A stretch of DNA of 64,000 bases from Clostridia bacterium (GTDB taxonomy: Bacteria > Bacillota > Clostridia > RGIG6154), in NCBI GenBank assembly GCA_045589295.1, contig JAZNOU010000005.1, forward strand, positions 1-64,000, in the 5' to 3' direction. A model generated the notes under the pieces. The model had not been told where the DNA came from. It saw nothing but the letters and a program-made list of their open reading frames with translations, and searched no databases. Both the position numbers and the translations under genes were made by a program. Shown here piece by piece: positions 1-64,000 of this stretch (position 1 is the first letter of the stretch; the number at the start of each line of letters is the position of its first letter).

Positions 1-135
1 TTTTCATAGATAAATCCTCCAATGTGTTTTTATTTTCGACTGGCAGGTCGCATTTATTATAACACATTGGAGGATTTTTGTTCATCGGTTAACCTTTTTA
101 GAACCACGCGACTATCGCGTGGTTTTCGTTATACA
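1..135 (-). mobile_element. probable left end/5' leader of an IS200/IS605-family (Y1 transposase) element; gene start ATG at 7 runs out of the window
   Basis: Hairpin AACCACGCGA-cta-TCGCGTGGTT (102-124). A 17-bp inverted repeat (12-28/61-77) sequesters the GGAGG SD of an ATG at 7. This architecture matches IS200-type tnpA leaders, but the transposase itself is outside the window. Confidence 0.5.
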
Positions 136-137
136 AA

Positions 138-167
138 AAAACTACAGAGAAAAATCTCTGTAGTTTT
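138..167. terminator. intrinsic terminator downstream of aspS
   Basis: AAAACTACAGAGA-aaaa-TCTCTGTAGTTTT hairpin with A/T tails. Confidence 0.75.
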
Positions 168-181
168 ATTTTTTTATAGTA

Positions 182-1516
182 TTACGGATGAAGTCTGTTA
201 GGTCCTCTGAAGATAAACATACAATCTTTGATGTGAAGTCCCAATAAAAGCATTGTTATTCTGTCAATACCAATACCGAAACCACCATGTGGAGGACAGC
301 CGTATTTAAAGAATTCAAGATAGAATTTAACATCTTCTGCCAAACCTTTTTCGATGGCCTGAGCTTTTAATACATCATAACGATGTTCACGCTGAGCACC
401 TGTTGTGATTTCAACGCCTCTCCAGATAAGGTCATAACCCATTGGAACGCCCTTTTCATCTCTCATATGATAAAAAGCTCTCTTTTCAGCATCAAAATCT
501 GTTACGAACAAGAATTCGTGATCGTAATGCTTTTTAACCCATTCATAGCTTAATTTTTCAGCTTCTGTTGTAAGGTCGCCTTTTTCAGATTCGTCTACTG
601 TGTAACCAAAATCTTCTTCTAAACCTTTGTAAAGCTCAGCAAGTGTTACAACAGGGAATGGTGTTTTAGGAACGATTGTTTCCATACCAAAAAGTTCTTT
701 GATTTCATCGCCATAAAGGTCTGAAACTTTTTTAAGCGCATAAGCCAAAAGTTCTTCTTCCATCTTCATAACATCTTTGTATGATTCAATATAACTGAAC
801 TCAAGGTCAAATCCTGTAAATTCTGTTGCATGTTTGCTTGTAAATGATTTTTCAGCACGGAAAACAGGTCCTACTTCAAAAATTCTTTCAAAGCCACTCG
901 CCATTGCCATCTGTTTGTAAAATTGTGGACTCTGTGCTAAATAAGCATTAGTATCAAAATACTTAACTTCAAATACATCAGATCCACTTTCACTTGCAGT
1001 ACCGATAAGTTTTGGTGAGTGAATTTCGATAAATTTCTGATCGAGTAAAAATTCGCGCATTGCTGCAACAAATGCAGTCTGAACTTTAAACATAAGCTGA
1101 TTTTCATCAGTTCTCAAATCAATCCATCTGTAGTCAATTCTCTGGTCAATGCTTGAGCGTTCTACTGCCTGTTTTTTCTTTGTTGCAGGAATTTCTTTTC
1201 TTGCAATAGGAAGAGCATCTGCGATTGAATCTGCAATGATTGATTCAGGAATGATTTCAATACCACCCATTTTTACATATTCGTTTTCAACTGCAGTACC
1301 AATAACTGTGATAACTGAATCGCCTGTTAAAGCATCAATTGTATCACAAAGTTCAGGTAATTTTTCTTTTTCAACAGTTACCTGAATTTTACCTGTAATA
1401 TCTTTCAAAACAATAAATGCCATATATTTACTGTTTCTTAAATTTTCAATAAAACCCTGAACTTTAATTTGTTTGCCAAGATTTTCTTTGACTTCGTTTA
1501 TATATGTTCTGTTCAT
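182..1516 (-). CDS. aspS: aspartate--tRNA ligase, short archaeal-type (no GAD insertion domain)
   Basis: 444 aa; N-terminal OB fold, AYLAQSPQFYKQ, motif 2 FRAEKS, GAQREH, motif 3 PPHGGFGIGIDR. Confidence 0.9.
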   Translation of the reverse strand: MNRTYINEVKENLGKQIKVQGFIENLRNSKYMAFIVLKDITGKIQVTVEKEKLPELCDTIDALTGDSVITVIGTAVENEYVKMGGIEIIPESIIADSIADALPIARKEIPATKKKQAVERSSIDQRIDYRWIDLRTDENQLMFKVQTAFVAAMREFLLDQKFIEIHSPKLIGTASESGSDVFEVKYFDTNAYLAQSPQFYKQMAMASGFERIFEVGPVFRAEKSFTSKHATEFTGFDLEFSYIESYKDVMKMEEELLAYALKKVSDLYGDEIKELFGMETIVPKTPFPVVTLAELYKGLEEDFGYTVDESEKGDLTTEAEKLSYEWVKKHYDHEFLFVTDFDAEKRAFYHMRDEKGVPMGYDLIWRGVEITTGAQREHRYDVLKAQAIEKGLAEDVKFYLEFFKYGCPPHGGFGIGIDRITMLLLGLHIKDCMFIFRGPNRLHP

Positions 1517-1552
1517 AATAATACCCTCCGGATATATTTATCTTATTAAATT

Positions 1553-1581
1553 ATGATAACATATTTTAGTGCAAAAATCAA
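1553..1581 (-). promoter_or_regulatory. sigma-A promoter candidate for aspS
   Basis: TTGATT-17-TATCAT on the minus strand. Confidence 0.45.
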
Positions 1582-1594
1582 TAGAATTTATGCC

Positions 1595-1637
1595 AAAAAA
1601 ACTACTGTTAAACATTATTTTTAACAGTAGTTTTTTT
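1595..1637 (-). terminator. terminator after pheT
   Basis: AAAAAAACTACTGTTAA...TTAACAGTAGTTTTTTT inverted repeat. Confidence 0.7.
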
Positions 1638-1641
1638 AATA

Positions 1642-4002
1642 TTATTTTTTAAGCATAATTCCTTTATTTTCAAGGTCGTTTGTAATTGCATCAACGACAT
1701 CCATTACCTCTTCTTTTGTAAGAGTTCTTTCAGGATGACAAAATTCAATTCTTACGGTTATTGATTTACCTGTTTCGTCGGCATAAATATCTGCAACAGA
1801 CAAACCTTTAATAAGCGAACAATTTGCATTATCAACTGCATTTTTGATAGGTTCAAATTTATCGCAAACAAAAGTAATATCAATATCAATTCCAGGAAAT
1901 TTTGAAGGTTCTTCGTATTTGATGCTTAAGTTTTTGCTTTGAGCAAATTTTGTTACATCAATTTCAGCAAATACGATGTTTGCCTTCTTGTCAATTTTTT
2001 TAGCAATCACAGGATTAACAATACCAATTTCACCAATTTCTTCGCCATTTAAGATAACAGCATTAAGGTTTTTAGGATGTTCATACGAATGTGTTTGTTC
2101 TTTCGCCTTAAATGTAAGTGTTTCGTGCTTGATATCATCTGCAACAACCGCTAAAATGTCACGAAGTTTGAAATAAACTTCTTCCATAGTTTTAGTTTTT
2201 GAAAACAGTGTTATAGCCAGCTTTTTCTGTTCGTTGCAAAGATTATTTTCTGTCATTCCCTCAACTACTCTGCCAATTTCGAAAACTCCGAAATCGGGTG
2301 CAAAAGATGTGTTTACTTTCACCTGACAAAGCTGCGTTGGAATAATAGATTTTCTTATTGTTTCAATATTTGGGTTTGTTGCATTTACAAGCTTGATATT
2401 GTCTTCAATTTCTATACCGAGCGCTTTATATTCATCATAATATGCCCAAACATAAGAATGAAGCTCGTGGAGTGAATAACGCTTAACCAAAAGGTCTTTT
2501 ATGCTGTCTTCCACTGATTTTCCCTCAATTTCACGAACAGGGTAAAGCGGAGCTAAAGCAGTGTTAATATCAAAATTATCATAACCATAAATTCTTGTAA
2601 TTTCTTCAATAATATCTGCTTTAATTGTAACGTCCTTTGTTGCTCTCCAGCTTGGCACAGAAACAGAGAAATTATCACCGTCAAGCTTAACAACAAAACC
2701 AAGTGCAGTTAATGTCTTAACAATAGTTTCATTGTCAATTTCAATACCTGTATAACGATTAACGAATTTTTTATCAAAATCAATATCTATTTTGTCATAC
2801 TTAAACGCATATTCATCTGTAAGCGACGATACAACCTTTGCCCCATTATCAATATCTGACAAAAGTTTAACAAATCTTGCAATTGCAAGCACAGTAAGTT
2901 CAGGGTCTAAGCATTTCTCATATCTCATAGATGCATCTGTTCTGTGAGCAAGTCTTACAGTAGATTTTCTTATAGAAACCGCATCAAAAGTAGCAGACTC
3001 TAAAGTAAGTGTTGTAGTATCATCAACAATTTCAGATTCAAGTCCGCCCATAATACCTGCTATTGCAACAGGAGTGTCACCATTGCAAATCATCAAGGTG
3101 TTTTCATCAATATCGCGGGTTATTCCATCCAAAGTTTCAAACTTAAATGGTTTTTCAAAACGCTTAATTCTTATTTTTTCAACTTTTCTTGAGTCAAATG
3201 CATGCATTGGCTGACCAAGTTCAAGCATTAAATAGTTTGTAAGGTCGGCTAAGAAATTAAGTGATCTCATTCCACAATAGAAAAGTCTGATTCTCATATC
3301 AACAGGACTTGTATGAACACTTATATTTTCAAAAGAAAGACAAGAATATCTCTGACAAAGTTTGTCTTCAATCTTCATATCTAACTTTGGAAGATTATTA
3401 AATTTGGATAAATCTGCAACTTCTACATCTTTAAGCGGTCTGCCTGCTAAAGCCGCAAATTCACGGGCAACTCCATAGTGGCTCCAAAGGTCCGGACGAT
3501 TTGTAAGTGATTTGTTGTCAACTTCAAAAATTATATCCTCAATCTGATAAGCTTTTTTAAGTTCAGTTCCGCATGGCAAATTATCGGTTATTTCCATAAT
3601 GCCATCATTGTTATCACTTATGCCTATTTCCTTTTCAGAGCAGCACATTCCGCAAGATGTATAGCCTGCAAGTTTTCTGGGTGTAATTTCAATTTCACCA
3701 ATCTTCGCACCAAGTTTTGCAAAAGCAGTTTTCATTCCCACTCTTACATTTGGTGCTCCACAAACAACATCAACAAGTTCGTCTTCGCCGGCATCAACTT
3801 TAAGAAGATGAAGCTTTTTAGACTCAGGATGGTATTCTACTGATTTAATTTCTGCAACAACAATTCCTTCAATGTCGCTGCCTTTAAAAAATATTTCATT
3901 TTCTACTTCTGCTGTAGAAAGCGAAAATTTATTAATAAGTGCGATTTTATCAAGACCTGAAAGGTCAACAAAATCAGAAATCCAATTCATTGATAATAAC
4001 AT
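1642..4002 (-). CDS. pheT: phenylalanine--tRNA ligase beta subunit
   Basis: 786 aa; VVCGAPN, NRPDL, GQPMHAFD, DIIEEITRIYGY motifs; follows pheS. Confidence 0.95.
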   Translation of the reverse strand: MLLSMNWISDFVDLSGLDKIALINKFSLSTAEVENEIFFKGSDIEGIVVAEIKSVEYHPESKKLHLLKVDAGEDELVDVVCGAPNVRVGMKTAFAKLGAKIGEIEITPRKLAGYTSCGMCCSEKEIGISDNNDGIMEITDNLPCGTELKKAYQIEDIIFEVDNKSLTNRPDLWSHYGVAREFAALAGRPLKDVEVADLSKFNNLPKLDMKIEDKLCQRYSCLSFENISVHTSPVDMRIRLFYCGMRSLNFLADLTNYLMLELGQPMHAFDSRKVEKIRIKRFEKPFKFETLDGITRDIDENTLMICNGDTPVAIAGIMGGLESEIVDDTTTLTLESATFDAVSIRKSTVRLAHRTDASMRYEKCLDPELTVLAIARFVKLLSDIDNGAKVVSSLTDEYAFKYDKIDIDFDKKFVNRYTGIEIDNETIVKTLTALGFVVKLDGDNFSVSVPSWRATKDVTIKADIIEEITRIYGYDNFDINTALAPLYPVREIEGKSVEDSIKDLLVKRYSLHELHSYVWAYYDEYKALGIEIEDNIKLVNATNPNIETIRKSIIPTQLCQVKVNTSFAPDFGVFEIGRVVEGMTENNLCNEQKKLAITLFSKTKTMEEVYFKLRDILAVVADDIKHETLTFKAKEQTHSYEHPKNLNAVILNGEEIGEIGIVNPVIAKKIDKKANIVFAEIDVTKFAQSKNLSIKYEEPSKFPGIDIDITFVCDKFEPIKNAVDNANCSLIKGLSVADIYADETGKSITVRIEFCHPERTLTKEEVMDVVDAITNDLENKGIMLKK

Positions 4003-4020
4003 TTAAGCCTCTCTCCTTTC

Positions 4021-5073
4021 TTATTTATCTTCGGTAAACTGAGCCAGACTTTTAAGACTGCCGCTGTTTAAATCACGAATATCTTTAACACCATATTTCA
4101 TCATAACAAGTCTTGTGAGACCAAGTCCAAATGCAAAACCAGTGTACTCTTCCGGGTCAATTCCGCCTGCTTTTAAAACTTCGGGGTGAATCATTCCACA
4201 TGGGCAAAGCTCAAGCCAACCACTGTGTTTGCACGAAGGACAACCTTCACCACCGCAAATAAGGCAGTTAATATCAAGCTCAAATCCCGGTTCTACGAAT
4301 GGGAAAAAGCCTGGTCTTAATCTTACTTTAATATCTCTTTGAAAAACTTCTGAAAGCATTGTTTTCATAAAGAAAATAAGATTTGAAATAGAAATATCTT
4401 TGTCAACCATAATACCTTCCATCTGGAAGAAAGTATTTTCGTGGTTAGCGTCAGTCGCTTCGTTTCTAAAACATCTGCCAGGGAAAATTGCCTTAATTGG
4501 TTTTCCCTCGTTAATCAAGGCATCTTTATATTTTTTATAGATTGCATTTTGAGCAGCTGAAGTATGTGATTTTAAAAGCTGACCGTTTTCAAGGTAATAC
4601 GTATCCTGCATATCACGAGCCGGATGATGTTTTGGAATATTAAGTGCTTCAAAACATTCATAGTCACTTACAATCTCGCTGTAATCTTCAATAGCAAAAC
4701 CCATTGATTTAAAAATCTTTTCACACTGACGCTGAGCAAGTGTTACAGGATGATATGAGCCTCTTTTTAAATCTGCTGTTATTGAAATATCAAACTCAGG
4801 CATTGAATTAAACTCTTTTTCAAGTTCCTTCTGCTTAAGCAATTCTGCTTTTTCAGCAATTTTTTCCGTAACTTCATTTTTGAGTTCGTTAACCTTTTGA
4901 CCAAAAATTTTTCTTTCTTCATTTGAAAGATTTTTCATTTCTTTTAAGAGTTCAGTAACACTGCCCTTTTTACCTAAATACGCAATTCTGATATTTTCGA
5001 GTTCTTCCATAGAATTTGCATTTTCAAGGGATAATAAAAACTCTTGTTTTAACTCTAAAGTTTTTTCTGACAT
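4021..5073 (-). CDS. pheS: phenylalanine--tRNA ligase alpha subunit
   Basis: HPARDMQDT, FFPFVEPG, GFAFGLGL motifs; start moved to ATG 5073, which has SD AGAAAGGA. Confidence 0.96.
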   Translation of the reverse strand: MSEKTLELKQEFLLSLENANSMEELENIRIAYLGKKGSVTELLKEMKNLSNEERKIFGQKVNELKNEVTEKIAEKAELLKQKELEKEFNSMPEFDISITADLKRGSYHPVTLAQRQCEKIFKSMGFAIEDYSEIVSDYECFEALNIPKHHPARDMQDTYYLENGQLLKSHTSAAQNAIYKKYKDALINEGKPIKAIFPGRCFRNEATDANHENTFFQMEGIMVDKDISISNLIFFMKTMLSEVFQRDIKVRLRPGFFPFVEPGFELDINCLICGGEGCPSCKHSGWLELCPCGMIHPEVLKAGGIDPEEYTGFAFGLGLTRLVMMKYGVKDIRDLNSGSLKSLAQFTEDK

Positions 5074-5092
5074 ATTCTCTTTCCTTTCTAAC

Positions 5093-5335
5093 AAAAAATG
5101 CCCGTCCCAAAAGGGACGAGCATATTACCCGCGGTACCACCCAAATTCAGAAAATAATTTTCTGCACTTTATTGCCTGTTGTGTGTGGCAAAACACCCTG
5201 CTTATACTAAAAGCTTTCGCAGGAAGCTCCAATGCTGAAATTCACAATCTATCCTTTGCAACAGACACTCTCAGCCTATGATGTCTGCTCTCTTTTGCAG
5301 TAACAGATGCTACTTACACATCTTCACAGCCTTTA
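5093..5335 (-). promoter_or_regulatory. T-box riboswitch (Phe, specifier UUC) with terminator
   Basis: Minus strand carries AGTA, AGAGA and GCTGAG stem-I motifs; GAA-T-TTC-A specifier (5237-5239); T-box AATTTGGGTGGTACCGCG (5130-5147); terminator TGCTCGTCCC-TTTT-GGGACGGGCA-TTTTTT. Confidence 0.93.
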
Positions 5336-5338
5336 AAT

Positions 5339-5367
5339 ATAATAACATATTAACACTTTTATGTCAA
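5339..5367 (-). promoter_or_regulatory. sigma-A promoter of the pheST leader
   Basis: TTGACA-17-TATTAT with extended TG. Confidence 0.7.
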
Positions 5368-5371
5368 GCGT

Positions 5372-5977
5372 TTAGTTGTTAATCTCATCAATTAAATGCA
5401 CTTTTAATTTAGCAAACGCCTTTGCCCTATGGCTGATTTTATTTTTTTCCTCTAAAGGCATTTCTGAAAAGGTCTGCCCTTTTTCTTCAATGTAAAAAAC
5501 AGGGTCATATCCAAAACCGCCGGATCCTCGTTTTTCTTTTATGATAGTTCCCTCACACTCTCCTCTTAATGTGAGTTTCTTGCCATTAGGGTAAACGATT
5601 GCGGCAACAGAAACAAACCTTGCACCACGCTCACTATCAGGCACATTTTCCATTTCACTTAACAGTTTTTCACATAGCATATCGCTTGTTGCACCCTCAC
5701 CCGCGTAACGTGCCGAGTAAATGCCAGGTCTTAAATCAAGTGCATAAACCTCAAGTCCTGAATCATCAGAAACAGTTATCATTCCTGAAATTTTTGAAAT
5801 TTCTTCCGCTTTTTTCAGTGCGTTTTCCTCAAAAGTTTTTTTATCTTCCTCTACATCGATATCAATCCCCTTATCTTTAAGTGAATAAACATCAATTCCA
5901 AGGTCAGACAATATAGATTTCATTTCTTTTACCTTGCCCTGATTGTTAGTAGCAAGAAGAATTTCTTTAATTTCCAT
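5372..5977 (-). CDS. rdgB: XTP/dITP diphosphatase (HAM1 family)
   Basis: LATNNQGK, DDSGL, GFGYDPVF, KNKISHR motifs. Confidence 0.95.
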   Translation of the reverse strand: MEIKEILLATNNQGKVKEMKSILSDLGIDVYSLKDKGIDIDVEEDKKTFEENALKKAEEISKISGMITVSDDSGLEVYALDLRPGIYSARYAGEGATSDMLCEKLLSEMENVPDSERGARFVSVAAIVYPNGKKLTLRGECEGTIIKEKRGSGGFGYDPVFYIEEKGQTFSEMPLEEKNKISHRAKAFAKLKVHLIDEINN

Positions 5978-5988
5978 ACTTCCTCCAA

Positions 5989-7170
5989 TTATAAAATTTC
6001 GCGTCCGCCATTACCAATATCGCTTACATAAAATGACGGTGAATATCCAATTTTTTCCGTATATTTTTTCCCTACAACTTCTTTAAATTTATCAACAAAT
6101 TCAGTTTTCACTATACTTACCGTACATCCGCCAAACCCTGCACCTGTCATTCTTGACCCAATGCAACCACTGATTTTTCTTGCCTCGTCTACTAAAGTAT
6201 CAAGTTCAACACCTGTGACTTCATATAAATCTCTTAAAGAATTGTGTGATTCATTCATCAGCTTTCCAAATGTTAAAATATCATTCTTCTTAAGTGCATC
6301 TACTGATTTTAAAACTCTGTCACATTCATATACAACATGTGTTGCTCTTTTAATTTTTATTTCATCACCAATTATGCTTTTATATTTTTCAAAAATATCT
6401 ACAGGAATAACACCTAAATATTCATAAGCTATAACAGATTTCAATTTTTCAAGTGCGGTTTCACACTCTAATCGTCTTTCGTTGTATTTGGAATCTGCAA
6501 GACTTCTTTTTTTATTTGTGTTTGCAATTACAATTTTGTATCCATCAATATTAAAGGGTACAAGTTGATAGCTCAAATCCTTGCAATCCAAGAAAATAAC
6601 ATGATTTTCTTTTCCCATTGCAGACGCAAACTGGTCCATTATCCCACAGTTTACTCCAACGTAATTATTTTCAGCTTTCTGTGCTATTTTTGCCATTTCA
6701 ATCATATCAACAGGTGATATAATTCCTTTTTTATCATTAGAGAGTGTTGCAAATGCTAAGGCGGTTGCAACTTCTATTGCAGCAGATGATGAAAGCCCGC
6801 CGCCATGTGGCAGAGTATCGTCATATAGCATATCACAACCGACCACTTCATATCCGGCTCTTTTAAGTTCAACCGCAACACCTACCTGATAGTTACCCCA
6901 AAACAAATTGTGATATTTTTCTGGGTTGCTAATGTCAACTTCTATCATTTCATCTAAATCCGTTGCCTTCATTCTTAGGACTTTATCATCACGCACACGA
7001 AGTGCAATGGTTGTTCCCATCGTAAGTGCGGCGGGAAATACAAACCCGCCATTATAGTCAGTGTGTTCACCGATTAAATTAACTCTCCCGGGCGATGAGA
7101 AGACTCTAATGTCTTTTTCTTCGCCGCCATATATTTTAACAAATTCTTCTACCAGCTGATTTTTTGTCAT
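5989..7170 (-). CDS. galK: galactokinase
   Basis: PGRVNLIGEHTDYN, GGLSSSA, CGIMDQF, RMTGAGFGGC. Confidence 0.93.
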   Translation of the reverse strand: MTKNQLVEEFVKIYGGEEKDIRVFSSPGRVNLIGEHTDYNGGFVFPAALTMGTTIALRVRDDKVLRMKATDLDEMIEVDISNPEKYHNLFWGNYQVGVAVELKRAGYEVVGCDMLYDDTLPHGGGLSSSAAIEVATALAFATLSNDKKGIISPVDMIEMAKIAQKAENNYVGVNCGIMDQFASAMGKENHVIFLDCKDLSYQLVPFNIDGYKIVIANTNKKRSLADSKYNERRLECETALEKLKSVIAYEYLGVIPVDIFEKYKSIIGDEIKIKRATHVVYECDRVLKSVDALKKNDILTFGKLMNESHNSLRDLYEVTGVELDTLVDEARKISGCIGSRMTGAGFGGCTVSIVKTEFVDKFKEVVGKKYTEKIGYSPSFYVSDIGNGGREIL

Positions 7171-7182
7171 GAAAAATTCTCC

Positions 7183-9420
7183 TTATTTTGCTGTAAAAAC
7201 AAAATCATCCGTATAGTCAATTTCCAAAATATTGCCGAATTTAACCTCATCACTTATTACTTTTTCTGCAATTGTATTTCCAATTTTTCTGTTTATTATT
7301 CGTCTTAATTCCCTTGCGCCATATTTTTCGCTGTAACCGATTTTTGCAAGTTGTTTTACAGCCTCATCTTTAACAGAAAGTGTAATTCCTTTTTCCAAAA
7401 GGGAATTTTCAATTTCAGACAAAATAATCCTACATATTTTTTCAAAGTCTTCTTCACATAATCTCTTGAAAACAATTGTTTCATCGAGTCTGTTTAAAAG
7501 TTCGGGCTTGAAAATTTGTTTAAGCTTTGTCATTGCAGTTTCTTCTTCCGCTTCGCTAGCACCAAATCCCAAAGCCTCTGTTCCAAAACCGATACCTGCA
7601 TTTGAAGTTAAAATTATTATTGTATTTTCAAAACTTACTACTCTGCCCTGGGCATCAGTAAGGCGACCTTCATCTAAAATCTGAAGCAGAATATTATAAA
7701 CACCAGGATGTGCTTTTTCGATTTCATCAAAAAGCACAACACTATATGGATGTCTTCTAACCTTTTCGGTAAGCTGACCTGCTTCTTCATAACCAACATA
7801 TCCCGGAGGTGAGCCTATCATTTTAGACACACTGTGCTGTTCTTGATACTCTGTCATATCAAGTCTGATAAGGTCATCAACAGAACCAAACATTTCTTCT
7901 GTCAAAACCTTAACAAGCTCAGTTTTACCAACACCAGTAGGTCCAACAAAAATAAATGACGCAGGACGGAGTCTTCCGTCAACACCTGCTCTTTTTCTTC
8001 TGATAGCTTTTGCTAAAACACCTATAGCCTCATCCTGCCCGATAACTTTTTTCTTTAAGTTATCTTCTAAATTCATCAGCTTTCCGCTTTCGATTTCAGT
8101 AATTTTTTGAACAGGAACATTTGTCCACATTTCAATGACCCTTGCGATATCCTCAGATGTCAGCACTGCACTTTCACATTCTTTTTCTAAAGTTTCAATT
8201 TCTTCTTTCAACTTACATTCGCGGCTTTTTAAATCTGCAGCTTTCTGATATGCTTCTATTGAGTCTGAAGATGCTGCATCTTCTTTCTGTACCTCAACTT
8301 CTTTGAGTTCTTTTCTTAAAACAATAAGCTTTGTAAGTGCCTCATTTTCAAGATTTGCCTTGGAGCCTGCTTCATCAATAACATCAATAGCTTTATCAGG
8401 CAAAAATCTACCCTGTATAAACCTTTTTGATAAAACAACAGCCTGACGTATAATATCATCTGTAACAATGATTTTATGATGATTTTCGTAGTAGTCTTTA
8501 ATACCCTTAATTATATCAATTGTTTCCTCAACGCTCGGCTCATCAACCATTACAGGTTGAAATCTTCTTTCTAAGGCAGCATCTTTTTCGATATACTTTC
8601 TATACTCTGACAAAGTTGTTGCACCTATTACCTGAATTTCTCCACGCGCTAAAGACGGCTTTAAAATATTTGCAGCACTTAAAGCTCCGTCATTTGCAGA
8701 CCCGCTTCCTACAATATTGTGAATTTCATCAATTACTAAAATAACATTGCCCCTCTGCGCTACTTCAGAGATTATACTCTTAACTCTTGCTTCAAACTGA
8801 CCTCTAAACTGGGTCCCTGCAACAACTGAAGTAAAGTCCAAAAGATAAACCTCTTTATCCAATAGTTTTGCAGGAACATTTTTTTCTAAAATTCTAAGTG
8901 CCAGGCTCTCTGCAATGGCAGTTTTACCAACACCCGGTTCACCAATTAATGCAGGGTTGTTTTTTGTTCTTCTGTTCAATATCTGTATGACACGGTAAAG
9001 TTCTTTATCACGGCCAATTACTCTATCGATTTCTCCCTTTTTGGCACGATCATTTAAATTTATACCATAAGTATCCAAAAGGCTTTTCTTGCCCTGCTTA
9101 TTCTTATTTTTTTGTTTGTCAGATTGAGAATTGCCTTTGGGCATAGCATCACCCATCGGGAAAAAACCCATTGCGCCAAGTGGACCTAATTCATCCGGCA
9201 TCTCTCCGCCTTCAAACATATCCATCATACCTGCAATCTGTTCTTCTATATCCTCCATATTTTCTGCACTTAAGCCCATTTTCTGCATCATATCATCGAT
9301 AGGTGCAATTCCAAGTTCTTTTGCGCAACTAAGACAGTACCCCTCATCGTACTGTTTTCCATTTTCTATTTTTTTAACAAAGACTACTGCTCTGTTTTTC
9401 TTACATCTGCTGCAAAGCAT
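7183..9420 (-). CDS. clpC: ATP-dependent Clp protease ATP-binding subunit (ClpC/ClpE type with N-terminal zinc finger)
   Basis: Two AAA modules (GEPGVGKT, GPTGVGKT), N-terminal CxxC...CxxC, LGF loop; start moved to ATG 9420. Confidence 0.85.
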   Translation of the reverse strand: MLCSRCKKNRAVVFVKKIENGKQYDEGYCLSCAKELGIAPIDDMMQKMGLSAENMEDIEEQIAGMMDMFEGGEMPDELGPLGAMGFFPMGDAMPKGNSQSDKQKNKNKQGKKSLLDTYGINLNDRAKKGEIDRVIGRDKELYRVIQILNRRTKNNPALIGEPGVGKTAIAESLALRILEKNVPAKLLDKEVYLLDFTSVVAGTQFRGQFEARVKSIISEVAQRGNVILVIDEIHNIVGSGSANDGALSAANILKPSLARGEIQVIGATTLSEYRKYIEKDAALERRFQPVMVDEPSVEETIDIIKGIKDYYENHHKIIVTDDIIRQAVVLSKRFIQGRFLPDKAIDVIDEAGSKANLENEALTKLIVLRKELKEVEVQKEDAASSDSIEAYQKAADLKSRECKLKEEIETLEKECESAVLTSEDIARVIEMWTNVPVQKITEIESGKLMNLEDNLKKKVIGQDEAIGVLAKAIRRKRAGVDGRLRPASFIFVGPTGVGKTELVKVLTEEMFGSVDDLIRLDMTEYQEQHSVSKMIGSPPGYVGYEEAGQLTEKVRRHPYSVVLFDEIEKAHPGVYNILLQILDEGRLTDAQGRVVSFENTIIILTSNAGIGFGTEALGFGASEAEEETAMTKLKQIFKPELLNRLDETIVFKRLCEEDFEKICRIILSEIENSLLEKGITLSVKDEAVKQLAKIGYSEKYGARELRRIINRKIGNTIAEKVISDEVKFGNILEIDYTDDFVFTAK

Positions 9421-9454
9421 AATTTTGCCCTCACTTTTTAGTCTATTTATATTT

Positions 9455-10630
9455 TTATGCAAACATTATCTTGTCAAAAACCACAGTTGCCGCACCTAAA
9501 AGGGGTGCTTTATCATAAAACTTTGACATTATTATTTCCACACTATGCTGTTTTGAGCCAACTGGCGTAATACCCACATTTTTTTTGAGTCGTGAAATAA
9601 TTTCATCACCGCCCGTTGCAATGTCATTTCCCAAAATAACAATTGCAGGATCAAATATATTAATTGCATTTGTTACCCCTATAGCAAGATATTTGCAAAG
9701 CTCATCCAAAGTGTCAACGCACAATTTATCACCTTTTTTTGCACAATCAATAATATTTTCAAATGTAACAGGTACCTTAAGCATGGTTTGTGCACCATTT
9801 TGAATTGCTTCTTCGGTATTTTCAACCATACTTACCATATTAGTATATAGTTCTAAACATCCCCTATTTCCACACTGACATTCTTTTCCGTCAGGATTGA
9901 CTGTGATATGCCCCAATTCACAAGAACAACCATTGTATCCTAAAATAAGGTTATCATCAATAACTGCAGCTGCTCCAAGACCTTTTGAAACGCCAATATA
10001 AACAAAATTTTGATTAGTTCTACCGCCACCGTAGTATCTTTCAGCAAGCGCTGCACAATTTGTATTTTTATATAAAAACACTGGAAGTTTTGTAAATTTC
10101 TGCACCTCTTTTACAATTTCAAAGTTTTTAATACCATAGAAATTGGTAGGTCCTAAAATCTTACCATGTTCGGTATCAACCGGCCCCATTGAACTTATAC
10201 CCACTCCCACAACTTCGGTCTGACTTATATTACTGATAGTACTAATCAAATCGCCGATGATACTTACAATTTTTTCTTCATTTGTATCCTTGTTCAACTC
10301 AACACGCTTTGAATAAAGCATATTACCCTTTATATCAGCAAGGCAACCTTCTATATAACTTCTTGTAATACTGATACCTATAGCACAAATACATCCGTCT
10401 TCAAGCTCAAGCAAAATTGGTTTTCTTTTGCCGGTGGCATTTACGTCAACACCTGTTTCTTTAATATATCCTTTATCTGAAAATTCTGAAATAATATTTG
10501 TCAGTGACATTTTTGAAAGCCCCGAATTTCTTGACAACTGAATTCTTGAAATCGGCGAATTCAAAATAAACATTTTTAAAATAATGTTTCTATTTAAAAC
10601 CTTGTTTGTTTTTGAGTTATTCGCTTTCAT
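9455..10630 (-). CDS. ROK family transcriptional regulator
   Basis: N-terminal wHTH (ISRIQLSRNSGLSKMSLT), ELGH...CxCGNRGCLE; start moved to ATG 10630, which has SD GAGG. Confidence 0.9.
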   Translation of the reverse strand: MKANNSKTNKVLNRNIILKMFILNSPISRIQLSRNSGLSKMSLTNIISEFSDKGYIKETGVDVNATGKRKPILLELEDGCICAIGISITRSYIEGCLADIKGNMLYSKRVELNKDTNEEKIVSIIGDLISTISNISQTEVVGVGISSMGPVDTEHGKILGPTNFYGIKNFEIVKEVQKFTKLPVFLYKNTNCAALAERYYGGGRTNQNFVYIGVSKGLGAAAVIDDNLILGYNGCSCELGHITVNPDGKECQCGNRGCLELYTNMVSMVENTEEAIQNGAQTMLKVPVTFENIIDCAKKGDKLCVDTLDELCKYLAIGVTNAINIFDPAIVILGNDIATGGDEIISRLKKNVGITPVGSKQHSVEIIMSKFYDKAPLLGAATVVFDKIMFA

Positions 10631-10666
10631 AACAACCTCACATTCAATAAAGTATAAACACGCTAT

Positions 10667-10695
10667 ATTATATCTCTTTTTACGCAAAAAGTCAA
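10667..10695 (-). promoter_or_regulatory. sigma-A promoter of the ROK-clp-galK-rdgB operon
   Basis: TTGACT-17-TATAAT. Confidence 0.65.
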
Positions 10696-10742
10696 ATTGT
10701 ATAATCTTTTTTACTTAACCATAGTTTTTTTACTTTTAAAGC

Positions 10743-10769
10743 AAAAGACCTGAAAAATCAGGCCTTTTT
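10743..10769 (-). terminator. terminator after the SGNH gene
   Basis: AAAAGACCTGA-aaaa-TCAGGCCTTTT. Confidence 0.6.
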
Positions 10770-10773
10770 AAAT

Positions 10774-12453
10774 TTATTTTATTTTTTCAATTACTACTGT
10801 TCTTTGAACAGGTTTTGACATATCCTTGATTTTTTGTTCACGCTCTCTGATTTTATTCCAGTTTTCCACCTCATACTTTTTGGCACCATATTCTGTTGGG
10901 GAATTACTAAAGTAGCTTTTATACATTGAAATATAAGCTGTGCCTAAAACTTTAAGTTCGTCTTCGGTAGAATTTTCATTAAACTGTGAAACATCTACCT
11001 CAGGATGAGATTTTATTGCTTGTTCTGTGGTTGCAATTCCTCTGTACTTGCTTTCATAACTTGCCTTTGAAATAGTATTCATATATGACTGTAGCGCCTG
11101 CATCTGAGCAGGATTTTTTGTGTCAATGGAAATATTAACGCCCTCCGCAAGCTGCGATGAAGTATATGTATTAGAAAGTACATTTCCACCTATTGAAATC
11201 TGATACTGTCCGTCTTCAAGACCTGTAACCTTAATTGTTTCCAAATTCATTTCTTCAGTTACAGGAATTCCCCACTCTTCAAATTGCTTATAATTGCCAT
11301 TATATGCTAAAGGAAGTGCGTTGGGAAGATACTCATACTCAACTCTAGTTTTGTCAGCCATAGTTAATTTAACAGTTGCGTTTTGTGCTGACATTGTTGA
11401 ATTTGCAACATCCACATTTACTTTGGCAACAAATGAACTTCCGCCCTCTTGTGCTTTTAAAATTACATAAGCCATATAAAATCCGCCCTGCTCACCTGGA
11501 TGAATTCCATCAGTTGATACTACGATTGGACCTTTTACACCATATTCTTCACGAATTTTAGTTGTCGTTTCTGTAAGAGGTGTCCATATGTCAATATAAG
11601 GCAGATTATATTTCTTTGCAATTTCTTCTGCATGCTTTGTCATTTTAGAAAGCCCATATGTATTAACACTATCAGGGTATTGTGATGTGCAATTTTCAAC
11701 ATGAGGATCAAAAAGTTGAGGTGACATAATAGTTAATTTAATTTTTGCTTCTTCACATAAGTTTATAACTTTTTCAAGATTTTGTGCATAAAGAGCTATG
11801 TTTTGATCCTGTTTTTCCCTGCTGTATTTTTCGCCCTCAACATAATAAATCGGACTACAATCATTAAACCCAAATGTAATTATAGCTTCATCAATCTTAC
11901 CCGAAAGCTCATCACCAGTAATATCCCATTCAAAGCGGTTAATAAAACTGCCAAGACTGTTTCCCGGAATGGCTTTATTTACAAACACGATATCTTTGTT
12001 GGGGTATCTAGTGTGATAGTAATGCTCAATGATTTTAGTATAATGCCCCATCTGGGTTGTGCTTGCGCCAAAAAATCCTACTGTAATCTGACCATTATCC
12101 CCACCAAACACCTCAGGTTTAACAGTTTGGTCATCTTTTGGTTCTTCTTTTATTTCTTCTTTAGCTGTACCCCAAACATAAACCTTAGCAAGCTTTGTGC
12201 CATTGGGAACAGAAAACTTATCATTGTCTATATAGCTGCAGGCGATAAGCCTGTTGCTTTCATCATAAAACGAAACCAAAGTTACTCCTTCAAAACTGCT
12301 TGCAGCGTTTACAATTTCACTTTGTTCAATAACTCCATTGCCATTTGAATCATTTACTGTTATGATTTGCAATTTCGTGTTGGTTTCTGCTAAAGCTGTT
12401 GATAATGGCATTACAAAAAGTATTGCAAGCATAAAGCATAAAATCCTTTTCAT
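10774..12453 (-). CDS. secreted SGNH/GDSL-family hydrolase (probable carbohydrate esterase)
   Basis: Signal peptide; blocks FFGAST, NKAIPG, FGFND, DGIHP. Confidence 0.75.
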   Translation of the reverse strand: MKRILCFMLAILFVMPLSTALAETNTKLQIITVNDSNGNGVIEQSEIVNAASSFEGVTLVSFYDESNRLIACSYIDNDKFSVPNGTKLAKVYVWGTAKEEIKEEPKDDQTVKPEVFGGDNGQITVGFFGASTTQMGHYTKIIEHYYHTRYPNKDIVFVNKAIPGNSLGSFINRFEWDITGDELSGKIDEAIITFGFNDCSPIYYVEGEKYSREKQDQNIALYAQNLEKVINLCEEAKIKLTIMSPQLFDPHVENCTSQYPDSVNTYGLSKMTKHAEEIAKKYNLPYIDIWTPLTETTTKIREEYGVKGPIVVSTDGIHPGEQGGFYMAYVILKAQEGGSSFVAKVNVDVANSTMSAQNATVKLTMADKTRVEYEYLPNALPLAYNGNYKQFEEWGIPVTEEMNLETIKVTGLEDGQYQISIGGNVLSNTYTSSQLAEGVNISIDTKNPAQMQALQSYMNTISKASYESKYRGIATTEQAIKSHPEVDVSQFNENSTEDELKVLGTAYISMYKSYFSNSPTEYGAKKYEVENWNKIREREQKIKDMSKPVQRTVVIEKIK

Positions 12454-12523
12454 ATTTTACATCCTTTCTTTTTGCAAAATTTATTCTATTTATATTTTAC
12501 TATTTTTACCTGAAAAAGTCAAT

Positions 12524-12553
12524 AAAAAAGGACTAAACCAATGTTTAGCCCTT
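12524..12553 (-). terminator. terminator between the two SGNH genes
   Basis: AAGGACTAAAC-caat-GTTTAGCCCTT with poly-A on the left (U-tail on the minus strand). Confidence 0.6.
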
Positions 12554-12564
12554 AAATTTTTTAT

Positions 12565-14727
12565 TTACTGAACTTTTGAAATTTTAACAGTACGTTCCTG
12601 AGGCATAGCTTCTTCTGCAGTACGGTTAATACAATTTCGAATTACACTGATAAATTTATCTTGATTTGGTTTTCTTAAACGGTATTCAGCAGGTAATAAT
12701 GTGCCATAACCCGCTGCCTGGAATTGTTCACTAAGAGCAATCCAATCCTTAGTTTCAAAATTATTATAGCTTGGGTCATTATGCGGAACGTTATTATACT
12801 TTTCGTTTGCTTTTCTCATTATCAATTCTTCATTCATAATGTGTCTAAGCGATCTTTCCGCTTCTTTTCTGGTGGTGTACTTATCTTCTTCTGCGGCACC
12901 ATAAAATTTAGTACCAACTGCATAATTTTCATAAATGTTTTTTGCCTGAATCTGACCAGGGTTGTTCTCAAGAGTTGCAATATTTACACCTTTTTCAAGG
13001 TCTGTATTTGACACTGTGCAGAGCACATTATCACCAATTTTAATGGTGTAGTTACCATCTTGCAAACCGGTTACTTTTATAATTTCTTTGTTCATTGTGT
13101 TGGTGATATCTACACCATACTTTTCAGCATACACATAACCGCTTGCTTTTGCATACATCGGAATTGCCACTGGTAAATATGTGTAAGTAACCCCTGTTTG
13201 AGAACTTTCTAAAACGCTTACTTCGGCTCCATCAGTTGTGCTTGTATTTGCTATAGCATCAATCTCAACTGCAGCTACAATTTCATCAGTTTCCTGACCT
13301 CTTGCAATCATGTAACCAACCATGTAACCACCATCTGCACTGTGGTGAAGTCCATCTGTACCTGTGATAACAAGAGAAGCACCATACTCTTTTCTGATTC
13401 TTTCGGTATATTCGTTTGACATACCCCAAGTATCAATAAACGGAACATCATATTCTTCGGCTAATTCTTTAAGTCCATCAGAAAGTTTACCGAACGCAAA
13501 GTTTGAACCATAGCAAACGCCGTAAGATAGTGTAGTTTCAAATGCATCACTTTCATCATAAAGTGTCATTGGAGTGAATGTAACACCCTTACCATTCGCC
13601 TTACACCACTTAACTATTTCTTCATAGTTGTTAAGTGACTCCTGAATTCTTTCACCCATATTAGCATGGAATTTTCCGTCAGATCCAAAAGTTCCATTGT
13701 AGAACTTAAGATACTCGTCATCATCCATTTTGCCATATGTATAGCTTGCATACCCAACATCGTTAGCACCAACCATAATAGCAATTTCATCACATGCACC
13801 ATAGCCAAGCGGGTCGTTTTCATTAAAAATATCCCAGTCTTTTCTAAGAAGAATGTCAGCAGCTGTACAACCTGCTGCACCTTTGTTTAAAATAACAATA
13901 TTTTTACCCGGATAACGTGTTGCATAGTACTGATATAAGAACAATGCATATTCACCAGCGTGAACTGTACTTGCTCCCGCAAGACCTACTACCCAATAAT
14001 CATCAGGATTTTCGTTTTTATTAACAAAAGTTAAATTGCCATCAAAAGTTTTCTTAACATCTTCTTTTGCTAAAGGCATAAGGTTAACTGTGTCCTGCCA
14101 AGCAAAAGCCTTTGCCTTAACAGTTCCTTCAGGCAATCTAAAATCATCAGAAAAGTTAACTTTCTTAGCTATATCAAGATCGCCAAAACCGATATTTAAA
14201 GTTTTAGCTTTTGTCGCAAGAAGCTTATTGTTTTCATTATAAGCTGCAATCATAATTTCAACTTTTGTATCATCACCATACTTATTGTTTATATCAACAA
14301 CAACATCAACAAAATCATCTTCAGAAATGTAGTAAGCTACATCATTACTTACATTTTTGATTGCAACATCAACACAATAAACATCTTTTTTTGCAAAAGC
14401 TGTTTCTACAGTTTGAGTAATATCATCATTTGTTAGTGAATCACGTACCTTAACCTCGTAATTATCAATATCGCCACTGAACTTAAATTTAGTTTCGTAC
14501 TTACCATTGCCAGCGGTAACAAGCTCATTGATATAACCAATATTTCCTAGATTATCCATAAGCAAAATTGCAACACTCTGTCCGCCAACATCAGCTTTTC
14601 CTTCAATGTAAACGTTATAGGCACCTTCTCTCGTGTCATATGCACCTACTTCTTTTGTTGCAGCAAAAGTGGTAATTGATGACAACATCATCATAACACA
14701 CAATGCTAAACTTAATACTTTTTTCAT
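12565..14727 (-). CDS. secreted SGNH/GDSL-family hydrolase, paralog of 10774-12453
   Basis: Signal peptide; blocks LAGAST, NKGAAG, VGAND, DGLHH; shares HYYHTRYP/QYYATRYP and GVNI...NP.Q.QA segments with the neighbour. Confidence 0.75.
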   Translation of the reverse strand: MKKVLSLALCVMMMLSSITTFAATKEVGAYDTREGAYNVYIEGKADVGGQSVAILLMDNLGNIGYINELVTAGNGKYETKFKFSGDIDNYEVKVRDSLTNDDITQTVETAFAKKDVYCVDVAIKNVSNDVAYYISEDDFVDVVVDINNKYGDDTKVEIMIAAYNENNKLLATKAKTLNIGFGDLDIAKKVNFSDDFRLPEGTVKAKAFAWQDTVNLMPLAKEDVKKTFDGNLTFVNKNENPDDYWVVGLAGASTVHAGEYALFLYQYYATRYPGKNIVILNKGAAGCTAADILLRKDWDIFNENDPLGYGACDEIAIMVGANDVGYASYTYGKMDDDEYLKFYNGTFGSDGKFHANMGERIQESLNNYEEIVKWCKANGKGVTFTPMTLYDESDAFETTLSYGVCYGSNFAFGKLSDGLKELAEEYDVPFIDTWGMSNEYTERIRKEYGASLVITGTDGLHHSADGGYMVGYMIARGQETDEIVAAVEIDAIANTSTTDGAEVSVLESSQTGVTYTYLPVAIPMYAKASGYVYAEKYGVDITNTMNKEIIKVTGLQDGNYTIKIGDNVLCTVSNTDLEKGVNIATLENNPGQIQAKNIYENYAVGTKFYGAAEEDKYTTRKEAERSLRHIMNEELIMRKANEKYNNVPHNDPSYNNFETKDWIALSEQFQAAGYGTLLPAEYRLRKPNQDKFISVIRNCINRTAEEAMPQERTVKISKVQ

Positions 14728-14971
14728 AAAAATTCTTCCTTTCTTTATTTTTTAAATAATTCTCGAGCTCCACTTACTGTAAGGTAATTCTGCCTTCTGA
14801 TAAGACTTTTTTTGCTTTTTGTTGTTCCACAAACAACTTAACAATTTCAAATAAATTGTATCATTGCATTACAAGCTTTGTCAATAATAAAAAACGAGCG
14901 AAATTTATATTTTCGACACTTGACCAAAAACATAAAATGTGATATTATAAAGGAGTACAAGAGGTGATAAA

Positions 14972-15772
14972 ATGAACGATATAATAAAACCGCCGGTTGT
15001 TTCTGCAGAAGGATATGATGTAAAGATTTGCAAACACTACTCACGAGAAGCAAAAGCACGACCATTTAATGCTATTTATTACAAAAAAAGCGGTATCTTG
15101 AAGCTAGACTTTGCCGATAAACCGCTGTCGCCTAAAAAAAACTATGTTTACTTCATTCCTCAAAATCAAAGTTTTACCATTGAAGCTCTTGAATACACAC
15201 AGGTTATTGCAATTAATTTTAACTGTCTTGATGATGACACATCTTTTAATACTCCTTTTATCTTTGAATGCACAAATCCTCGTATCGCTGAACTGTTTGA
15301 TATTATATGCGAAAAATATTCAACTAAAGATACTAACAATTATAAATATTTCTCTCTCTTTTACGAATTGCTTGAAAAAGTAGAAGAACACATTAAAATA
15401 AACGAGGTTGACAAAACCAACCCTAAAATCTTGCAAGCAAAATCTGAAATTGAAAAGCGGTTTGCCGATGATAGCTTTAACATAAACAAACTTGCCGATT
15501 TATTGTCTGTAAACACTTCATACTTAAGACGTGAATTTAAAAAGGTGTATTCTATCTCACCCATATCATATCTTAAGAATATAAGATTACAAAGTGCAGT
15601 TTCAATGCTTGTATCAAATTATTATTCAATTAAAGATATTGCACAAAAATGTGGATATAGCAGTCCAAGCTATTTCATACAGGTATTTCATAAAAGTAAA
15701 GGATGCCCACCGCAAAAATATAAAGAAACATATTTTAACAATTCCGTTGAACAAAAGCATCACAACCTTTAG
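14972..15772 (+). CDS. AraC family transcriptional regulator
   Basis: C-terminal double HTH (YLRREFKK...IAQKCGYSSPSYFIQVF); divergent from the SGNH genes. Confidence 0.9.
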   Translation: MNDIIKPPVVSAEGYDVKICKHYSREAKARPFNAIYYKKSGILKLDFADKPLSPKKNYVYFIPQNQSFTIEALEYTQVIAINFNCLDDDTSFNTPFIFECTNPRIAELFDIICEKYSTKDTNNYKYFSLFYELLEKVEEHIKINEVDKTNPKILQAKSEIEKRFADDSFNINKLADLLSVNTSYLRREFKKVYSISPISYLKNIRLQSAVSMLVSNYYSIKDIAQKCGYSSPSYFIQVFHKSKGCPPQKYKETYFNNSVEQKHHNL

Positions 15773-15777
15773 AAAAT

Positions 15778-15812
15778 ATAAAAACAGGCCGAATATTCGA
15801 CCTGTTTTTTAT
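15778..15812. terminator. bidirectional terminator
   Basis: AAAAACAGGCCGAAT/ATTCGACCTGTTTTT between convergent genes. Confidence 0.7.
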
Positions 15813-16594
15813 ATTTTTATAATATTACTTAAAAACGACTTCAAACGTTCTGTTTGGGGATTTGAAAAAATTTCATCCGGTGTGCCCTGCTCTGCAATCA
15901 CACCATCATCCATAAATACTACACGGTCCGAAACCTGATGTGCAAAGGACATTTCGTGAGTTACAATAATCATTGTCATATCTTTATCTGCCAGAGATTT
16001 TATAATATGCAAAACCTCGTTTGTAAGCTCAGGATCAAGTGCAGATGTTGGCTCATCAAACAGCATAATTTTAGGTTTTAAAGCAAGCGCTCTTGCTATT
16101 GCCACCCTCTGTTGCTGTCCGCCTGAAAGCTGACAGGGATAACTTGAAATTTTATCCAAAAGTCCAGACTGTTTTAAAAGATTCAAAGCATTATCTTCAA
16201 TTTCTTTATAAATTTCAGCCTTGTTCTCTTTAAAATCAGGCCTTTCCTTTGCTAAAAGCTTTGGTGCTAAAGTAACGTTTTCCAAAACATTATACTGCGG
16301 GAAAAGATTAAACTGCTGAAAAACAAATCCAAAATTAAGTTGTTTTTCTCTTATTTCCTTTGGTGACAGTGACTTTTGCCAACTTCCGTCAAAAATAACG
16401 TCATCACCTAAAGTAATCTTTCCATCATCAGCCTTTTCCAGAAAATTTATGCATCTTAAAAACGTTGTCTTTCCGCTTCCCGAAGATCCGATTATTGATA
16501 TAACCTCTCCTTCGTTCATTTCAAAACTTACATCTTTTAAAACCTCAGTTTTACCGAAGCTTTTTTTCAAATTTTCTATCTTTAAAATTGACAT
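15809..16594 (-). CDS. polar amino acid ABC transporter ATP-binding protein (GlnQ family)
   Basis: [33 protein letters not shown]. Confidence 0.93.
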
Positions 16595-16603
16595 TTTTTC
16601 ACC

Positions 16604-17251
16604 CTAACCCTTATAATAGTCCAGTTTCTTTTCTATATACCCAAAGATAAGGGTAAGAATTCCGCAAAATGCAAGATAAAACACACCTGAATAGAAAAGC
16701 GGCCACAAGATGTGTTCGCTATTCATAAAGCGTTTTGCATTCCATGTGATTTCATAAATCATAATGGTATTTGCAAGTGACGTGTCTTTGACAAGCGTTA
16801 AAAATTCATTACTCATAGGTGGGATAATACGTTTTACAACCTGCATAAGAATAATTTTGAAAAACACCTGTGTTTTTGTCATTCCCAGCACCGCGCCTGC
16901 TTCATACTGCCCTTTTGGAATTCCCTCAATTCCGCCACGGAAAATTTCAGAAAAATAGCACGCATAGTTAAGCACAAAAGCTATCATTACCGCAACAAAT
17001 GTATTCATTCCGTTAATTCCAAGAAGTCCCGGCCCAAAGCCAAAAACTATAAGTTGGAGCATAAGCGGTGTTCCTCTTATAACCCATATAAGCGTCTTGA
17101 TGGGCCATTTTATAATATGTATTTTACTCATAGAGCCGAAAGAAATGATAAGCCCCAACGGAAGTGCCATAAGAAGTGTTAGCCCGAATATTTTAAATGT
17201 TACCCACAAGCCTTCAAAAAGACTCAATGTTACTGTTAGAAAAATTGACAT
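16604..17251 (-). CDS. polar amino acid ABC transporter permease
   Basis: RGTPLMLQ, SEIFRGGI, GQYEAG, LVKDTSL. Confidence 0.93.
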   Translation of the reverse strand: MSIFLTVTLSLFEGLWVTFKIFGLTLLMALPLGLIISFGSMSKIHIIKWPIKTLIWVIRGTPLMLQLIVFGFGPGLLGINGMNTFVAVMIAFVLNYACYFSEIFRGGIEGIPKGQYEAGAVLGMTKTQVFFKIILMQVVKRIIPPMSNEFLTLVKDTSLANTIMIYEITWNAKRFMNSEHILWPLFYSGVFYLAFCGILTLIFGYIEKKLDYYKG

Positions 17252-17280
17252 ATTTAAATCCTATACTTTTATAAACTGTT

Positions 17281-17310
17281 TAAAAAGGCAGAAAAACATC
17301 TGCCTTTTTA
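17281..17310 (-). terminator. hairpin/attenuating terminator after the substrate-binding protein gene
   Basis: AAAAAGGCAGA-aaaaca-TCTGCCTTTTT. Confidence 0.6.
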
Positions 17311-17341
17311 ACTTAATATAACTTATTTTTAATTAAACTTA

Positions 17342-18097
17342 TTAGAGTGCTAAGTTAAGCTCGTACTTTTCTGCCAAAGCATCAAGTGTTCCGTCAGCCT
17401 TAAGCTCGTCAATGATAGCATTTACTTTTTCTGTAAGTTCAGAGCCTTTTCTAAAGCCAATTCCGTACTCTTCAGATGTAAGTTCTAAAGAATATGTAAG
17501 TTTGTCATAGCTTGTTCCGTCTGCTGTCATTGATTTAGCCATTGTGATATCAATAACACAAGCATCTGCCTGACCGCCAATTACTGCTAAAAGAGCATCT
17601 GTCTGAGCAGCTACAGGTGAATAGTCTCCATCGAGGCCATTATCTTTGATTGCAGCTTCGCCGGCTGAACCTGCTTCTGCGGCAAATTTAAGACCTTTTA
17701 AGCTTTCAACATCTTTGTATGCTTCAATTTTATCTTCTGCCATCACAACAACCTGTGCGTTTTTAACATAAGCTTTTGAAACATCACAGTTTGCCTTAAC
17801 TTCGTCAGAAATTGTCATACCATTCCAAATACAATCAATCTGGTTTGCATCCAAGGTAACGAATTTTGTGTCCCAATTGATTTCAACAAACTCTGGTGTA
17901 ACACCAAGTTTTTCGCAAACAGCTTCTGAAAATTCTGTATCAAAGCCTGTAAGCTTACCATCTTCCATATAGTTCATTGGTTCGTAAATTGTATAACCAA
18001 TAACTAATTTATCATCAGCTTTTTCTCCGCATGATACAAGACTGATAATCATCATTAATGCGAGCGCAAGCACTCCTAATTTTTTCAACATTTTCAT
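17342..18097 (-). CDS. amino acid ABC transporter substrate-binding lipoprotein (SBP family 3)
   Basis: Lipobox LVSC, TGFDTE, IDCIWNGMT, EEYGIGFRKG. Confidence 0.92.
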   Translation of the reverse strand: MKMLKKLGVLALALMMIISLVSCGEKADDKLVIGYTIYEPMNYMEDGKLTGFDTEFSEAVCEKLGVTPEFVEINWDTKFVTLDANQIDCIWNGMTISDEVKANCDVSKAYVKNAQVVVMAEDKIEAYKDVESLKGLKFAAEAGSAGEAAIKDNGLDGDYSPVAAQTDALLAVIGGQADACVIDITMAKSMTADGTSYDKLTYSLELTSEEYGIGFRKGSELTEKVNAIIDELKADGTLDALAEKYELNLAL

Positions 18098-18131
18098 TAT
18101 AACTCTCTCCTTTTATTTATGTTGTGGATAC

Positions 18132-18160
18132 AGTATAACACAAAACTTTACTGTTGTAAA
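18132..18160 (-). promoter_or_regulatory. sigma-A promoter of the amino acid ABC operon
   Basis: TTTACA-17-TATACT with extended TG. Confidence 0.55.
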
Positions 18161-18247
18161 GTGCTAAAGTGAAAAAAATCAAAAAATTATTTGTTTTCTA
18201 TTAATGGGTATGTTATACTTATTATATAAATATATCGGAGGTATGTT

Positions 18248-21200
18248 ATGCCATTGCAATTTGTAACAGGAAGAAGTGGATACGGTAAAACCAACTTTTG
18301 CCTTAATAAAATGAAGGAATTAAGTGATGCAGGCATTAAGACTGTTCTTATTGTTCCTGAACAGCTATCTTTGTCGTGCGAACATGAAGCAATCAAATTC
18401 CTTTCATACCTTGATGACACAAAAACCGTTTTTAGTTTCAACAGACTTTTTCATTATTTATACAACAAATATATAAACAAAAAACGTACGCAAATAAGCA
18501 AAATAGGAAAATCTATTATGTTATCAAAAATAATTTACTCATTAAGAAATGATTTTTCTGTTTATTCTGCTTCGGCACAAAACTCCAACCTTTCATCTCT
18601 GTTGCTTGCAACAATTAACGAATTTAAAAGATATGGTTTTTTACCCGAAAGTTTTCAAACTGATATAAATTCTATGCCCGACGGCCTTACAAAACTAAAA
18701 ATGCAAGATCTTGCTTTAGTTTATAAAAATTTTGAACAGGAACTTGAAAGTTTAGGATTTTCCACTGAGGACAACCTGCATATTTTGCAAAAAATTATTC
18801 CCGATTGCAGTGAGCTTTCAGAAACAGTATTTTTTATTGACGGGTTTGATGGCTTTACACCGCAAGAAATTTCGGTTATAAAAGCATTGTGTGAAAATTC
18901 AAAGCACGTTTATATTACACTTACAACAGACAACACATCTTCAGTTTTCATGCCTTGCAATAAAACAAAACATGCTATTTCGGAAATTATATTACCCGCG
19001 CAGGAAATCCAACTGAAAGAAAATATTAAGCACCAAAATAAAGAACTTAAATTTCTGGAAAAAAATTATGGTTCCTATTCAGATAATCAATACTTAGAAA
19101 AAACCGATGATATCTGCTTGTTTATTTCTGATAACCAGTATCAGGAAGTAGATATGTGTGCAAGAGATATCGTTGAAAAAACAAAACAGGGGTATAAATT
19201 CAGTGACATAGCTGTTGTCTTTGGTGACCAGGAAAATTATACACCTCTTATTTCCGCTTCCTTTGAAAAGCATAAAATTACATATTTTGCTGACAAAAAA
19301 CATTCTGTTACGGACCATCCGTTATCAGTTTTACTTTTTTCGCTATGCGATATTTTTATTAACAACTTTTCTTATGAAAGTGTATTTTCATTCTTAAAGG
19401 CCGGTCTTACTGATATTCCATTTGACGACATATGCCTTATGGAAAACTATGTCCTTGCAACCAACATTAAGGGCAGACGATGGAATACTGACTGGACATT
19501 TAATACAGGAAATGATAACTTACAAAAACTCAATGAAACAAGAATCCGATTTTTAAGTATTGTAATGCCTTTCAGAGATGCTACAAAAGGTAAATCGAAA
19601 TGCATTGAGTATGTTAATGCTGTAAAAAACTTGCTTACCAAACTTAATCTGGTACAAAAAATTACAAATGAAACATCTGAACTTATACAAGGTGGCGAGT
19701 CAGCAAAAGCTATTGAATACAGACAGGTTTTTAACATCTTGGTAAATTGTCTTAACGAAATGCAGGTTTGTATGGCAACATCAAGTTTTGGGATTGAAAA
19801 GTTTAAAGATTATTTAACATCAGGTCTTACCCAATGCGATGTTGGCATTATACCACCATCGGTAAATAACGTTATATGCGGTGACATTTCAAGAACAAGA
19901 CTTAAAAACATAAAAATCCTTTATGTCTTAGGACTAAACGACGGACTTATCCCCCCGTCTGTTTCAGGCACGGGAATTATTTCTGACACAGAGCGCAGAC
20001 AACTTGAGAAGAATAATATAAAGCTTGCTCCCGACAACAAACAAAAGGCTCTGGAACTACCTTTTTTTATGTACCGTACTTTTACTGTTCCCAGTGAAAA
20101 GCTTATATTTTCTTACTCTCTTTCATCTGCTGACGGAAATATTTTAAGACCATCAAACGTTTTGAATACTATTAAACGCCTTTTCCCTAATTTATCTGAA
20201 AAGAACTCAATTACATGTTCTACTCAAGAATTTATAACCCTGCCCGACGCGACACTTTTAAATGCAGTTTTAAATTCAGACAAGGACGAATTCAGACAGG
20301 TTATTGCATGGTTTTTAAAAAATGAACAATACAAGAACAAAATTAACTTTGTTCTTTCAGGAAAAACTTATGATTTGTCTGCAAAACTTACCGAGCAACT
20401 TGTTGAAAAAGTTTGGGGAGATAAAATAAACACAACTGTATCCAGACTTGAAAGCTTTGCAAAATGTCCATTCTCATATTTCATGAAATACGGACTTTAT
20501 ATTTATCCCAAAAAAGTTTACAGCTTTGACGCACCTGATTCAGGAACATTTATTCACAAAATTTTAGAAGACTATGTTTCTTTTGTTACAAATAACAACA
20601 TTGATTGGAAAAGTATTACTAAAAAGGATTGTTACGAAAAAACAATCCAGCTTTCTACTGCCGCACTCCAGGAAGTTTTAACTAAACTTCCATCTTTGAG
20701 TAAAAGATATGAATTTGCCATCTCTAAGCTCAAAAAAGCGGCCTGCGATGCTATGTGGGCTGTTGTTCACCATATAAGCTCCGGTGCTTTTACTCCCTAT
20801 GCAACAGAACTTGATCTTTCGAATTCCGACTCTGTTTCCCCGCTGACACATATAACACCTGACGGCAATAAAATGACACTTTACGGAAAGATTGATCGTG
20901 TAGATACTTCTGATAATGTTTTCAGAATTATCGATTATAAGTCAAGTCCACACGATATTGATTTAGCGAAAGTATATCAGGGATTCTCTCTGCAACTGTT
21001 CGTTTATTCAGCTGCACTTAAAAACAAACTTGGTAAACCTGGTGGAATGTTTTATCTTGCGCTTACAACACCTCTTATAGATTATGACGGTAAAATTACG
21101 CCTGAAGAGATTGAACAAAAGGTTATGAAAGAATTTAAACTGCAGGGATATATGGTTGGCGAAGAAACTGTCGACTCTGTAAAACTCCATCACACAGATT

Positions 21201-21523
21201 TTTCAGGTCATTCAGATATTATTTCAGCCCGTTCCTCAAAAACAGGATATACTTCACAAAGATTTTTAAATTCTTCGGAATACGAATACCTTTCAAAGCA
21301 AGTGTTAAAAAAATGCGGTGAATTTTCAGATAAAATTTTAAAAGGCGAATTTACAGCTTCGCCCGTAGCTGAATCTAATATATCTGCGTGCACGTATTGC
21401 GACTATTCTTCTGTATGCGGTTTTGACCCTAAATACCACGCATACAGATACATAACGCGTATGACAAAGGAAGATATTTTTGAAGGGCTTTATAACAAAA
21501 ACGGAGGTGAGGAAAATGAGTGA
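18248..21523 (+). CDS. addB: ATP-dependent helicase/nuclease subunit B
   Basis: GRSGYGKT, LIVPEQ, C-terminal PD-(D/E)XK nuclease GKIDRVD...IIDYKS, Fe-S cysteines CPF and CTYCDYSSVC. Confidence 0.92.
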   Translation: MPLQFVTGRSGYGKTNFCLNKMKELSDAGIKTVLIVPEQLSLSCEHEAIKFLSYLDDTKTVFSFNRLFHYLYNKYINKKRTQISKIGKSIMLSKIIYSLRNDFSVYSASAQNSNLSSLLLATINEFKRYGFLPESFQTDINSMPDGLTKLKMQDLALVYKNFEQELESLGFSTEDNLHILQKIIPDCSELSETVFFIDGFDGFTPQEISVIKALCENSKHVYITLTTDNTSSVFMPCNKTKHAISEIILPAQEIQLKENIKHQNKELKFLEKNYGSYSDNQYLEKTDDICLFISDNQYQEVDMCARDIVEKTKQGYKFSDIAVVFGDQENYTPLISASFEKHKITYFADKKHSVTDHPLSVLLFSLCDIFINNFSYESVFSFLKAGLTDIPFDDICLMENYVLATNIKGRRWNTDWTFNTGNDNLQKLNETRIRFLSIVMPFRDATKGKSKCIEYVNAVKNLLTKLNLVQKITNETSELIQGGESAKAIEYRQVFNILVNCLNEMQVCMATSSFGIEKFKDYLTSGLTQCDVGIIPPSVNNVICGDISRTRLKNIKILYVLGLNDGLIPPSVSGTGIISDTERRQLEKNNIKLAPDNKQKALELPFFMYRTFTVPSEKLIFSYSLSSADGNILRPSNVLNTIKRLFPNLSEKNSITCSTQEFITLPDATLLNAVLNSDKDEFRQVIAWFLKNEQYKNKINFVLSGKTYDLSAKLTEQLVEKVWGDKINTTVSRLESFAKCPFSYFMKYGLYIYPKKVYSFDAPDSGTFIHKILEDYVSFVTNNNIDWKSITKKDCYEKTIQLSTAALQEVLTKLPSLSKRYEFAISKLKKAACDAMWAVVHHISSGAFTPYATELDLSNSDSVSPLTHITPDGNKMTLYGKIDRVDTSDNVFRIIDYKSSPHDIDLAKVYQGFSLQLFVYSAALKNKLGKPGGMFYLALTTPLIDYDGKITPEEIEQKVMKEFKLQGYMVGEETVDSVKLHHTDFSGHSDIISARSSKTGYTSQRFLNSSEYEYLSKQVLKKCGEFSDKILKGEFTASPVAESNISACTYCDYSSVCGFDPKYHAYRYITRMTKEDIFEGLYNKNGGEENE

Positions 21524-24500
21524 AATCAAATGGACCAATGCGCAAAAAGCTGCAATTGACTATCACAAAAGTTCAGTAATTGTTTCTGCAGCCGCAGGTT
21601 CGGGTAAAACAGCTGTTTTGGTTGAAAGAATTATCAATATGCTGGACACTACCGACATTGACAGGCTTTTAGTTGTTACTTTTACGCAAGCTGCAGCGTC
21701 ACAAATGCGCGAAAACATTGCAAATGCATTAGAAGAAAAAATCCGTATGCAAGACAACACTAAAGCCAAAGAGTTTTACCATCGTCAACTTTTGTTACTC
21801 CCGGGTGCAAATATTTCTACAATACACTCATTTTGCTCTAAGATAATCAAGGATAATTTTGACAAGCTGGGACTTTCTGCTGACTATTCACTTGCAGAGC
21901 CTGACAAAAGTGCACTATTGCTTGCACAATCGATTGAAGAGCTTATTGAAACCGAGTACGAAACAGGTCGTCCTGAATTTTTATCATTTGTACAAAACTA
22001 CACAAGTTATAAAAATGACAGCTTAATATCCGAAATGTTATTAAGTCTATACCGTTTTTCGCGCTCTGTTCCATATCCTGACATCTGGCTTGACAATGTT
22101 GTAAAAAAATATGAAAGTATTACAGAATCAAATTGGCTGGATAACATATACCAAAAAGCAAAATCTACTCTTGAACTTGTTAAAAATTCTTATATTCACA
22201 TAAGCGATAATTTAAAAAAACTTTCAGGATTTGAAGCAGAAGTAGCAAACAAGTATTTGCTGCCTTTAATCGCTGACGACCTTGAAAAGATTAATTTATG
22301 TTACGATAATTGCACTGATTTTGACAGCACCTTTGATGCGTTTAACAATCTGAGTTTTAAAAACTTTCCGACTATAAAAGACGAAAATGCAAAAACTCTT
22401 GCCGTTGTAGAAACATTTCGAAAACAAAGAGAAACACTAAAATCAAAAATTAACGATATTAAGGAAAACGCTCTGAATTTTTCACTAGATGAACTTAACG
22501 AATTTTCTTCACTTCAGTTGCCTCATATTAAGGAAATCACAAGCCTTACAAAAAAGCTGGATGAAGTCTATACCTCAAAAAAACGTTCATTAAATATACT
22601 TGACTTTAATGATTTGGAACATCTGGCAATCACACTTTTAACGGATAAAAACGGTAATCCTACCGCTTGCGCCAAAGCACTCTCAGACGAATTTGACGAA
22701 ATTATCGTGGACGAATATCAGGATACTAACGATGTGCAAGAAGCAATTTTAAACGCCGTTTCTTGCAACAAATCAAACATATTTATGGTTGGTGATATGA
22801 AACAAAGTATTTACCGTTTCAGAAACACCGCTCCTGAACTTTTTTTGTCAAAAACCGAAAGCTATTCTGACAAAGACTCTGACACAGGCAGAAGAATTTT
22901 TCTTTCAAGCAATTTCAGAAGCAGAAAAAATATACTGGACTTTTCCAACCTTGTTTTTTCACAGATTATGAGCAAAGAATTTGGCGAAATTGAGTACGGG
23001 GAAAACGAAAAACTTTATTACGGTGCAGATTACGAAGGCAAAGACAGCAACATTGATATCACAGTCTTAGAAAAAAACGAGTACACCGACTTTTCTGCAA
23101 TTGAACAAGAAAGTGCAATTATTGCAGATAAAATCAACAGTATGATTTCTTCAGGCTTTTTAGTAACTGATAAAAAGACAAAACAACTTCGCCCAGTTAC
23201 GTACAAAGACTTTGCTATCCTTTTAAGAACATCAAAAAATGTTTCTGATGAAATGACAACATTTCTTACAAAATGCGGAATACCTGTCTACAACGATGGA
23301 GGTAAGGAGGCTTTGCTTTCTTCTGTTGAAGTACAGACAGTGATTTCACTTTTAAAAATTATTGACAACCCCTATAATGATATTGCTCTTATAAGCGTGC
23401 TAAGAAGTTTATTCTATAAATTCAGCGATGACTTGTTGCTTCTTATAAGCAAGAGCGATAAAAAGGAACTTTCATTTTACGAAAAGCTTTTAAATTACGA
23501 CGATGAAAATGTGAAAGAATTTCTCAGAGACCTTGAACATTACAGAAAAAAATCGAGCATTTTATCCGTCTACGAGCTTATTGATTATGTTATTCAAAAG
23601 AATATGCTTATGGAATTTTCTGCCTGTCTTCCTGGCGGAAATCAGCGAATTTTAAACTTAAGGTACCTCTTAAGGCTCGCAGACAACTACACCAAAAGTG
23701 CTTCAGGCAGACTTTTTGGTTTTCTCATTTATATCGACAACTTTTCTGCACATTCACAATCAATGATTTCTCCTAAAGTTTTGCCTGAATCAAGTGATGT
23801 AGTAACAATAACAACTATGCACAAAAGCAAAGGTCTTGAATATCCGGTGGTAATTATACCACGGCTTGGAACTGCTCTTAAAAACCATGACCTTACTTCA
23901 AAACTTCTAATACACAAAAACATCGGCATTGGATTTGATTACATCGATACATCAAAGCACATCAAAATCAAGTCTCCGGTACGTACGGCAATTTCAAGAA
24001 AGACTAATGATGAATACCTTTCCGAAGAACTGAGAGTTTTGTATGTTGCGCTTACAAGAGCAAAAGAAAAACTCATTTTAATTGGCTCTTGCGAAAGTCA
24101 CCAGAAACTCTTAGAAACCATTTCTCCTGCAACTTATGAAGCCTCCTCAAAATTTCCCGCCCACGTTGCTTCTTCAGCCAGGAGCTATCTTGTATGGATA
24201 ATGCTTGCTGTTTGTCGTCATAAAGCGTTTGAAATAACACTTGACAAGTTTAATATGGCAAAAAACACCTTAACAGACTTATCCGATATTGGAATTGATT
24301 TTAAGAAGAACATTGAATTTGCAGTTACTGAGAGTAAAAATACAGAAAATGATTTTTCGGGATGTGAAATTACTGAAGATGTACGAAAAAAACTTGAATA
24401 TATAGTCCCTCAAACAGGACAAGGTGTATTTTCTAAATATTCTGTTTCAGAACTAAAAAAATATCTTGAAGACGAAACAGACTATAAAGATTATTTTGAA

Positions 24501-25049
24501 AAACTTGTCACTGTTTCAAATGTTGATACTCCTGTTGCCTTGTCTTCTTCTGCCCGAGGAAGTGCTATACATAAAGTATTTGAACTAATTGATTTTAAAA
24601 ACATAAACTCTGTATATGACATTGAGATTTTTATAAACACCCTTAAAGAAAAGGAAATTATAAGCCAAACAGAAGCAACCTCTGTTCCTTGTGAAAAAAT
24701 ATTTGCCTTTTTCTCTGGCGAGCTTGGCAAAAAGCTTAAATCTGCTAAAATGGTAAAGCGTGAAGTTCCTTTTAATATTCATATTGGAGATGACTTCTCT
24801 CTTACCCCTACAAATGAGCAATGTGTACAGTTGCAGGGCGTTATTGATTGTTACTTTAAAGATGACGAAGGATATACCATTATTGATTTTAAGTCAGATT
24901 TTTTAAATGAGCAAAATAAAGATGCCAAAATCAAAAGTTATAAAAAGCAACTTGAGTTCTATATTTTGGCTTTAAAAACAATGTATAAAAATCCCCCAAT
25001 AAAAGCCTGCATATATTTTCTTGATGACAACAGCATATACTGGCTATAG
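21516..25049 (+). CDS. addA: ATP-dependent helicase/nuclease subunit A
   Basis: SAAAGSGKT, VDEYQDTN, VGDMKQSIYRFR, TMHKSKGLEY, QGVIDC...IIDFKSD; start at ATG 21516 behind GGAGGTGA. Confidence 0.95.
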   Translation: MSEIKWTNAQKAAIDYHKSSVIVSAAAGSGKTAVLVERIINMLDTTDIDRLLVVTFTQAAASQMRENIANALEEKIRMQDNTKAKEFYHRQLLLLPGANISTIHSFCSKIIKDNFDKLGLSADYSLAEPDKSALLLAQSIEELIETEYETGRPEFLSFVQNYTSYKNDSLISEMLLSLYRFSRSVPYPDIWLDNVVKKYESITESNWLDNIYQKAKSTLELVKNSYIHISDNLKKLSGFEAEVANKYLLPLIADDLEKINLCYDNCTDFDSTFDAFNNLSFKNFPTIKDENAKTLAVVETFRKQRETLKSKINDIKENALNFSLDELNEFSSLQLPHIKEITSLTKKLDEVYTSKKRSLNILDFNDLEHLAITLLTDKNGNPTACAKALSDEFDEIIVDEYQDTNDVQEAILNAVSCNKSNIFMVGDMKQSIYRFRNTAPELFLSKTESYSDKDSDTGRRIFLSSNFRSRKNILDFSNLVFSQIMSKEFGEIEYGENEKLYYGADYEGKDSNIDITVLEKNEYTDFSAIEQESAIIADKINSMISSGFLVTDKKTKQLRPVTYKDFAILLRTSKNVSDEMTTFLTKCGIPVYNDGGKEALLSSVEVQTVISLLKIIDNPYNDIALISVLRSLFYKFSDDLLLLISKSDKKELSFYEKLLNYDDENVKEFLRDLEHYRKKSSILSVYELIDYVIQKNMLMEFSACLPGGNQRILNLRYLLRLADNYTKSASGRLFGFLIYIDNFSAHSQSMISPKVLPESSDVVTITTMHKSKGLEYPVVIIPRLGTALKNHDLTSKLLIHKNIGIGFDYIDTSKHIKIKSPVRTAISRKTNDEYLSEELRVLYVALTRAKEKLILIGSCESHQKLLETISPATYEASSKFPAHVASSARSYLVWIMLAVCRHKAFEITLDKFNMAKNTLTDLSDIGIDFKKNIEFAVTESKNTENDFSGCEITEDVRKKLEYIVPQTGQGVFSKYSVSELKKYLEDETDYKDYFEKLVTVSNVDTPVALSSSARGSAIHKVFELIDFKNINSVYDIEIFINTLKEKEIISQTEATSVPCEKIFAFFSGELGKKLKSAKMVKREVPFNIHIGDDFSLTPTNEQCVQLQGVIDCYFKDDEGYTIIDFKSDFLNEQNKDAKIKSYKKQLEFYILALKTMYKNPPIKACIYFLDDNSIYWL

Positions 25050-25114
25050 GTTAATATTTACATTGACTAAGGCTCCGTTTTTATGTTAGCATAAATATAC
25101 GGAGGTGAAAACCA

Positions 25115-25768
25115 ATGAAAAAAATCATATCAGGAATACTTTCAGTAGTGCTCGCTTTTTCAATATCCTTAACCACATTTGCTCAAAGTCCAAACACAAA
25201 AGTGTATCCGGCAAATGTCACTTATAAGTTTATTGACATAAAAACATTTTCTCCGCTTAAAATTTTGTTTAAGCTTTTCAATTGCGATTTTGGAACAATG
25301 CCAGAAGTAGAAAAACCTCAGGTTCCGGTTCCACCGGTCGAGGATGAAAATGACAAAGAAGATGATGATACTATAATTTCTGCATCAGAATTTGAACTTA
25401 AGGTTTTGGATTTGGTAAACAACGAACGTGCAAAGCATGGCCTATCCCCTCTTGTATGGGATGAAGCATCAGCAGATGTTGCACGTATGCACAGCAAGGA
25501 TATGGCACAAAGAAACTTTTTCAGCCATACAAACCCTGACGGTCAATCACCATTTGACAGGCTAAAAAATCACGGAATATCTTATTCCTATGCAGCAGAA
25601 AACATTGCTGCGGGTCAAGAAACACCCGAAAGTGTTGTGACTGCGTGGATGAATTCTGACGGACACAGAAAAAATATTTTAAACAAATCTATGACCAAAC
25701 TTGGTGTAGGCTACTATCAATCAGAAAGCGGCTATAAGCACTACTGGACACAATGTTTCATCGGTTAA
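25115..25768 (+). CDS. secreted CAP/SCP-domain protein (YkwD-like)
   Basis: Signal peptide; LVNNERAKHGL, HSKDMA, ENIAAGQ, WMNSDGHRKNIL. Confidence 0.9.
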   Translation: MKKIISGILSVVLAFSISLTTFAQSPNTKVYPANVTYKFIDIKTFSPLKILFKLFNCDFGTMPEVEKPQVPVPPVEDENDKEDDDTIISASEFELKVLDLVNNERAKHGLSPLVWDEASADVARMHSKDMAQRNFFSHTNPDGQSPFDRLKNHGISYSYAAENIAAGQETPESVVTAWMNSDGHRKNILNKSMTKLGVGYYQSESGYKHYWTQCFIG

Positions 25769-25770
25769 TC

Positions 25771-25799
25771 AAATCCCCGTTTTTAGCGGGGATTTTTTT
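25771..25799 (+). terminator. intrinsic terminator
   Basis: AAATCCCCG...CGGGGATTT followed by a T-tract. Confidence 0.75.
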
Positions 25800-25975
25800 G
25801 CAAAAATTTATAGCATTTCCATTGTTATAAGTGTTTGTTTCTAATTGTTAAATCCAAGGTAATTTAGATGATCAAGATTAAGATTTATACAACACTTTTT
25901 TATCAAAATAGTATTGCTTTTTTGTCTTCTGTGTGCTAAAATTATATGAGAATTTTGTCAAAAAAAGAGGCTTTT

Positions 25976-27460
25976 ATGTATAAAATAATTTTTGTAGACC
26001 CTGATAATTCAGTCATTGATACTATTACCAATATTTTTGACTGGAAAGAGATGGGCATTGAACCTGTTGCTACTTTCAATGACGCCGATAGCGCTATTGA
26101 ATATTTAAAATCAAACCATGTCGATGCTATCCTTACTGAAGTCAACATTCCAAAGCTAAGCGGTATTGATATTGCAAGATACGTTAATAAAAATCACGAT
26201 GAAACAATTGTCGCCTTTATGTCGAAGTTTGCATCCTTTGAATATGCTCAGCAAGGCATTTTAGAAGGTGTGTGCGACTATCTTTTAAAACCTATTACAT
26301 TTAATAATCTAAGAAATACTTGCTACAGAATTTTAGCAAAGCTTAATTCATTACATAAAAATCTAAAAAAGAATGAACTCATTAAATCTGTAACACTTTC
26401 ACAGATTTTATCTGACTATCTCTTAAACTCTGTTAAAGAACCAATAAATCTGCAATCACTTTTTGCACTCAACAACGTAGAAATCGATGTTCATTCAACA
26501 CCTGCTGCTATTGTTAAAATAACCATTTCAAACATAACTCAATATATTACAAACACTTGGAAATACGGGAAAAGTACGCTTTACGATGCCATCATAAAGC
26601 AATTCCCTCATTCCAACAACCTGAATATTGTTCCTTGCTTTAACTTTTTTGATTCTACAGAGTTTGTTATTTTTTCAAAAAAAGATGATACACTGCCGGC
26701 ATTTAAAAAATCTCTCAGCTTGGCTTTAAAAGCACTTTGCGATACCTGTAAAACCATTATGCACCTCAATATTTCAACTAATATTATTGCAATAAAGCCA
26801 AGCATCACTCACATTAACAAGGTGCGTATAAGCCACGATATTGAAAAAAGTAAAATTGATTCTTTGATCGCACTCATAAAACTGGGTGATAAATACGAGT
26901 CAACAAATTACTACAATTCATTAGTATTAAACCAGGATTTTGATTTTGTTAAAAATCTTTCAAAATCTGTAAGAAATGCTATTAAAGAGTGTTTAACAGA
27001 TAAAACATTAGAAGACCTTGATATAAATGCAAGATATATGAACTCCCTTTCGGATATAACTGCGTATATTAATTATTCAAAAAAAATGATTACCCGTGCA
27101 ACTGAGCATTTTGCGGGAATGTTTGCCAGAAATTATGATGCACTTATAAGTGCAAAGGAATACGTTTTACAGCACTATGCCGAAGACATTTCCTTGACAG
27201 AAGTTGCAAATCACGTGTCATTGAGTCCTTCGTATTTCAGCAAACGCTTTAAAAAAGATAATAATATGAATTTTATTGACTATCTTGTAGACGTAAGAAT
27301 TCAGCGTGCAAAAGTACTTTTAATAAGCAGTAGGTACAAGGTCAATGAAATTTGTAAAATGTGCGGTTTTAACAGTCTTAATCACTTTTATAAAACCTTT
27401 AAAGATGTTACTGGCTATACTGCACAGGAATATAGAACAATGAATAAAGAAGCAAAATAA
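25976..27460 (+). CDS. YesN-like response regulator (receiver + AraC HTH) with a degenerate receiver domain
   Basis: Receiver-like N-terminus (DAILTEVNIPKLSG, DYLLKP) and C-terminal AraC HTH; start at ATG 25976 behind GAGG. Confidence 0.85.
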   Translation: MYKIIFVDPDNSVIDTITNIFDWKEMGIEPVATFNDADSAIEYLKSNHVDAILTEVNIPKLSGIDIARYVNKNHDETIVAFMSKFASFEYAQQGILEGVCDYLLKPITFNNLRNTCYRILAKLNSLHKNLKKNELIKSVTLSQILSDYLLNSVKEPINLQSLFALNNVEIDVHSTPAAIVKITISNITQYITNTWKYGKSTLYDAIIKQFPHSNNLNIVPCFNFFDSTEFVIFSKKDDTLPAFKKSLSLALKALCDTCKTIMHLNISTNIIAIKPSITHINKVRISHDIEKSKIDSLIALIKLGDKYESTNYYNSLVLNQDFDFVKNLSKSVRNAIKECLTDKTLEDLDINARYMNSLSDITAYINYSKKMITRATEHFAGMFARNYDALISAKEYVLQHYAEDISLTEVANHVSLSPSYFSKRFKKDNNMNFIDYLVDVRIQRAKVLLISSRYKVNEICKMCGFNSLNHFYKTFKDVTGYTAQEYRTMNKEAK

Positions 27461-27496
27461 AAAAGCATCTGCCTTAAGGCAGATGCTTTTTTATTT
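27455..27496. terminator. bidirectional terminator
   Basis: AAATAAAAAAGCATCTGCC-ttaa-GGCAGATGCTTTTTTATTT. Confidence 0.8.
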
Positions 27497-28151
27497 AAAT
27501 TCTTTTAACAACATCAGCATTTGATTTGATTATTAAATTATCAGAATATACTCCTCGCAAAGAGTTTAACGGATAAACAGAGGTTTTTTTACCAATTACT
27601 GTACCGGGATTTAAAACGCAACCGCAGCCAATATCTGCACCATCACCAAGTATCGCCCCTAATTTACGCATACCTGTATCATACATCTTTTCCCCCTTAA
27701 TGACAACGTTTTTGCCGTCTGATTTTAAATTTGAACAAATAACCCCTGCTCCTAAATGAACAAAATTGCCTAAAATCGAATCTCCAACATAATTGTAGTG
27801 TGGCACTTGCACGCCTTCAAGCAAAATACAGTTTTTAAGCTCGGTAGAATTCCCTATTACGCAGTTTTTTCCGCAAATTACGTTTCCTCTTATAAAAGCA
27901 CCAGTTCTTATTTCACACCCATCATCAACAATCACAGGAGGGATAATTACTGCACTTTTATCAATCTTAACATTTTTACCTACAAAAACTCCTTTTTGTA
28001 TTTCATCAAATCGTGTTAATTGTTCACCTTTATTAAATATCAAGCCGATATGCGTCAATATTTCCCAAGGATATATAAAACTTTCAAATATGTCTTTTAT
28101 AAGTTCCGACTTTAAATCAAACAATTCAATAGTTTTTACTTTTTTAGTCAA
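27495..28151 (-). CDS. left-handed beta-helix acetyltransferase resembling the C-terminal domain of archaeal-type GlmU (probable glucosamine-1-phosphate N-acetyltransferase)
   Basis: YPWEIL, hexapeptide repeats, VPHYNYVGDSILG, CSNLKSD, RKLGAILGD; no nucleotidyltransferase domain; probable TTG start at 28151 overlapping the glmM stop. Confidence 0.7.
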   Translation of the reverse strand: MTKKVKTIELFDLKSELIKDIFESFIYPWEILTHIGLIFNKGEQLTRFDEIQKGVFVGKNVKIDKSAVIIPPVIVDDGCEIRTGAFIRGNVICGKNCVIGNSTELKNCILLEGVQVPHYNYVGDSILGNFVHLGAGVICSNLKSDGKNVVIKGEKMYDTGMRKLGAILGDGADIGCGCVLNPGTVIGKKTSVYPLNSLRGVYSDNLIIKSNADVVKRI

Positions 28152-29748
28152 TACTATGTCCCCTTTTTTCAATCATATCACTTATTAAATCGGCATACTC
28201 TTCACATTTTCTTTCATCTTCACATTCTATCATAACACGCACTACAGGTTCGGTACCGCTTTTCCTTAACAGCACCCTGCCGTTTCCTGAAATCATATCT
28301 TCTACGCTCTTAACTGCATTTAGAACCTCCTTATCTTCTACCGCCTTATCTTTGTTTTTAACATATATATTTTTTGTGTACTGTGGATATAAAACCACAT
28401 CTTTTGCAAGTACTGAAAGAGAACTTTTCGCATCACACATTTGTTCAGCAATCATTATTGCAGTTAAAATTCCATCTCCGGTTGTTGCATACTTTTTCAA
28501 AATTATGTGCCCTGACTGTTCACCACCTAAACAATAATCATTATTTTGCATTGCTTCGTACACAAACCTGTCGCCAACATTTGTTTTTATACATTTTATC
28601 CCAATATTTTCAAGGCTTTTTATAAGCCCGCTGTTTGACATAATAGTCAAAACAATAGTATCATCATTTAAAATTCCTCTTTGCTTTAATCTTTTACCTA
28701 AAATGTACATCATTTTGTCACCATCAACAATGTTGCCATTTTCGTCTACTGCAATACATCTGTCTGCATCACCATCAAACGCAAAACCTACATCTAAATG
28801 TTTTTCTTTTACTATCCTACACAAATTTTCAATATGGGTTGAACCACAATTTTGATTAACATTCAATCCGTTTGGCTGTGTTCCAACAGTAACCACACTT
28901 GCCCCAAGTGCCCCAAAGACCGATTTTGCTATCATCCACGATGCACCATTTGCACAATCAAGTCCTATTCTCAAATGCTTATATGAGTGCGACGCAAGAG
29001 ATATTAAATATCCTACATACCTGTTTCTGCCTGCAGAGTGGTCTACAATGCAACCTATTTGCTCCCTTTTGGCGTATGGCAAATCATCTTCTACACCCAG
29101 TAATTTCAATTCTCCATCAATATAAGCCTCAATGTATGATGCAGTCTCATCATCAAGTTTTTCGCCGTACCTGTTTATTATTTTTATCCCATTATCGTAA
29201 TATGGATTATGAGAAGCAGTTATCATAATTCCACAATCAAACTCCTCAAGTCTTGTAACATAAGAAACACTTGGCGTTGTTGTAACATGTAGCATGTAAG
29301 CATCTGCACCCGACGCAGTAATACCTGCTGCAATTGCATACTCAAGCATATAGCTTGAACGTCTTGTGTCTTTACCAATTACTATTTTAGGCCTTTGTCC
29401 TGCTTTGATTTTTGAAGAATAGTACCAGCCTAAAAATCTGCCTACTTTATATGCCTGTGTCGCAGTAGGACCAACATTTGCCTCTCCTCTGAAACCATCC
29501 GTACCAAAATATTTATTTGGTAATTCTTGTTTTTCTTTACTCTTAATACAAATATCCTCTCGCAAGAGTTCATCTGTTGAAACAGCAAACAACTCACAAA
29601 GCTGAATTACTTTATCAATTTGTGGAAGTGCCTGATTTATCTCCCATTTTGAAACAGATTGTCTTGAAACAGACATTATTTCTGCCAGTTGCTCCTGGGA
29701 AATTCCTTTTTCTATACGAAGTTTTGCAATTTTATCTCCTATTTTCAT
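28144..29748 (-). CDS. glmM: XRE-family HTH domain fused to phosphoglucosamine mutase
   Basis: Residues 1-63 are an XRE HTH (SQEQLAEIMSVSRQSVSKWE); then KYFGTDGFRG, ITASHNP (catalytic Ser), DGDADR, GGEQSGH, RKSGTEPVVRVM. Confidence 0.9.
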   Translation of the reverse strand: MKIGDKIAKLRIEKGISQEQLAEIMSVSRQSVSKWEINQALPQIDKVIQLCELFAVSTDELLREDICIKSKEKQELPNKYFGTDGFRGEANVGPTATQAYKVGRFLGWYYSSKIKAGQRPKIVIGKDTRRSSYMLEYAIAAGITASGADAYMLHVTTTPSVSYVTRLEEFDCGIMITASHNPYYDNGIKIINRYGEKLDDETASYIEAYIDGELKLLGVEDDLPYAKREQIGCIVDHSAGRNRYVGYLISLASHSYKHLRIGLDCANGASWMIAKSVFGALGASVVTVGTQPNGLNVNQNCGSTHIENLCRIVKEKHLDVGFAFDGDADRCIAVDENGNIVDGDKMMYILGKRLKQRGILNDDTIVLTIMSNSGLIKSLENIGIKCIKTNVGDRFVYEAMQNNDYCLGGEQSGHIILKKYATTGDGILTAIMIAEQMCDAKSSLSVLAKDVVLYPQYTKNIYVKNKDKAVEDKEVLNAVKSVEDMISGNGRVLLRKSGTEPVVRVMIECEDERKCEEYADLISDMIEKRGHSID

Positions 29749-29784
29749 TTAATCACAACTCCTTTTATATGTAAAAGCATATTT

Positions 29785-29813
29785 ATGATATCAAATAAAA
29801 ATACATCTATCAA
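29785..29813 (-). promoter_or_regulatory. sigma-A promoter candidate of HTH-glmM
   Basis: TTGATA-17-TATCAT. Confidence 0.5.
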
Positions 29814-29964
29814 GCAACTTTACATTGAACTTTTGTCAACCTTAAGTTGCAGTTTAAATTTAATTTTCCCTATTTGGTATTTATAATACATATGCAATAC
29901 CTACTTGCATTTTCATGCCTTTTAAGTTTTATCACTAAAAATATTAATTTTTATAAATAAAATA

Positions 29965-30001
29965 CCGAACAAAAACGTCTCTAAGAAGTGTTTTTGTTCG
30001 G
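29965..30001 (-). terminator. hairpin terminator after the AEC transporter gene
   Basis: CCGAACAAAAAC...GTTTTTGTTCGG. Confidence 0.6.
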
Positions 30002-30023
30002 CAAAATGTAATAAGTTGTTATA

Positions 30024-30956
30024 TTATTTTATAAGCATAAAAATTAATGGAATTGTTATGATTGCAAGCAGATGGGAAATAACCGTCATACCTGAAGCCA
30101 CCGACGTATCCTTACCAAGTCCACTTGGAATAACAATTGTATTAAGCCCAAGTGGCATAGCAAGTGAGCAAATTCCGCAAATATAAATTGTCTCTGGTAT
30201 TTCAAAGAATGAAACAACAACTATAAAAATTACAGGCATAACAACAAGTCTGACAAATGAGATAATATAAATTCTTATATTGGTAAATGTTTTTTTCAGA
30301 GATATTGTCGACACTACCACACCTGTAAGAATCATAGCTATAGGTGACATGCAACTACCAGCAACATCTATAATTGAAACTCCCCAACGTGGAATTGAAA
30401 TTTGAAACAAACCTATTGCAATTCCTATAAGCATTGCAACAAACATAGGGTTAACAAAAGACTTTAGGTTATCTTTAAATGTTTGTTTTTTCGCTGAATC
30501 TGCAATAAGAAGTCTAGGTACACCCCAAAGGAATATCAACATCCAAAGGGGCAGTGTAAAAATTAAGTATTCAAAGAAAATGTCCGGAAAAATACTGCTT
30601 ACAACCGCGTTACCCATAAATCCAAAATTTGAAAATGATAAACCATAAGTATAAATTTTTTGAATATATTTATCCTTTGTAAGTAATTTTGAAACTAATA
30701 TTGCAAAAGGAATTGCAATAAATGCTATCAAAAAGCTTACGGACAACAACTTCCATGCAGTACCAATTCGCTCTATTGTAAAGTTTTCGATAAATGTTCC
30801 CATAACAAGTGCAGGTATAAAGATTGTATTTTCCAGTTTTGATAAAACCATAGCTGAATTATCAGGTAATATTTTTAGTTTAACAAGTATGTATCCTATT
30901 ACTATAAAACCAAAAAGAAAACATATTTGATTTAATGTGGCTGCAAAAATTTCCAT
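30024..30956 (-). CDS. AEC family transporter (malate permease-like)
   Basis: About 10 TM helices; FSNFGFMG, SPIAMILTG, AMPLGLN. Confidence 0.85.
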   Translation of the reverse strand: MEIFAATLNQICFLFGFIVIGYILVKLKILPDNSAMVLSKLENTIFIPALVMGTFIENFTIERIGTAWKLLSVSFLIAFIAIPFAILVSKLLTKDKYIQKIYTYGLSFSNFGFMGNAVVSSIFPDIFFEYLIFTLPLWMLIFLWGVPRLLIADSAKKQTFKDNLKSFVNPMFVAMLIGIAIGLFQISIPRWGVSIIDVAGSCMSPIAMILTGVVVSTISLKKTFTNIRIYIISFVRLVVMPVIFIVVVSFFEIPETIYICGICSLAMPLGLNTIVIPSGLGKDTSVASGMTVISHLLAIITIPLIFMLIK

Positions 30957-31039
30957 TTTATTATATCGCTTACAAGCGATTCTCCTTTCTGTTCTTTGTT
31001 TTATGTATTTTCATAAATTCACAATAGTTATTGTTCTTA

Positions 31040-31888
31040 TCAATACCTTATATAATCTAAAGTTTTATTTCTCTTTGAAATATGTTTTAAATAATCTTCA
31101 TAATTAAGTGAAGCGATTGTAAGCATAAGTGCATCTATTACGCATATATGCGCTACGCGTGCAGACACAGCTTCAACAGGATAATTCTTTTCATCGGCAT
31201 ACACTGAAACCGAATAATCACTTTCATTATATAAAAAACTTTTTGTAAAACTGGTTAAAGATATTGTTGTTGCACCCGCTTGTTTTGAACAACGCATTGT
31301 ATCAACAACTGCTTTTGTAGTTCCACTATGTGAAATACCAAAAGCAACATCTCCCTCTTTCATATTTTTTGCCATAACATTCATTTGAAGAATATCTGTA
31401 TATGCGTATGCCTGAATATCAAGCTGAGAAAAACGATAAGCCGCATCAACCGCGACAACAGCGGATGTACCTACTCCAAATATAAACACACGATTTGCTG
31501 ACGCAATCTTTTTTGCCATCAAATCTATTTTTGTAAAATCAAGCATTTCATATGTGTTTTTTAGTGTATTTATACCAGAATTAAAAACCTTGTTAAAAAT
31601 GACCTTTGGAGTATCTTCCTTATCAAAAGGAGCACTATTTTTAGAAAATTCTTCCTTTGACACTTCACTCGCCAAGGATAGTCTCAATTTTGCAAAACCC
31701 TCTACCCCAATGGATTTGCACATACGATTAACCGCCGACGGCACTGTATCACAAGTTTCTGCAAGCTCTTTTGACGTCATATTCACAATTTTATCAGGAA
31801 ATTTCAGAATAAAAGAAGCAATTCTCTTTTCTGTTTCAGTAAGTTCATTAAACAAATTATGTATTGTAGCTATAATCACTTCAAACAC
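31040..31888 (-). CDS. MurR/RpiR family transcriptional regulator
   Basis: HTH (LTETEKRIASFI...SAVNRMCKSIG) plus SIS domain (FGVGTS, ISHSGTT). Confidence 0.92.
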   Translation of the reverse strand: MFEVIIATIHNLFNELTETEKRIASFILKFPDKIVNMTSKELAETCDTVPSAVNRMCKSIGVEGFAKLRLSLASEVSKEEFSKNSAPFDKEDTPKVIFNKVFNSGINTLKNTYEMLDFTKIDLMAKKIASANRVFIFGVGTSAVVAVDAAYRFSQLDIQAYAYTDILQMNVMAKNMKEGDVAFGISHSGTTKAVVDTMRCSKQAGATTISLTSFTKSFLYNESDYSVSVYADEKNYPVEAVSARVAHICVIDALMLTIASLNYEDYLKHISKRNKTLDYIRY

Positions 31889-32041
31889 CCCACATAAGAA
31901 TATATTTCTATAAGATATGCATTATTCAGAATTCTATTCTACAGAATATCATTAAAATATCAATTTGTCAAGTAAATACATCAATTGCAATGATAATTTT
32001 TAGAAAATATACTCTTATTGTTTTAAATCCTCATATTGCAT

Positions 32042-32078
32042 AATAAATATCCACCCGCTATGCGGGTGGATATTTATT
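32042..32078. terminator. perfect 17-bp stem-loop after HTH-alaA
   Basis: AATAAATATCCACCCGC-tat-GCGGGTGGATATTTATT. Confidence 0.7.
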
Positions 32079-33554
32079 CTAACGCTGTTTATAGTAACTT
32101 AAAAAGTCAGCAAGATTCTTAATCGCATCCTCCAAAACTTCTACACGGGGCAAATACACCACACGGAAATGGTCAGGATCCTTCCAGTTAAAACCTCGGC
32201 CGTTAATCAAGAGAATTTTCTTGTCACGAAGAAGGTCCAAAGCAAACTGTTCATCATTTGTAATATTAAATTTCTTTACATCAATTTTAGGGAAAATATA
32301 AAATGCCGCTTTGGGCTTTACCGCCGAAATTCCGGGTATGTCATTAAGTGCCTTGTAAATATAATCCCTCTGCTCATAAATTCTTCCACCGGGAACAATG
32401 TAGTTTTTCACACTTTGGTACCCGCCCAATGCCGTCTGTACAATCGACTGTGCCGGCACATTGGAACAAAGGCGCATATTTGAAAGCATATTAATCCCTT
32501 GAATATAGTCTTTTGCTATTGCTTTATTGCCACTCAAAATCATCCATCCCACTCGGAACCCTGCAATCATATGAGATTTAGAAAGTCCGCTATAGGTTAC
32601 ACAAAAGAGGTCCGGAGCTAAGGATGCAATTGATATATGTTCTTCGTCATCCATAACAAGACGGTCATAAATTTCATCCGAAAAGATAATTAACTGATTC
32701 TCTCTCGCTACTTTTACAAGCTCTTCCAAAACTTCTCTGGGATAAAGAGCACCCGTTGGATTGTTAGGATTGATAATAACAATAGCCTTGGTGTTTCGTG
32801 TAATTTTGCTGCGTATATCATTTATATCAGGATACCACTCTGACTGTTCGTCACATATGTAATGAACAGCCTTTCCACCAGCCAAAGTGGCACACGCGGT
32901 CCAAAGCGGGTAGTCGGGCGAAGGAATTAACACCTCATCCCCATCATTTAAGAGCGCAGACATACTAAGGTTGATAAGCTCACTTACACCATTTCCTATA
33001 TAAATATCATCAATCGTAACATTAGGAATATTCTTATGTTGTACATACTGCATCACCGCTTTACGAGCAGAAAAAAGTCCTTTAGAATCAGAATATCCCT
33101 CACATTCGGTCAACTGACGGCGCATATCGTAAATCACTTCATCCGGTGCCTGAAAGCCAAAAGGTGCAGGATTTCCAATGTTTAATTTAAGAATCTGCGT
33201 GCCTTCTCCTTCCATTCTTGCAGCTTCTTCCACCACAGGCCCGCGCACATCATAAAGCACATTTTCCAGTTTTGTAGATTTTTTTATATAATGCATGGTA
33301 GTATCCCCCATATTATTATCATTCTTATTTAAGTCTTCCTTACCCAACAACCATTCTTCGCTTACATCAAGAGCTGTTGCTAAAAAACAAAGGGTCTCCT
33401 TGCGTGGTATGATTTTGCCGGAAAGGTATTGAGAAATATGGCTTTTGCCCATTTTAATACCCTGCCCCTGTGCTATACGCACCAGTTCAATTTGTTTTAA
33501 CCCTTTTTTATGGATTGCCCACTGCAACCGTTTGCAAAAAATTGAACTTTCCAT
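32079..33554 (-). CDS. alaA: phage-repressor-like XRE HTH fused to AlaA-type glutamate-pyruvate aminotransferase (class I/II)
   Basis: Residues 1-72 are an HTH (KSHISQYLSGK...LDVSEEWLLG); then LYDVRGP, LKLNIGNP, YSDSKG, INPNNPTG, DEIYD, GLSK (PLP lysine), GFRVGW. Confidence 0.85.
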   Translation of the reverse strand: MESSIFCKRLQWAIHKKGLKQIELVRIAQGQGIKMGKSHISQYLSGKIIPRKETLCFLATALDVSEEWLLGKEDLNKNDNNMGDTTMHYIKKSTKLENVLYDVRGPVVEEAARMEGEGTQILKLNIGNPAPFGFQAPDEVIYDMRRQLTECEGYSDSKGLFSARKAVMQYVQHKNIPNVTIDDIYIGNGVSELINLSMSALLNDGDEVLIPSPDYPLWTACATLAGGKAVHYICDEQSEWYPDINDIRSKITRNTKAIVIINPNNPTGALYPREVLEELVKVARENQLIIFSDEIYDRLVMDDEEHISIASLAPDLFCVTYSGLSKSHMIAGFRVGWMILSGNKAIAKDYIQGINMLSNMRLCSNVPAQSIVQTALGGYQSVKNYIVPGGRIYEQRDYIYKALNDIPGISAVKPKAAFYIFPKIDVKKFNITNDEQFALDLLRDKKILLINGRGFNWKDPDHFRVVYLPRVEVLEDAIKNLADFLSYYKQR

Positions 33555-33588
33555 AATATTTCTCCTTAAAAGTTAATTTTATACCACT

Positions 33589-33618
33589 ATTATACTCCCG
33601 CTTTTTATATTTTGTCAA
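33589..33618 (-). promoter_or_regulatory. sigma-A promoter of HTH-alaA
   Basis: TTGACA-18-TATAAT. Confidence 0.65.
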
Positions 33619-33635
33619 GATTCTCTTAATTATTT

Positions 33636-33659
33636 TTGAACTTTTTTAAAAAAGTTCAA
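33636..33659. promoter_or_regulatory. 24-bp perfect palindrome, operator candidate
   Basis: TTGAACTTTTTT/AAAAAAGTTCAA upstream of the -35 box. Confidence 0.5.
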
Positions 33660-33828
33660 TTTTCACCTTGGATGTTTGATAACCACAAGAAATAGTTTTT
33701 CTTTTTTATAATAAGTTTAAAAATACACATACAACGAATTACTGGTCAATGAAATTTTCTATATTTGCTTCCTCATTTTGTGATAGTTTTGTCAATATTT
33801 CAAGGGTTTATAAAGCATACTTTTGTGT

Positions 33829-33857
33829 TGGGTGCAGGGGCCGGATTTGAACCGACG
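33829..33857 (-). pseudogene. 3' fragment (T-arm + acceptor strand + CCA) of a tRNA-fMet-like gene
   Basis: Minus strand reads CGTCGGTTCAAATCCGGCCCCTGCACCCA; no anticodon or D arm continues upstream. Confidence 0.7.
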
Positions 33858-34021
33858 CCGGAGTGTTAAGAAAACAGTTCGGTGGACTGTTTTTAGCATA
33901 GGATTGCAAAATGCGAGAGCATTTTGTTAATAAAAGAAAACACAATGTGTTTTTTCAATAATTATTCCGCCCGCCGGTCTCATAACCCGGAAGACAACAA
34001 TTTAAGTCGGACTCCGCTATA
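33856..34021 (+). other. degenerate tRNA-fMet-like element with a ~105-nt multi-hairpin insertion replacing the D-arm
   Basis: 5' CGCCGGAGTG; hairpins at 33871-33893, 33907-33926 and 33937-33953; anticodon arm CCGGT-CTCATAA-CCCGG; decayed T-arm; 3' CTCCGCTA. Confidence 0.6.
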
Positions 34022-34022
34022 C

Positions 34023-34060
34023 AAATCAAAAAGGACACCTAAAGGTGTCCTTTTTGATTT
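34023..34060. terminator. bidirectional terminator abutting the tRNA-Ser 3' end
   Basis: AAATCAAAAAGGACACCT-aa-AGGTGTCCTTTTTGATTT. Confidence 0.8.
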
Positions 34061-34151
34061 GGAGGAGAGGATGGGATTCGAACCCACGAAGCAGTTTAGC
34101 TGCTTACAGCATTTCCAATGCTGCGCCTTCGACCAACTCGGCCACCTCTCC
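34060..34151 (-). tRNA. tRNA-Ser(GGA)
   Basis: GGAGAGG acceptor, CAGCA-TTGGAAA-TGCTG anticodon arm, long variable arm, GTTCGAATC, encoded CCA. Confidence 0.96.
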
Positions 34152-34165
34152 GCTTAAACTACTAC

Positions 34166-34194
34166 AGTATACTATAGTTTTAAAAAAATCTCAA
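34166..34194 (-). promoter_or_regulatory. sigma-A promoter of tRNA-Ser
   Basis: TTGAGA-17-TATACT. Confidence 0.6.
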
Positions 34195-34200
34195 GTATTT

Positions 34201-34908
34201 TTAGCTAAATTTTAAAAGGTTTTGGGCATTGCTTTGCAACTCTTCAAAATAATCTTTACCAAATTTACGATTAATCTTACTTACTGCCTTATCCATATTA
34301 GACTTACGTTCATCTAAATTATGCATATCGGAACCTATAACATCAACAACACCTTTTTTCACAAGTTGCTTGACAGCCTTATAATAGTATTTATCTAAAA
34401 ATGAATCAGCATTAGCCTGGACAAAAAGTTCTAGCGAAAGTAATTTTTCAAAAGATTTAAGCACTTTTTTATCTGTGCAAAATCTTTCAAAATGAGCAAG
34501 CACCGGAACAAGTCTACACCTTGCAATTATTTCATAAACCGCATATGTAATCCACTCTGAGTTATCCCTGTACGGAAGCTCTATTAAAATCGTATTTGTA
34601 TCACCTATACATAACTTTTCAATGCCCTCAATTTTAGGTGTGTCAAGTGTAAGAGCAACCTCTGCACCTAAAACTATTTCAGGAATTTTTTCACAGTTTT
34701 TTTCGCATGCTTTCATTAAGTCAAGATATGCTTTCTCGCGCTTTGTCAAAAACTCATCAACACTTTCCGAATCTCCGTGAAAATGAGGCGTTGCCACTAC
34801 AGTAGTTACACCTTGACTATAAAGCATCCCAAGCATTGAAAGTGAAGTTTCAACGCAATCTGCTCCATCATCAATTCCAGGTAAAATATGTGAATGAAAA
34901 TCTATCAT
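34201..34908 (-). CDS. cpsB: PHP-family protein-tyrosine phosphatase (CpsB/YwqE)
   Basis: MIDFHSHILPGIDDGA, ATPH, AHFER, GSDMHN. Confidence 0.9.
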   Translation of the reverse strand: MIDFHSHILPGIDDGADCVETSLSMLGMLYSQGVTTVVATPHFHGDSESVDEFLTKREKAYLDLMKACEKNCEKIPEIVLGAEVALTLDTPKIEGIEKLCIGDTNTILIELPYRDNSEWITYAVYEIIARCRLVPVLAHFERFCTDKKVLKSFEKLLSLELFVQANADSFLDKYYYKAVKQLVKKGVVDVIGSDMHNLDERKSNMDKAVSKINRKFGKDYFEELQSNAQNLLKFS

Positions 34909-34910
34909 AT

Positions 34911-35720
34911 CTATTTATCCGAATTATGTTCGTTAACATTATAATAATAGTAGCCGTATTTACCATACGCACCATATCCGCGTCTTGAATAATACTTACC
35001 CTTGTAAATACCGTATCTGTTTTTAGAATTATCAACACCATTTAATACGATACCAATAATTTTTGAGTTTGTAAACTTAATACTCTCAATTGCCAGATCA
35101 AGCATTGATTTGGGGGTATATTTAACTCGTGCAACCAAAAGAACACCATCACTTAAGGAAGATACTGTAAGTGTATCAGAGACAATTGAAACCGGTGGCG
35201 AATCTATAAATATATAATCATAGTTTTGCTTTAATTCATCAATCATATTAACAAATACAGACGAACTGATAAGTTCTGATGGATTTGGAGGAACACTTCC
35301 TGCTGTAATACAATCAAAACCTAATTTAGTTTTTATTATAACATTTTTAAGTTCGGCAAATCCGCCCAAAACTCCTGAAAGTCCCTCGTTATTATCAATT
35401 TCTAAATATTTATGTATTTTAGGTTTTCTTAAATCTCCGTCTACAATTAAAACTTTAGAACCAATCTGTGAAAATGTTACTGCTGCATTAAGAGCAGTTG
35501 TTGTCTTTCCGTCACCAGGAATAGCACTTGTAACAACAACTGCTTTAGGATTACCATCGTTTTTAAGCGAAAACATAATATTAGTTCTTAATGTTTTATA
35601 TGCTTCTCTTGCAGAAAATTCTGTATTTTTATCAATTACTGCACTTTCCCTTTTCTGTTGATGTCTTTTAATTTTTTTAAGTCTTAATAAATTACGAACA
35701 CCTAACTTACTTTTCTTCAT
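34911..35720 (-). CDS. cpsD: bacterial tyrosine kinase (CpsD/CapB)
   Basis: EAYKTLRTNI, GDGKTT, DGDLRKP, IDSPP, C-terminal Tyr cluster. Confidence 0.92.
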   Translation of the reverse strand: MKKSKLGVRNLLRLKKIKRHQQKRESAVIDKNTEFSAREAYKTLRTNIMFSLKNDGNPKAVVVTSAIPGDGKTTTALNAAVTFSQIGSKVLIVDGDLRKPKIHKYLEIDNNEGLSGVLGGFAELKNVIIKTKLGFDCITAGSVPPNPSELISSSVFVNMIDELKQNYDYIFIDSPPVSIVSDTLTVSSLSDGVLLVARVKYTPKSMLDLAIESIKFTNSKIIGIVLNGVDNSKNRYGIYKGKYYSRRGYGAYGKYGYYYYNVNEHNSDK

Positions 35721-35739
35721 ACAAATTCCCTCTTTTATC

Positions 35740-36477
35740 TTATAAATACTCTTTTATATACTGTGTTTTTTTTAGCTGTTTTTCTTCCTTGTACTGCTTA
35801 CGAATTGTTTCAACAACAGATGTATCAGCACCTATTTCTTTAAGTCCTTGTGACAATGTAGTCAAAACTGTCTCAACTTTTGCATCACATTCCTTTTCTG
35901 CCTGAACAAACTGTGGCATAAGGTAATCAGCAATTTTAAGTTTATTTTCCATTGTCATATTTTTCCCGTTATCTGCAATATACATTCGCTTGCCTTCACG
36001 TTCAAGATCGGCAAGTCTTTTTGTAAAACCGGCCTTTAGTGTGTACATTTCTTTGACAGCCGCTTGCAGTAGTTCTTTTTGTTTAGCACTTTTCTCATCT
36101 TTCTGATTTGGTTCAGTAGGATTTTGTTGTCCCTGAATTTGTTGATTTTCAGATGTTTTAACATTTTCCCCCTGCTCAGGTTCTTCTTCAAACAACTTGT
36201 CTACCGCTTCTTCAACAGTAATCTCACCTTTGGCAATTTTTTCTTCATCTTCTTTCGAAAATCCGTCAATTACCTTTTGGTCAAAAATCTGTTCATTTTC
36301 AATAATTTCCGAGAATTTTTTCTTGTTTTCTGCTATCCTCTCTTCAAGTTTTGTCTCATCAGCAGTGATACCAGTATAAATTGCCATTATATTATCCCAC
36401 TGCCAAACAAGAAGAATGGTAGTAATTACAACAAAAAAAATCAAAATACTAAGAATTATTTTCCAAGCTTTTTTCAT
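35740..36477 (-). CDS. hypothetical membrane-anchored, charged helical protein
   Basis: One N-terminal TM segment, E/K/Q-rich remainder, in operon context. Confidence 0.75.
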   Translation of the reverse strand: MKKAWKIILSILIFFVVITTILLVWQWDNIMAIYTGITADETKLEERIAENKKKFSEIIENEQIFDQKVIDGFSKEDEEKIAKGEITVEEAVDKLFEEEPEQGENVKTSENQQIQGQQNPTEPNQKDEKSAKQKELLQAAVKEMYTLKAGFTKRLADLEREGKRMYIADNGKNMTMENKLKIADYLMPQFVQAEKECDAKVETVLTTLSQGLKEIGADTSVVETIRKQYKEEKQLKKTQYIKEYL

Positions 36478-36480
36478 ATA

Positions 36481-37221
36481 TTACTCCTTATCTTTAAAGA
36501 GCTTCCCTATTTCTTTATATGCTTGCGGTGTTCCTATATCGTAGCACTCACCCGCAAAAGAGTAAGCATAAACATCCTTTCTTTCACAAAGCCACGAAGG
36601 GAAAAAACCTGGTGCATCAGGATTATTTCCTTCATCAATATATTGCTTAATCATAGGAACAGTATCTTTTGTGTAAAAATATGATGCAAATGCAGCCGTA
36701 TCCGAAATCGGAATCGCCGGTTTCTCAACCATTTTTATAACTCTGCTGTTTTCATCCATAACAACATTTGCCATACGCTTTAAGTCTTCATGATTTTCGA
36801 TTTTGCTAACCAAAATCATATCTTTATTTTTTGTTTTAAATTCATTGTAAAAGTCAATCAAGTCAAATGTGAAAATGTTGTCACTTGCCATAATAAGAAT
36901 ATCATCATTAACACACGCATTTTCAATTACAAACTGAACATCTCCGATTGCTCCGAGCTTATTTGTATCATCAGTAGTATTATCATTTATCACGGTAATT
37001 TTGACATCACTTTTTGCCTGATTGTTCCATTCACAAAACTGGTCATAAAATCTGTCATTTGTAACAATTAAAATTTCGTCAATTTCAGAAATTGTTTTTA
37101 TTTCATTTACTACAAAATCGAGTATTGTCTGCTTCCCAATCGTAAGCAGAGCCTTCGGTTTATTAATAGTAAGAGGATATAATCTTGTTGCATATCCTGC
37201 TGCAAGAATTATTGCTTTCAT
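36481..37221 (-). CDS. sugar-1-phosphate nucleotidyltransferase family protein
   Basis: MKAIILAAGYATRLYPLT...PKALL, VEKP, YDIGT; start at ATG 37221 behind AAGGAG. Confidence 0.88.
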   Translation of the reverse strand: MKAIILAAGYATRLYPLTINKPKALLTIGKQTILDFVVNEIKTISEIDEILIVTNDRFYDQFCEWNNQAKSDVKITVINDNTTDDTNKLGAIGDVQFVIENACVNDDILIMASDNIFTFDLIDFYNEFKTKNKDMILVSKIENHEDLKRMANVVMDENSRVIKMVEKPAIPISDTAAFASYFYTKDTVPMIKQYIDEGNNPDAPGFFPSWLCERKDVYAYSFAGECYDIGTPQAYKEIGKLFKDKE

Positions 37222-37234
37222 TTTTTTCTCCTTA

Positions 37235-39136
37235 TTACGCCCCTTTTGCGTTTGAGTTATCAATAGCATTCACGGGGTGATATGTGGTAACATATTTTTG
37301 AAGTACCTGTCTTATCTCTTCATAGTCATTATTTTCAATTGCTTTTTCAAACAGTTCAAATGACTCCTTGATTGCATTCAAATCACTAAACATTGATTCT
37401 TCGATAAAAATTCTCGAATTATCTGTTTTTTTAGATGTTTCGGTATTTTTAATCAAAAGCTCTTCATACAGCTTTTCACCAGGGCGAAGTCCTGTTATTT
37501 CGATTTTGATATCAACATCAGGCTTGTACCCTGCAAGCTTAATCATATTATATGCCAAATCATAAATTTTTACCGGCCTTCCCATATCAAGAACAAAAAT
37601 TTCTCCGCCGTTTGCATAATATGATGCCTGAAGCACAAGTTGTGCCGCTTCAGGAATAGTCATAAAGTACCTGGTTATATCTTTGTGTGTAACAGTAATC
37701 GGTCCACCTTTTTCTATCTGCCTTTTGAACAAAGGAACAACCGAACCGTTTGAACCTAAAACATTTCCAAACCTTACTGCCACATACTCGGTTTTACTTA
37801 CCGGCTGAAGTGACTGTATAATCATTTCACAAAATCTCTTTGTTGCACCCATAACGTTTGTAGGATTAACCGCTTTATCTGTAGAAATCATTACAAATTT
37901 TTCAACACTGTATTTGTTTGCCGCAGTTGCTACATTATAAGTACCAAAAATATTATTTTTTATTGCCTCGCAAGGATTATACTCCATCAAAGGAACATGC
38001 TTATGTGCTGCTGCGTGAAAAATAATTTTGGGTTTATATAGTTCAACAACTTCGTCAATTCTTTTTTTATCTCGGATTGATGCAATAACAACTGACACAT
38101 TAAGCCATGTATACTTTTCAGCCAACTCATTCTGCAGGTCATATGCGTTGTTTTCATATATATCAAGTACAACTATTCTTTTGGGGTTGTATCTTGCAAT
38201 CTGTCTGCAAAGTTCGCTGCCAATTGAACCGCCGCCACCTGTAACTAAAATTGTTTCCCCTTCAATGTCTGAAGCAATTTCACGGTCATTAAGAACAATA
38301 GGATCGCGTGAAAGAAGATCTTCAATTTCAATTTCCTTTGTTTTGCTGTATGAAATATCACTCGCATCTATAAGCTGGTCAATATTTGGCAAAACCTTTA
38401 CACGGCATGCAGTTTTATTACATATTTCAATAAGCTCAGAAAGACTTTCGCGCTCAAGCGAAGGAATAGCTATAATAATTTCATCGACATGTTCTTTATC
38501 GCATATTTTGTATATATCTTTTCTTCCGCCTAAAACTGTATAATTAAATATAGTTTGTCCGATTTTCTCGCTGTTATCATCAATAATACCAACAATTCTG
38601 TATTTAAAAGTTGTGTTATTGATAATGTCGTTGATGATTATTCCGCCTGCCTGACCTGCACCTATAACCAAGATGTCTTTCACATCATCATTTTTTGCAG
38701 TTATGTATCTTCTTGCGTATAAAACAAGAATTTTAACCGACACCCTTGAAAACAACACAAAGGATATGTAGCACAACGCAAAAATAGCAAGTGTTCTTAT
38801 TGATAAGATTTTACCCTTGAGCATAATCGAAAGACCAAACATACCCAAAACTGTAAATAACGAACAGCTAAGAGTTACTACATAATCAAAAACACTTGCA
38901 TTATACCAAAATCTTTTATATGCATCAAACACTACAAAAATCACAATATGCAAGCATACACCAACAAACGCAGTCCATTCTAGTCTGCGAAAGACAACAG
39001 GCGAAATTGCAAAATTTTCACTTGATAACACAGATGCCACAACCAAAGATGCAATAATAATTATAAAATCTACTAAAGGAAATACAATATGATGTTTTTT
39101 ATTACTAATCAGAACGCACCCCATCTCTTTTTTCAT
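37235..39136 (-). CDS. CapD/PglF-family nucleoside-diphosphate sugar 4,6-dehydratase
   Basis: 4 N-terminal TMs, GAGQAG, TGGGGSIGSE, HAAAHKHVP, STDKAVNP, RFGNVLGS, GEKLYEEL. Confidence 0.92.
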   Translation of the reverse strand: MKKEMGCVLISNKKHHIVFPLVDFIIIIASLVVASVLSSENFAISPVVFRRLEWTAFVGVCLHIVIFVVFDAYKRFWYNASVFDYVVTLSCSLFTVLGMFGLSIMLKGKILSIRTLAIFALCYISFVLFSRVSVKILVLYARRYITAKNDDVKDILVIGAGQAGGIIINDIINNTTFKYRIVGIIDDNSEKIGQTIFNYTVLGGRKDIYKICDKEHVDEIIIAIPSLERESLSELIEICNKTACRVKVLPNIDQLIDASDISYSKTKEIEIEDLLSRDPIVLNDREIASDIEGETILVTGGGGSIGSELCRQIARYNPKRIVVLDIYENNAYDLQNELAEKYTWLNVSVVIASIRDKKRIDEVVELYKPKIIFHAAAHKHVPLMEYNPCEAIKNNIFGTYNVATAANKYSVEKFVMISTDKAVNPTNVMGATKRFCEMIIQSLQPVSKTEYVAVRFGNVLGSNGSVVPLFKRQIEKGGPITVTHKDITRYFMTIPEAAQLVLQASYYANGGEIFVLDMGRPVKIYDLAYNMIKLAGYKPDVDIKIEITGLRPGEKLYEELLIKNTETSKKTDNSRIFIEESMFSDLNAIKESFELFEKAIENNDYEEIRQVLQKYVTTYHPVNAIDNSNAKGA

Positions 39137-39203
39137 AATATAAAGTAATTATATCATTTCAACCTCAAAATGTCAATTGTAACAAATTGCAGCATTTTAC
39201 ATA

Positions 39204-39794
39204 TTACTGTTTTTTTCCTTCAACAAAGTAAGTTGCCTCCATATCTGCACAAGAAAGCGCAAAAGCAAGCGGGAACATTTCAAACGCACTACCTACATTT
39301 CTCACATCGTCAGTCTGAGAAGAAAAGCCCATATGGTATCTTATCGCAAACGCCTCTTCCCTGGTAAGTTTCATAAAGCCAGTTATAATATAAACAGATT
39401 TCTCTCCGTGTCCGTATGGCAAATTATCGCAAAACTCGTATGTAGGAACGCTTTTCCACACCCCATCAGGACCTTTTACATTTCTTGTCCCCTCTTTATA
39501 ACAATCCACTTTGCACAAATCATGAAGTAACGAAACAATAGCAATGCTTTCCTCAGTATAATTCATACCGTAAAGCTCTTTTACTCTTTCACGCGACAAA
39601 TAATCATTAAGACAATCATACACATTAAGACTGTGTTCTAAAAGTCCTCCTTTATATGAACCGTGAAATCTTGCACTGGCAGGTGCAGTAAAAAAGTCGC
39701 TTGACGGAGAAAGCAAATATTCCAAAAGCTTATCTGCACCCTCACGTGTTATTTTTTCTTTATAAATTGATAAAAATCTTTCTTTCAAATCCAT
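39204..39794 (-). CDS. HD-domain metal-dependent phosphohydrolase
   Basis: APASARFHG...GGLLEHS, LLHDLCK, GHGEKS, IRYHMG; start is 39794 or 39806. Confidence 0.85.
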   Translation of the reverse strand: MDLKERFLSIYKEKITREGADKLLEYLLSPSSDFFTAPASARFHGSYKGGLLEHSLNVYDCLNDYLSRERVKELYGMNYTEESIAIVSLLHDLCKVDCYKEGTRNVKGPDGVWKSVPTYEFCDNLPYGHGEKSVYIITGFMKLTREEAFAIRYHMGFSSQTDDVRNVGSAFEMFPLAFALSCADMEATYFVEGKKQ

Positions 39795-39795
39795 A

Positions 39796-40344
39796 CTATC
39801 TTTCATTTCCTTTATAATTTGCTCTTGGTCCGCCAATATATTTTGGACGAGTTCTTGCCGCCGAAACTATGGCATCACCTATTCTCTTAACTGAAAGTCT
39901 TACAGGAACCGCAACATCTTTAAGATGCATTCCTATCATGGTAAGACCAATATCAATTCCTAAATCTGCTTTTATATATTCAACTGCCACCGGGTCGGTA
40001 AAACCACTGTATGCTGCTGTTGCAAACGAGCCTCCCGCTTTGGGTACAGGCATTACATTTACAATTTCAAGTCCTTTTTTCTCTGCAAGCTCACGTTCTA
40101 CAATTAATGCTCTGTTTAAATGCTCGCAACACTGAGCAGCGACATAAACCCCGTTTTTATTTGCAATTTCTTTAATTGCAGAAAAAACTTCATATGCCAC
40201 TTCAGGTCTGGAATCAGAACCTATTTTTTGTCCGCTAATTTCGCTTGATGAACAACCTACTACAAGAATCTGTCCTTTTTTCACACATGATATTTCAAAC
40301 AGCTCTTTTATTGCGGATTTTGTTTGTTTTTTAAGTTCTTCCAA
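39796..40344 (-). CDS. TIGR01440/DUF436 family protein (YwlG-like)
   Basis: VVGCSSSE, QCCEHLNRAL, KAGGS, GMHLKDVAVP, RPKYIGG; TTG start at 40344 behind AAAGGAG. Confidence 0.88.
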   Translation of the reverse strand: MEELKKQTKSAIKELFEISCVKKGQILVVGCSSSEISGQKIGSDSRPEVAYEVFSAIKEIANKNGVYVAAQCCEHLNRALIVERELAEKKGLEIVNVMPVPKAGGSFATAAYSGFTDPVAVEYIKADLGIDIGLTMIGMHLKDVAVPVRLSVKRIGDAIVSAARTRPKYIGGPRANYKGNER

Positions 40345-40486
40345 CGCAAAAACTCCTTTTCTCCAAACTATATATATTATATCAGTATTAAAGGCAAATG
40401 TCAAAACATATTTCTCACCAAAATTCTCTTTTTTTCATAGTATGATATTGGATGAATATCCAATATTTTTAAAAGGAGCTTTATAA

Positions 40487-40807
40487 ATGAACGGCGAATA
40501 TGAACAGCATATTGTCAAAGAACTTTGCCCTACCGTTGGCACTGTAGAAGTTGACGTTGGCGTTCCTGTATGTGTAAAAGCATTTGCTCATGTTGGGAAA
40601 GTTAAAACAGAATGTATTGGGAAAGCAGAAATTATCCCTGGAAGCGACTGTTGCAAAGGCAAACCAGACAATGTATGTAAATTTGTGATTAGTCAGAAAA
40701 TCAAAGTTGAAATTCCAGTAATGTTCGGTGCAAAAACCGAAGTTGGCGAACCTTCAGTTGACTGCGGATGCCCAAAAGGCGAAATTTGTTGCACAATTGA
40801 GAAATAA
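40487..40807 (+). CDS. small Cys-rich hypothetical protein (possible spore coat/exosporium protein)
   Basis: SD AAGGAG, 106 aa with 10 Cys, own terminator. Confidence 0.7.
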   Translation: MNGEYEQHIVKELCPTVGTVEVDVGVPVCVKAFAHVGKVKTECIGKAEIIPGSDCCKGKPDNVCKFVISQKIKVEIPVMFGAKTEVGEPSVDCGCPKGEICCTIEK

Positions 40808-40824
40808 ACTTATTGCCTGTTATG

Positions 40825-40860
40825 AAAAAATCCCCGTTAGTGAAATTCACTAACGGGGAT
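40825..40860. terminator. terminator between convergent genes
   Basis: ATCCCCGTTAGTG-aaatt-CACTAACGGGGAT. Confidence 0.75.
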
Positions 40861-40864
40861 AAAA

Positions 40865-41176
40865 TTATAATCCAAGCATACTTTCTACTTTTGACATTGA
40901 AACAAGCCCTAATGAAGTTTCAATAGGTGCTCCATCTTTAAACGAAATCAGTGTTGGTATACTCATTACCTGAAATTTCTGTGCAAGTGCAGGGGTTTCA
41001 TCTACATTTATTTTGCAGATTTTTGCATCTTCATGTGCACTTGCCACTCTCTCTAAAATAGGTGCAAGCATTTTACAAGGACCACACCAATCCGCATAAA
41101 AATCGACTAATACAGTTCCTTTCGCATTTAAAACTTCAGTTTCAAAATTAGATTCATTTACTTTAACAATTGACAT
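40865..41176 (-). CDS. trxA: thioredoxin
   Basis: VDFYADWCGPCKM, MSIPTL; start at ATG 41176 behind AGGAGA. Confidence 0.95.
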   Translation of the reverse strand: MSIVKVNESNFETEVLNAKGTVLVDFYADWCGPCKMLAPILERVASAHEDAKICKINVDETPALAQKFQVMSIPTLISFKDGAPIETSLGLVSMSKVESMLGL

Positions 41177-41210
41177 AACAAATCTCTCCTTTAAACTATA
41201 ATATGTTAAT

Positions 41211-41414
41211 TTATCCGATAAATTCAAATCTTTTAACAGTTTTTCCGTTAACTATAATTATATCGTCCCACATACCAAGAGGTCTTACCCAGATTTCGCC
41301 ATTTCCATATAAAGCTTTATATATAACCATCTCTTCTAAAGTTTCACTGTGTCTGCCGACACCAATTAGCTCATATTCATTACCTTTATAGTGGCGATAT
41401 CTCCCCAGTTTCAT
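41211..41414 (-). CDS. DUF1653 domain protein
   Basis: GRYRHYKGNEY...HSETLEEMVIYKALYG...WVRP...RF. Confidence 0.88.
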   Translation of the reverse strand: MKLGRYRHYKGNEYELIGVGRHSETLEEMVIYKALYGNGEIWVRPLGMWDDIIIVNGKTVKRFEFIG

Positions 41415-41480
41415 ATTTGCCTCCTTAACATATTTTCATCTTCAGTATAGCATTATTATAAGAATATTTCAATATGAAAT

Positions 41481-41834
41481 TTATTTTTCTGATGATTTAG
41501 AAAAAAGTGCCGCCAGATAACCAAACAGTATTGCAGCCGTAATTCCTCCCGCTGATGCTGTAAGTCCCCCCGTAAAAATTCCTGCAAAACCATCTTTTAA
41601 AACCGCCTCTTTTGCACCTTTTGACAAAAGATAACCAAAACCTGTGAGCGGCACCGTTGCACCTGCCCCCGCAAAATCAACTATTTTCTCATAAATTCCA
41701 AGTGTGCCAAGCACTGCGCCTGCAACTACATATATAACCAATATTCTTGCAGGTGTAAGCTTTGTTTTATCAATTAAAATCTGTCCTATCACACAAATTA
41801 TTCCACCTACAACAAATGCCTTAATATAATCCAT
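41481..41834 (-). CDS. spoVAE: stage V sporulation protein AE (AEB type)
   Basis: AFVVGGIICVIGQ, LTPARILV, GAGATVPLTGFG. Confidence 0.92.
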   Translation of the reverse strand: MDYIKAFVVGGIICVIGQILIDKTKLTPARILVIYVVAGAVLGTLGIYEKIVDFAGAGATVPLTGFGYLLSKGAKEAVLKDGFAGIFTGGLTASAGGITAAILFGYLAALFSKSSEK

Positions 41835-41836
41835 TT

Positions 41837-42844
41837 TTACACCCTTTCTATTGCCACTGCGTGTGCAACGCCAGGAATGCTTTGCCCTTGAAATGAGCTT
41901 GTTGTGCTCATTAAAGCACCTGTTGCAACAAGTAGCACTCTGTTTATTTTACCTGTTTTCAAAAGACTATATATATGTCCTGCAAAAACACTGGCGCAAC
42001 ATCCGCAACCCGAACCACCCGCATGAACATCTTGTGTTATTCTGTCATATATCTCCATTCCGCAGTCGATATATTTTTCTTTTAAATCAAGCCCAATATT
42101 TTCAAGTTGTTCTTTTACTATTGCGTGTCCAAGTTCGCCCAGGTCTCCTGTAGCTATCATATCATAATAGTCATTGCTGATATTTCTGTCTTCAAAATGC
42201 GTTGAGATTGTGTCAATCGCAGATGGTGCCATAGCTGCACCCATATTATTTGCATCTTTTATTCCCATATCTACAATTTTACCCGGAGTTATGTGGGTTA
42301 TTGCTATATCACCATCATCTGAAGACACCAACGCTGCTCCTGAACCTGTTACTGTCCATTGTGAAGTTGGAGTTCTTTGACCGCCATATTCAAGAGGGAA
42401 ACGGAACTGCCTTTCGCTTGAGCAAAAATGACTTGAAGTAACCGCTATTGTGTTTTGTGAATATCCGCCATCAACTGTCATAGCTGCAATACAAAGACTT
42501 TCTGCCATTGTAGAACACGCACCGTACAAACCTAAAAAAGGAATATTAAAATCCGCTATCCCAAAACTTGTACCCATACATTGATTTAAAAGGTCTCCTC
42601 CGCAGATTAAATCCATTTCTTCTTTTGTTTTTCCTGATTTTTTAAGCAGAATTTCAACTGCTTTTTTCTGCATTTTGCTTTCTGCTTTTTCCCAGGAGCT
42701 TTCACCAAATCTACCATCGTCTATAACATAATCAAAGCTATCTTTATAATTCCCATCCTGCTCTTTTTGTCCTACAACAGAAGCAGTTTGAATTATTTTC
42801 GGCAAATTATTTAACTTTATTGTTTGTTTTCCGATTCTGTTCAT
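41837..42844 (-). CDS. spoVAD: stage V sporulation protein AD
   Basis: GDLLNQ, GACSTMAES, SSHFCSSERQFRFPLEYG, GGSGCGC. Confidence 0.95.
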   Translation of the reverse strand: MNRIGKQTIKLNNLPKIIQTASVVGQKEQDGNYKDSFDYVIDDGRFGESSWEKAESKMQKKAVEILLKKSGKTKEEMDLICGGDLLNQCMGTSFGIADFNIPFLGLYGACSTMAESLCIAAMTVDGGYSQNTIAVTSSHFCSSERQFRFPLEYGGQRTPTSQWTVTGSGAALVSSDDGDIAITHITPGKIVDMGIKDANNMGAAMAPSAIDTISTHFEDRNISNDYYDMIATGDLGELGHAIVKEQLENIGLDLKEKYIDCGMEIYDRITQDVHAGGSGCGCCASVFAGHIYSLLKTGKINRVLLVATGALMSTTSSFQGQSIPGVAHAVAIERV

Positions 42845-42854
42845 AAAACTCTCC

Positions 42855-43292
42855 TTACAAAAACAAATAATATACTATCCCTGAAGCCACCGATGCAATA
42901 ACGCCATATGTTATAACAGGCCCTGCTATTTTAAATATATTTGCTGCAAGTCCCATTACAAAGCCCTCGTTTTTAAACTCCATTGCAGGTGAAACAACTG
43001 CATTTGCAAATCCCGTTATAGGCACCAAAGTTCCGGCCCCAGCATGTTTTGCAATGTTATCATAAACATTAAGCCCTGTTAAAAGTGCGCTTATAAAAAT
43101 TAAAGTTATGCTTGACAAAGTTCCTGCTATTTCTTTGTCAAAATTTAAATTCATATACATTTGTAAAAAAAATTGTCCTATTGTGCAAATTAACCCGCCT
43201 ACCCAGAAAGCATTAAACATATCAAGCCATAGTTTTGATTTTTTTGCTTTGTTTTCTGCATACTTTTTATATTGCTTTTTTGTCATTTCCAT
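42855..43292 (-). CDS. spoVAC: stage V sporulation protein AC
   Basis: AFWVGGLICTIGQ, AGAGTLVPITGFAN, FKIAGPVI. Confidence 0.93.
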   Translation of the reverse strand: MEMTKKQYKKYAENKAKKSKLWLDMFNAFWVGGLICTIGQFFLQMYMNLNFDKEIAGTLSSITLIFISALLTGLNVYDNIAKHAGAGTLVPITGFANAVVSPAMEFKNEGFVMGLAANIFKIAGPVITYGVIASVASGIVYYLFL

Positions 43293-43348
43293 AAAAAAAC
43301 ATCCTTTATATTTTTTATAATATTATTTCTGTTTTTTCAGAAAATATT

Positions 43349-43375
43349 AAAAACCGAAGCAAAGCTTCGGTTTTT
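43349..43375 (-). terminator. intrinsic terminator
   Basis: AAAAACCGAAGC-aaa-GCTTCGGTTTTT. Confidence 0.75.
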
Positions 43376-43378
43376 GAT

Positions 43379-43978
43379 TTATAATTTTTCAAAATCACTT
43401 GCACCATGTTTGCAAATTGGACAAATAAAATCGTCAGGCAGCGGCTCTCCCTCATACACATAACCGCATATTTTGCAAACATAACCTTTTTTCGCCTTGT
43501 TTTCAGGCTTTGGTTTTACATTTTTATGATAGTATGAATATGTCATGGTAGGCAAATCGTACATAGTCCTTGCATCATCTACAGTACAAATAAACATACC
43601 ATGTGTTGAAACGTCAACATACTGTTCAACATTTAAACAAAGAAATGAGTTAATATAATCAGTAAGCACTAAGAGACCATTTTCTGATTTAAAAGTATCA
43701 ACATTTTTAAACTTATCTTCCGTTTTTCCGCTCTTAAAACCAAAATTTTGAAATAACGAAAATGGTGCCTGTTCAGTAAGTATATTAATATTCATCTTAC
43801 CTGACTTCTTAACAATTTCATGAGTGTAATTTTGCTTATTTATGCAAACTGCAACTCTTGCAGGACTGTCAGTAATCTGCATAACGGTGTTTACAATTGC
43901 CCCGTTATCCTTAACCCCATCATTGGAAGTAACAACATAAAGTCCATATCCTAAATTGAATAATGCTTTTAAATCCAT
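43379..43978 (-). CDS. flavin reductase-like protein with C-terminal rubredoxin-like domain
   Basis: YGLYVVT...NTVMQIT, FGFKSG, C-terminal CKICGY...CPICKH. Confidence 0.88.
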   Translation of the reverse strand: MDLKALFNLGYGLYVVTSNDGVKDNGAIVNTVMQITDSPARVAVCINKQNYTHEIVKKSGKMNINILTEQAPFSLFQNFGFKSGKTEDKFKNVDTFKSENGLLVLTDYINSFLCLNVEQYVDVSTHGMFICTVDDARTMYDLPTMTYSYYHKNVKPKPENKAKKGYVCKICGYVYEGEPLPDDFICPICKHGASDFEKL

Positions 43979-44069
43979 AAATCAAATCTCCTTTTAATAA
44001 AAAAGTGATATATAGTACATTAAAACGTGTTAAACAAATAATATCATATTTGTCAGGTATTTACAAGCC

Positions 44070-45653
44070 TTAATTTGGTTTTTGATTTCTTTTGATTTTA
44101 AATGTTGAAGTCCTTTCTAATGGCTTATCAGAAACAATAACTTCCCTAATTTGCTTATAGGAAATGAGTTTTAAATTCAAATCCTCTATAGCATCATCAA
44201 CAAGTTTTTTTATTTCTGCATCATTTTTATCAGAAAGTTTCTCTTTGTCGCATACTATGTATGCACATATTACATCTTTATCATCTTCGGTTTTTCCATA
44301 AACCATACACTCTTTAATAAAATCATATTTATAAATATGCTCTTCTATTTCTTCAGGAAATACATTTTTACCATTTTTAAGAGCAATCATATTTTTCTTT
44401 CTGCCAGTTATCCAGATAAACCCATCTTTGTCAATGCGTCCTAAATCGCCCGTATGGAAATACCCATTTCTTAAAACTTCTTCGGTCAGCTCTTTATTTT
44501 CATAATAACCAAGCATTATATTATCACCTTTTGCGATAATTTCACCAATCCCCTCTCTGTCAGGATTGTCGATTTTCATATCAATCCCCGGCATTGCTTT
44601 TCCAACCGAGCCATATCTAATATGTTCAGGGGTTTCTGCACATAAAACGGGTGAAGTTTCTGTTAGCCCATAACCCTGAACAGTTAAGAATCCTATATCA
44701 TTAAACCATTTCTCAACCTCGGGATTAAGAGCTGCTCCGCCCATTATAATAAATCTTAATGACTGACCAATTTGCTTTGTAATTTTGCCAAAGAAGACTT
44801 TTCTTAAATCAATTTTTACTTTAAGAAGCGCTCTGCTAACCTTGATAAGTGCAGCTATAAGCTTATCCTTACCCATATCCTTTATTTTTCTGTTTGCAGT
44901 CTTATAAATAGCATCTGCAATCAAAGGAACACCAACTAAAACAGTAGCCTTATGTTCATCAATAGATTTTGTAATTTTAAGCCCGTCACAAAACACATTA
45001 TTAATACCAATACTTAAAAACAACAACAACCCTACCATTCCAAAAGTGTGATGAAGAGGAAGAATAACCAAACTTACGTCATCATCTTCAAAACGCTCGT
45101 GAAGAGATAAAGCATATATGTTTGATGCAATATTGTACTGAGATAACATAACAGCTTTTGAATTTTCTGTTGTTCCCGATGTAAAAAGCAACATACTCAT
45201 TTTATTGTTATCAATTTCATATCTTTCATTTTCACTTTTTGGGATTGTTTTTGCCTCAAGCAAAAGTTCGTTCGAGGCATTCTCGATTTTTATGTCAATA
45301 TCAGGCAAATTCATTTTTCCTGCTACAAACAATACATCTGCTTTACTCCTTGCAATCTGGCTTTGAATTTCGTAATCTTTAAGACCTTTGTCAAGTGGGA
45401 TTAAAACACTGCCGGTATACATTGTAGACAAATGCACTATCATCCATTCATAACAGTTTTTTCCGATTAAAGCTATTCTTTTCCCAACGTAACCGCGTTG
45501 TGAAAACAATCTTGAAACAGCTTTAACATCATCTAACAAATCAGCATATGTAACATTTCTTTCCTTTAAAGAAAACGCATTTTTTTTGCCAAACTTTTCC
45601 GCACTCATTTCAATCATTTCAGCTAAATTATTATAGCGAATAAATTTTTCCAT
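44070..45653 (-). CDS. long-chain fatty acid--CoA ligase (AMP-binding enzyme)
   Basis: FTSGTT, LPLHH, QGYGLTETSP, FHTGDLG, GRKKN...KNVFPEEIE. Confidence 0.88.
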   Translation of the reverse strand: MEKFIRYNNLAEMIEMSAEKFGKKNAFSLKERNVTYADLLDDVKAVSRLFSQRGYVGKRIALIGKNCYEWMIVHLSTMYTGSVLIPLDKGLKDYEIQSQIARSKADVLFVAGKMNLPDIDIKIENASNELLLEAKTIPKSENERYEIDNNKMSMLLFTSGTTENSKAVMLSQYNIASNIYALSLHERFEDDDVSLVILPLHHTFGMVGLLLFLSIGINNVFCDGLKITKSIDEHKATVLVGVPLIADAIYKTANRKIKDMGKDKLIAALIKVSRALLKVKIDLRKVFFGKITKQIGQSLRFIIMGGAALNPEVEKWFNDIGFLTVQGYGLTETSPVLCAETPEHIRYGSVGKAMPGIDMKIDNPDREGIGEIIAKGDNIMLGYYENKELTEEVLRNGYFHTGDLGRIDKDGFIWITGRKKNMIALKNGKNVFPEEIEEHIYKYDFIKECMVYGKTEDDKDVICAYIVCDKEKLSDKNDAEIKKLVDDAIEDLNLKLISYKQIREVIVSDKPLERTSTFKIKRNQKPN

Positions 45654-45669
45654 ATTACACCTCTTAATT

Positions 45670-45688
45670 TAGATAACTTTGTTATCTA
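45670..45688. promoter_or_regulatory. palindromic operator candidate between the acyl-CoA ligase and DUF1836 genes
   Basis: TAGATAAC-ttt-GTTATCTA. Confidence 0.5.
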
Positions 45689-45781
45689 GTATTTAATACT
45701 ATATTATCACGTTTATTATATTTTGTCAAGCACTTGATTATTCATTTAATATGTGTTATTATATCCAAGAGGTGTATATAT

Positions 45782-46342
45782 ATGAAATACAATAAGGAAA
45801 ATTTTAAAAGTACTTTTTTATATTGGAACGAAAGAATTTCTGCCTTTAAGCTTCCCGATTGGGACGAACTTCCTGTTTTTGAACTTTACATGGATCAAGT
45901 GGTTAAGCTATTAAATGGTTATCTTGACATATATGCCGAGGCAAGCACCGATAAAAAAGGTATTACACAGTCTATGATCAACAACTACGTAAAGCTTAAA
46001 ATTATTCCTTGCCCCCAAAAAAAGAAATACTCAAGAATACACCTTGCTTACCTAATTATAGTTTGTGTTTTAAAACAAACTTTAAGTATTTCAACCATAC
46101 AAAATATCATTCCTTTGGGAATTTCAGAAAATGATGTCAAAAAGATTTATACATCTTTTGTATCAAACCAAAGAAAGTCGTATCAATATATATCTCAAAA
46201 CATATCAAATGTTGCAAATTCACTTATTGAAAACGAAGGTGACAATCCCGAAAGGCTTAATGACCTTGTTATTCAAATGGCAAGCTCTGCAAACATTTTC
46301 AAAATGATGAGCGATATTTTTTGTAACACTGATGAAAACTAA
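45782..46342 (+). CDS. DUF1836 domain protein (putative DNA-binding regulator)
   Basis: LPDWDELPVFELYMDQV, MINNYVK, KKYSRIHLAYL; start at ATG 45782 behind GAGGTG. Confidence 0.85.
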   Translation: MKYNKENFKSTFLYWNERISAFKLPDWDELPVFELYMDQVVKLLNGYLDIYAEASTDKKGITQSMINNYVKLKIIPCPQKKKYSRIHLAYLIIVCVLKQTLSISTIQNIIPLGISENDVKKIYTSFVSNQRKSYQYISQNISNVANSLIENEGDNPERLNDLVIQMASSANIFKMMSDIFCNTDEN

Positions 46343-46372
46343 AAAAAGCACTCTAATAAGAGTGCTTTTTTT
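46341..46372. terminator. bidirectional terminator
   Basis: AAAAAAGCACTCT-aata-AGAGTGCTTTTTT. Confidence 0.8.
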
Positions 46373-46379
46373 ATACCTT

Positions 46380-47570
46380 TTAGTCTGTTAAATTGTCAAA
46401 ATAACCCTGAACTAAAATTACAGGTGTACCTTTATCGCCTGAGCCACTTGTCAAGTCACAAAGTGAACCAATTAAGTCGGTAAGTCTTCTTGGAGTTGTT
46501 CCCTGAGATGCCATGTTTCCAACCAAGTCATCATCTTTTTTCTTAATAGCAGTTTCAATTGCTTTTTTAAGTTCCTCACCTTTAAGGTCAGCAAAATCAT
46601 TATCTGCAAGATATTTTAATTTAAGTTCATTAGGTGTTCCCTCTAAGCCTTTTGTGTATGCAGGTGATACAATTGGGTCAGCAAGTTCCCATATTTTTCC
46701 TAATGGGTCTTTAAATGCACCATCACCATACACCATAACCTCAACATGCTTTTTAGAACGTTCTAAAAACATTTTCTGAATATTTTCAACCAAATCGAAA
46801 CAATCCTGAGGGAAAAGCTTAACTGTATCTTCAGTAGATTTATTTGAACCCAAAAGTCCATATTTTTCATTAAACCCACTACCATTTACAGACTTATTTA
46901 AAATTTCGTCCAAACCAACAACACATTTAGCACCTGCGTCTCTTAAAATACGCTTTGTTCTTACTCTGCTGTGAATATCACAGTTTAAAACGCAATCTGC
47001 ATATTTCAAAATAACGCGAGGGTCGTTTGCTAAAATAATTTCTGCCTCTGCACCACATGAACGAATTAAATCACCATAATATTTAATATAGTCAACACCT
47101 GTGAAAGGGTGTGGATTTTCACCAAAAAGTTCACGATATTTTTCTTCGCTTAACACATCGGAATAAGGATTTATTCCTGCTTCATCAAGCTGGTCTAAAG
47201 AAACCAAAGCGTTTCCAACTTCATCACTTGGATAGTTTAACATTAAAACAATTTTCTTTGCACCTTTTGCTATGCCACGTAAACAAATTGCAAAACGATT
47301 ACGGCTTAAAATTGGAAAAATTACACCAACTGTTCCACCGCCAAGTTTATTCTTAACATCTTCTGCGATGGCATCAACAGAAGCGTAGTTTCCCTGAGCA
47401 CGTGCTACAACAGACTCTGTAACCGCAACAACATCACGATCTCTTAATTCAAAGCCTTCAGCTTCTGCAGCCTCAATAACACTATCAACAACGATTTTAG
47501 CAATATCGTCACCTTCACGAATAATAGGACAACGGATACCTCTTGAAACAGTACCTGTTCTTCTTTCCAT
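46380..47570 (-). CDS. CofE-like (coenzyme F420-0:L-glutamate ligase family) protein
   Basis: [38 protein letters not shown]; start at ATG 47570 behind GGAGGAG. Confidence 0.8.
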
Positions 47571-47676
47571 AAATATCTCCTCCATATTCTTGACATTCAT
47601 CACAACTCCTATTATAATACAATTATAAATATTAGTAAAGCAAATAATACTTACAACTGTTATAAGGAGTGCTTAT

Positions 47677-48564
47677 ATGAAAACTAAACTTGATTACTAT
47701 AGAATTTTTTACGAGACCGCCCGTCATTCATCTTTTTCAAAAGCGGCTCAGCAGCTATACATCTCACAGTCTGCAATATCCCAATGCATAAGGCAACTCG
47801 AGCAGGATTTAAGTGCTCAGCTTTTCACACGCTCCAAACGCGGTGTAACCCTTACAAAAGAAGGTGAAATTCTGTTTCAAAAAATAGAAAGCGCAATTTC
47901 ATCAATAGAACAGGGCGAACTTTTACTTGAACGATTGCATCATTTAGAGGGCGGTTCTTTAATAATTGCAGCAGGTGACAGTATAACAAGTCACTTCTTG
48001 CTTCCGTATCTTGAAAAATTTCACGAAACACACCCTAACATTCGTATAGAAATGGCAAACTCTTATTCTCACCACATGTTAGAGCTTGTAAAAAGCGGCA
48101 AAGCTGAACTTGCATTTGTTAATCTTCCCGCACAAGATAGTGAGCTTTGTATAAACTCTTGCTTTGATATACATGATGTATTTGTATGCGGTCCTGAATA
48201 TAATCAAAAGCAATCATATTCATGGAAAGAAATTTCACAAGAACCTCTGATTTTACTTGAAAACAACTCATCATCAAGACTTTATTTAAACAAAACTTTT
48301 GGCAAAAAAAACATAGAATTAAAGCCCCAAATTGAAATTGCGGCACACGACTTACTTATACGTTTTGCATCAATTCACCTCGGGGTTTCGTGCGTTGTTA
48401 AAGAATTTTCAAAAGAAAGCCTAAATGTCGGCAAGATATGTGAAATGAACATCTTTCCGCCGATTCCATCTCGAAGCATAGGTTATGCCTACTTAAAAGG
48501 AACTCCGCTTTCGCCTGCGGCACAAGAATTTTTAAGTCTTATTCAAAACAAAAATTTATCCTAA
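47677..48564 (+). CDS. LysR family transcriptional regulator
   Basis: SFSKAAQQLYISQSAISQCIRQLE...LFTR; divergent from the CofE-like gene. Confidence 0.93.
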   Translation: MKTKLDYYRIFYETARHSSFSKAAQQLYISQSAISQCIRQLEQDLSAQLFTRSKRGVTLTKEGEILFQKIESAISSIEQGELLLERLHHLEGGSLIIAAGDSITSHFLLPYLEKFHETHPNIRIEMANSYSHHMLELVKSGKAELAFVNLPAQDSELCINSCFDIHDVFVCGPEYNQKQSYSWKEISQEPLILLENNSSSRLYLNKTFGKKNIELKPQIEIAAHDLLIRFASIHLGVSCVVKEFSKESLNVGKICEMNIFPPIPSRSIGYAYLKGTPLSPAAQEFLSLIQNKNLS

Positions 48565-49308
48565 CAAAACATCGGTTGCAAGCATTATACAAAAACCAAT
48601 CAAAAGAGCATAAGTTGCACTTCTTTGACTTCCGTGCGCATGTGTTTCGGGAATCATTTCATCGCTTATAACATATAGCATTGTACCGCCCGCAAAAGCA
48701 AGTGCAAACGGTAAAATTGCTGTAGAAACGCTTACTGCAAAATAACCAATTAAAGTTCCTAAAACCTCAACAAGACCAGTAAGTATAGCACAAACAAAGG
48801 TTTTTTTAGGGGCTACACCCGCTGCAAGCATAGGGCCTATTATAACCATCCCCTCTGGAATATTCTGAAGTGCAATACCACCTGCAATAATAAGCGCCTG
48901 CGATATATCGCCTGAGCCAAATCCTACGCCTGCCGCAATTCCTTCGGGAAGATTATGTATGGCAATTGCCAAAACAAACAAAAGCACTTTGTTTAAATTT
49001 GCAGTGTTGTTTTCTTCTGCATCTGCTCCAACCATTCCATGAAGATGCGGAACAAGCTTATCAATAATATTTAAACATAAAGCTCCTGTAAATATCCCTG
49101 CAATTGTAATTATAACTCCATAATCTCCCCCGTACTCAACCGAAGGTATTACAAGGCCCAACACTGCTGCCGCAAGCATTACACCTGCTGCAAAAGATAA
49201 AATTATATCTGAAAACTTGTGCGATATTTTTTTAAATATAAAACCTATCAGCGCACCAATAATTGTTGCACTACCAACGCCGATTGCAGTAAGCAAAACT
49301 AATTTCAT
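48556..49308 (-). CDS. ZIP family metal transporter (ZupT/GufA)
   Basis: FAAGVML, HNLPEG, QNIPEG, EMIPE. Confidence 0.9.
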   Translation of the reverse strand: MKLVLLTAIGVGSATIIGALIGFIFKKISHKFSDIILSFAAGVMLAAAVLGLVIPSVEYGGDYGVIITIAGIFTGALCLNIIDKLVPHLHGMVGADAEENNTANLNKVLLFVLAIAIHNLPEGIAAGVGFGSGDISQALIIAGGIALQNIPEGMVIIGPMLAAGVAPKKTFVCAILTGLVEVLGTLIGYFAVSVSTAILPFALAFAGGTMLYVISDEMIPETHAHGSQRSATYALLIGFCIMLATDVLLG

Positions 49309-49350
49309 TTCATTCTCCTCTTATGTATCCCGCTTATAAAGCGGATTTTT

Positions 49351-49512
49351 TTATTTTTCCTCTGAAAACATATCTTTTCCTACAGAGCACAAAGGGCATT
49401 CAAAATCATCAGGCAAATCTTCAAATTTTGTTCCTGGTTCAATACCTGCATCAGGTAATCCCTTTTCTTCATCATAAACCCAACCGCAAACATCGCATAC
49501 ATACTTTTTCAT
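49351..49512 (-). CDS. rubredoxin (53 aa, absent from the supplied ORF track)
   Basis: Translates as [53 protein letters not shown]; SD GGGAGG. Confidence 0.95.
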
Positions 49513-49526
49513 TGTTTTTCCTCCCT

Positions 49527-50681
49527 TTATTTACAAAGCTCATCTGCAAGCAAATCAAGCTGCATTTCATTTTCTTTATCTACTGCAGACATAATTTTAA
49601 CTTCTGTTTCCAAAATATTCAAATTTTTACTTTTAGAAAGCATTTCTTTCATTACCTTTGTTGCTACAGGTGCCCAGCTGCCATTTTCAATAAATGCAAC
49701 CGTTCTGTTTTGGAAATTTCTTTCAGTTAAGTGATTTATAAACTCTTTCATAAACGGAAAAATATCCGCATTATAAGTGGTTGTTGCAAAAACAGTTTTA
49801 CCATACTTAAACGAGTCTTCCACCGCTTCTGCCATATCGCACCTTGCAAGGTCGTTTAGCACAACCTTAGGACATCCTCTATCTTCAAGTTTCTTTTTAA
49901 GTAGCTCTGCCGCCTTTTTTGTGTTGCCGTAAACTGATGTATAAGCAATAACAACTCCTTCTTTTTCAATCTCATAACTTGACCAAATATTGTAAAGGTT
50001 TAGGTAATACCCAAGATTTTCTCTTAAAACAGGACCATGTAACGGACAGATAATGTTTATATCAAGCTTTGTTGCTTTTTTCAGGAGTGCCTGCACCTGA
50101 GCGCCGTATTTCCCAACAATACCAATGTAATATCTTCTTGCTTCACACACCCAATCTTCTTCTATATCAAGTGCACCAAACTTACCAAACCCGTCGGCAG
50201 ATAACAACACTTTATCTGTTGAATCGTATGTTACAATTACCTCAGGCCAATGCACCATAGGCGCAGTAAAAAATGTAAGATTGTGTTTACCCAAGCTGAG
50301 GGTATCATTTTCACCCACAACGATTTGTCTTTCACTAAAATCTGTTCCAAAAAAGTTTTTCATCATTGAAAACGCCTTTGATGACGCAACAATCTTAGCA
50401 TTTGGATAATTGTTTGCAAAATCGTATATACAAGCAGAATGATCAGGCTCCATATGCTGAACAATCAGATATTCAGGCTCTTTTCCATCAAGTACAAGTT
50501 TTAAATTTTTAAGCCACTGGTCTTTAAAATTTGCATCAACCGTATCAAAAACCGTGCACTTTTCATCCAGAATAACATAAGAATTATATGACATTCCGTT
50601 AGGCACAATATATTGCCCTTCAAACAGGTCAATTTCGTGATCATTAACTCCTATATATTTTATATCCCTTGTTATGTTCAT
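49527..50681 (-). CDS. fprA: flavodiiron protein (FprA, class A)
   Basis: HMEPDHS, VHWPE, SADGFG, PLHG, flavodoxin-like YTSVYGNT. Confidence 0.92.
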
Positions 50682-50896
50682 TTTTTCCTCTCCTTATGCA
50701 TATCTTAACAATTATTCATTTTAACGTAAATTTATCAAACCCGCAAGTCATAATTTTTTCCACAAAATCCTTCTGCTTAACTTAAGTATAGCACAAAATT
50801 TTACTTTTTTCAATATTACACCCACAAGTGCAATTTCCACGTTTGTTTCTAAAACCAAGTGTTATACAGTGTATTTCTGCCCGTTTTAGTAAAAAC

Positions 50897-50931
50897 AAAA
50901 AAAAGAAGAATCCATATGGATTCTTCTTTTT
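50897..50931 (-). terminator. terminator after the tRNA pair
   Basis: AAAAAGAAGAATCC-atat-GGATTCTTCTTTTT. Confidence 0.75.
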
Positions 50932-51006
50932 GGTGAGCCATCGGAGAATCGAACTCCGGACACCATGATTAAAAGTCATGTGCTCTGCCATCTGAGCTAA
51001 TGGCCC
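50931..51006 (-). tRNA. tRNA-Lys(TTT)
   Basis: GGGCCATTAGCTCAG...CATGA-CTTTTAA-TCATG...GTTCGATTC...CCA. Confidence 0.97.
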
Positions 51007-51035
51007 ATAGTGTCAATTTCCAACCAGAAAAAATA

Positions 51036-51110
51036 TGGCTGGGCTGGCAGGATTTGAACCTACGAATGTCAGAGTCAAAGTCTGATGCCTTACCCCTTGG
51101 CGACAGCCCA
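51036..51110 (-). tRNA. tRNA-Gln(TTG)
   Basis: TGGGCTGTCGCCAAG...TCAGA-CTTTGAC-TCTGA...GTTCAAATC...CCA. Confidence 0.97.
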
Positions 51111-51143
51111 TTATTTATCGTGGTCTTAACTGACAGCTTTAAC

Positions 51144-51172
51144 AGTATACCAAATTTTTGAAACAATGTCAA
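51144..51172 (-). promoter_or_regulatory. sigma-A promoter of tRNA-Gln/Lys
   Basis: TTGACA-17-TATACT. Confidence 0.75.
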
Positions 51173-51293
51173 TACTTTTTTGTAAAAAATTTGACTTTTT
51201 TTATTTTTCAACACAAGATTGACTTTTATAGTTTTTTTTCATTATAATATCAAGTAGGCCACTTGCCTTATTATGCACAAAAGGAGGGTTTTT

Positions 51294-52493
51294 ATGAAAA
51301 CTATTTTACATTGTGACTGTAATTCTTTTTATGCCTCGGTAGAATGTGTTTTAAACCCAGAACTTAAAAATGTTCCTATGGCAGTTGGCGGTGATGCCCA
51401 AAACAGACACGGAATTATTCTTGCTAAAAATGACCTTGCAAAAAAGTTTGGTGTTAAAACAGCTGAAACAATCTGGCAAGCAAAAAAAAAGTGCCCCGAC
51501 CTTATAGTTGTGCCTCCCCATCACGAAATATATTCTGAAATTTCAAAAAAAGTAAACAAAATATATGAAAGATACACAGATCGCGTTGAAAAATTTGGAA
51601 TTGATGAAAGCTGGCTGGATGTAACAGGATCGGAACGTCTTTTCGGAAGCGGAAAACAAATCGCAGACAAGATACGATATGATGTAAAAAATGAGCTTGG
51701 AATTACTGTTTCTGTTGGTGTATCATTTAACAAAATTTTTGCAAAACTTGGAAGTGATTATAAAAAACCTGATGCTACAACAGTAATAGATAAAGAAAAT
51801 TTCAAAACCATTGTGTTTCCGTTGCCCGCAAGTGACCTTTTATATGTCGGAAAAAGTGCAGAAAAAGCTTTAGAAAGTGTTGGTATTAAAACAATTGGTG
51901 ACATTGCATCATCAAGCAGGGACGCCTTAAAACTGCTTTTAGGCAAAAGTGGCGAAATGCTATTTGATTATGCAATCGGTGAAGGCAGTGATTATGTTTC
52001 GTACACGATGGAAAATCAACCGCCAAAATCCATTGGCAACGGAATGACATTCAAACGTGATATTCTAAATATTGATGATTTAAAAAAGGGGCTTCTGGCG
52101 CTTTGCGATTTTATATCATCAAGAATGAAAAATCAATCCCTTAAAGTTTCAGGAATTTCTGTAACTTTAAAAGATACCGAATTTAAAACTGTTTCAAAGC
52201 AAAAAACACTTGATTTCCCTACAGATTCGCCCCAAAAACTATACACTCAGGCCTTATCACTAGTGCCTTATATATGGAACGGTGAAAAACCTTTACGTTC
52301 TTTAACCGTTACAGGCTTTGACGTCTCGGAAAGTTTAGCAAAAGGTCAGCTAAGTCTGTTTGAAGATGATGACCTAACAGAATTAAGACACGAAAAATTA
52401 GAAAATGCAGTAAACAGCGTGAGAAAAAGTTTTGGTAAAAGCAGTGTTATGTATGCAAGTATTATAGATAATGATTTAGGCATAATATTTTAA
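51294..52493 (+). CDS. dinB: DNA polymerase IV
   Basis: ILHCDCNSFYASVE, GIDESWLD, AKLGSDYKKPD; start at ATG 51294 behind GGAGG. Confidence 0.93.
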   Translation: MKTILHCDCNSFYASVECVLNPELKNVPMAVGGDAQNRHGIILAKNDLAKKFGVKTAETIWQAKKKCPDLIVVPPHHEIYSEISKKVNKIYERYTDRVEKFGIDESWLDVTGSERLFGSGKQIADKIRYDVKNELGITVSVGVSFNKIFAKLGSDYKKPDATTVIDKENFKTIVFPLPASDLLYVGKSAEKALESVGIKTIGDIASSSRDALKLLLGKSGEMLFDYAIGEGSDYVSYTMENQPPKSIGNGMTFKRDILNIDDLKKGLLALCDFISSRMKNQSLKVSGISVTLKDTEFKTVSKQKTLDFPTDSPQKLYTQALSLVPYIWNGEKPLRSLTVTGFDVSESLAKGQLSLFEDDDLTELRHEKLENAVNSVRKSFGKSSVMYASIIDNDLGIIF

Positions 52494-52520
52494 AAAGAGG
52501 ATGCAGATGCATCCTCTTTT
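52493..52520. terminator. bidirectional terminator
   Basis: AAAAGAGGATGC-agat-GCATCCTCTTTT. Confidence 0.75.
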
Positions 52521-53676
52521 ATGATTTATCAACATGAATAACCGCAAAATATTTATTGTTAAATTCCAAAATTTTCTGTTTTAAATTTTCAATTACAAAC
52601 TTATCAGAAAGACCAATCTCAAACGGAATTACAACATCAAAAATCACATTTGTATGTGTGTCTCCCGTAACAAGGCGAAAATCGTGTATTGATAGTCTGC
52701 TGTCTATTTCTTTTGCAATTTGCTCAACAATTTTTTTAGTTTCATTTATAACTTCATTATCTGTTTCAATAGGATCTAAATGAATAACCGCATCACACCC
52801 AAACCTTTCGCAAAGTTGTTTCTCAATAAGGTCAATCTGGTCGTGCAACTTTAAAATATCGCCGTCACAAGGAACCTCTGCATGTACACTCATCATAAAA
52901 CGCGTAGGTCCGTAGTTATGAATTATAAGGTCGTGCATACCTATAACTCCATCGCTTGACATAACAATTTTTTCTATCTCTTTAACAAGGTCTTCATCAG
53001 GTGCGTGCCCTAACAGTGGTGAAATGGCATCAGTGATTGTTTTATACCCTGTATAAATGATAAACAATGAAACCAGCACACCAATATATCCATCTATATT
53101 TAAATCACACATTTCAGAAACAAAAAGTCCCGTTATCACGGTTGTGGTAGCAACAGCATCACTTAGTGAATCTTTTGCCACAGCAAAAAGAGATTTTGAA
53201 TTAATTCTTTTACCGATTTTACGATTGAAAAAATACATCCATAGCTTTATGGCAACCGCCATCATAAGAATTAGCAATGAAATTTTATTAAATTCAACAT
53301 CTACAGGATTAAAAATTTTAGAAAACGAACTTTTAATAAGTTCAAATCCCATAAACAAGATAAGGACAGAAACAAAAAGCCCGCTTATGTATTCAACTCT
53401 GCCATGTCCGTAAGGATGGTCGTGGTCTGCAGGTTTACCCGACAGCTTAAAACCAATCAGTGTAATTATTGAAGATGCCGCATCCGAAAGGTTATTAAGA
53501 GCATCTGCCACAATACCCAACGAGCCAGAAACAAACCCTGCTATAAGCTTAAAAGCAAACAAAATAAAATTTAGAAATATCCCTGTTGCCCCTGATAAAA
53601 TACCATAATTTTTTCTTACTTTTTCATCTTTTATATTGTCTTTGTCTTTTATGAAAATTTTAAACAATAATTCCAT
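52519..53676 (-). CDS. cation diffusion facilitator family transporter
   Basis: DALNNLSD, PADHDHPYGHGR, DSLSD, C-terminal dimerisation domains. Confidence 0.92.
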   Translation of the reverse strand: MELLFKIFIKDKDNIKDEKVRKNYGILSGATGIFLNFILFAFKLIAGFVSGSLGIVADALNNLSDAASSIITLIGFKLSGKPADHDHPYGHGRVEYISGLFVSVLILFMGFELIKSSFSKIFNPVDVEFNKISLLILMMAVAIKLWMYFFNRKIGKRINSKSLFAVAKDSLSDAVATTTVITGLFVSEMCDLNIDGYIGVLVSLFIIYTGYKTITDAISPLLGHAPDEDLVKEIEKIVMSSDGVIGMHDLIIHNYGPTRFMMSVHAEVPCDGDILKLHDQIDLIEKQLCERFGCDAVIHLDPIETDNEVINETKKIVEQIAKEIDSRLSIHDFRLVTGDTHTNVIFDVVIPFEIGLSDKFVIENLKQKILEFNNKYFAVIHVDKS

Positions 53677-53677
53677 A

Positions 53678-54634
53678 TTACACCCTATTATTTACAACAT
53701 TTAAGGGACTACCTTGCAAAAATGCTTTTAAGTTTGATGCAGCAAGGACCGCCACTCTTTGTCTTGCCTCGCGTGACGCCCATGCAGTATGAGGCGTAAT
53801 AATGCAATTTTTAGCTTTATAAAGCGGGTTGCTTTCAAGCATTGGTTCAGTTTCCAAAACATCCAAACCAGCACCTGCAATTTCACCCGAATTTAAAGCA
53901 GTTGCCAAATCTTCCTGATTTACTACACCGCCCCTTGCAGTATTAATAATATATGCACTTTTTTTCATAAGTGTCAATGTGCTTTTATTCACAAGTTCTT
54001 TCGTGCCCTCATTAAGCGGACAATTAAGACTTATGAAATCTGAATTCTTAAACAAATCTTCCTTGGACACAAACTCATATTCTTGTATTTCAGGAATTGT
54101 TCTTGTATGAACAATTACATTCATTCCAAAACATTTTGCTATTTGTGCAACCCTTTTCCCTATTGCTCCAAAGCCCACTACACCAAGAGTTTTACCAAAT
54201 ATTTCTGTTATCGGGAAATTAAAAAACGAAAATGTGGGGCTTTTAATCCAACCGCCATTTTGTGTAAACACATCATATTTATTTATACTACCTGCCAAAT
54301 TAAGCAAAAGAGCAAACACGTGCTGAACCACTGATTCTGTTGAATAATCAGGTGCATTACACACTACTATTCCTCTTTCATTTGCCGTTTTTAAATCAAC
54401 GTTGTTAAAACCCGTAGCAAAAAGTCCGATATATTTTAACTTAGCACATGCATTAATAAGCTCTTTATCAAAAACAGCTTTATTGCAAATAACATATTCT
54501 GCATCCTTTAAAACTTCAGGAAGTTCATTTTTAGGCAACACATTATAGTATTTAACATCCCCCAGTTCCTCAAATGCTGAAAAGTTAACATCTTCAAGCG
54601 TAACTGTATTTCTGTCAAGAACAATAATTTCCAT
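53678..54634 (-). CDS. D-2-hydroxyacid dehydrogenase (glycerate dehydrogenase-like)
   Basis: GFGAIG, INTARG, GLDVLETEP, TPHTAW. Confidence 0.9.
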   Translation of the reverse strand: MEIIVLDRNTVTLEDVNFSAFEELGDVKYYNVLPKNELPEVLKDAEYVICNKAVFDKELINACAKLKYIGLFATGFNNVDLKTANERGIVVCNAPDYSTESVVQHVFALLLNLAGSINKYDVFTQNGGWIKSPTFSFFNFPITEIFGKTLGVVGFGAIGKRVAQIAKCFGMNVIVHTRTIPEIQEYEFVSKEDLFKNSDFISLNCPLNEGTKELVNKSTLTLMKKSAYIINTARGGVVNQEDLATALNSGEIAGAGLDVLETEPMLESNPLYKAKNCIITPHTAWASREARQRVAVLAASNLKAFLQGSPLNVVNNRV

Positions 54635-54637
54635 TTT

Positions 54638-55549
54638 TTACTCCTTACTTTTCAGTACATCCATAACCTTTTTAAATTCTTGTGGGACCGGTGCATCAAA
54701 CTCAATATACTCACCGCTTGACGGATGATTAAACCCTAAGACACCCGCATGAAGCATTTGTCCGCTTATGCCAAGTTTATTTTTATCACCGTACACCAAA
54801 TCACCAAGCAGCGGATGTCCGATATATGACATATGAACTCTTATCTGATGCGTTCTTCCTGTTTCTAACCTGCACTTTATAAGGCTGTATTTTGAATATT
54901 CTTCCAAAACTTCAAAATGCGTTACTGCACTTTTAGAATTTTTGTCAGTAACTGCCATTTTTTTTCGTTGAACAGGGTGTCTGCCTATAGGTGCATTAAC
55001 TGTTCCTGAAGTTTCTTTAAATTTTCCGTTTACCACAGCAGTATACACTCTTGTTATTGAGTGCACTTTAAACTGTTCAGAAAGATTTAAGTGGGAAGCA
55101 TCATTTTTAGCAATTACCAACAAGCCTGATGTGTCTTTATCAATTCTGTGGACTATCCCCGGTCTGATTACCGAATTTATTCCTGATAATTTTCCTTCGC
55201 AATGTTTCATAACAGCATTAACCAAAGTGTTATCAGGATTGCCTGGTGCTGGATGAACGACCATCCCTGCACTTTTGTTCACAACTAAAATATCATTGTC
55301 TTCATAAACTATATCAATCGGAATATCCTGCGGACATGCATCCAAAACCTTAACCTCAGGCATTGTATATTCAATTTTATCTCCTGTTTTTAACGAATAA
55401 CTTGCTTTCTGAGGCTCGCCGTTTACCAAAACTAAACCTTCAGTGATCATATTTTGCACAAATGAACGGGTTTTTGACATTTCCCCTGATAAAAACTTAT
55501 CAAGTCTCTCCCCGCTTAATTCACTTATCAAAACCAAACACATCACCAT
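54638..55549 (-). CDS. rluD: RluA-family 23S rRNA pseudouridine synthase
   Basis: S4-like N-terminus, VHRIDKDTSG, TGRTHQIRVH. Confidence 0.9.
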   Translation of the reverse strand: MVMCLVLISELSGERLDKFLSGEMSKTRSFVQNMITEGLVLVNGEPQKASYSLKTGDKIEYTMPEVKVLDACPQDIPIDIVYEDNDILVVNKSAGMVVHPAPGNPDNTLVNAVMKHCEGKLSGINSVIRPGIVHRIDKDTSGLLVIAKNDASHLNLSEQFKVHSITRVYTAVVNGKFKETSGTVNAPIGRHPVQRKKMAVTDKNSKSAVTHFEVLEEYSKYSLIKCRLETGRTHQIRVHMSYIGHPLLGDLVYGDKNKLGISGQMLHAGVLGFNHPSSGEYIEFDAPVPQEFKKVMDVLKSKE

Positions 55550-55988
55550 CTTTTGAAAACAAAATCACTATTACTAACAATACTGCACCAACACAAACAA
55601 AAACATCTGCCAGATTAAACACAGGAAAATCAAAAAATCCAAATTCCAAGAAATCAACAACAAACCCGTAATACAACTTATCGATAATATTACCTACTGC
55701 TCCTGATATAATCAAATTGAGCGAGAAAGTCAAAAGCTTTTTGTTAAACTTTATTGCTTTCACCAAATAATATATACATACTGCCACAATTATAGCGCTT
55801 ACAGGAACAACTATATAGTTCATTCCTTTAAGCATCCCAAATGCTATCCCAGTATTTTCAACATATGTAAGATTAAAAATGCCGTCAAGCACTTTTACCG
55901 AACTTATCGGCATAAGATACTTGACCGCAAGATATTTTGTGAATCTGTCTGATAAAACAAACAAAATCAAATATATTATGTTTATCAT
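55521..55988 (-). CDS. lspA: lipoprotein signal peptidase II
   Basis: DRFTK, NTGIAFG, GAVGNIIDK, VVDF, FNLAD. Confidence 0.93.
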   Translation of the reverse strand: MINIIYLILFVLSDRFTKYLAVKYLMPISSVKVLDGIFNLTYVENTGIAFGMLKGMNYIVVPVSAIIVAVCIYYLVKAIKFNKKLLTFSLNLIISGAVGNIIDKLYYGFVVDFLEFGFFDFPVFNLADVFVCVGAVLLVIVILFSKDGDVFGFDK

Positions 55989-56008
55989 TTTATGTCCTTC
56001 TTTTTGAA

Positions 56009-56455
56009 TCAGTCGTTAAACATTTCATCAACAAGTGTCTTTTGAGCAGTAAGCAGTGCTTCAAACTTTGTTTTGTAAATGTTAATTTCATTTTTAAGTT
56101 CTTCTAGTTTTCTTTCCTGCTCTAAAACTTTGTTTTGCGCGTCAGTTGTTATCTGGGAAGCTTTAAGTTCTGCTTCTTTTACCAAAAGTTCTGCCTTTTC
56201 TGTCGCACTTTTTTTAACATCATCTGCTGTATTTTGTGCAAATCTTAATGTTGTCTGCATCGAGTCTTCCATAGCAATGTACTTTCTTAAAGATTCGTTA
56301 AGATTTGAAAGTTTGTCCTTTAAATCAATATTCTCTCTGTAAATTTTTTCGTACGCATCAGATACCTCAAGCATAAACTCATCTACCAAAAGTCTGTCAT
56401 AACCAGACATTTTTTTAGGAAATTCTTTGTTCTGAATATCTACAGGTGTAATCAT
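56009..56455 (-). CDS. divIVA: DivIVA domain protein
   Basis: MITPVDIQNKEF...GY...VDEF followed by coiled coil. Confidence 0.9.
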   Translation of the reverse strand: MITPVDIQNKEFPKKMSGYDRLLVDEFMLEVSDAYEKIYRENIDLKDKLSNLNESLRKYIAMEDSMQTTLRFAQNTADDVKKSATEKAELLVKEAELKASQITTDAQNKVLEQERKLEELKNEINIYKTKFEALLTAQKTLVDEMFND

Positions 56456-56473
56456 ATAAACCGCTCACTTTCT

Positions 56474-56752
56474 TTAAAAAATATATTTTATAATTGTTAT
56501 TAAAACAGGTACTATTACATAATCTAAAACACACCACACCAAAATAGGTGAAAAATCTACCATCAACTGTCTTCCAAAAATTCTGCTTAAAAGTTGTCTT
56601 GCAGGTGCTAAAACGGGTTCTGTAACAGAATATATAAAATTTGTAAATTTATTATAAGGAACATTGAAAATTTGCAGAATAATCCTTACTAAAATAAGGT
56701 ATTCTACAACTTCTGATAAAATCATAACTGTTCTTATAATATTGTATTCCAA
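56474..56752 (-). CDS. YggT family membrane protein
   Basis: TEPVLAPAR, VDFSPI. Confidence 0.88.
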   Translation of the reverse strand: MEYNIIRTVMILSEVVEYLILVRIILQIFNVPYNKFTNFIYSVTEPVLAPARQLLSRIFGRQLMVDFSPILVWCVLDYVIVPVLITIIKYIF

Positions 56753-56772
56753 ACCAATATCCTCCTAATTTG

Positions 56773-57216
56773 TTATTCCCAGGGGAACAATCCCTTTGAT
56801 CTTAATTCATCCTGCAAATCACCTGTAATTTCTACGTTGTATGGTGTGACAAGAAGAATCACTTTTGAAATTTTCTGAATTCCTCCGTCTATGGCATAAA
56901 CCACACCGCTGATAAAATCAATCATTCTTCTTATCATTTCAGGGTCAGTTCTTTCCATATTGACTACAACAGGTTTTTTAGACTTCAAATGGTCTGCAAT
57001 ATCAATTACGTCATCGAACTTTTGTGCGTGCATAACCACCACCTGAAACTGTGTGGTTGCATGAATATCAACAATTTTTCCTTTTCTGGCATGCTGAACC
57101 AAACTTACGTTGCTTTTTCTTTCAGGAAGTTTGGGTTCTGTTTCCAATAAAAATTCTTCTTCCTCTTCCTCACGATCAAGCCCCATAAAACCAAGCATTT
57201 TGTTCATAAAATCCAT
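56773..57216 (-). CDS. sepF: cell division protein SepF
   Basis: KPVVVN, RRMIDFISGVVYAIDG, TPYNVEI. Confidence 0.93.
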   Translation of the reverse strand: MDFMNKMLGFMGLDREEEEEEFLLETEPKLPERKSNVSLVQHARKGKIVDIHATTQFQVVVMHAQKFDDVIDIADHLKSKKPVVVNMERTDPEMIRRMIDFISGVVYAIDGGIQKISKVILLVTPYNVEITGDLQDELRSKGLFPWE

Positions 57217-57235
57217 TATTTACACCCCATAAACT

Positions 57236-58444
57236 TTATTTTATCAATTTATTGTTTTCAACGTCACCTTTTACAATAATTTCATCGTACAGCGACACGC
57301 TTTTATATTCTGTAACATTATTTTTAACAACAACATATTTGTCATCGCTTCCTAAAATTTCAACCTGTCTGAATTTTGCCACAGAATCATCTGCTATATA
57401 AACACCTGTAACAGAATCTTCAACTCTTACAGCGTCCTTTAAGAACTTAAGTCCTGTTGCACTGTTTATTATAACACTTACTTTGGCATTTCTCGTTGAA
57501 TACGCATAATCATTATAACTGTACACTTCAAAGGCAACAACAGTTTTACCGCCATCATCTTTTGACATATAAAAAACCTGAGCCTTTGTTTCCTTGTTAC
57601 TGTTTTCATTAAAGCGCAATTTTACGTTCATACCTTTTTTTATCGCCATAGCCTTTTTTGTGTCAATAACAGTAACGTAATACCATTTAAAATCGCGCAC
57701 TATTTTTGCACCGGTATAAATCTTATCATCAAAGGATGCGTTGTTTATATCCTTATATTCTTTAACTGTAAGCGTTTGTATTTTTTCAGGAAGCAACACT
57801 TTTTCACCGCCATCTAAAAACGAAAAATACATTCCCGCTTCAGCAGCATATAGTGCATTTTTCTCACCTGAAATACCCGCTTCTAATTCTTTTTTTTGAT
57901 TTTTAAGTGTGTCTAAAACACTTGCGCTTTTATCATCAGATAGTTTTTCATCTATCACTGTTTCAATGTCTGACTTAATCTCAGAAAGCTGTATACCTTG
58001 TCCACGATGAGCATATTTTATTATTTCAGCAGCTTTGCTTTTAACAAGTGCTTCGCTTTTTACACTGTCATTACCAAGAATTTTATTTTGTGCAGCACTT
58101 TTTTCAATATTTATAATTCTTTCATTAAGTGTTTTAAGCTTTGCTTTTGTCTCGGGGTCAACCGACGCACTGTAAACAACCGCAACCTGCTGCCCTTTCT
58201 TAACTCTTTCACCATCTGCCACAAGACTGTCAATAACAGTTCCTGAGTTGTCGGCAATAACAAGTTCATCACGCAAGATATATCCGTTTGTTTCTATCAA
58301 ATCTTCAATTGTACCTAACACCGCAATTTGCTTTTTTACACTGCCGAATATTTTATAATATGCACTATACACACCTAAAACAAGGCACACGCATAAAAGC
58401 ACAATTATAACAGCTCTATATGGAAACTTCATTTTGTGCACCAT
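57236..58444 (-). CDS. HlyD-like membrane fusion/adaptor protein (conserved upstream of sepF in Clostridia)
   Basis: N-terminal TM, biotinyl-lipoyl-like DGERVKKG, coiled coil, C-terminal LYDEII. Confidence 0.75.
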   Translation of the reverse strand: MVHKMKFPYRAVIIVLLCVCLVLGVYSAYYKIFGSVKKQIAVLGTIEDLIETNGYILRDELVIADNSGTVIDSLVADGERVKKGQQVAVVYSASVDPETKAKLKTLNERIINIEKSAAQNKILGNDSVKSEALVKSKAAEIIKYAHRGQGIQLSEIKSDIETVIDEKLSDDKSASVLDTLKNQKKELEAGISGEKNALYAAEAGMYFSFLDGGEKVLLPEKIQTLTVKEYKDINNASFDDKIYTGAKIVRDFKWYYVTVIDTKKAMAIKKGMNVKLRFNENSNKETKAQVFYMSKDDGGKTVVAFEVYSYNDYAYSTRNAKVSVIINSATGLKFLKDAVRVEDSVTGVYIADDSVAKFRQVEILGSDDKYVVVKNNVTEYKSVSLYDEIIVKGDVENNKLIK

Positions 58445-58476
58445 TCCTTATTGTATTAATTATACTATACAACTTA

Positions 58477-59409
58477 TCACAATTCCATAGTTTTTTTAAA
58501 TATTTCAATAATTTTTTTGTCAGAAATATCAACCCATGTCGTATTTTGCTCTCTTTTGAACCATGTTATCTGACGTTTGGCATAATTTCTTGTCGCTTTT
58601 TTCAAAAGTTCTGTCATTTCAATATACGACAAACTTCCGTTAAGATACGTTAAAACCTCTTTATAGCCTATTGCCTGCATAGACGTATACCTTTGGTCAA
58701 CACCCTTTTTCAAAAGCTCTTCAACTTCCGTAACCAGACCTTTTTCAAACATCTTGTCAACTCTTTTATTTATTCTTTCATAAAGAGCCTCTCGGTCAGT
58801 TGAAATTCCAAACTTGAATATTTGATATTTACTTTCTGTTGTTTTGCCCTTTTCTATATGCTCGCTTTGCTTTACTCCTGTTGTTTTAAAAAACTCAAGC
58901 GCTCTTATTACCCTCTTTAAATTATTAGGGTGAATATTTTGTGCTGATTTTTCGTCAACTTCTTTTAAAAGGTTATAAACATAATCATTGCCATTTTGTT
59001 GTGCCAAGGCATAAAGATTTTCTCTGTACTGCTCATCATTTTTTGTTTCACTCAAAACAGTTCCGTTAATTAATGTATCAATATAAAGTCCCGTTCCTCC
59101 TGCAAGAATTGGAATTTTTCCGTTTTTCCACACATTTTGTATAACTGTTTCAGCCTCTTTAACATATCTTGCCAAAGAATAGTTTTCTGTCGGCTCCGCA
59201 ACATCAATCATATAATGGGCAATACCTTGCATTTCCTCAATTGTAGGTTTTGCTGTTCCAATATCCATTCCTTTATATACCTGCATAGAATCTGCAGTTA
59301 TAATCTCGCCATTAACGTTTTTTGCAACCTTAACCGCCAAATCGCTTTTTCCTGATGCCGTAGGTCCAAATATAACAATCAACGGTATTTTTTCGCATTT
59401 GCTACACAA
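58477..59409 (-). CDS. miaA: tRNA dimethylallyltransferase
   Basis: GPTASGKS, DSMQVYKGMDIGTAKP, GGTGLY, YAKRQITWF; probable TTG start at 59409. Confidence 0.94.
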   Translation of the reverse strand: MCSKCEKIPLIVIFGPTASGKSDLAVKVAKNVNGEIITADSMQVYKGMDIGTAKPTIEEMQGIAHYMIDVAEPTENYSLARYVKEAETVIQNVWKNGKIPILAGGTGLYIDTLINGTVLSETKNDEQYRENLYALAQQNGNDYVYNLLKEVDEKSAQNIHPNNLKRVIRALEFFKTTGVKQSEHIEKGKTTESKYQIFKFGISTDREALYERINKRVDKMFEKGLVTEVEELLKKGVDQRYTSMQAIGYKEVLTYLNGSLSYIEMTELLKKATRNYAKRQITWFKREQNTTWVDISDKKIIEIFKKTMEL

Positions 59410-61204
59410 TTCTTTTAAATTCCTTTTCGATAAATTTTTTGTCAAAAGAAATAATAACAGGTCTTCCGTGAGGACAGGTTCTTATCTTTTCATCGTTTAA
59501 AACTGTATCGGCTAAGCTTTGCATTTCTGCAACACTTAGTTTTCTGTTGGCTTTTATTGCGCCTTTGCAGGCAACCGAAAACATTGCTTTGTCATATATT
59601 TCCGTAGCATCTTTTGATTTTTTTAAAAGCTCTAAAATTTCAAACACAGTTTCTTGTACCTGAACTGCCTCTATTTCAGAAGGTGTTCTTCTTACTGCAA
59701 AAGTATTCTGACCAAATTCTTCAATTTCAAAACCTAATTTTTCAAAGATTTCCATATTTTCAATTAAAATTTCACAGTCTGTTGGCAACATACTGAATGT
59801 TTCAGGGAACATAAGCAGCTGTGAAACCTCTTCTCTTGAGTCTTTAAGTTGTTCATATCTTATTCGCTCATGAGCTGCGTGCTGGTCAATCAAAAACATT
59901 TTATTGTCGTTTTCTACAATTATATAAGTGTCAAACACCTGACCGCACACCTTAAAGCTAACCTTTTCCTCAAGTATTAATGCCTTATTTTCAGGTTCTG
60001 CCAGAACAGGAACTTCTTCAAAAGTTATATTTTCAAAAACTTCTTGTTTTTCCTCGTTTTTAAAAGCGTCTATAATATCTTTTGCAAAAAAGTCTTCAAT
60101 TTTTGTTTCTTTTTGAGAAAATGTATTAGGCTTAAACTCAAAAGGCTTTGCTTCTTTTTTTACAAATTCAAAAGTTTCTTTTACTGTTTCTTGCCTCTTT
60201 ACTTCTTTTTCCTTAGTAGAGTTAAATATTGCATTTTGTACTGCCCACGAAACTGCATCTGAAATCTTTCTTTCGTTAGAAAACTTAATTTCAAGCTTTG
60301 ACGGATGAACATTGACATCAACTTGTGAGCTGTCTATTTCAATATTTAGTATAAGTACAGGAAATCTACCCGTCATAAGCATTGTTCTGTATGCATTCTC
60401 TGCTGCATAACAAATAGTCTTTGATCTCACCCATCTGCCATTTACATAAAAGTTCTGCATAGCTCTGTTTTGTCTTGCACTATATGGCATTCCAACCGCA
60501 CCTGTGACTTTTACACCCTCGTATTCATAATTCACTTCAATGAGAGATGATGCCACTTCATTCCCCCAGACAGATGCTGCTGCATCTTTGATACTACCAT
60601 TTCCTGAAGAAAATCTTATTTCTCTGCCTGTATTTAAATATTTAAATGAGATGTCCGGATTGCCTAAAATTAGCCTGTCTACAGTTTCTGCAATGTGTGC
60701 CGCCTCTGTTACATCTTTTTTCAAAAAATTCATTCTTGCAGGAGTGTTATAAAAAAGCTCTCTTACAATCATTGTTGTACCATCCGGGCAACCCGCCTCT
60801 GATTTTGAAACAATTTTACCGCCTTCTAATGACAAAACCGTTCCTTCAATTTGGCCTATAGCTTTTGTGATAACGTCTACCTTTGCAACTGAGGCAATTG
60901 ATGCTAAAGCTTCACCTCTAAACCCCATTGTGTAAAGCTTGTAAAGGTCATCAATTGATTTTATCTTGCTTGTTGAGTGAGGCAAAAACGCTGTTTCAAC
61001 ATCATCTTTATCAATACCTGAGCCATTATCTGTAATTCTTATAAAAGAAATGCCGCCATTTTTAATTTCAACGGTTATTGAATCTGCTCCCGCGTCAATA
61101 GAATTTTCCACCAATTCCTTGACAACAGAAGCAGGGCGCTCTACAACCTCGCCCGCCGCAATCTTATTAACAGTTTCAATATCAAGTACGTTAATTTTTC
61201 CCAC
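59402..61204 (-). CDS. mutL: DNA mismatch repair endonuclease MutL
   Basis: IAAGEVVERP, GFRGEAL, DQHAAHER, ACK, CPHGRP. Confidence 0.97.
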   Translation of the reverse strand: MGKINVLDIETVNKIAAGEVVERPASVVKELVENSIDAGADSITVEIKNGGISFIRITDNGSGIDKDDVETAFLPHSTSKIKSIDDLYKLYTMGFRGEALASIASVAKVDVITKAIGQIEGTVLSLEGGKIVSKSEAGCPDGTTMIVRELFYNTPARMNFLKKDVTEAAHIAETVDRLILGNPDISFKYLNTGREIRFSSGNGSIKDAAASVWGNEVASSLIEVNYEYEGVKVTGAVGMPYSARQNRAMQNFYVNGRWVRSKTICYAAENAYRTMLMTGRFPVLILNIEIDSSQVDVNVHPSKLEIKFSNERKISDAVSWAVQNAIFNSTKEKEVKRQETVKETFEFVKKEAKPFEFKPNTFSQKETKIEDFFAKDIIDAFKNEEKQEVFENITFEEVPVLAEPENKALILEEKVSFKVCGQVFDTYIIVENDNKMFLIDQHAAHERIRYEQLKDSREEVSQLLMFPETFSMLPTDCEILIENMEIFEKLGFEIEEFGQNTFAVRRTPSEIEAVQVQETVFEILELLKKSKDATEIYDKAMFSVACKGAIKANRKLSVAEMQSLADTVLNDEKIRTCPHGRPVIISFDKKFIEKEFKRIV

Positions 61205-61222
61205 TCAACAATTCCTCTTTAA

Positions 61223-63829
61223 TCACATTATACTTTCTGCTTTATTTTTAAGTTCAAAAAGTTTGTTCATCGCCTCTATCGGAGACAAAACATTTATATC
61301 AATTTCAGATATTTCCTTTATAAAATCACTTCTGTCAGCATCAAACATATTAAACTGCACGTCGCCTGAAGTTTCTGTGTTTTCTGCTTTTTTTACAGAT
61401 TTGTTCTTTGGTTCATCGCTTTCTAGTGATACCAAAATCTTCTTGGCGCTCTTAATAATATCATCCGAAACGCCTGCAAGTTTTGCAACCTCGATACCAT
61501 AACTTTCATCCGCACCACCGCGCACAATCTTTCTTAAGAAAACAATATCATCACCGCGTTTTTTTGCAATGATACAATAATTTTTAACACCTTTTAATTT
61601 TTCTTCCAACTGTGTAAGCTCGTGGTAGTGGGTTGCAAAAAGCGTTCTTGCACCTAGTTTTTTCTTGTCTGCTATATATTCAACCAAAGCCCACGCTATT
61701 GAAAGCCCGTCAAAAGTAGAAGTACCGCGACCAACCTCGTCAATTATCAAAAGGCTTTTTGAAGTTGCATTGTTTATTATATTGGCAACCTCATTCATTT
61801 CCACCATAAAGGTACTCTGGCCGGAAGACAAATCATCTGATGCACCTATTCTTGTGAAAATCTTGTCTACTACACCTACTCTTGCATAAGTTGCAGGAAC
61901 ATAGCTTCCCATTTGTGCTAAGATAACTATAACTGCAATCTGCCTCATATATGTAGATTTACCTGCCATATTAGGACCTGTTATAATTGAAAACATATTT
62001 TCATCGCAATCAAGTGTTGTGTCATTTGGCACAAACAAACTGTTTTTAAGCATGGTTTCCACAACAGGATGTCTGCCGTCTTTTATAATGATTTCACTTG
62101 TTTGTGTAACCTCGGGTTTTGTGTAATTATTTTTAACTGCAACCTCAGAAAGCGATGCAATACTGTCAACAGTTGCAATAACTTTTGCAGTTTTCTGAAG
62201 TCTTTGTATTTTTGACTTTATATTTTCCCTTATTTCACAAAATAAATTATATTCTCTTGCAACTATCTTTTCGGTTGACCTTAATACAATATCTTCAATT
62301 TCTTTAAGTTCTTCAGTTATAAATCTCTCGGCGTTTGCCAGAGTCTGCTTTCTGATATAATCATCAGGAATTAAGTCAAAATATGACCTTGTTACTTCTA
62401 TGTAGTAACCAAAAACTCTGTTGTAGCTTACCTTTAAATTTTTTATTCCCGTTCTTTCTCTTTCTCTTGCCTCAAGTTGTGCAAGGCGTGCTCCGCCATT
62501 TTTTCTGCCGTTTCGCCACTCATCCAAAGTAGCATCGTAACCCTCTTTTATAATTCCGCCTTCCCTGATTGTGAACGGGGTTTCTTTGGTTTCAATTGAA
62601 ACGGAGATAAGGTTATAAATATCGTTAAGCAAATCAAACTCTGTAAACATCTCGACCAAAAGACCACTTTCGCACTCTGACATAAGATTTTTAATATCAG
62701 GCAAGTTTTTTATTGATTCATTTAACGCTAATAAATCTCTTGCGTTTACTGTTTGATACTCAATTTTAGACACAATTCTCTCAATATCGCTGATATTTGA
62801 CAAAGCATTACGCATTTCCTCCCTCAGCATCTGCTTTTTGACAAATTCTTCTACTGCATCTAGTCGTCTTTGAATATGTCTGCATGAAACAAGCGGCTGA
62901 ACAAGCCAGTTTGAAATCATTCTTGCTCCCATTCCTGTTTTTGTTTTGTCAATTATGCTTAAAAGCGAGCCTTTTTTCACACCCTCACGGAAAGTTTTTG
63001 TAAGCTCTAAATTTGCTCTTGCAACACTATCTAAACAAAGATACTGACAAGATTCATAAAACTCTGCCTTATTTATATGTTCAAGCTCTGTCATCTGCGT
63101 TTTTGCAAGATATTTAAGCATCATTGCCGCACTTCTTGCAGCAAGCTTATTCACCGTAATATCATCTTTCTTTAAGTGATTTTTAAGATGCTCTTCCAAA
63201 AAATCCTTTGCATCATTATACTGTATATCTTCTGTAAGCTGCATAAAAGGGTTGTACCTCTTTGTTATAATATTTAAAGAGTACTTGTCCTCTTCTAAAA
63301 TGCTGTTATATATAATTTCTGATGGTGCAAATTTAGCAATTTCGTTAAGCATATCAAATTTCGCGCTGTCAGATGTAAATTCTGTTGCATAAAGTTCACC
63401 TGTAGTTGCATCTGCCGCAGTAAACCCAAATGATGCTCCATCCTTTAAAATTCCAACAATAAAGTTGTTTGTGTTTTCCTCTATTGCATCCGGTATTGTA
63501 ATGGTTCCGGGGGTGATAACTTTAACAATTTCTCTCTGAACAAGCCCTTTACTTTCTTTGGGGTCAGAAACCTGTTCACATATTGCAACCTTGTATCCCG
63601 CTTTTACAAGCTTTGCTATGTATGGATCACAGCTGTGATAAGGAACTCCGCACATTGGTGCTCTGTTTTCCTCACCACAATCACGTCCTGTCAGAGTAAG
63701 TCCTAAAATTTCCGATGCAATCTGTGCATCAGAAAAAAACATCTCGTAAAAATCGCCGAGTCTGTAAAAAATTATGCAATCTTTATTTTTTTCTTTTATC
63801 TCCAGATACTGAAGCATCATTGGAGTCAT
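61223..63829 (-). CDS. mutS: DNA mismatch repair protein MutS
   Basis: TPMMLQY, GDFYEMF, TGPNMAGKST, STFMVEM, DEVGRGTST, FATHYHE. Confidence 0.97.
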   Translation of the reverse strand: MTPMMLQYLEIKEKNKDCIIFYRLGDFYEMFFSDAQIASEILGLTLTGRDCGEENRAPMCGVPYHSCDPYIAKLVKAGYKVAICEQVSDPKESKGLVQREIVKVITPGTITIPDAIEENTNNFIVGILKDGASFGFTAADATTGELYATEFTSDSAKFDMLNEIAKFAPSEIIYNSILEEDKYSLNIITKRYNPFMQLTEDIQYNDAKDFLEEHLKNHLKKDDITVNKLAARSAAMMLKYLAKTQMTELEHINKAEFYESCQYLCLDSVARANLELTKTFREGVKKGSLLSIIDKTKTGMGARMISNWLVQPLVSCRHIQRRLDAVEEFVKKQMLREEMRNALSNISDIERIVSKIEYQTVNARDLLALNESIKNLPDIKNLMSECESGLLVEMFTEFDLLNDIYNLISVSIETKETPFTIREGGIIKEGYDATLDEWRNGRKNGGARLAQLEARERERTGIKNLKVSYNRVFGYYIEVTRSYFDLIPDDYIRKQTLANAERFITEELKEIEDIVLRSTEKIVAREYNLFCEIRENIKSKIQRLQKTAKVIATVDSIASLSEVAVKNNYTKPEVTQTSEIIIKDGRHPVVETMLKNSLFVPNDTTLDCDENMFSIITGPNMAGKSTYMRQIAVIVILAQMGSYVPATYARVGVVDKIFTRIGASDDLSSGQSTFMVEMNEVANIINNATSKSLLIIDEVGRGTSTFDGLSIAWALVEYIADKKKLGARTLFATHYHELTQLEEKLKGVKNYCIIAKKRGDDIVFLRKIVRGGADESYGIEVAKLAGVSDDIIKSAKKILVSLESDEPKNKSVKKAENTETSGDVQFNMFDADRSDFIKEISEIDINVLSPIEAMNKLFELKNKAESIM

Positions 63830-63845
63830 AAATACATCTCCGTTT

Positions 63846-64000
63846 CTATTTTTTTGACTTATTTCCTACCTGATTTATGTCGTAAGGTGTTTCCTGATAC
63901 AAATAGTAGTTTATCCAGTTTGAAAAAAGAAGTGTTGCTGCAGAACGCCATTTGACAACAGGTGATTTTTTCGGATCATTTCCCGGGAAATAATTTTCAG
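63846..64000 (-). CDS. metA: homoserine O-acyltransferase, C-terminal part (truncated by the window edge)
   Basis: Translates as [40 protein letters not shown]...*, the typical MetA C-terminus. Confidence 0.88.

Follow-up and report, generated by a model that had tools for sequence, protein, structure and literature searches.

The stretch between positions 33829 and 34021 of the window, the 64,000 nucleotides of a Clostridia bacterium contig (JAZNOU010000005.1) that were analysed, raises the question of what kind of sequence combines pieces of an initiator tRNA with three successive hairpins. A preliminary description had read it as a tRNA-fMet shape on the plus strand whose D-arm is replaced by a three-hairpin insert, and had left the choice between a non-autonomous MITE-like repeat and a tRNA-mimic ncRNA. 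On re-reading of the sequence every coordinate in that description is correct, including those of the three hairpins, the CAT loop, CTCCG and the terminator shared with tRNA-Ser; as to interpretation, the repeat carrying tRNA pieces stands and the tRNA with an exchanged D-arm does not. The stretch is probably a degenerate, orphaned copy of a family of structured elements that flank tRNA and tmRNA genes, and the family itself would be a form of non-autonomous mobile DNA.

The left arm of the locus, at 33829-33859 on the plus strand (TGGGTGCAGGGGCCGGATTTGAACCGACGCC), is an initiator-type tRNA 3′ end in reverse complement, complete as read directly from the sequence; the minus strand reads GGCGTCGGTTCAAATCCGGCCCCTGCACCCA and comprises the T-arm, the acceptor 3′ strand, the discriminator C and CCA. 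The last 25 nt of this arm match the 3′ ends of tRNA-Met(CAT) in genomes G009 (one mismatch) and G008 (two mismatches), and the tRNA-fMet 3′ end at locus L075 is likewise CCCCTGCACCCA; the genome's own initiator tRNA, located on another contig (C2:147216-147292), differs in sequence from the arm. With 31 nt the arm is longer than the usual family arm of ~15 nt. Because 33829-33859 is a reverse-complemented tRNA 3′ end, the CGCCGGAGTG at 33856-33865 (plus strand), previously taken for a 5′ acceptor strand, is instead the junction between an inverted T-arm copy and the conserved family core. Following it on the plus strand are GGAGTGTTAAG (33860-33870), the conserved junction 5′ of hairpin 1 with the family consensus GAGCGTTAAGA in alignments A1 and A3; hairpin 1 itself (hp1; 33871-33893), AAAACAGTTC-GGT-GGACTGTTTT, evident from sequence and fold and with a stem that covaries in the family; and TAGCATAGGA (33894-33903), the degenerate counterpart of a conserved AGCGAAG junction 3′ of hp1. 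The cmsearch alignment and the A3 row identify hairpin 2 with its GAGA loop (33907-33926, plus strand) as the remaining distal part of family stem P3 and hairpin 3 (33937-33953, plus strand) as the counterpart of the variable family hairpin P4, while the cmsearch alignment and sequence reading identify TTCAA-[TAATTA]-TTCCG (33954-33969, plus strand) as the 3′ strand, now decayed, of the helix P1 that closes the fold, its pairing partners being CGGA and TTGAA in the left arm.

The right side of the locus consists of an initiator-tRNA-like anticodon arm in sense orientation, CCGGT-CTCATAA-CCCGG (33974-33990, plus strand; CAT at 33981-33983), and a heavily decayed T-arm and acceptor 3′ strand (33991-34019, plus strand; …GGACTCCGC) that lacks CCA, matches the left arm, when the latter is reverse-complemented, by eye at about half of the positions and includes CTCCG as read in the sequence (34012-34016, plus strand). 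A palindrome (~34024-34058), whose hairpin has both an A-run and a T-run and is shaped as a bidirectional terminator, is common to the element and to tRNA-Ser(GGA), an oppositely oriented neighbour outside the element (34060-34151, minus strand; ARAGORN; 59.1 bits with the Rfam tRNA model); the palindrome is seen as an opposite-strand self-match and is absent from the list of a simple terminator scan. The window copy faces away from tRNA-Ser across this terminator.

These pieces do not amount to a tRNA. With a tRNA defined as a cloverleaf of at least the 29-bit gathering score or as an ARAGORN call, 33829-34021 yields no match to Rfam RF00005 on either strand at E≤10 with permissive filters and no ARAGORN call, the tRNAs called by ARAGORN in the window being tRNA-Ser, tRNA-Lys and tRNA-Gln only. 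At the gathering threshold Rfam places no family on the element stretch, and at E≤10 the region 33600-34200 gives only chance matches far below threshold, such as BASRCI337 with 23.6 bits against a cut-off of 229. A positive identification comes from R1, a covariance model of 162 positions for the core of what is here termed the tRNA-tail element, built from 43 copies in other genomes with the window excluded. R1 matches the plus strand at 33841-33985 over model positions 1-162 of 162 with 61.4 bits (E 1.2e-15), and a search of the whole genome returns the same place. Scored significantly by a model built without it, the stretch is more than a chance assembly. The earlier suggestion of a non-autonomous MITE-like repeat with pieces derived from tRNA-fMet is supported. 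The two strands of the stretch fold with z-scores of -2.81 and -2.72, equalled by 2 of 200 shuffles each, and all three hairpins are present in the folds of both.

Within the family the window copy is a relic, a dead copy of the repeat. It is judged to be non-working because its core block is lost, its arms derive from a foreign initiator tRNA and no cognate tRNA adjoins it. The left arm reverse-complements a tRNA T-arm as in other members, and intact copies score 70-131 bits on R1; the conserved P5/P3 block (GGTGYG.AGRCGGGTAC … GGTCGYCRAGCA) is deleted or replaced in the A3 row and the cmsearch alignment, an anticodon arm is part of its decayed right side, and no tRNA is present upstream on the plus strand, whereas in the family the right arm directly repeats the T-loop-to-CCA part of an intact tRNA or tmRNA that lies just upstream on the same strand. 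That the locus encodes a functional tRNA-mimic ncRNA, one of the two options first proposed, is unlikely because this block, the best conserved of the family, is absent and no promoter-like site was found upstream on the plus strand. The copy is also a composite, its sense anticodon arm having no equivalent in canonical copies. When reverse-complemented, this anticodon arm resembles by eye the inverted left arm of a second element type at locus L064, where an inverted anticodon-arm left arm lies behind tRNA-fMet. Candidate histories include an inversion at the palindromic terminator or a composite of a T-loop-type and an anticodon-loop-type element, the latter as at L064.

The window copy is one of three in its genome. 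BLAST of the genome, as proposed in the preliminary description, returned the self-match only, and the resulting view of a single-copy element proved wrong, as R1 alone detects two further copies, whose hp1 sequence is different. One of these lies behind tRNA-Leu(CAA) (C12:21260-21418, minus strand; 70.9 bits), and the other has tRNA-His arms (C1:83028-83184, minus strand; 73.4 bits). The C1 copy carries a tRNA-His tail and the start of the tRNA-His terminator, whereas tRNA-His itself is on C8, where the sequence downstream of the tRNA corresponds by eye, in inverse form, to that found upstream of the C1 copy. Judged from this arrangement, the C1 copy would be a same-genome precedent for an orphaned element.

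The architecture of the family is best read from its canonical members, in which a highly structured core of ~160 nt without an ORF forms part of a unit of ~200 nt. On the strand of the tRNA the order is tRNA terminator, left arm, folded core, right arm and another terminator. The left arm copies the T-arm of the adjoining tRNA in inverted form, the right arm repeats that tRNA directly from T-loop to CCA, and the two arms pair to close a fold whose core comprises a small GNRA hairpin, a stem enclosing hp1, the conserved stem P5/P3 and the variable hairpin P4. In 40 of 69 hp1 occurrences the 3′ end of a tRNA or tmRNA on the same strand lies 66-110 nt upstream, and eight further occurrences are later units of tandem arrays, which have a period of ~200 nt, or lie ~325 nt downstream of a tRNA. 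Of the 39 copies with a nearby tRNA, 35 have a right-arm repeat that begins 16-24 nt before the tRNA 3′ end (many starting exactly 18 nt before it) and reaches towards or past CCA, often through the terminator. In 37 of the 39, the left arm reverse-complements tRNA positions ~-27 to -12, sometimes to -3, most left arms ending before the CCA complement. No anticodon arm of any kind is found in canonical members. The direct repeat also spans the terminator and left arm at loci L010 and L049 and in the C1 copy, and at one locus 1.66 kb including a 349-aa ORF separates tRNA-Pro from the unit. Core subtype and target tRNA are freely reshuffled, in that one and the same right arm is found with three types of hp1 and a single hp1 type combines with five different right arms. 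Two roles considered for hp1, as a mimic of a D-arm and as an invariant protein site, are ruled out by the unrelated hp1 loops of other members. Other hp1 stem sequences occur in relatives, and one version of hp1 is strikingly constant across phyla.

Covariation in the family is strong and strand-specific. In the family alignment 91.5% of 1992 cells are paired, both sides have changed in 29 of 50 pairs, and the covariation score of 0.315 compares with 0.134 for shuffled alignments (0 of 500 reach the observed value) and at most 0.082 for slid partners. The hp1 stem takes part, one of its pairs being UA in 22 copies and CG in 19, such that the hairpins whose covariation the preliminary description had put forward for checking gain support at the level of the family. 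The strand that folds is the tRNA-sense strand, on which 153 G.U cells are found versus 36 A.C cells, and a small hairpin, Pa, has GNRA-type loops and is accompanied by conserved junction nucleotides. The seeds of R1 were copies chosen by an exact hp1 pattern, and the first alignment under-samples the family for this reason.

The family is widespread and its presence is patchy. Cores similar to ACAGTCC-GG-TGGACTGT had been placed next to tRNA halves in other Clostridia by the preliminary description, and this is confirmed by 52 genome loci in an exact-pattern scan as well as by R1 matches in 19 of 41 relatives. R1 also matches 16 of 18 genomes of the order, and in a class-wide sample the element is present in 37 of 151 Clostridia genomes and 26 of 106 genera, with 0-13 copies per genome (1-13 where present). 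Gain and loss are evident between congeners. Behind a tRNA-Leu(CAA) that is 100% identical in four of them, the site is empty in G002, holds a lone left arm in G003, one unit in G000, and one full unit plus one truncated unit in G001. Assemblies are also often broken by the units at contig ends.

No helper or parent was found with these copies. The 81 loci compared contain 411 ORFs of 120 aa or more, none of whose protein clusters is shared by more than four loci, as a cis-encoded enzyme would be expected to be, and no integrase, reverse transcriptase or parent transposon adjoins the element in any of the 81. A blastn search set for distant matches with one intact core gave no match in 50,697 phage and 72,556 plasmid records. 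The exact hp1 pattern does occur in 16 IMG/VR loci, where its context differs or it belongs to a third type of core; ARAGORN calls no tRNA in these 16. Searched at E≤0.1, seven intact loci match only the tRNAs and tmRNAs of Rfam and nothing on the element, and the family is absent from Rfam 15. A full-text literature search returned no description of such an element. The fold may be among the candidate RNAs, thousands in number and derived from gut metagenomes, in the supplementary tables of PMC8040213, and with this reservation the repeat family appears to be undescribed.

The explanation favoured here is that the family is non-autonomous mobile DNA that would enter tRNA genes by recombination inside the T-loop; the former tail of the tRNA would thereby be displaced and become the right arm, which is also how tRNA-integrating islands behave. 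The tRNA-sense single strand would fold and the two arms would rebuild a T-arm-like duplex to serve as the recombination site, with the recombination enzyme supplied in trans; tyrosine recombinases are ubiquitous. Neither a recombinase nor an excised circle was seen, nor a pair of empty and filled sites at strain level, and the T-loop step is therefore argued by analogy and falls short of a demonstration. Classical tRNA-integrating elements keep one target, and a simple element-borne tRNA tail explains neither the reshuffled subtypes and targets nor the inverted arm matching each new tRNA. Furthermore, the direct repeat that spans terminator and left arm could equally stem from local tandem duplication, and an RNA would account as well as single-stranded DNA, or better, for the GNRA loops and the strand-specific G.U pairs.

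Comparison with known systems shows likeness in part to several of them. Among these are genomic islands, whose integration sites within tRNA and tmRNA genes are reportedly the subject of a paper by Williams from 2002 on their sublocation. In the terms of the Islander abstract and of PMC9897764, islands integrate in the T-loop or anticodon loop via tyrosine integrases and leave displaced 3′ fragments (attR), an intact target gene and a displaced fragment bounding integrase-encoding DNA. The element family likewise has an intact tRNA with a direct 3′ repeat from the T-loop to or past CCA, accretes in tandem behind one tRNA and also targets tmRNA. It differs in that the whole element is only ~200 bp, the repeat pair bounds no integrase or other gene (and the window copy has no intact target), an extra inverted T-arm copy and a conserved covarying single-strand fold are present, and one core subtype occurs at many different tRNAs. 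MITEs are marked by inverted repeats at their termini, by a short duplication of the target site and by an autonomous transposon to which they are related. As with MITEs and other small bacterial repeats, the element is short, without ORFs, multi-copy, bounded by inverted terminal arms and patchy between relatives; in contrast to MITEs, its arms are copies of the local tRNA and not a fixed transposon end, and in place of a short target duplication, of which none was seen, there is a tRNA-tail repeat of 18-80 nt.

A further comparison is with integron attC sites and the forked-hairpin attP of CTX-type phages, in which a folded single strand with consensus boxes is recombined by IntI or XerCD. 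By what is generally known of these systems, the imperfect inverted arms of the element would similarly rebuild a target-like duplex, only one strand folds well, units form arrays and the enzyme would act in trans, whereas the target would be a tRNA T-loop and a large, conserved multi-stem core lies between the arms. Tentatively, and as a possibility that we rate well below even, the family could represent a new class, a miniature helper-dependent element (or its RNA) that uses the T-arm both inverted and direct, whose folded strand would rebuild an attachment site as a tRNA-T-loop counterpart of attC and CTX attP, and which would be readily retargeted among tRNAs and tmRNA. Such a class would be present in about a quarter of the sampled Clostridia genomes, with related modules in viral contigs and in other phyla. 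A last comparison is with tmRNA and the Y-RNA-like YrlA, tRNA-like RNAs in which the two termini make up part of a tRNA. From general knowledge of these RNAs, the element resembles them in the T-stem-like pairing that closes a large inserted domain and in its 3′ NCCA tail; unlike them, it lacks a 5′ acceptor strand and an intact T-loop, matches neither the Rfam tmRNA nor any other family, and has arms that vary with the neighbouring tRNA.

The main competitor of the mobile-DNA explanation is a structured ncRNA gene, a companion RNA in the tRNA trailer that is transcribed in the direction of the tRNA and may act as a mimic or decoy of tRNA 3′ ends, the closing helix copying the T-stem of the neighbouring tRNA and the 3′ tail its acceptor strand and CCA, with the window copy as a pseudogene. 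Such a gene is somewhat improbable as the primary identity of the family, and it is compatible with units that are also duplicated or mobile. The orientation of each unit on the strand of its tRNA with its own terminator at the end, the strong covariation with its excess of G.U cells on the tRNA-sense strand, the GNRA-type loops and conserved junction nucleotides, the broad retention across sampled genera and the lack of an adjoining mobilising gene all suit an RNA. Against this, the left arm begins only ~10-25 nt after the T-run of the upstream terminator, and inspection of A1 by eye shows no conserved promoter in between, so transcription would need read-through of a strong terminator, and the variable presence among congeners at an identical tRNA, the lone left arms and the truncated and orphaned copies are typical of selfish repeats.

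That the units are leftovers of large tRNA-integrating islands or phages, each consisting of a displaced tRNA fragment and a conserved island end after repeated deletion of the interior and having no life of its own, is far less probable. A direct repeat of the tRNA tail is what islands leave behind according to the Islander abstract and PMC9897764, and the 1.66 kb with its 349-aa ORF between tRNA-Pro and one unit also speaks for it. The absence of an integrase or recurrent gene beside the 81 loci and of blastn core matches among the phage and plasmid records argues otherwise, as do units of a constant ~200 nt, of which a genome may have as many as 13 and which also stand in tandem, and a conserved fold with compensatory changes is unexpected of deletion scars. 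Still less credit can be given to a SINE-like retroelement, in which the left arm would be a primer-binding site and the RNA would be copied by a reverse transcriptase. The left arm of the window copy complements the final 31 nt of a tRNA, CCA included, and the frequent start of right arms at exactly 18 nt from the tRNA 3′ end also speaks for it; most left arms, though, lack the CCA complement, no reverse transcriptase lies beside any copy, and RVT_1 has no match in five genomes with 3 to 13 copies each (G000, G005, G006, G007 and G027). In the class sample RVT_1 shows no association with the element, being present in 12 of 37 element-positive versus 50 of 113 element-negative genomes as counted by eye from tables. 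The tRNA-fMet-shaped mimic with a three-hairpin insert in place of its D-arm is largely refuted, for although CTCATAA sits in a 4-bp stem, CGGAG can pair with CTCCG and the ends pair in the minimum-energy fold, neither ARAGORN nor the Rfam tRNA model recognises it, its supposed 5′ acceptor strand is inverted T-arm and core, canonical members have no anticodon arm and the plus-strand T-arm is unrecognisable.

For the window locus the answer is a modest one, a dead copy of a repeat rather than a new tRNA mimic. The family is the more notable, with a strongly covarying fold of ~160 nt that lies outside Rfam 15 and almost always on the 3′ flank of a tRNA or tmRNA. If mobile, it would be an unusually small site-specific element with arms that match each new tRNA, and if an RNA, a widespread tRNA-linked RNA of gut and rumen bacteria. 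Either way, its units break MAG assemblies at tRNA loci, the leftover tRNA fragments can mislead tRNA annotation, and the element marks points of rearrangement, such as the one in its own genome that separated a tRNA-His element from tRNA-His.

The preliminary description had seen a tRNA-fMet-shaped body in the element, a reading that fell when ARAGORN returned no tRNA there, and the individual features it listed are present in the sequence read directly. The three hairpins lie at 33871-33893 (hairpin 1, hp1), 33907-33926 and 33937-33953, the CTCATAA loop with a 4-bp stem at 33974-33990 and CTCCG at 34012-34016, and the palindromic terminator is common to the element and tRNA-Ser(GGA) (34060-34151, minus strand; ARAGORN and Rfam). 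Rfam gave nothing on this copy at gathering scores, and with permissive filters (E≤10) over 33600-34200 tRNA-Ser was the only tRNA match. Both strands fold better than shuffles (z about -2.8, with 2 of 200 shuffles equally good). The start had been placed about 27 nt too late, as an inverted tRNA 3′ end precedes it on the plus strand at 33829-33859; this left arm is an exact reverse complement of T-stem, TTCAAAT loop, acceptor 3′ strand, discriminator and CCA. Used as a query, its last 25 nt hit 3 of 21 genomes, the window itself counted, and agree with tRNA-Met(CAT) genes in two relatives apart from one and two mismatches. The initiator-type tRNA of locus L075 has the identical end CCCCTGCACCCA, and the genome's own initiator tRNA (C2:147216-147292) has a T-stem and acceptor unlike the arm. 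In the whole genome ARAGORN reports only two CAT-anticodon tRNAs, one initiator and one other, and no tRNA-Ile(GAT); rRNA operon regions are probably missing from the 22-contig assembly. The window also holds a T-box leader at 5109-5336 (minus strand; Rfam, 107.5 bits) and, at 32079-33554 (minus strand), a gene for a 491-aa fusion of HTH and class I/II aminotransferase domains, a MocR-like pair by Pfam, noted together with a perfect sigma-70-like promoter at 33618-33589 (minus strand).

When the region was compared with 41 genomes by BLAST, most matches fell in the tRNA-Ser part, and the hp1 stretch matched several places in five other genomes. Together with 52 loci, chiefly from Clostridia MAGs, found by scanning one genome per species for the exact pattern, these places revealed a common architecture. 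A same-strand tRNA or tmRNA ends 66-110 nt upstream in 40 of 69 hp1 occurrences (three places are represented twice), and a further eight are either later members of a tandem array or found ~325 nt downstream of a tRNA. The upstream genes were confirmed with Rfam, and targets include Leu, Lys, Arg, Pro, Ser, Met, Cys, Trp and Asn tRNAs as well as tmRNA. Of 39 copies near a tRNA, 37 have a reverse-complemented T-arm ahead of the core (about -27 to -12, occasionally to -3) and 35 have a direct repeat of the tRNA after it. This right arm has its start in the T-loop, 16-24 nt short of the tRNA 3′ end, reaches or passes CCA and often continues through the terminator and further. The left arm of the window copy is the long extreme of the family pattern.

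The fold was drawn by hand on an alignment of 43 copies (A2), the window left out, and then tested. The two arms pair in a closing helix, P1; Pa is a small hairpin with GNRA-type loops, P2 and P2b enclose hp1, P5 encloses P3, and P4 is a variable hairpin. Standard pairs fill 91.5% of 1992 cells, and both sides change at 29 of 50 pairs. The covariation score is 0.315 versus 0.134 in shuffles, none of 500 reaching 0.315, and at most 0.082 with slid partners, a control made somewhat flattering by deriving the structure from the tested sequences, which are mutually related. Because G.U cells outnumber A.C cells on the tRNA-sense strand (153 versus 36), this strand is the folding one, be it as RNA or single-stranded DNA.

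A covariance model of the family (R1, 162 positions), built from the 43 copies without the window, matches plus 33841-33985 over its whole length with 61.4 bits (E 1.2e-15). In a model-based alignment of 35 hits (A3), the hp1 stem is variable and covarying, and the P5/P3 block is the best-conserved part. The window copy is without this block and retains hp1 with its flanks, the distal P3 hairpin and P4; two further low-scoring copies in relatives are gutted in like manner. Since the block, an adjacent cognate tRNA and any promoter-like site upstream on its own strand are all missing, and since it points away from tRNA-Ser, the window copy is read as a relic, a decayed family member. Its right side bears an initiator-type anticodon arm in sense orientation, the reverse complement of which resembles the inverted left arm found in a second type of element at L064, and the copy may be a composite. 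The second type stands directly behind tRNA-fMet (L064:3700-4130, JAZTZM010000040.1); its left arm is the anticodon-arm reverse complement, its core of ~130 nt is a different one, its right arm directly repeats the stretch from anticodon loop to CCA, and a canonical T-loop-type unit comes next.

R1 matches occur at E≤1e-5 in 19 of 41 relatives, the maximum being 13 copies; of the 17 other genomes in the same taxonomic family as this one, 15 have matches. Within the order, 16 of 18 genomes have them, as do, at E≤1e-10, 37 of 151 evenly drawn class genomes (26 of 106 genera). Many copies lie at contig ends. The tRNA-Leu(CAA) gene is 100% identical in four congeners with differing element states: a clean empty site in G002, the terminator and then a lone left arm in G003, a complete unit and a second, truncated one in G001, and a single unit in the window's genome (G000). 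At tRNA-Ser(GGA), G002 and G003 have a canonical unit in tRNA orientation, and G000 has instead the inverted relic with fMet-type arms. One right arm is paired with three hp1 types and one hp1 type with five right arms; core subtype and target tRNA are reshuffled.

Two own-genome copies outscore the window copy, and BLAST missed both because their hp1 sequence differs. One (C12:21260-21418, minus strand) follows tRNA-Leu(CAA) and repeats the tail and terminator of that tRNA perfectly. The other, intact (C1:83028-83184, minus strand), has tRNA-His arms and carries the tail of that tRNA together with the beginning of its terminator, yet lies apart from tRNA-His, which is on contig C8. By eye, the sequence downstream of tRNA-His (locus C8:25700-25900) is the inverse of that upstream of the copy (locus C1:82900-83330), and these inverse flanks suggest an inversion at the palindromic terminator.

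Several loci show variants. A module of two hairpins, first the terminator CGTCGGAA…TTCCGA and then …CTCCTTTTCCGCAAAAA…TTTTTTGCGG, recurs behind differing tRNA tails in three genomes (G000:C12, between tRNA-Leu(CAA) and the unit; L141 of G001; L075). At L075 (minus orientation, 1171-1247) the T-stem of the initiator-type tRNA has two U.U mismatches (GTTGG / CCTTC) and the unit behind it bears arms of another tRNA; the 3′ part of this tRNA may be chimeric. A third core type, common to the family only in hp1 and flanks, occurs in L080 and in L150, L152, L154, L159 and L163, which are IMG/VR contigs of 3300045988 classed as viral; it has tRNA-like arms (CGGGATTTGAA … AATCGCCCG…CTCCA) and is arrayed in tandem with a period of ~202 nt. 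The exact hp1 version AAACAGTCCGGTGGACTGTTTT with GAGCG / AGCGA-type flanks is found outside Clostridia, even in GC-rich surroundings, in Flavobacteriales (L058, L074, L100, L101), Eggerthellales (L059, L088), Treponema (L076) and GC-rich viral contigs (L155-L157); L101 has three tandem hp1 units behind tRNA-Asn without tRNA-derived arms. At L087 (minus orientation, 2770-4440), 1.66 kb with one 349-aa ORF on the opposite strand separates tRNA-Pro(TGG) from a canonical unit ending in the tRNA-Pro tail repeat.

As to what moves the element, no protein cluster recurs in more than four of 81 loci (411 ORFs of at least 120 aa), and blastn of one intact core against phage and plasmid collections gave no match. 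On our analysis, the family is best read as a non-autonomous element that would recombine within the T-loop through a folded single strand, the enzyme being supplied in trans. Recombination through a folded single strand is known from integron attC and CTX-type attP, to which the family would be analogous in this proposed respect. As tRNA genes in Firmicutes are mostly co-oriented with replication, the folding strand would be the lagging-strand template. T-loop recombination does not explain the match of the inverted arm to each new tRNA. The main rival takes the folded tRNA-sense strand to be a real tRNA-trailer RNA. The distribution of RVT_1, present in 12 of the 37 class-sample genomes that carry the element and in 50 of the 113 that do not (counted by eye) and not found in G000, G005, G006, G007 and G027 with their 3-13 element copies each, speaks against a retroelement.

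Concerning the preferred reading as a non-autonomous recombining element, Williams is said to have described, in 2002, sublocation classes of integration within tRNA genes. Hallmarks of tRNA-integrating elements, as given in the Islander abstract and in PMC9897764, are a tail direct repeat starting in the T-loop, tandem accretion and tmRNA targets, all of which the family shares; its unit differs in being only ~200 bp and gene-less, and in also having an inverted copy of the T-arm and a conserved single-strand fold that is closed where the arms pair. Rfam has no family for the element, and the full-text literature, searched apart from the supplementary candidate lists of PMC8040213, yielded no description. 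Among tRNA-flank repeats or integrative elements, the family seems to be a variant with no earlier description, and it might even be of a new kind.
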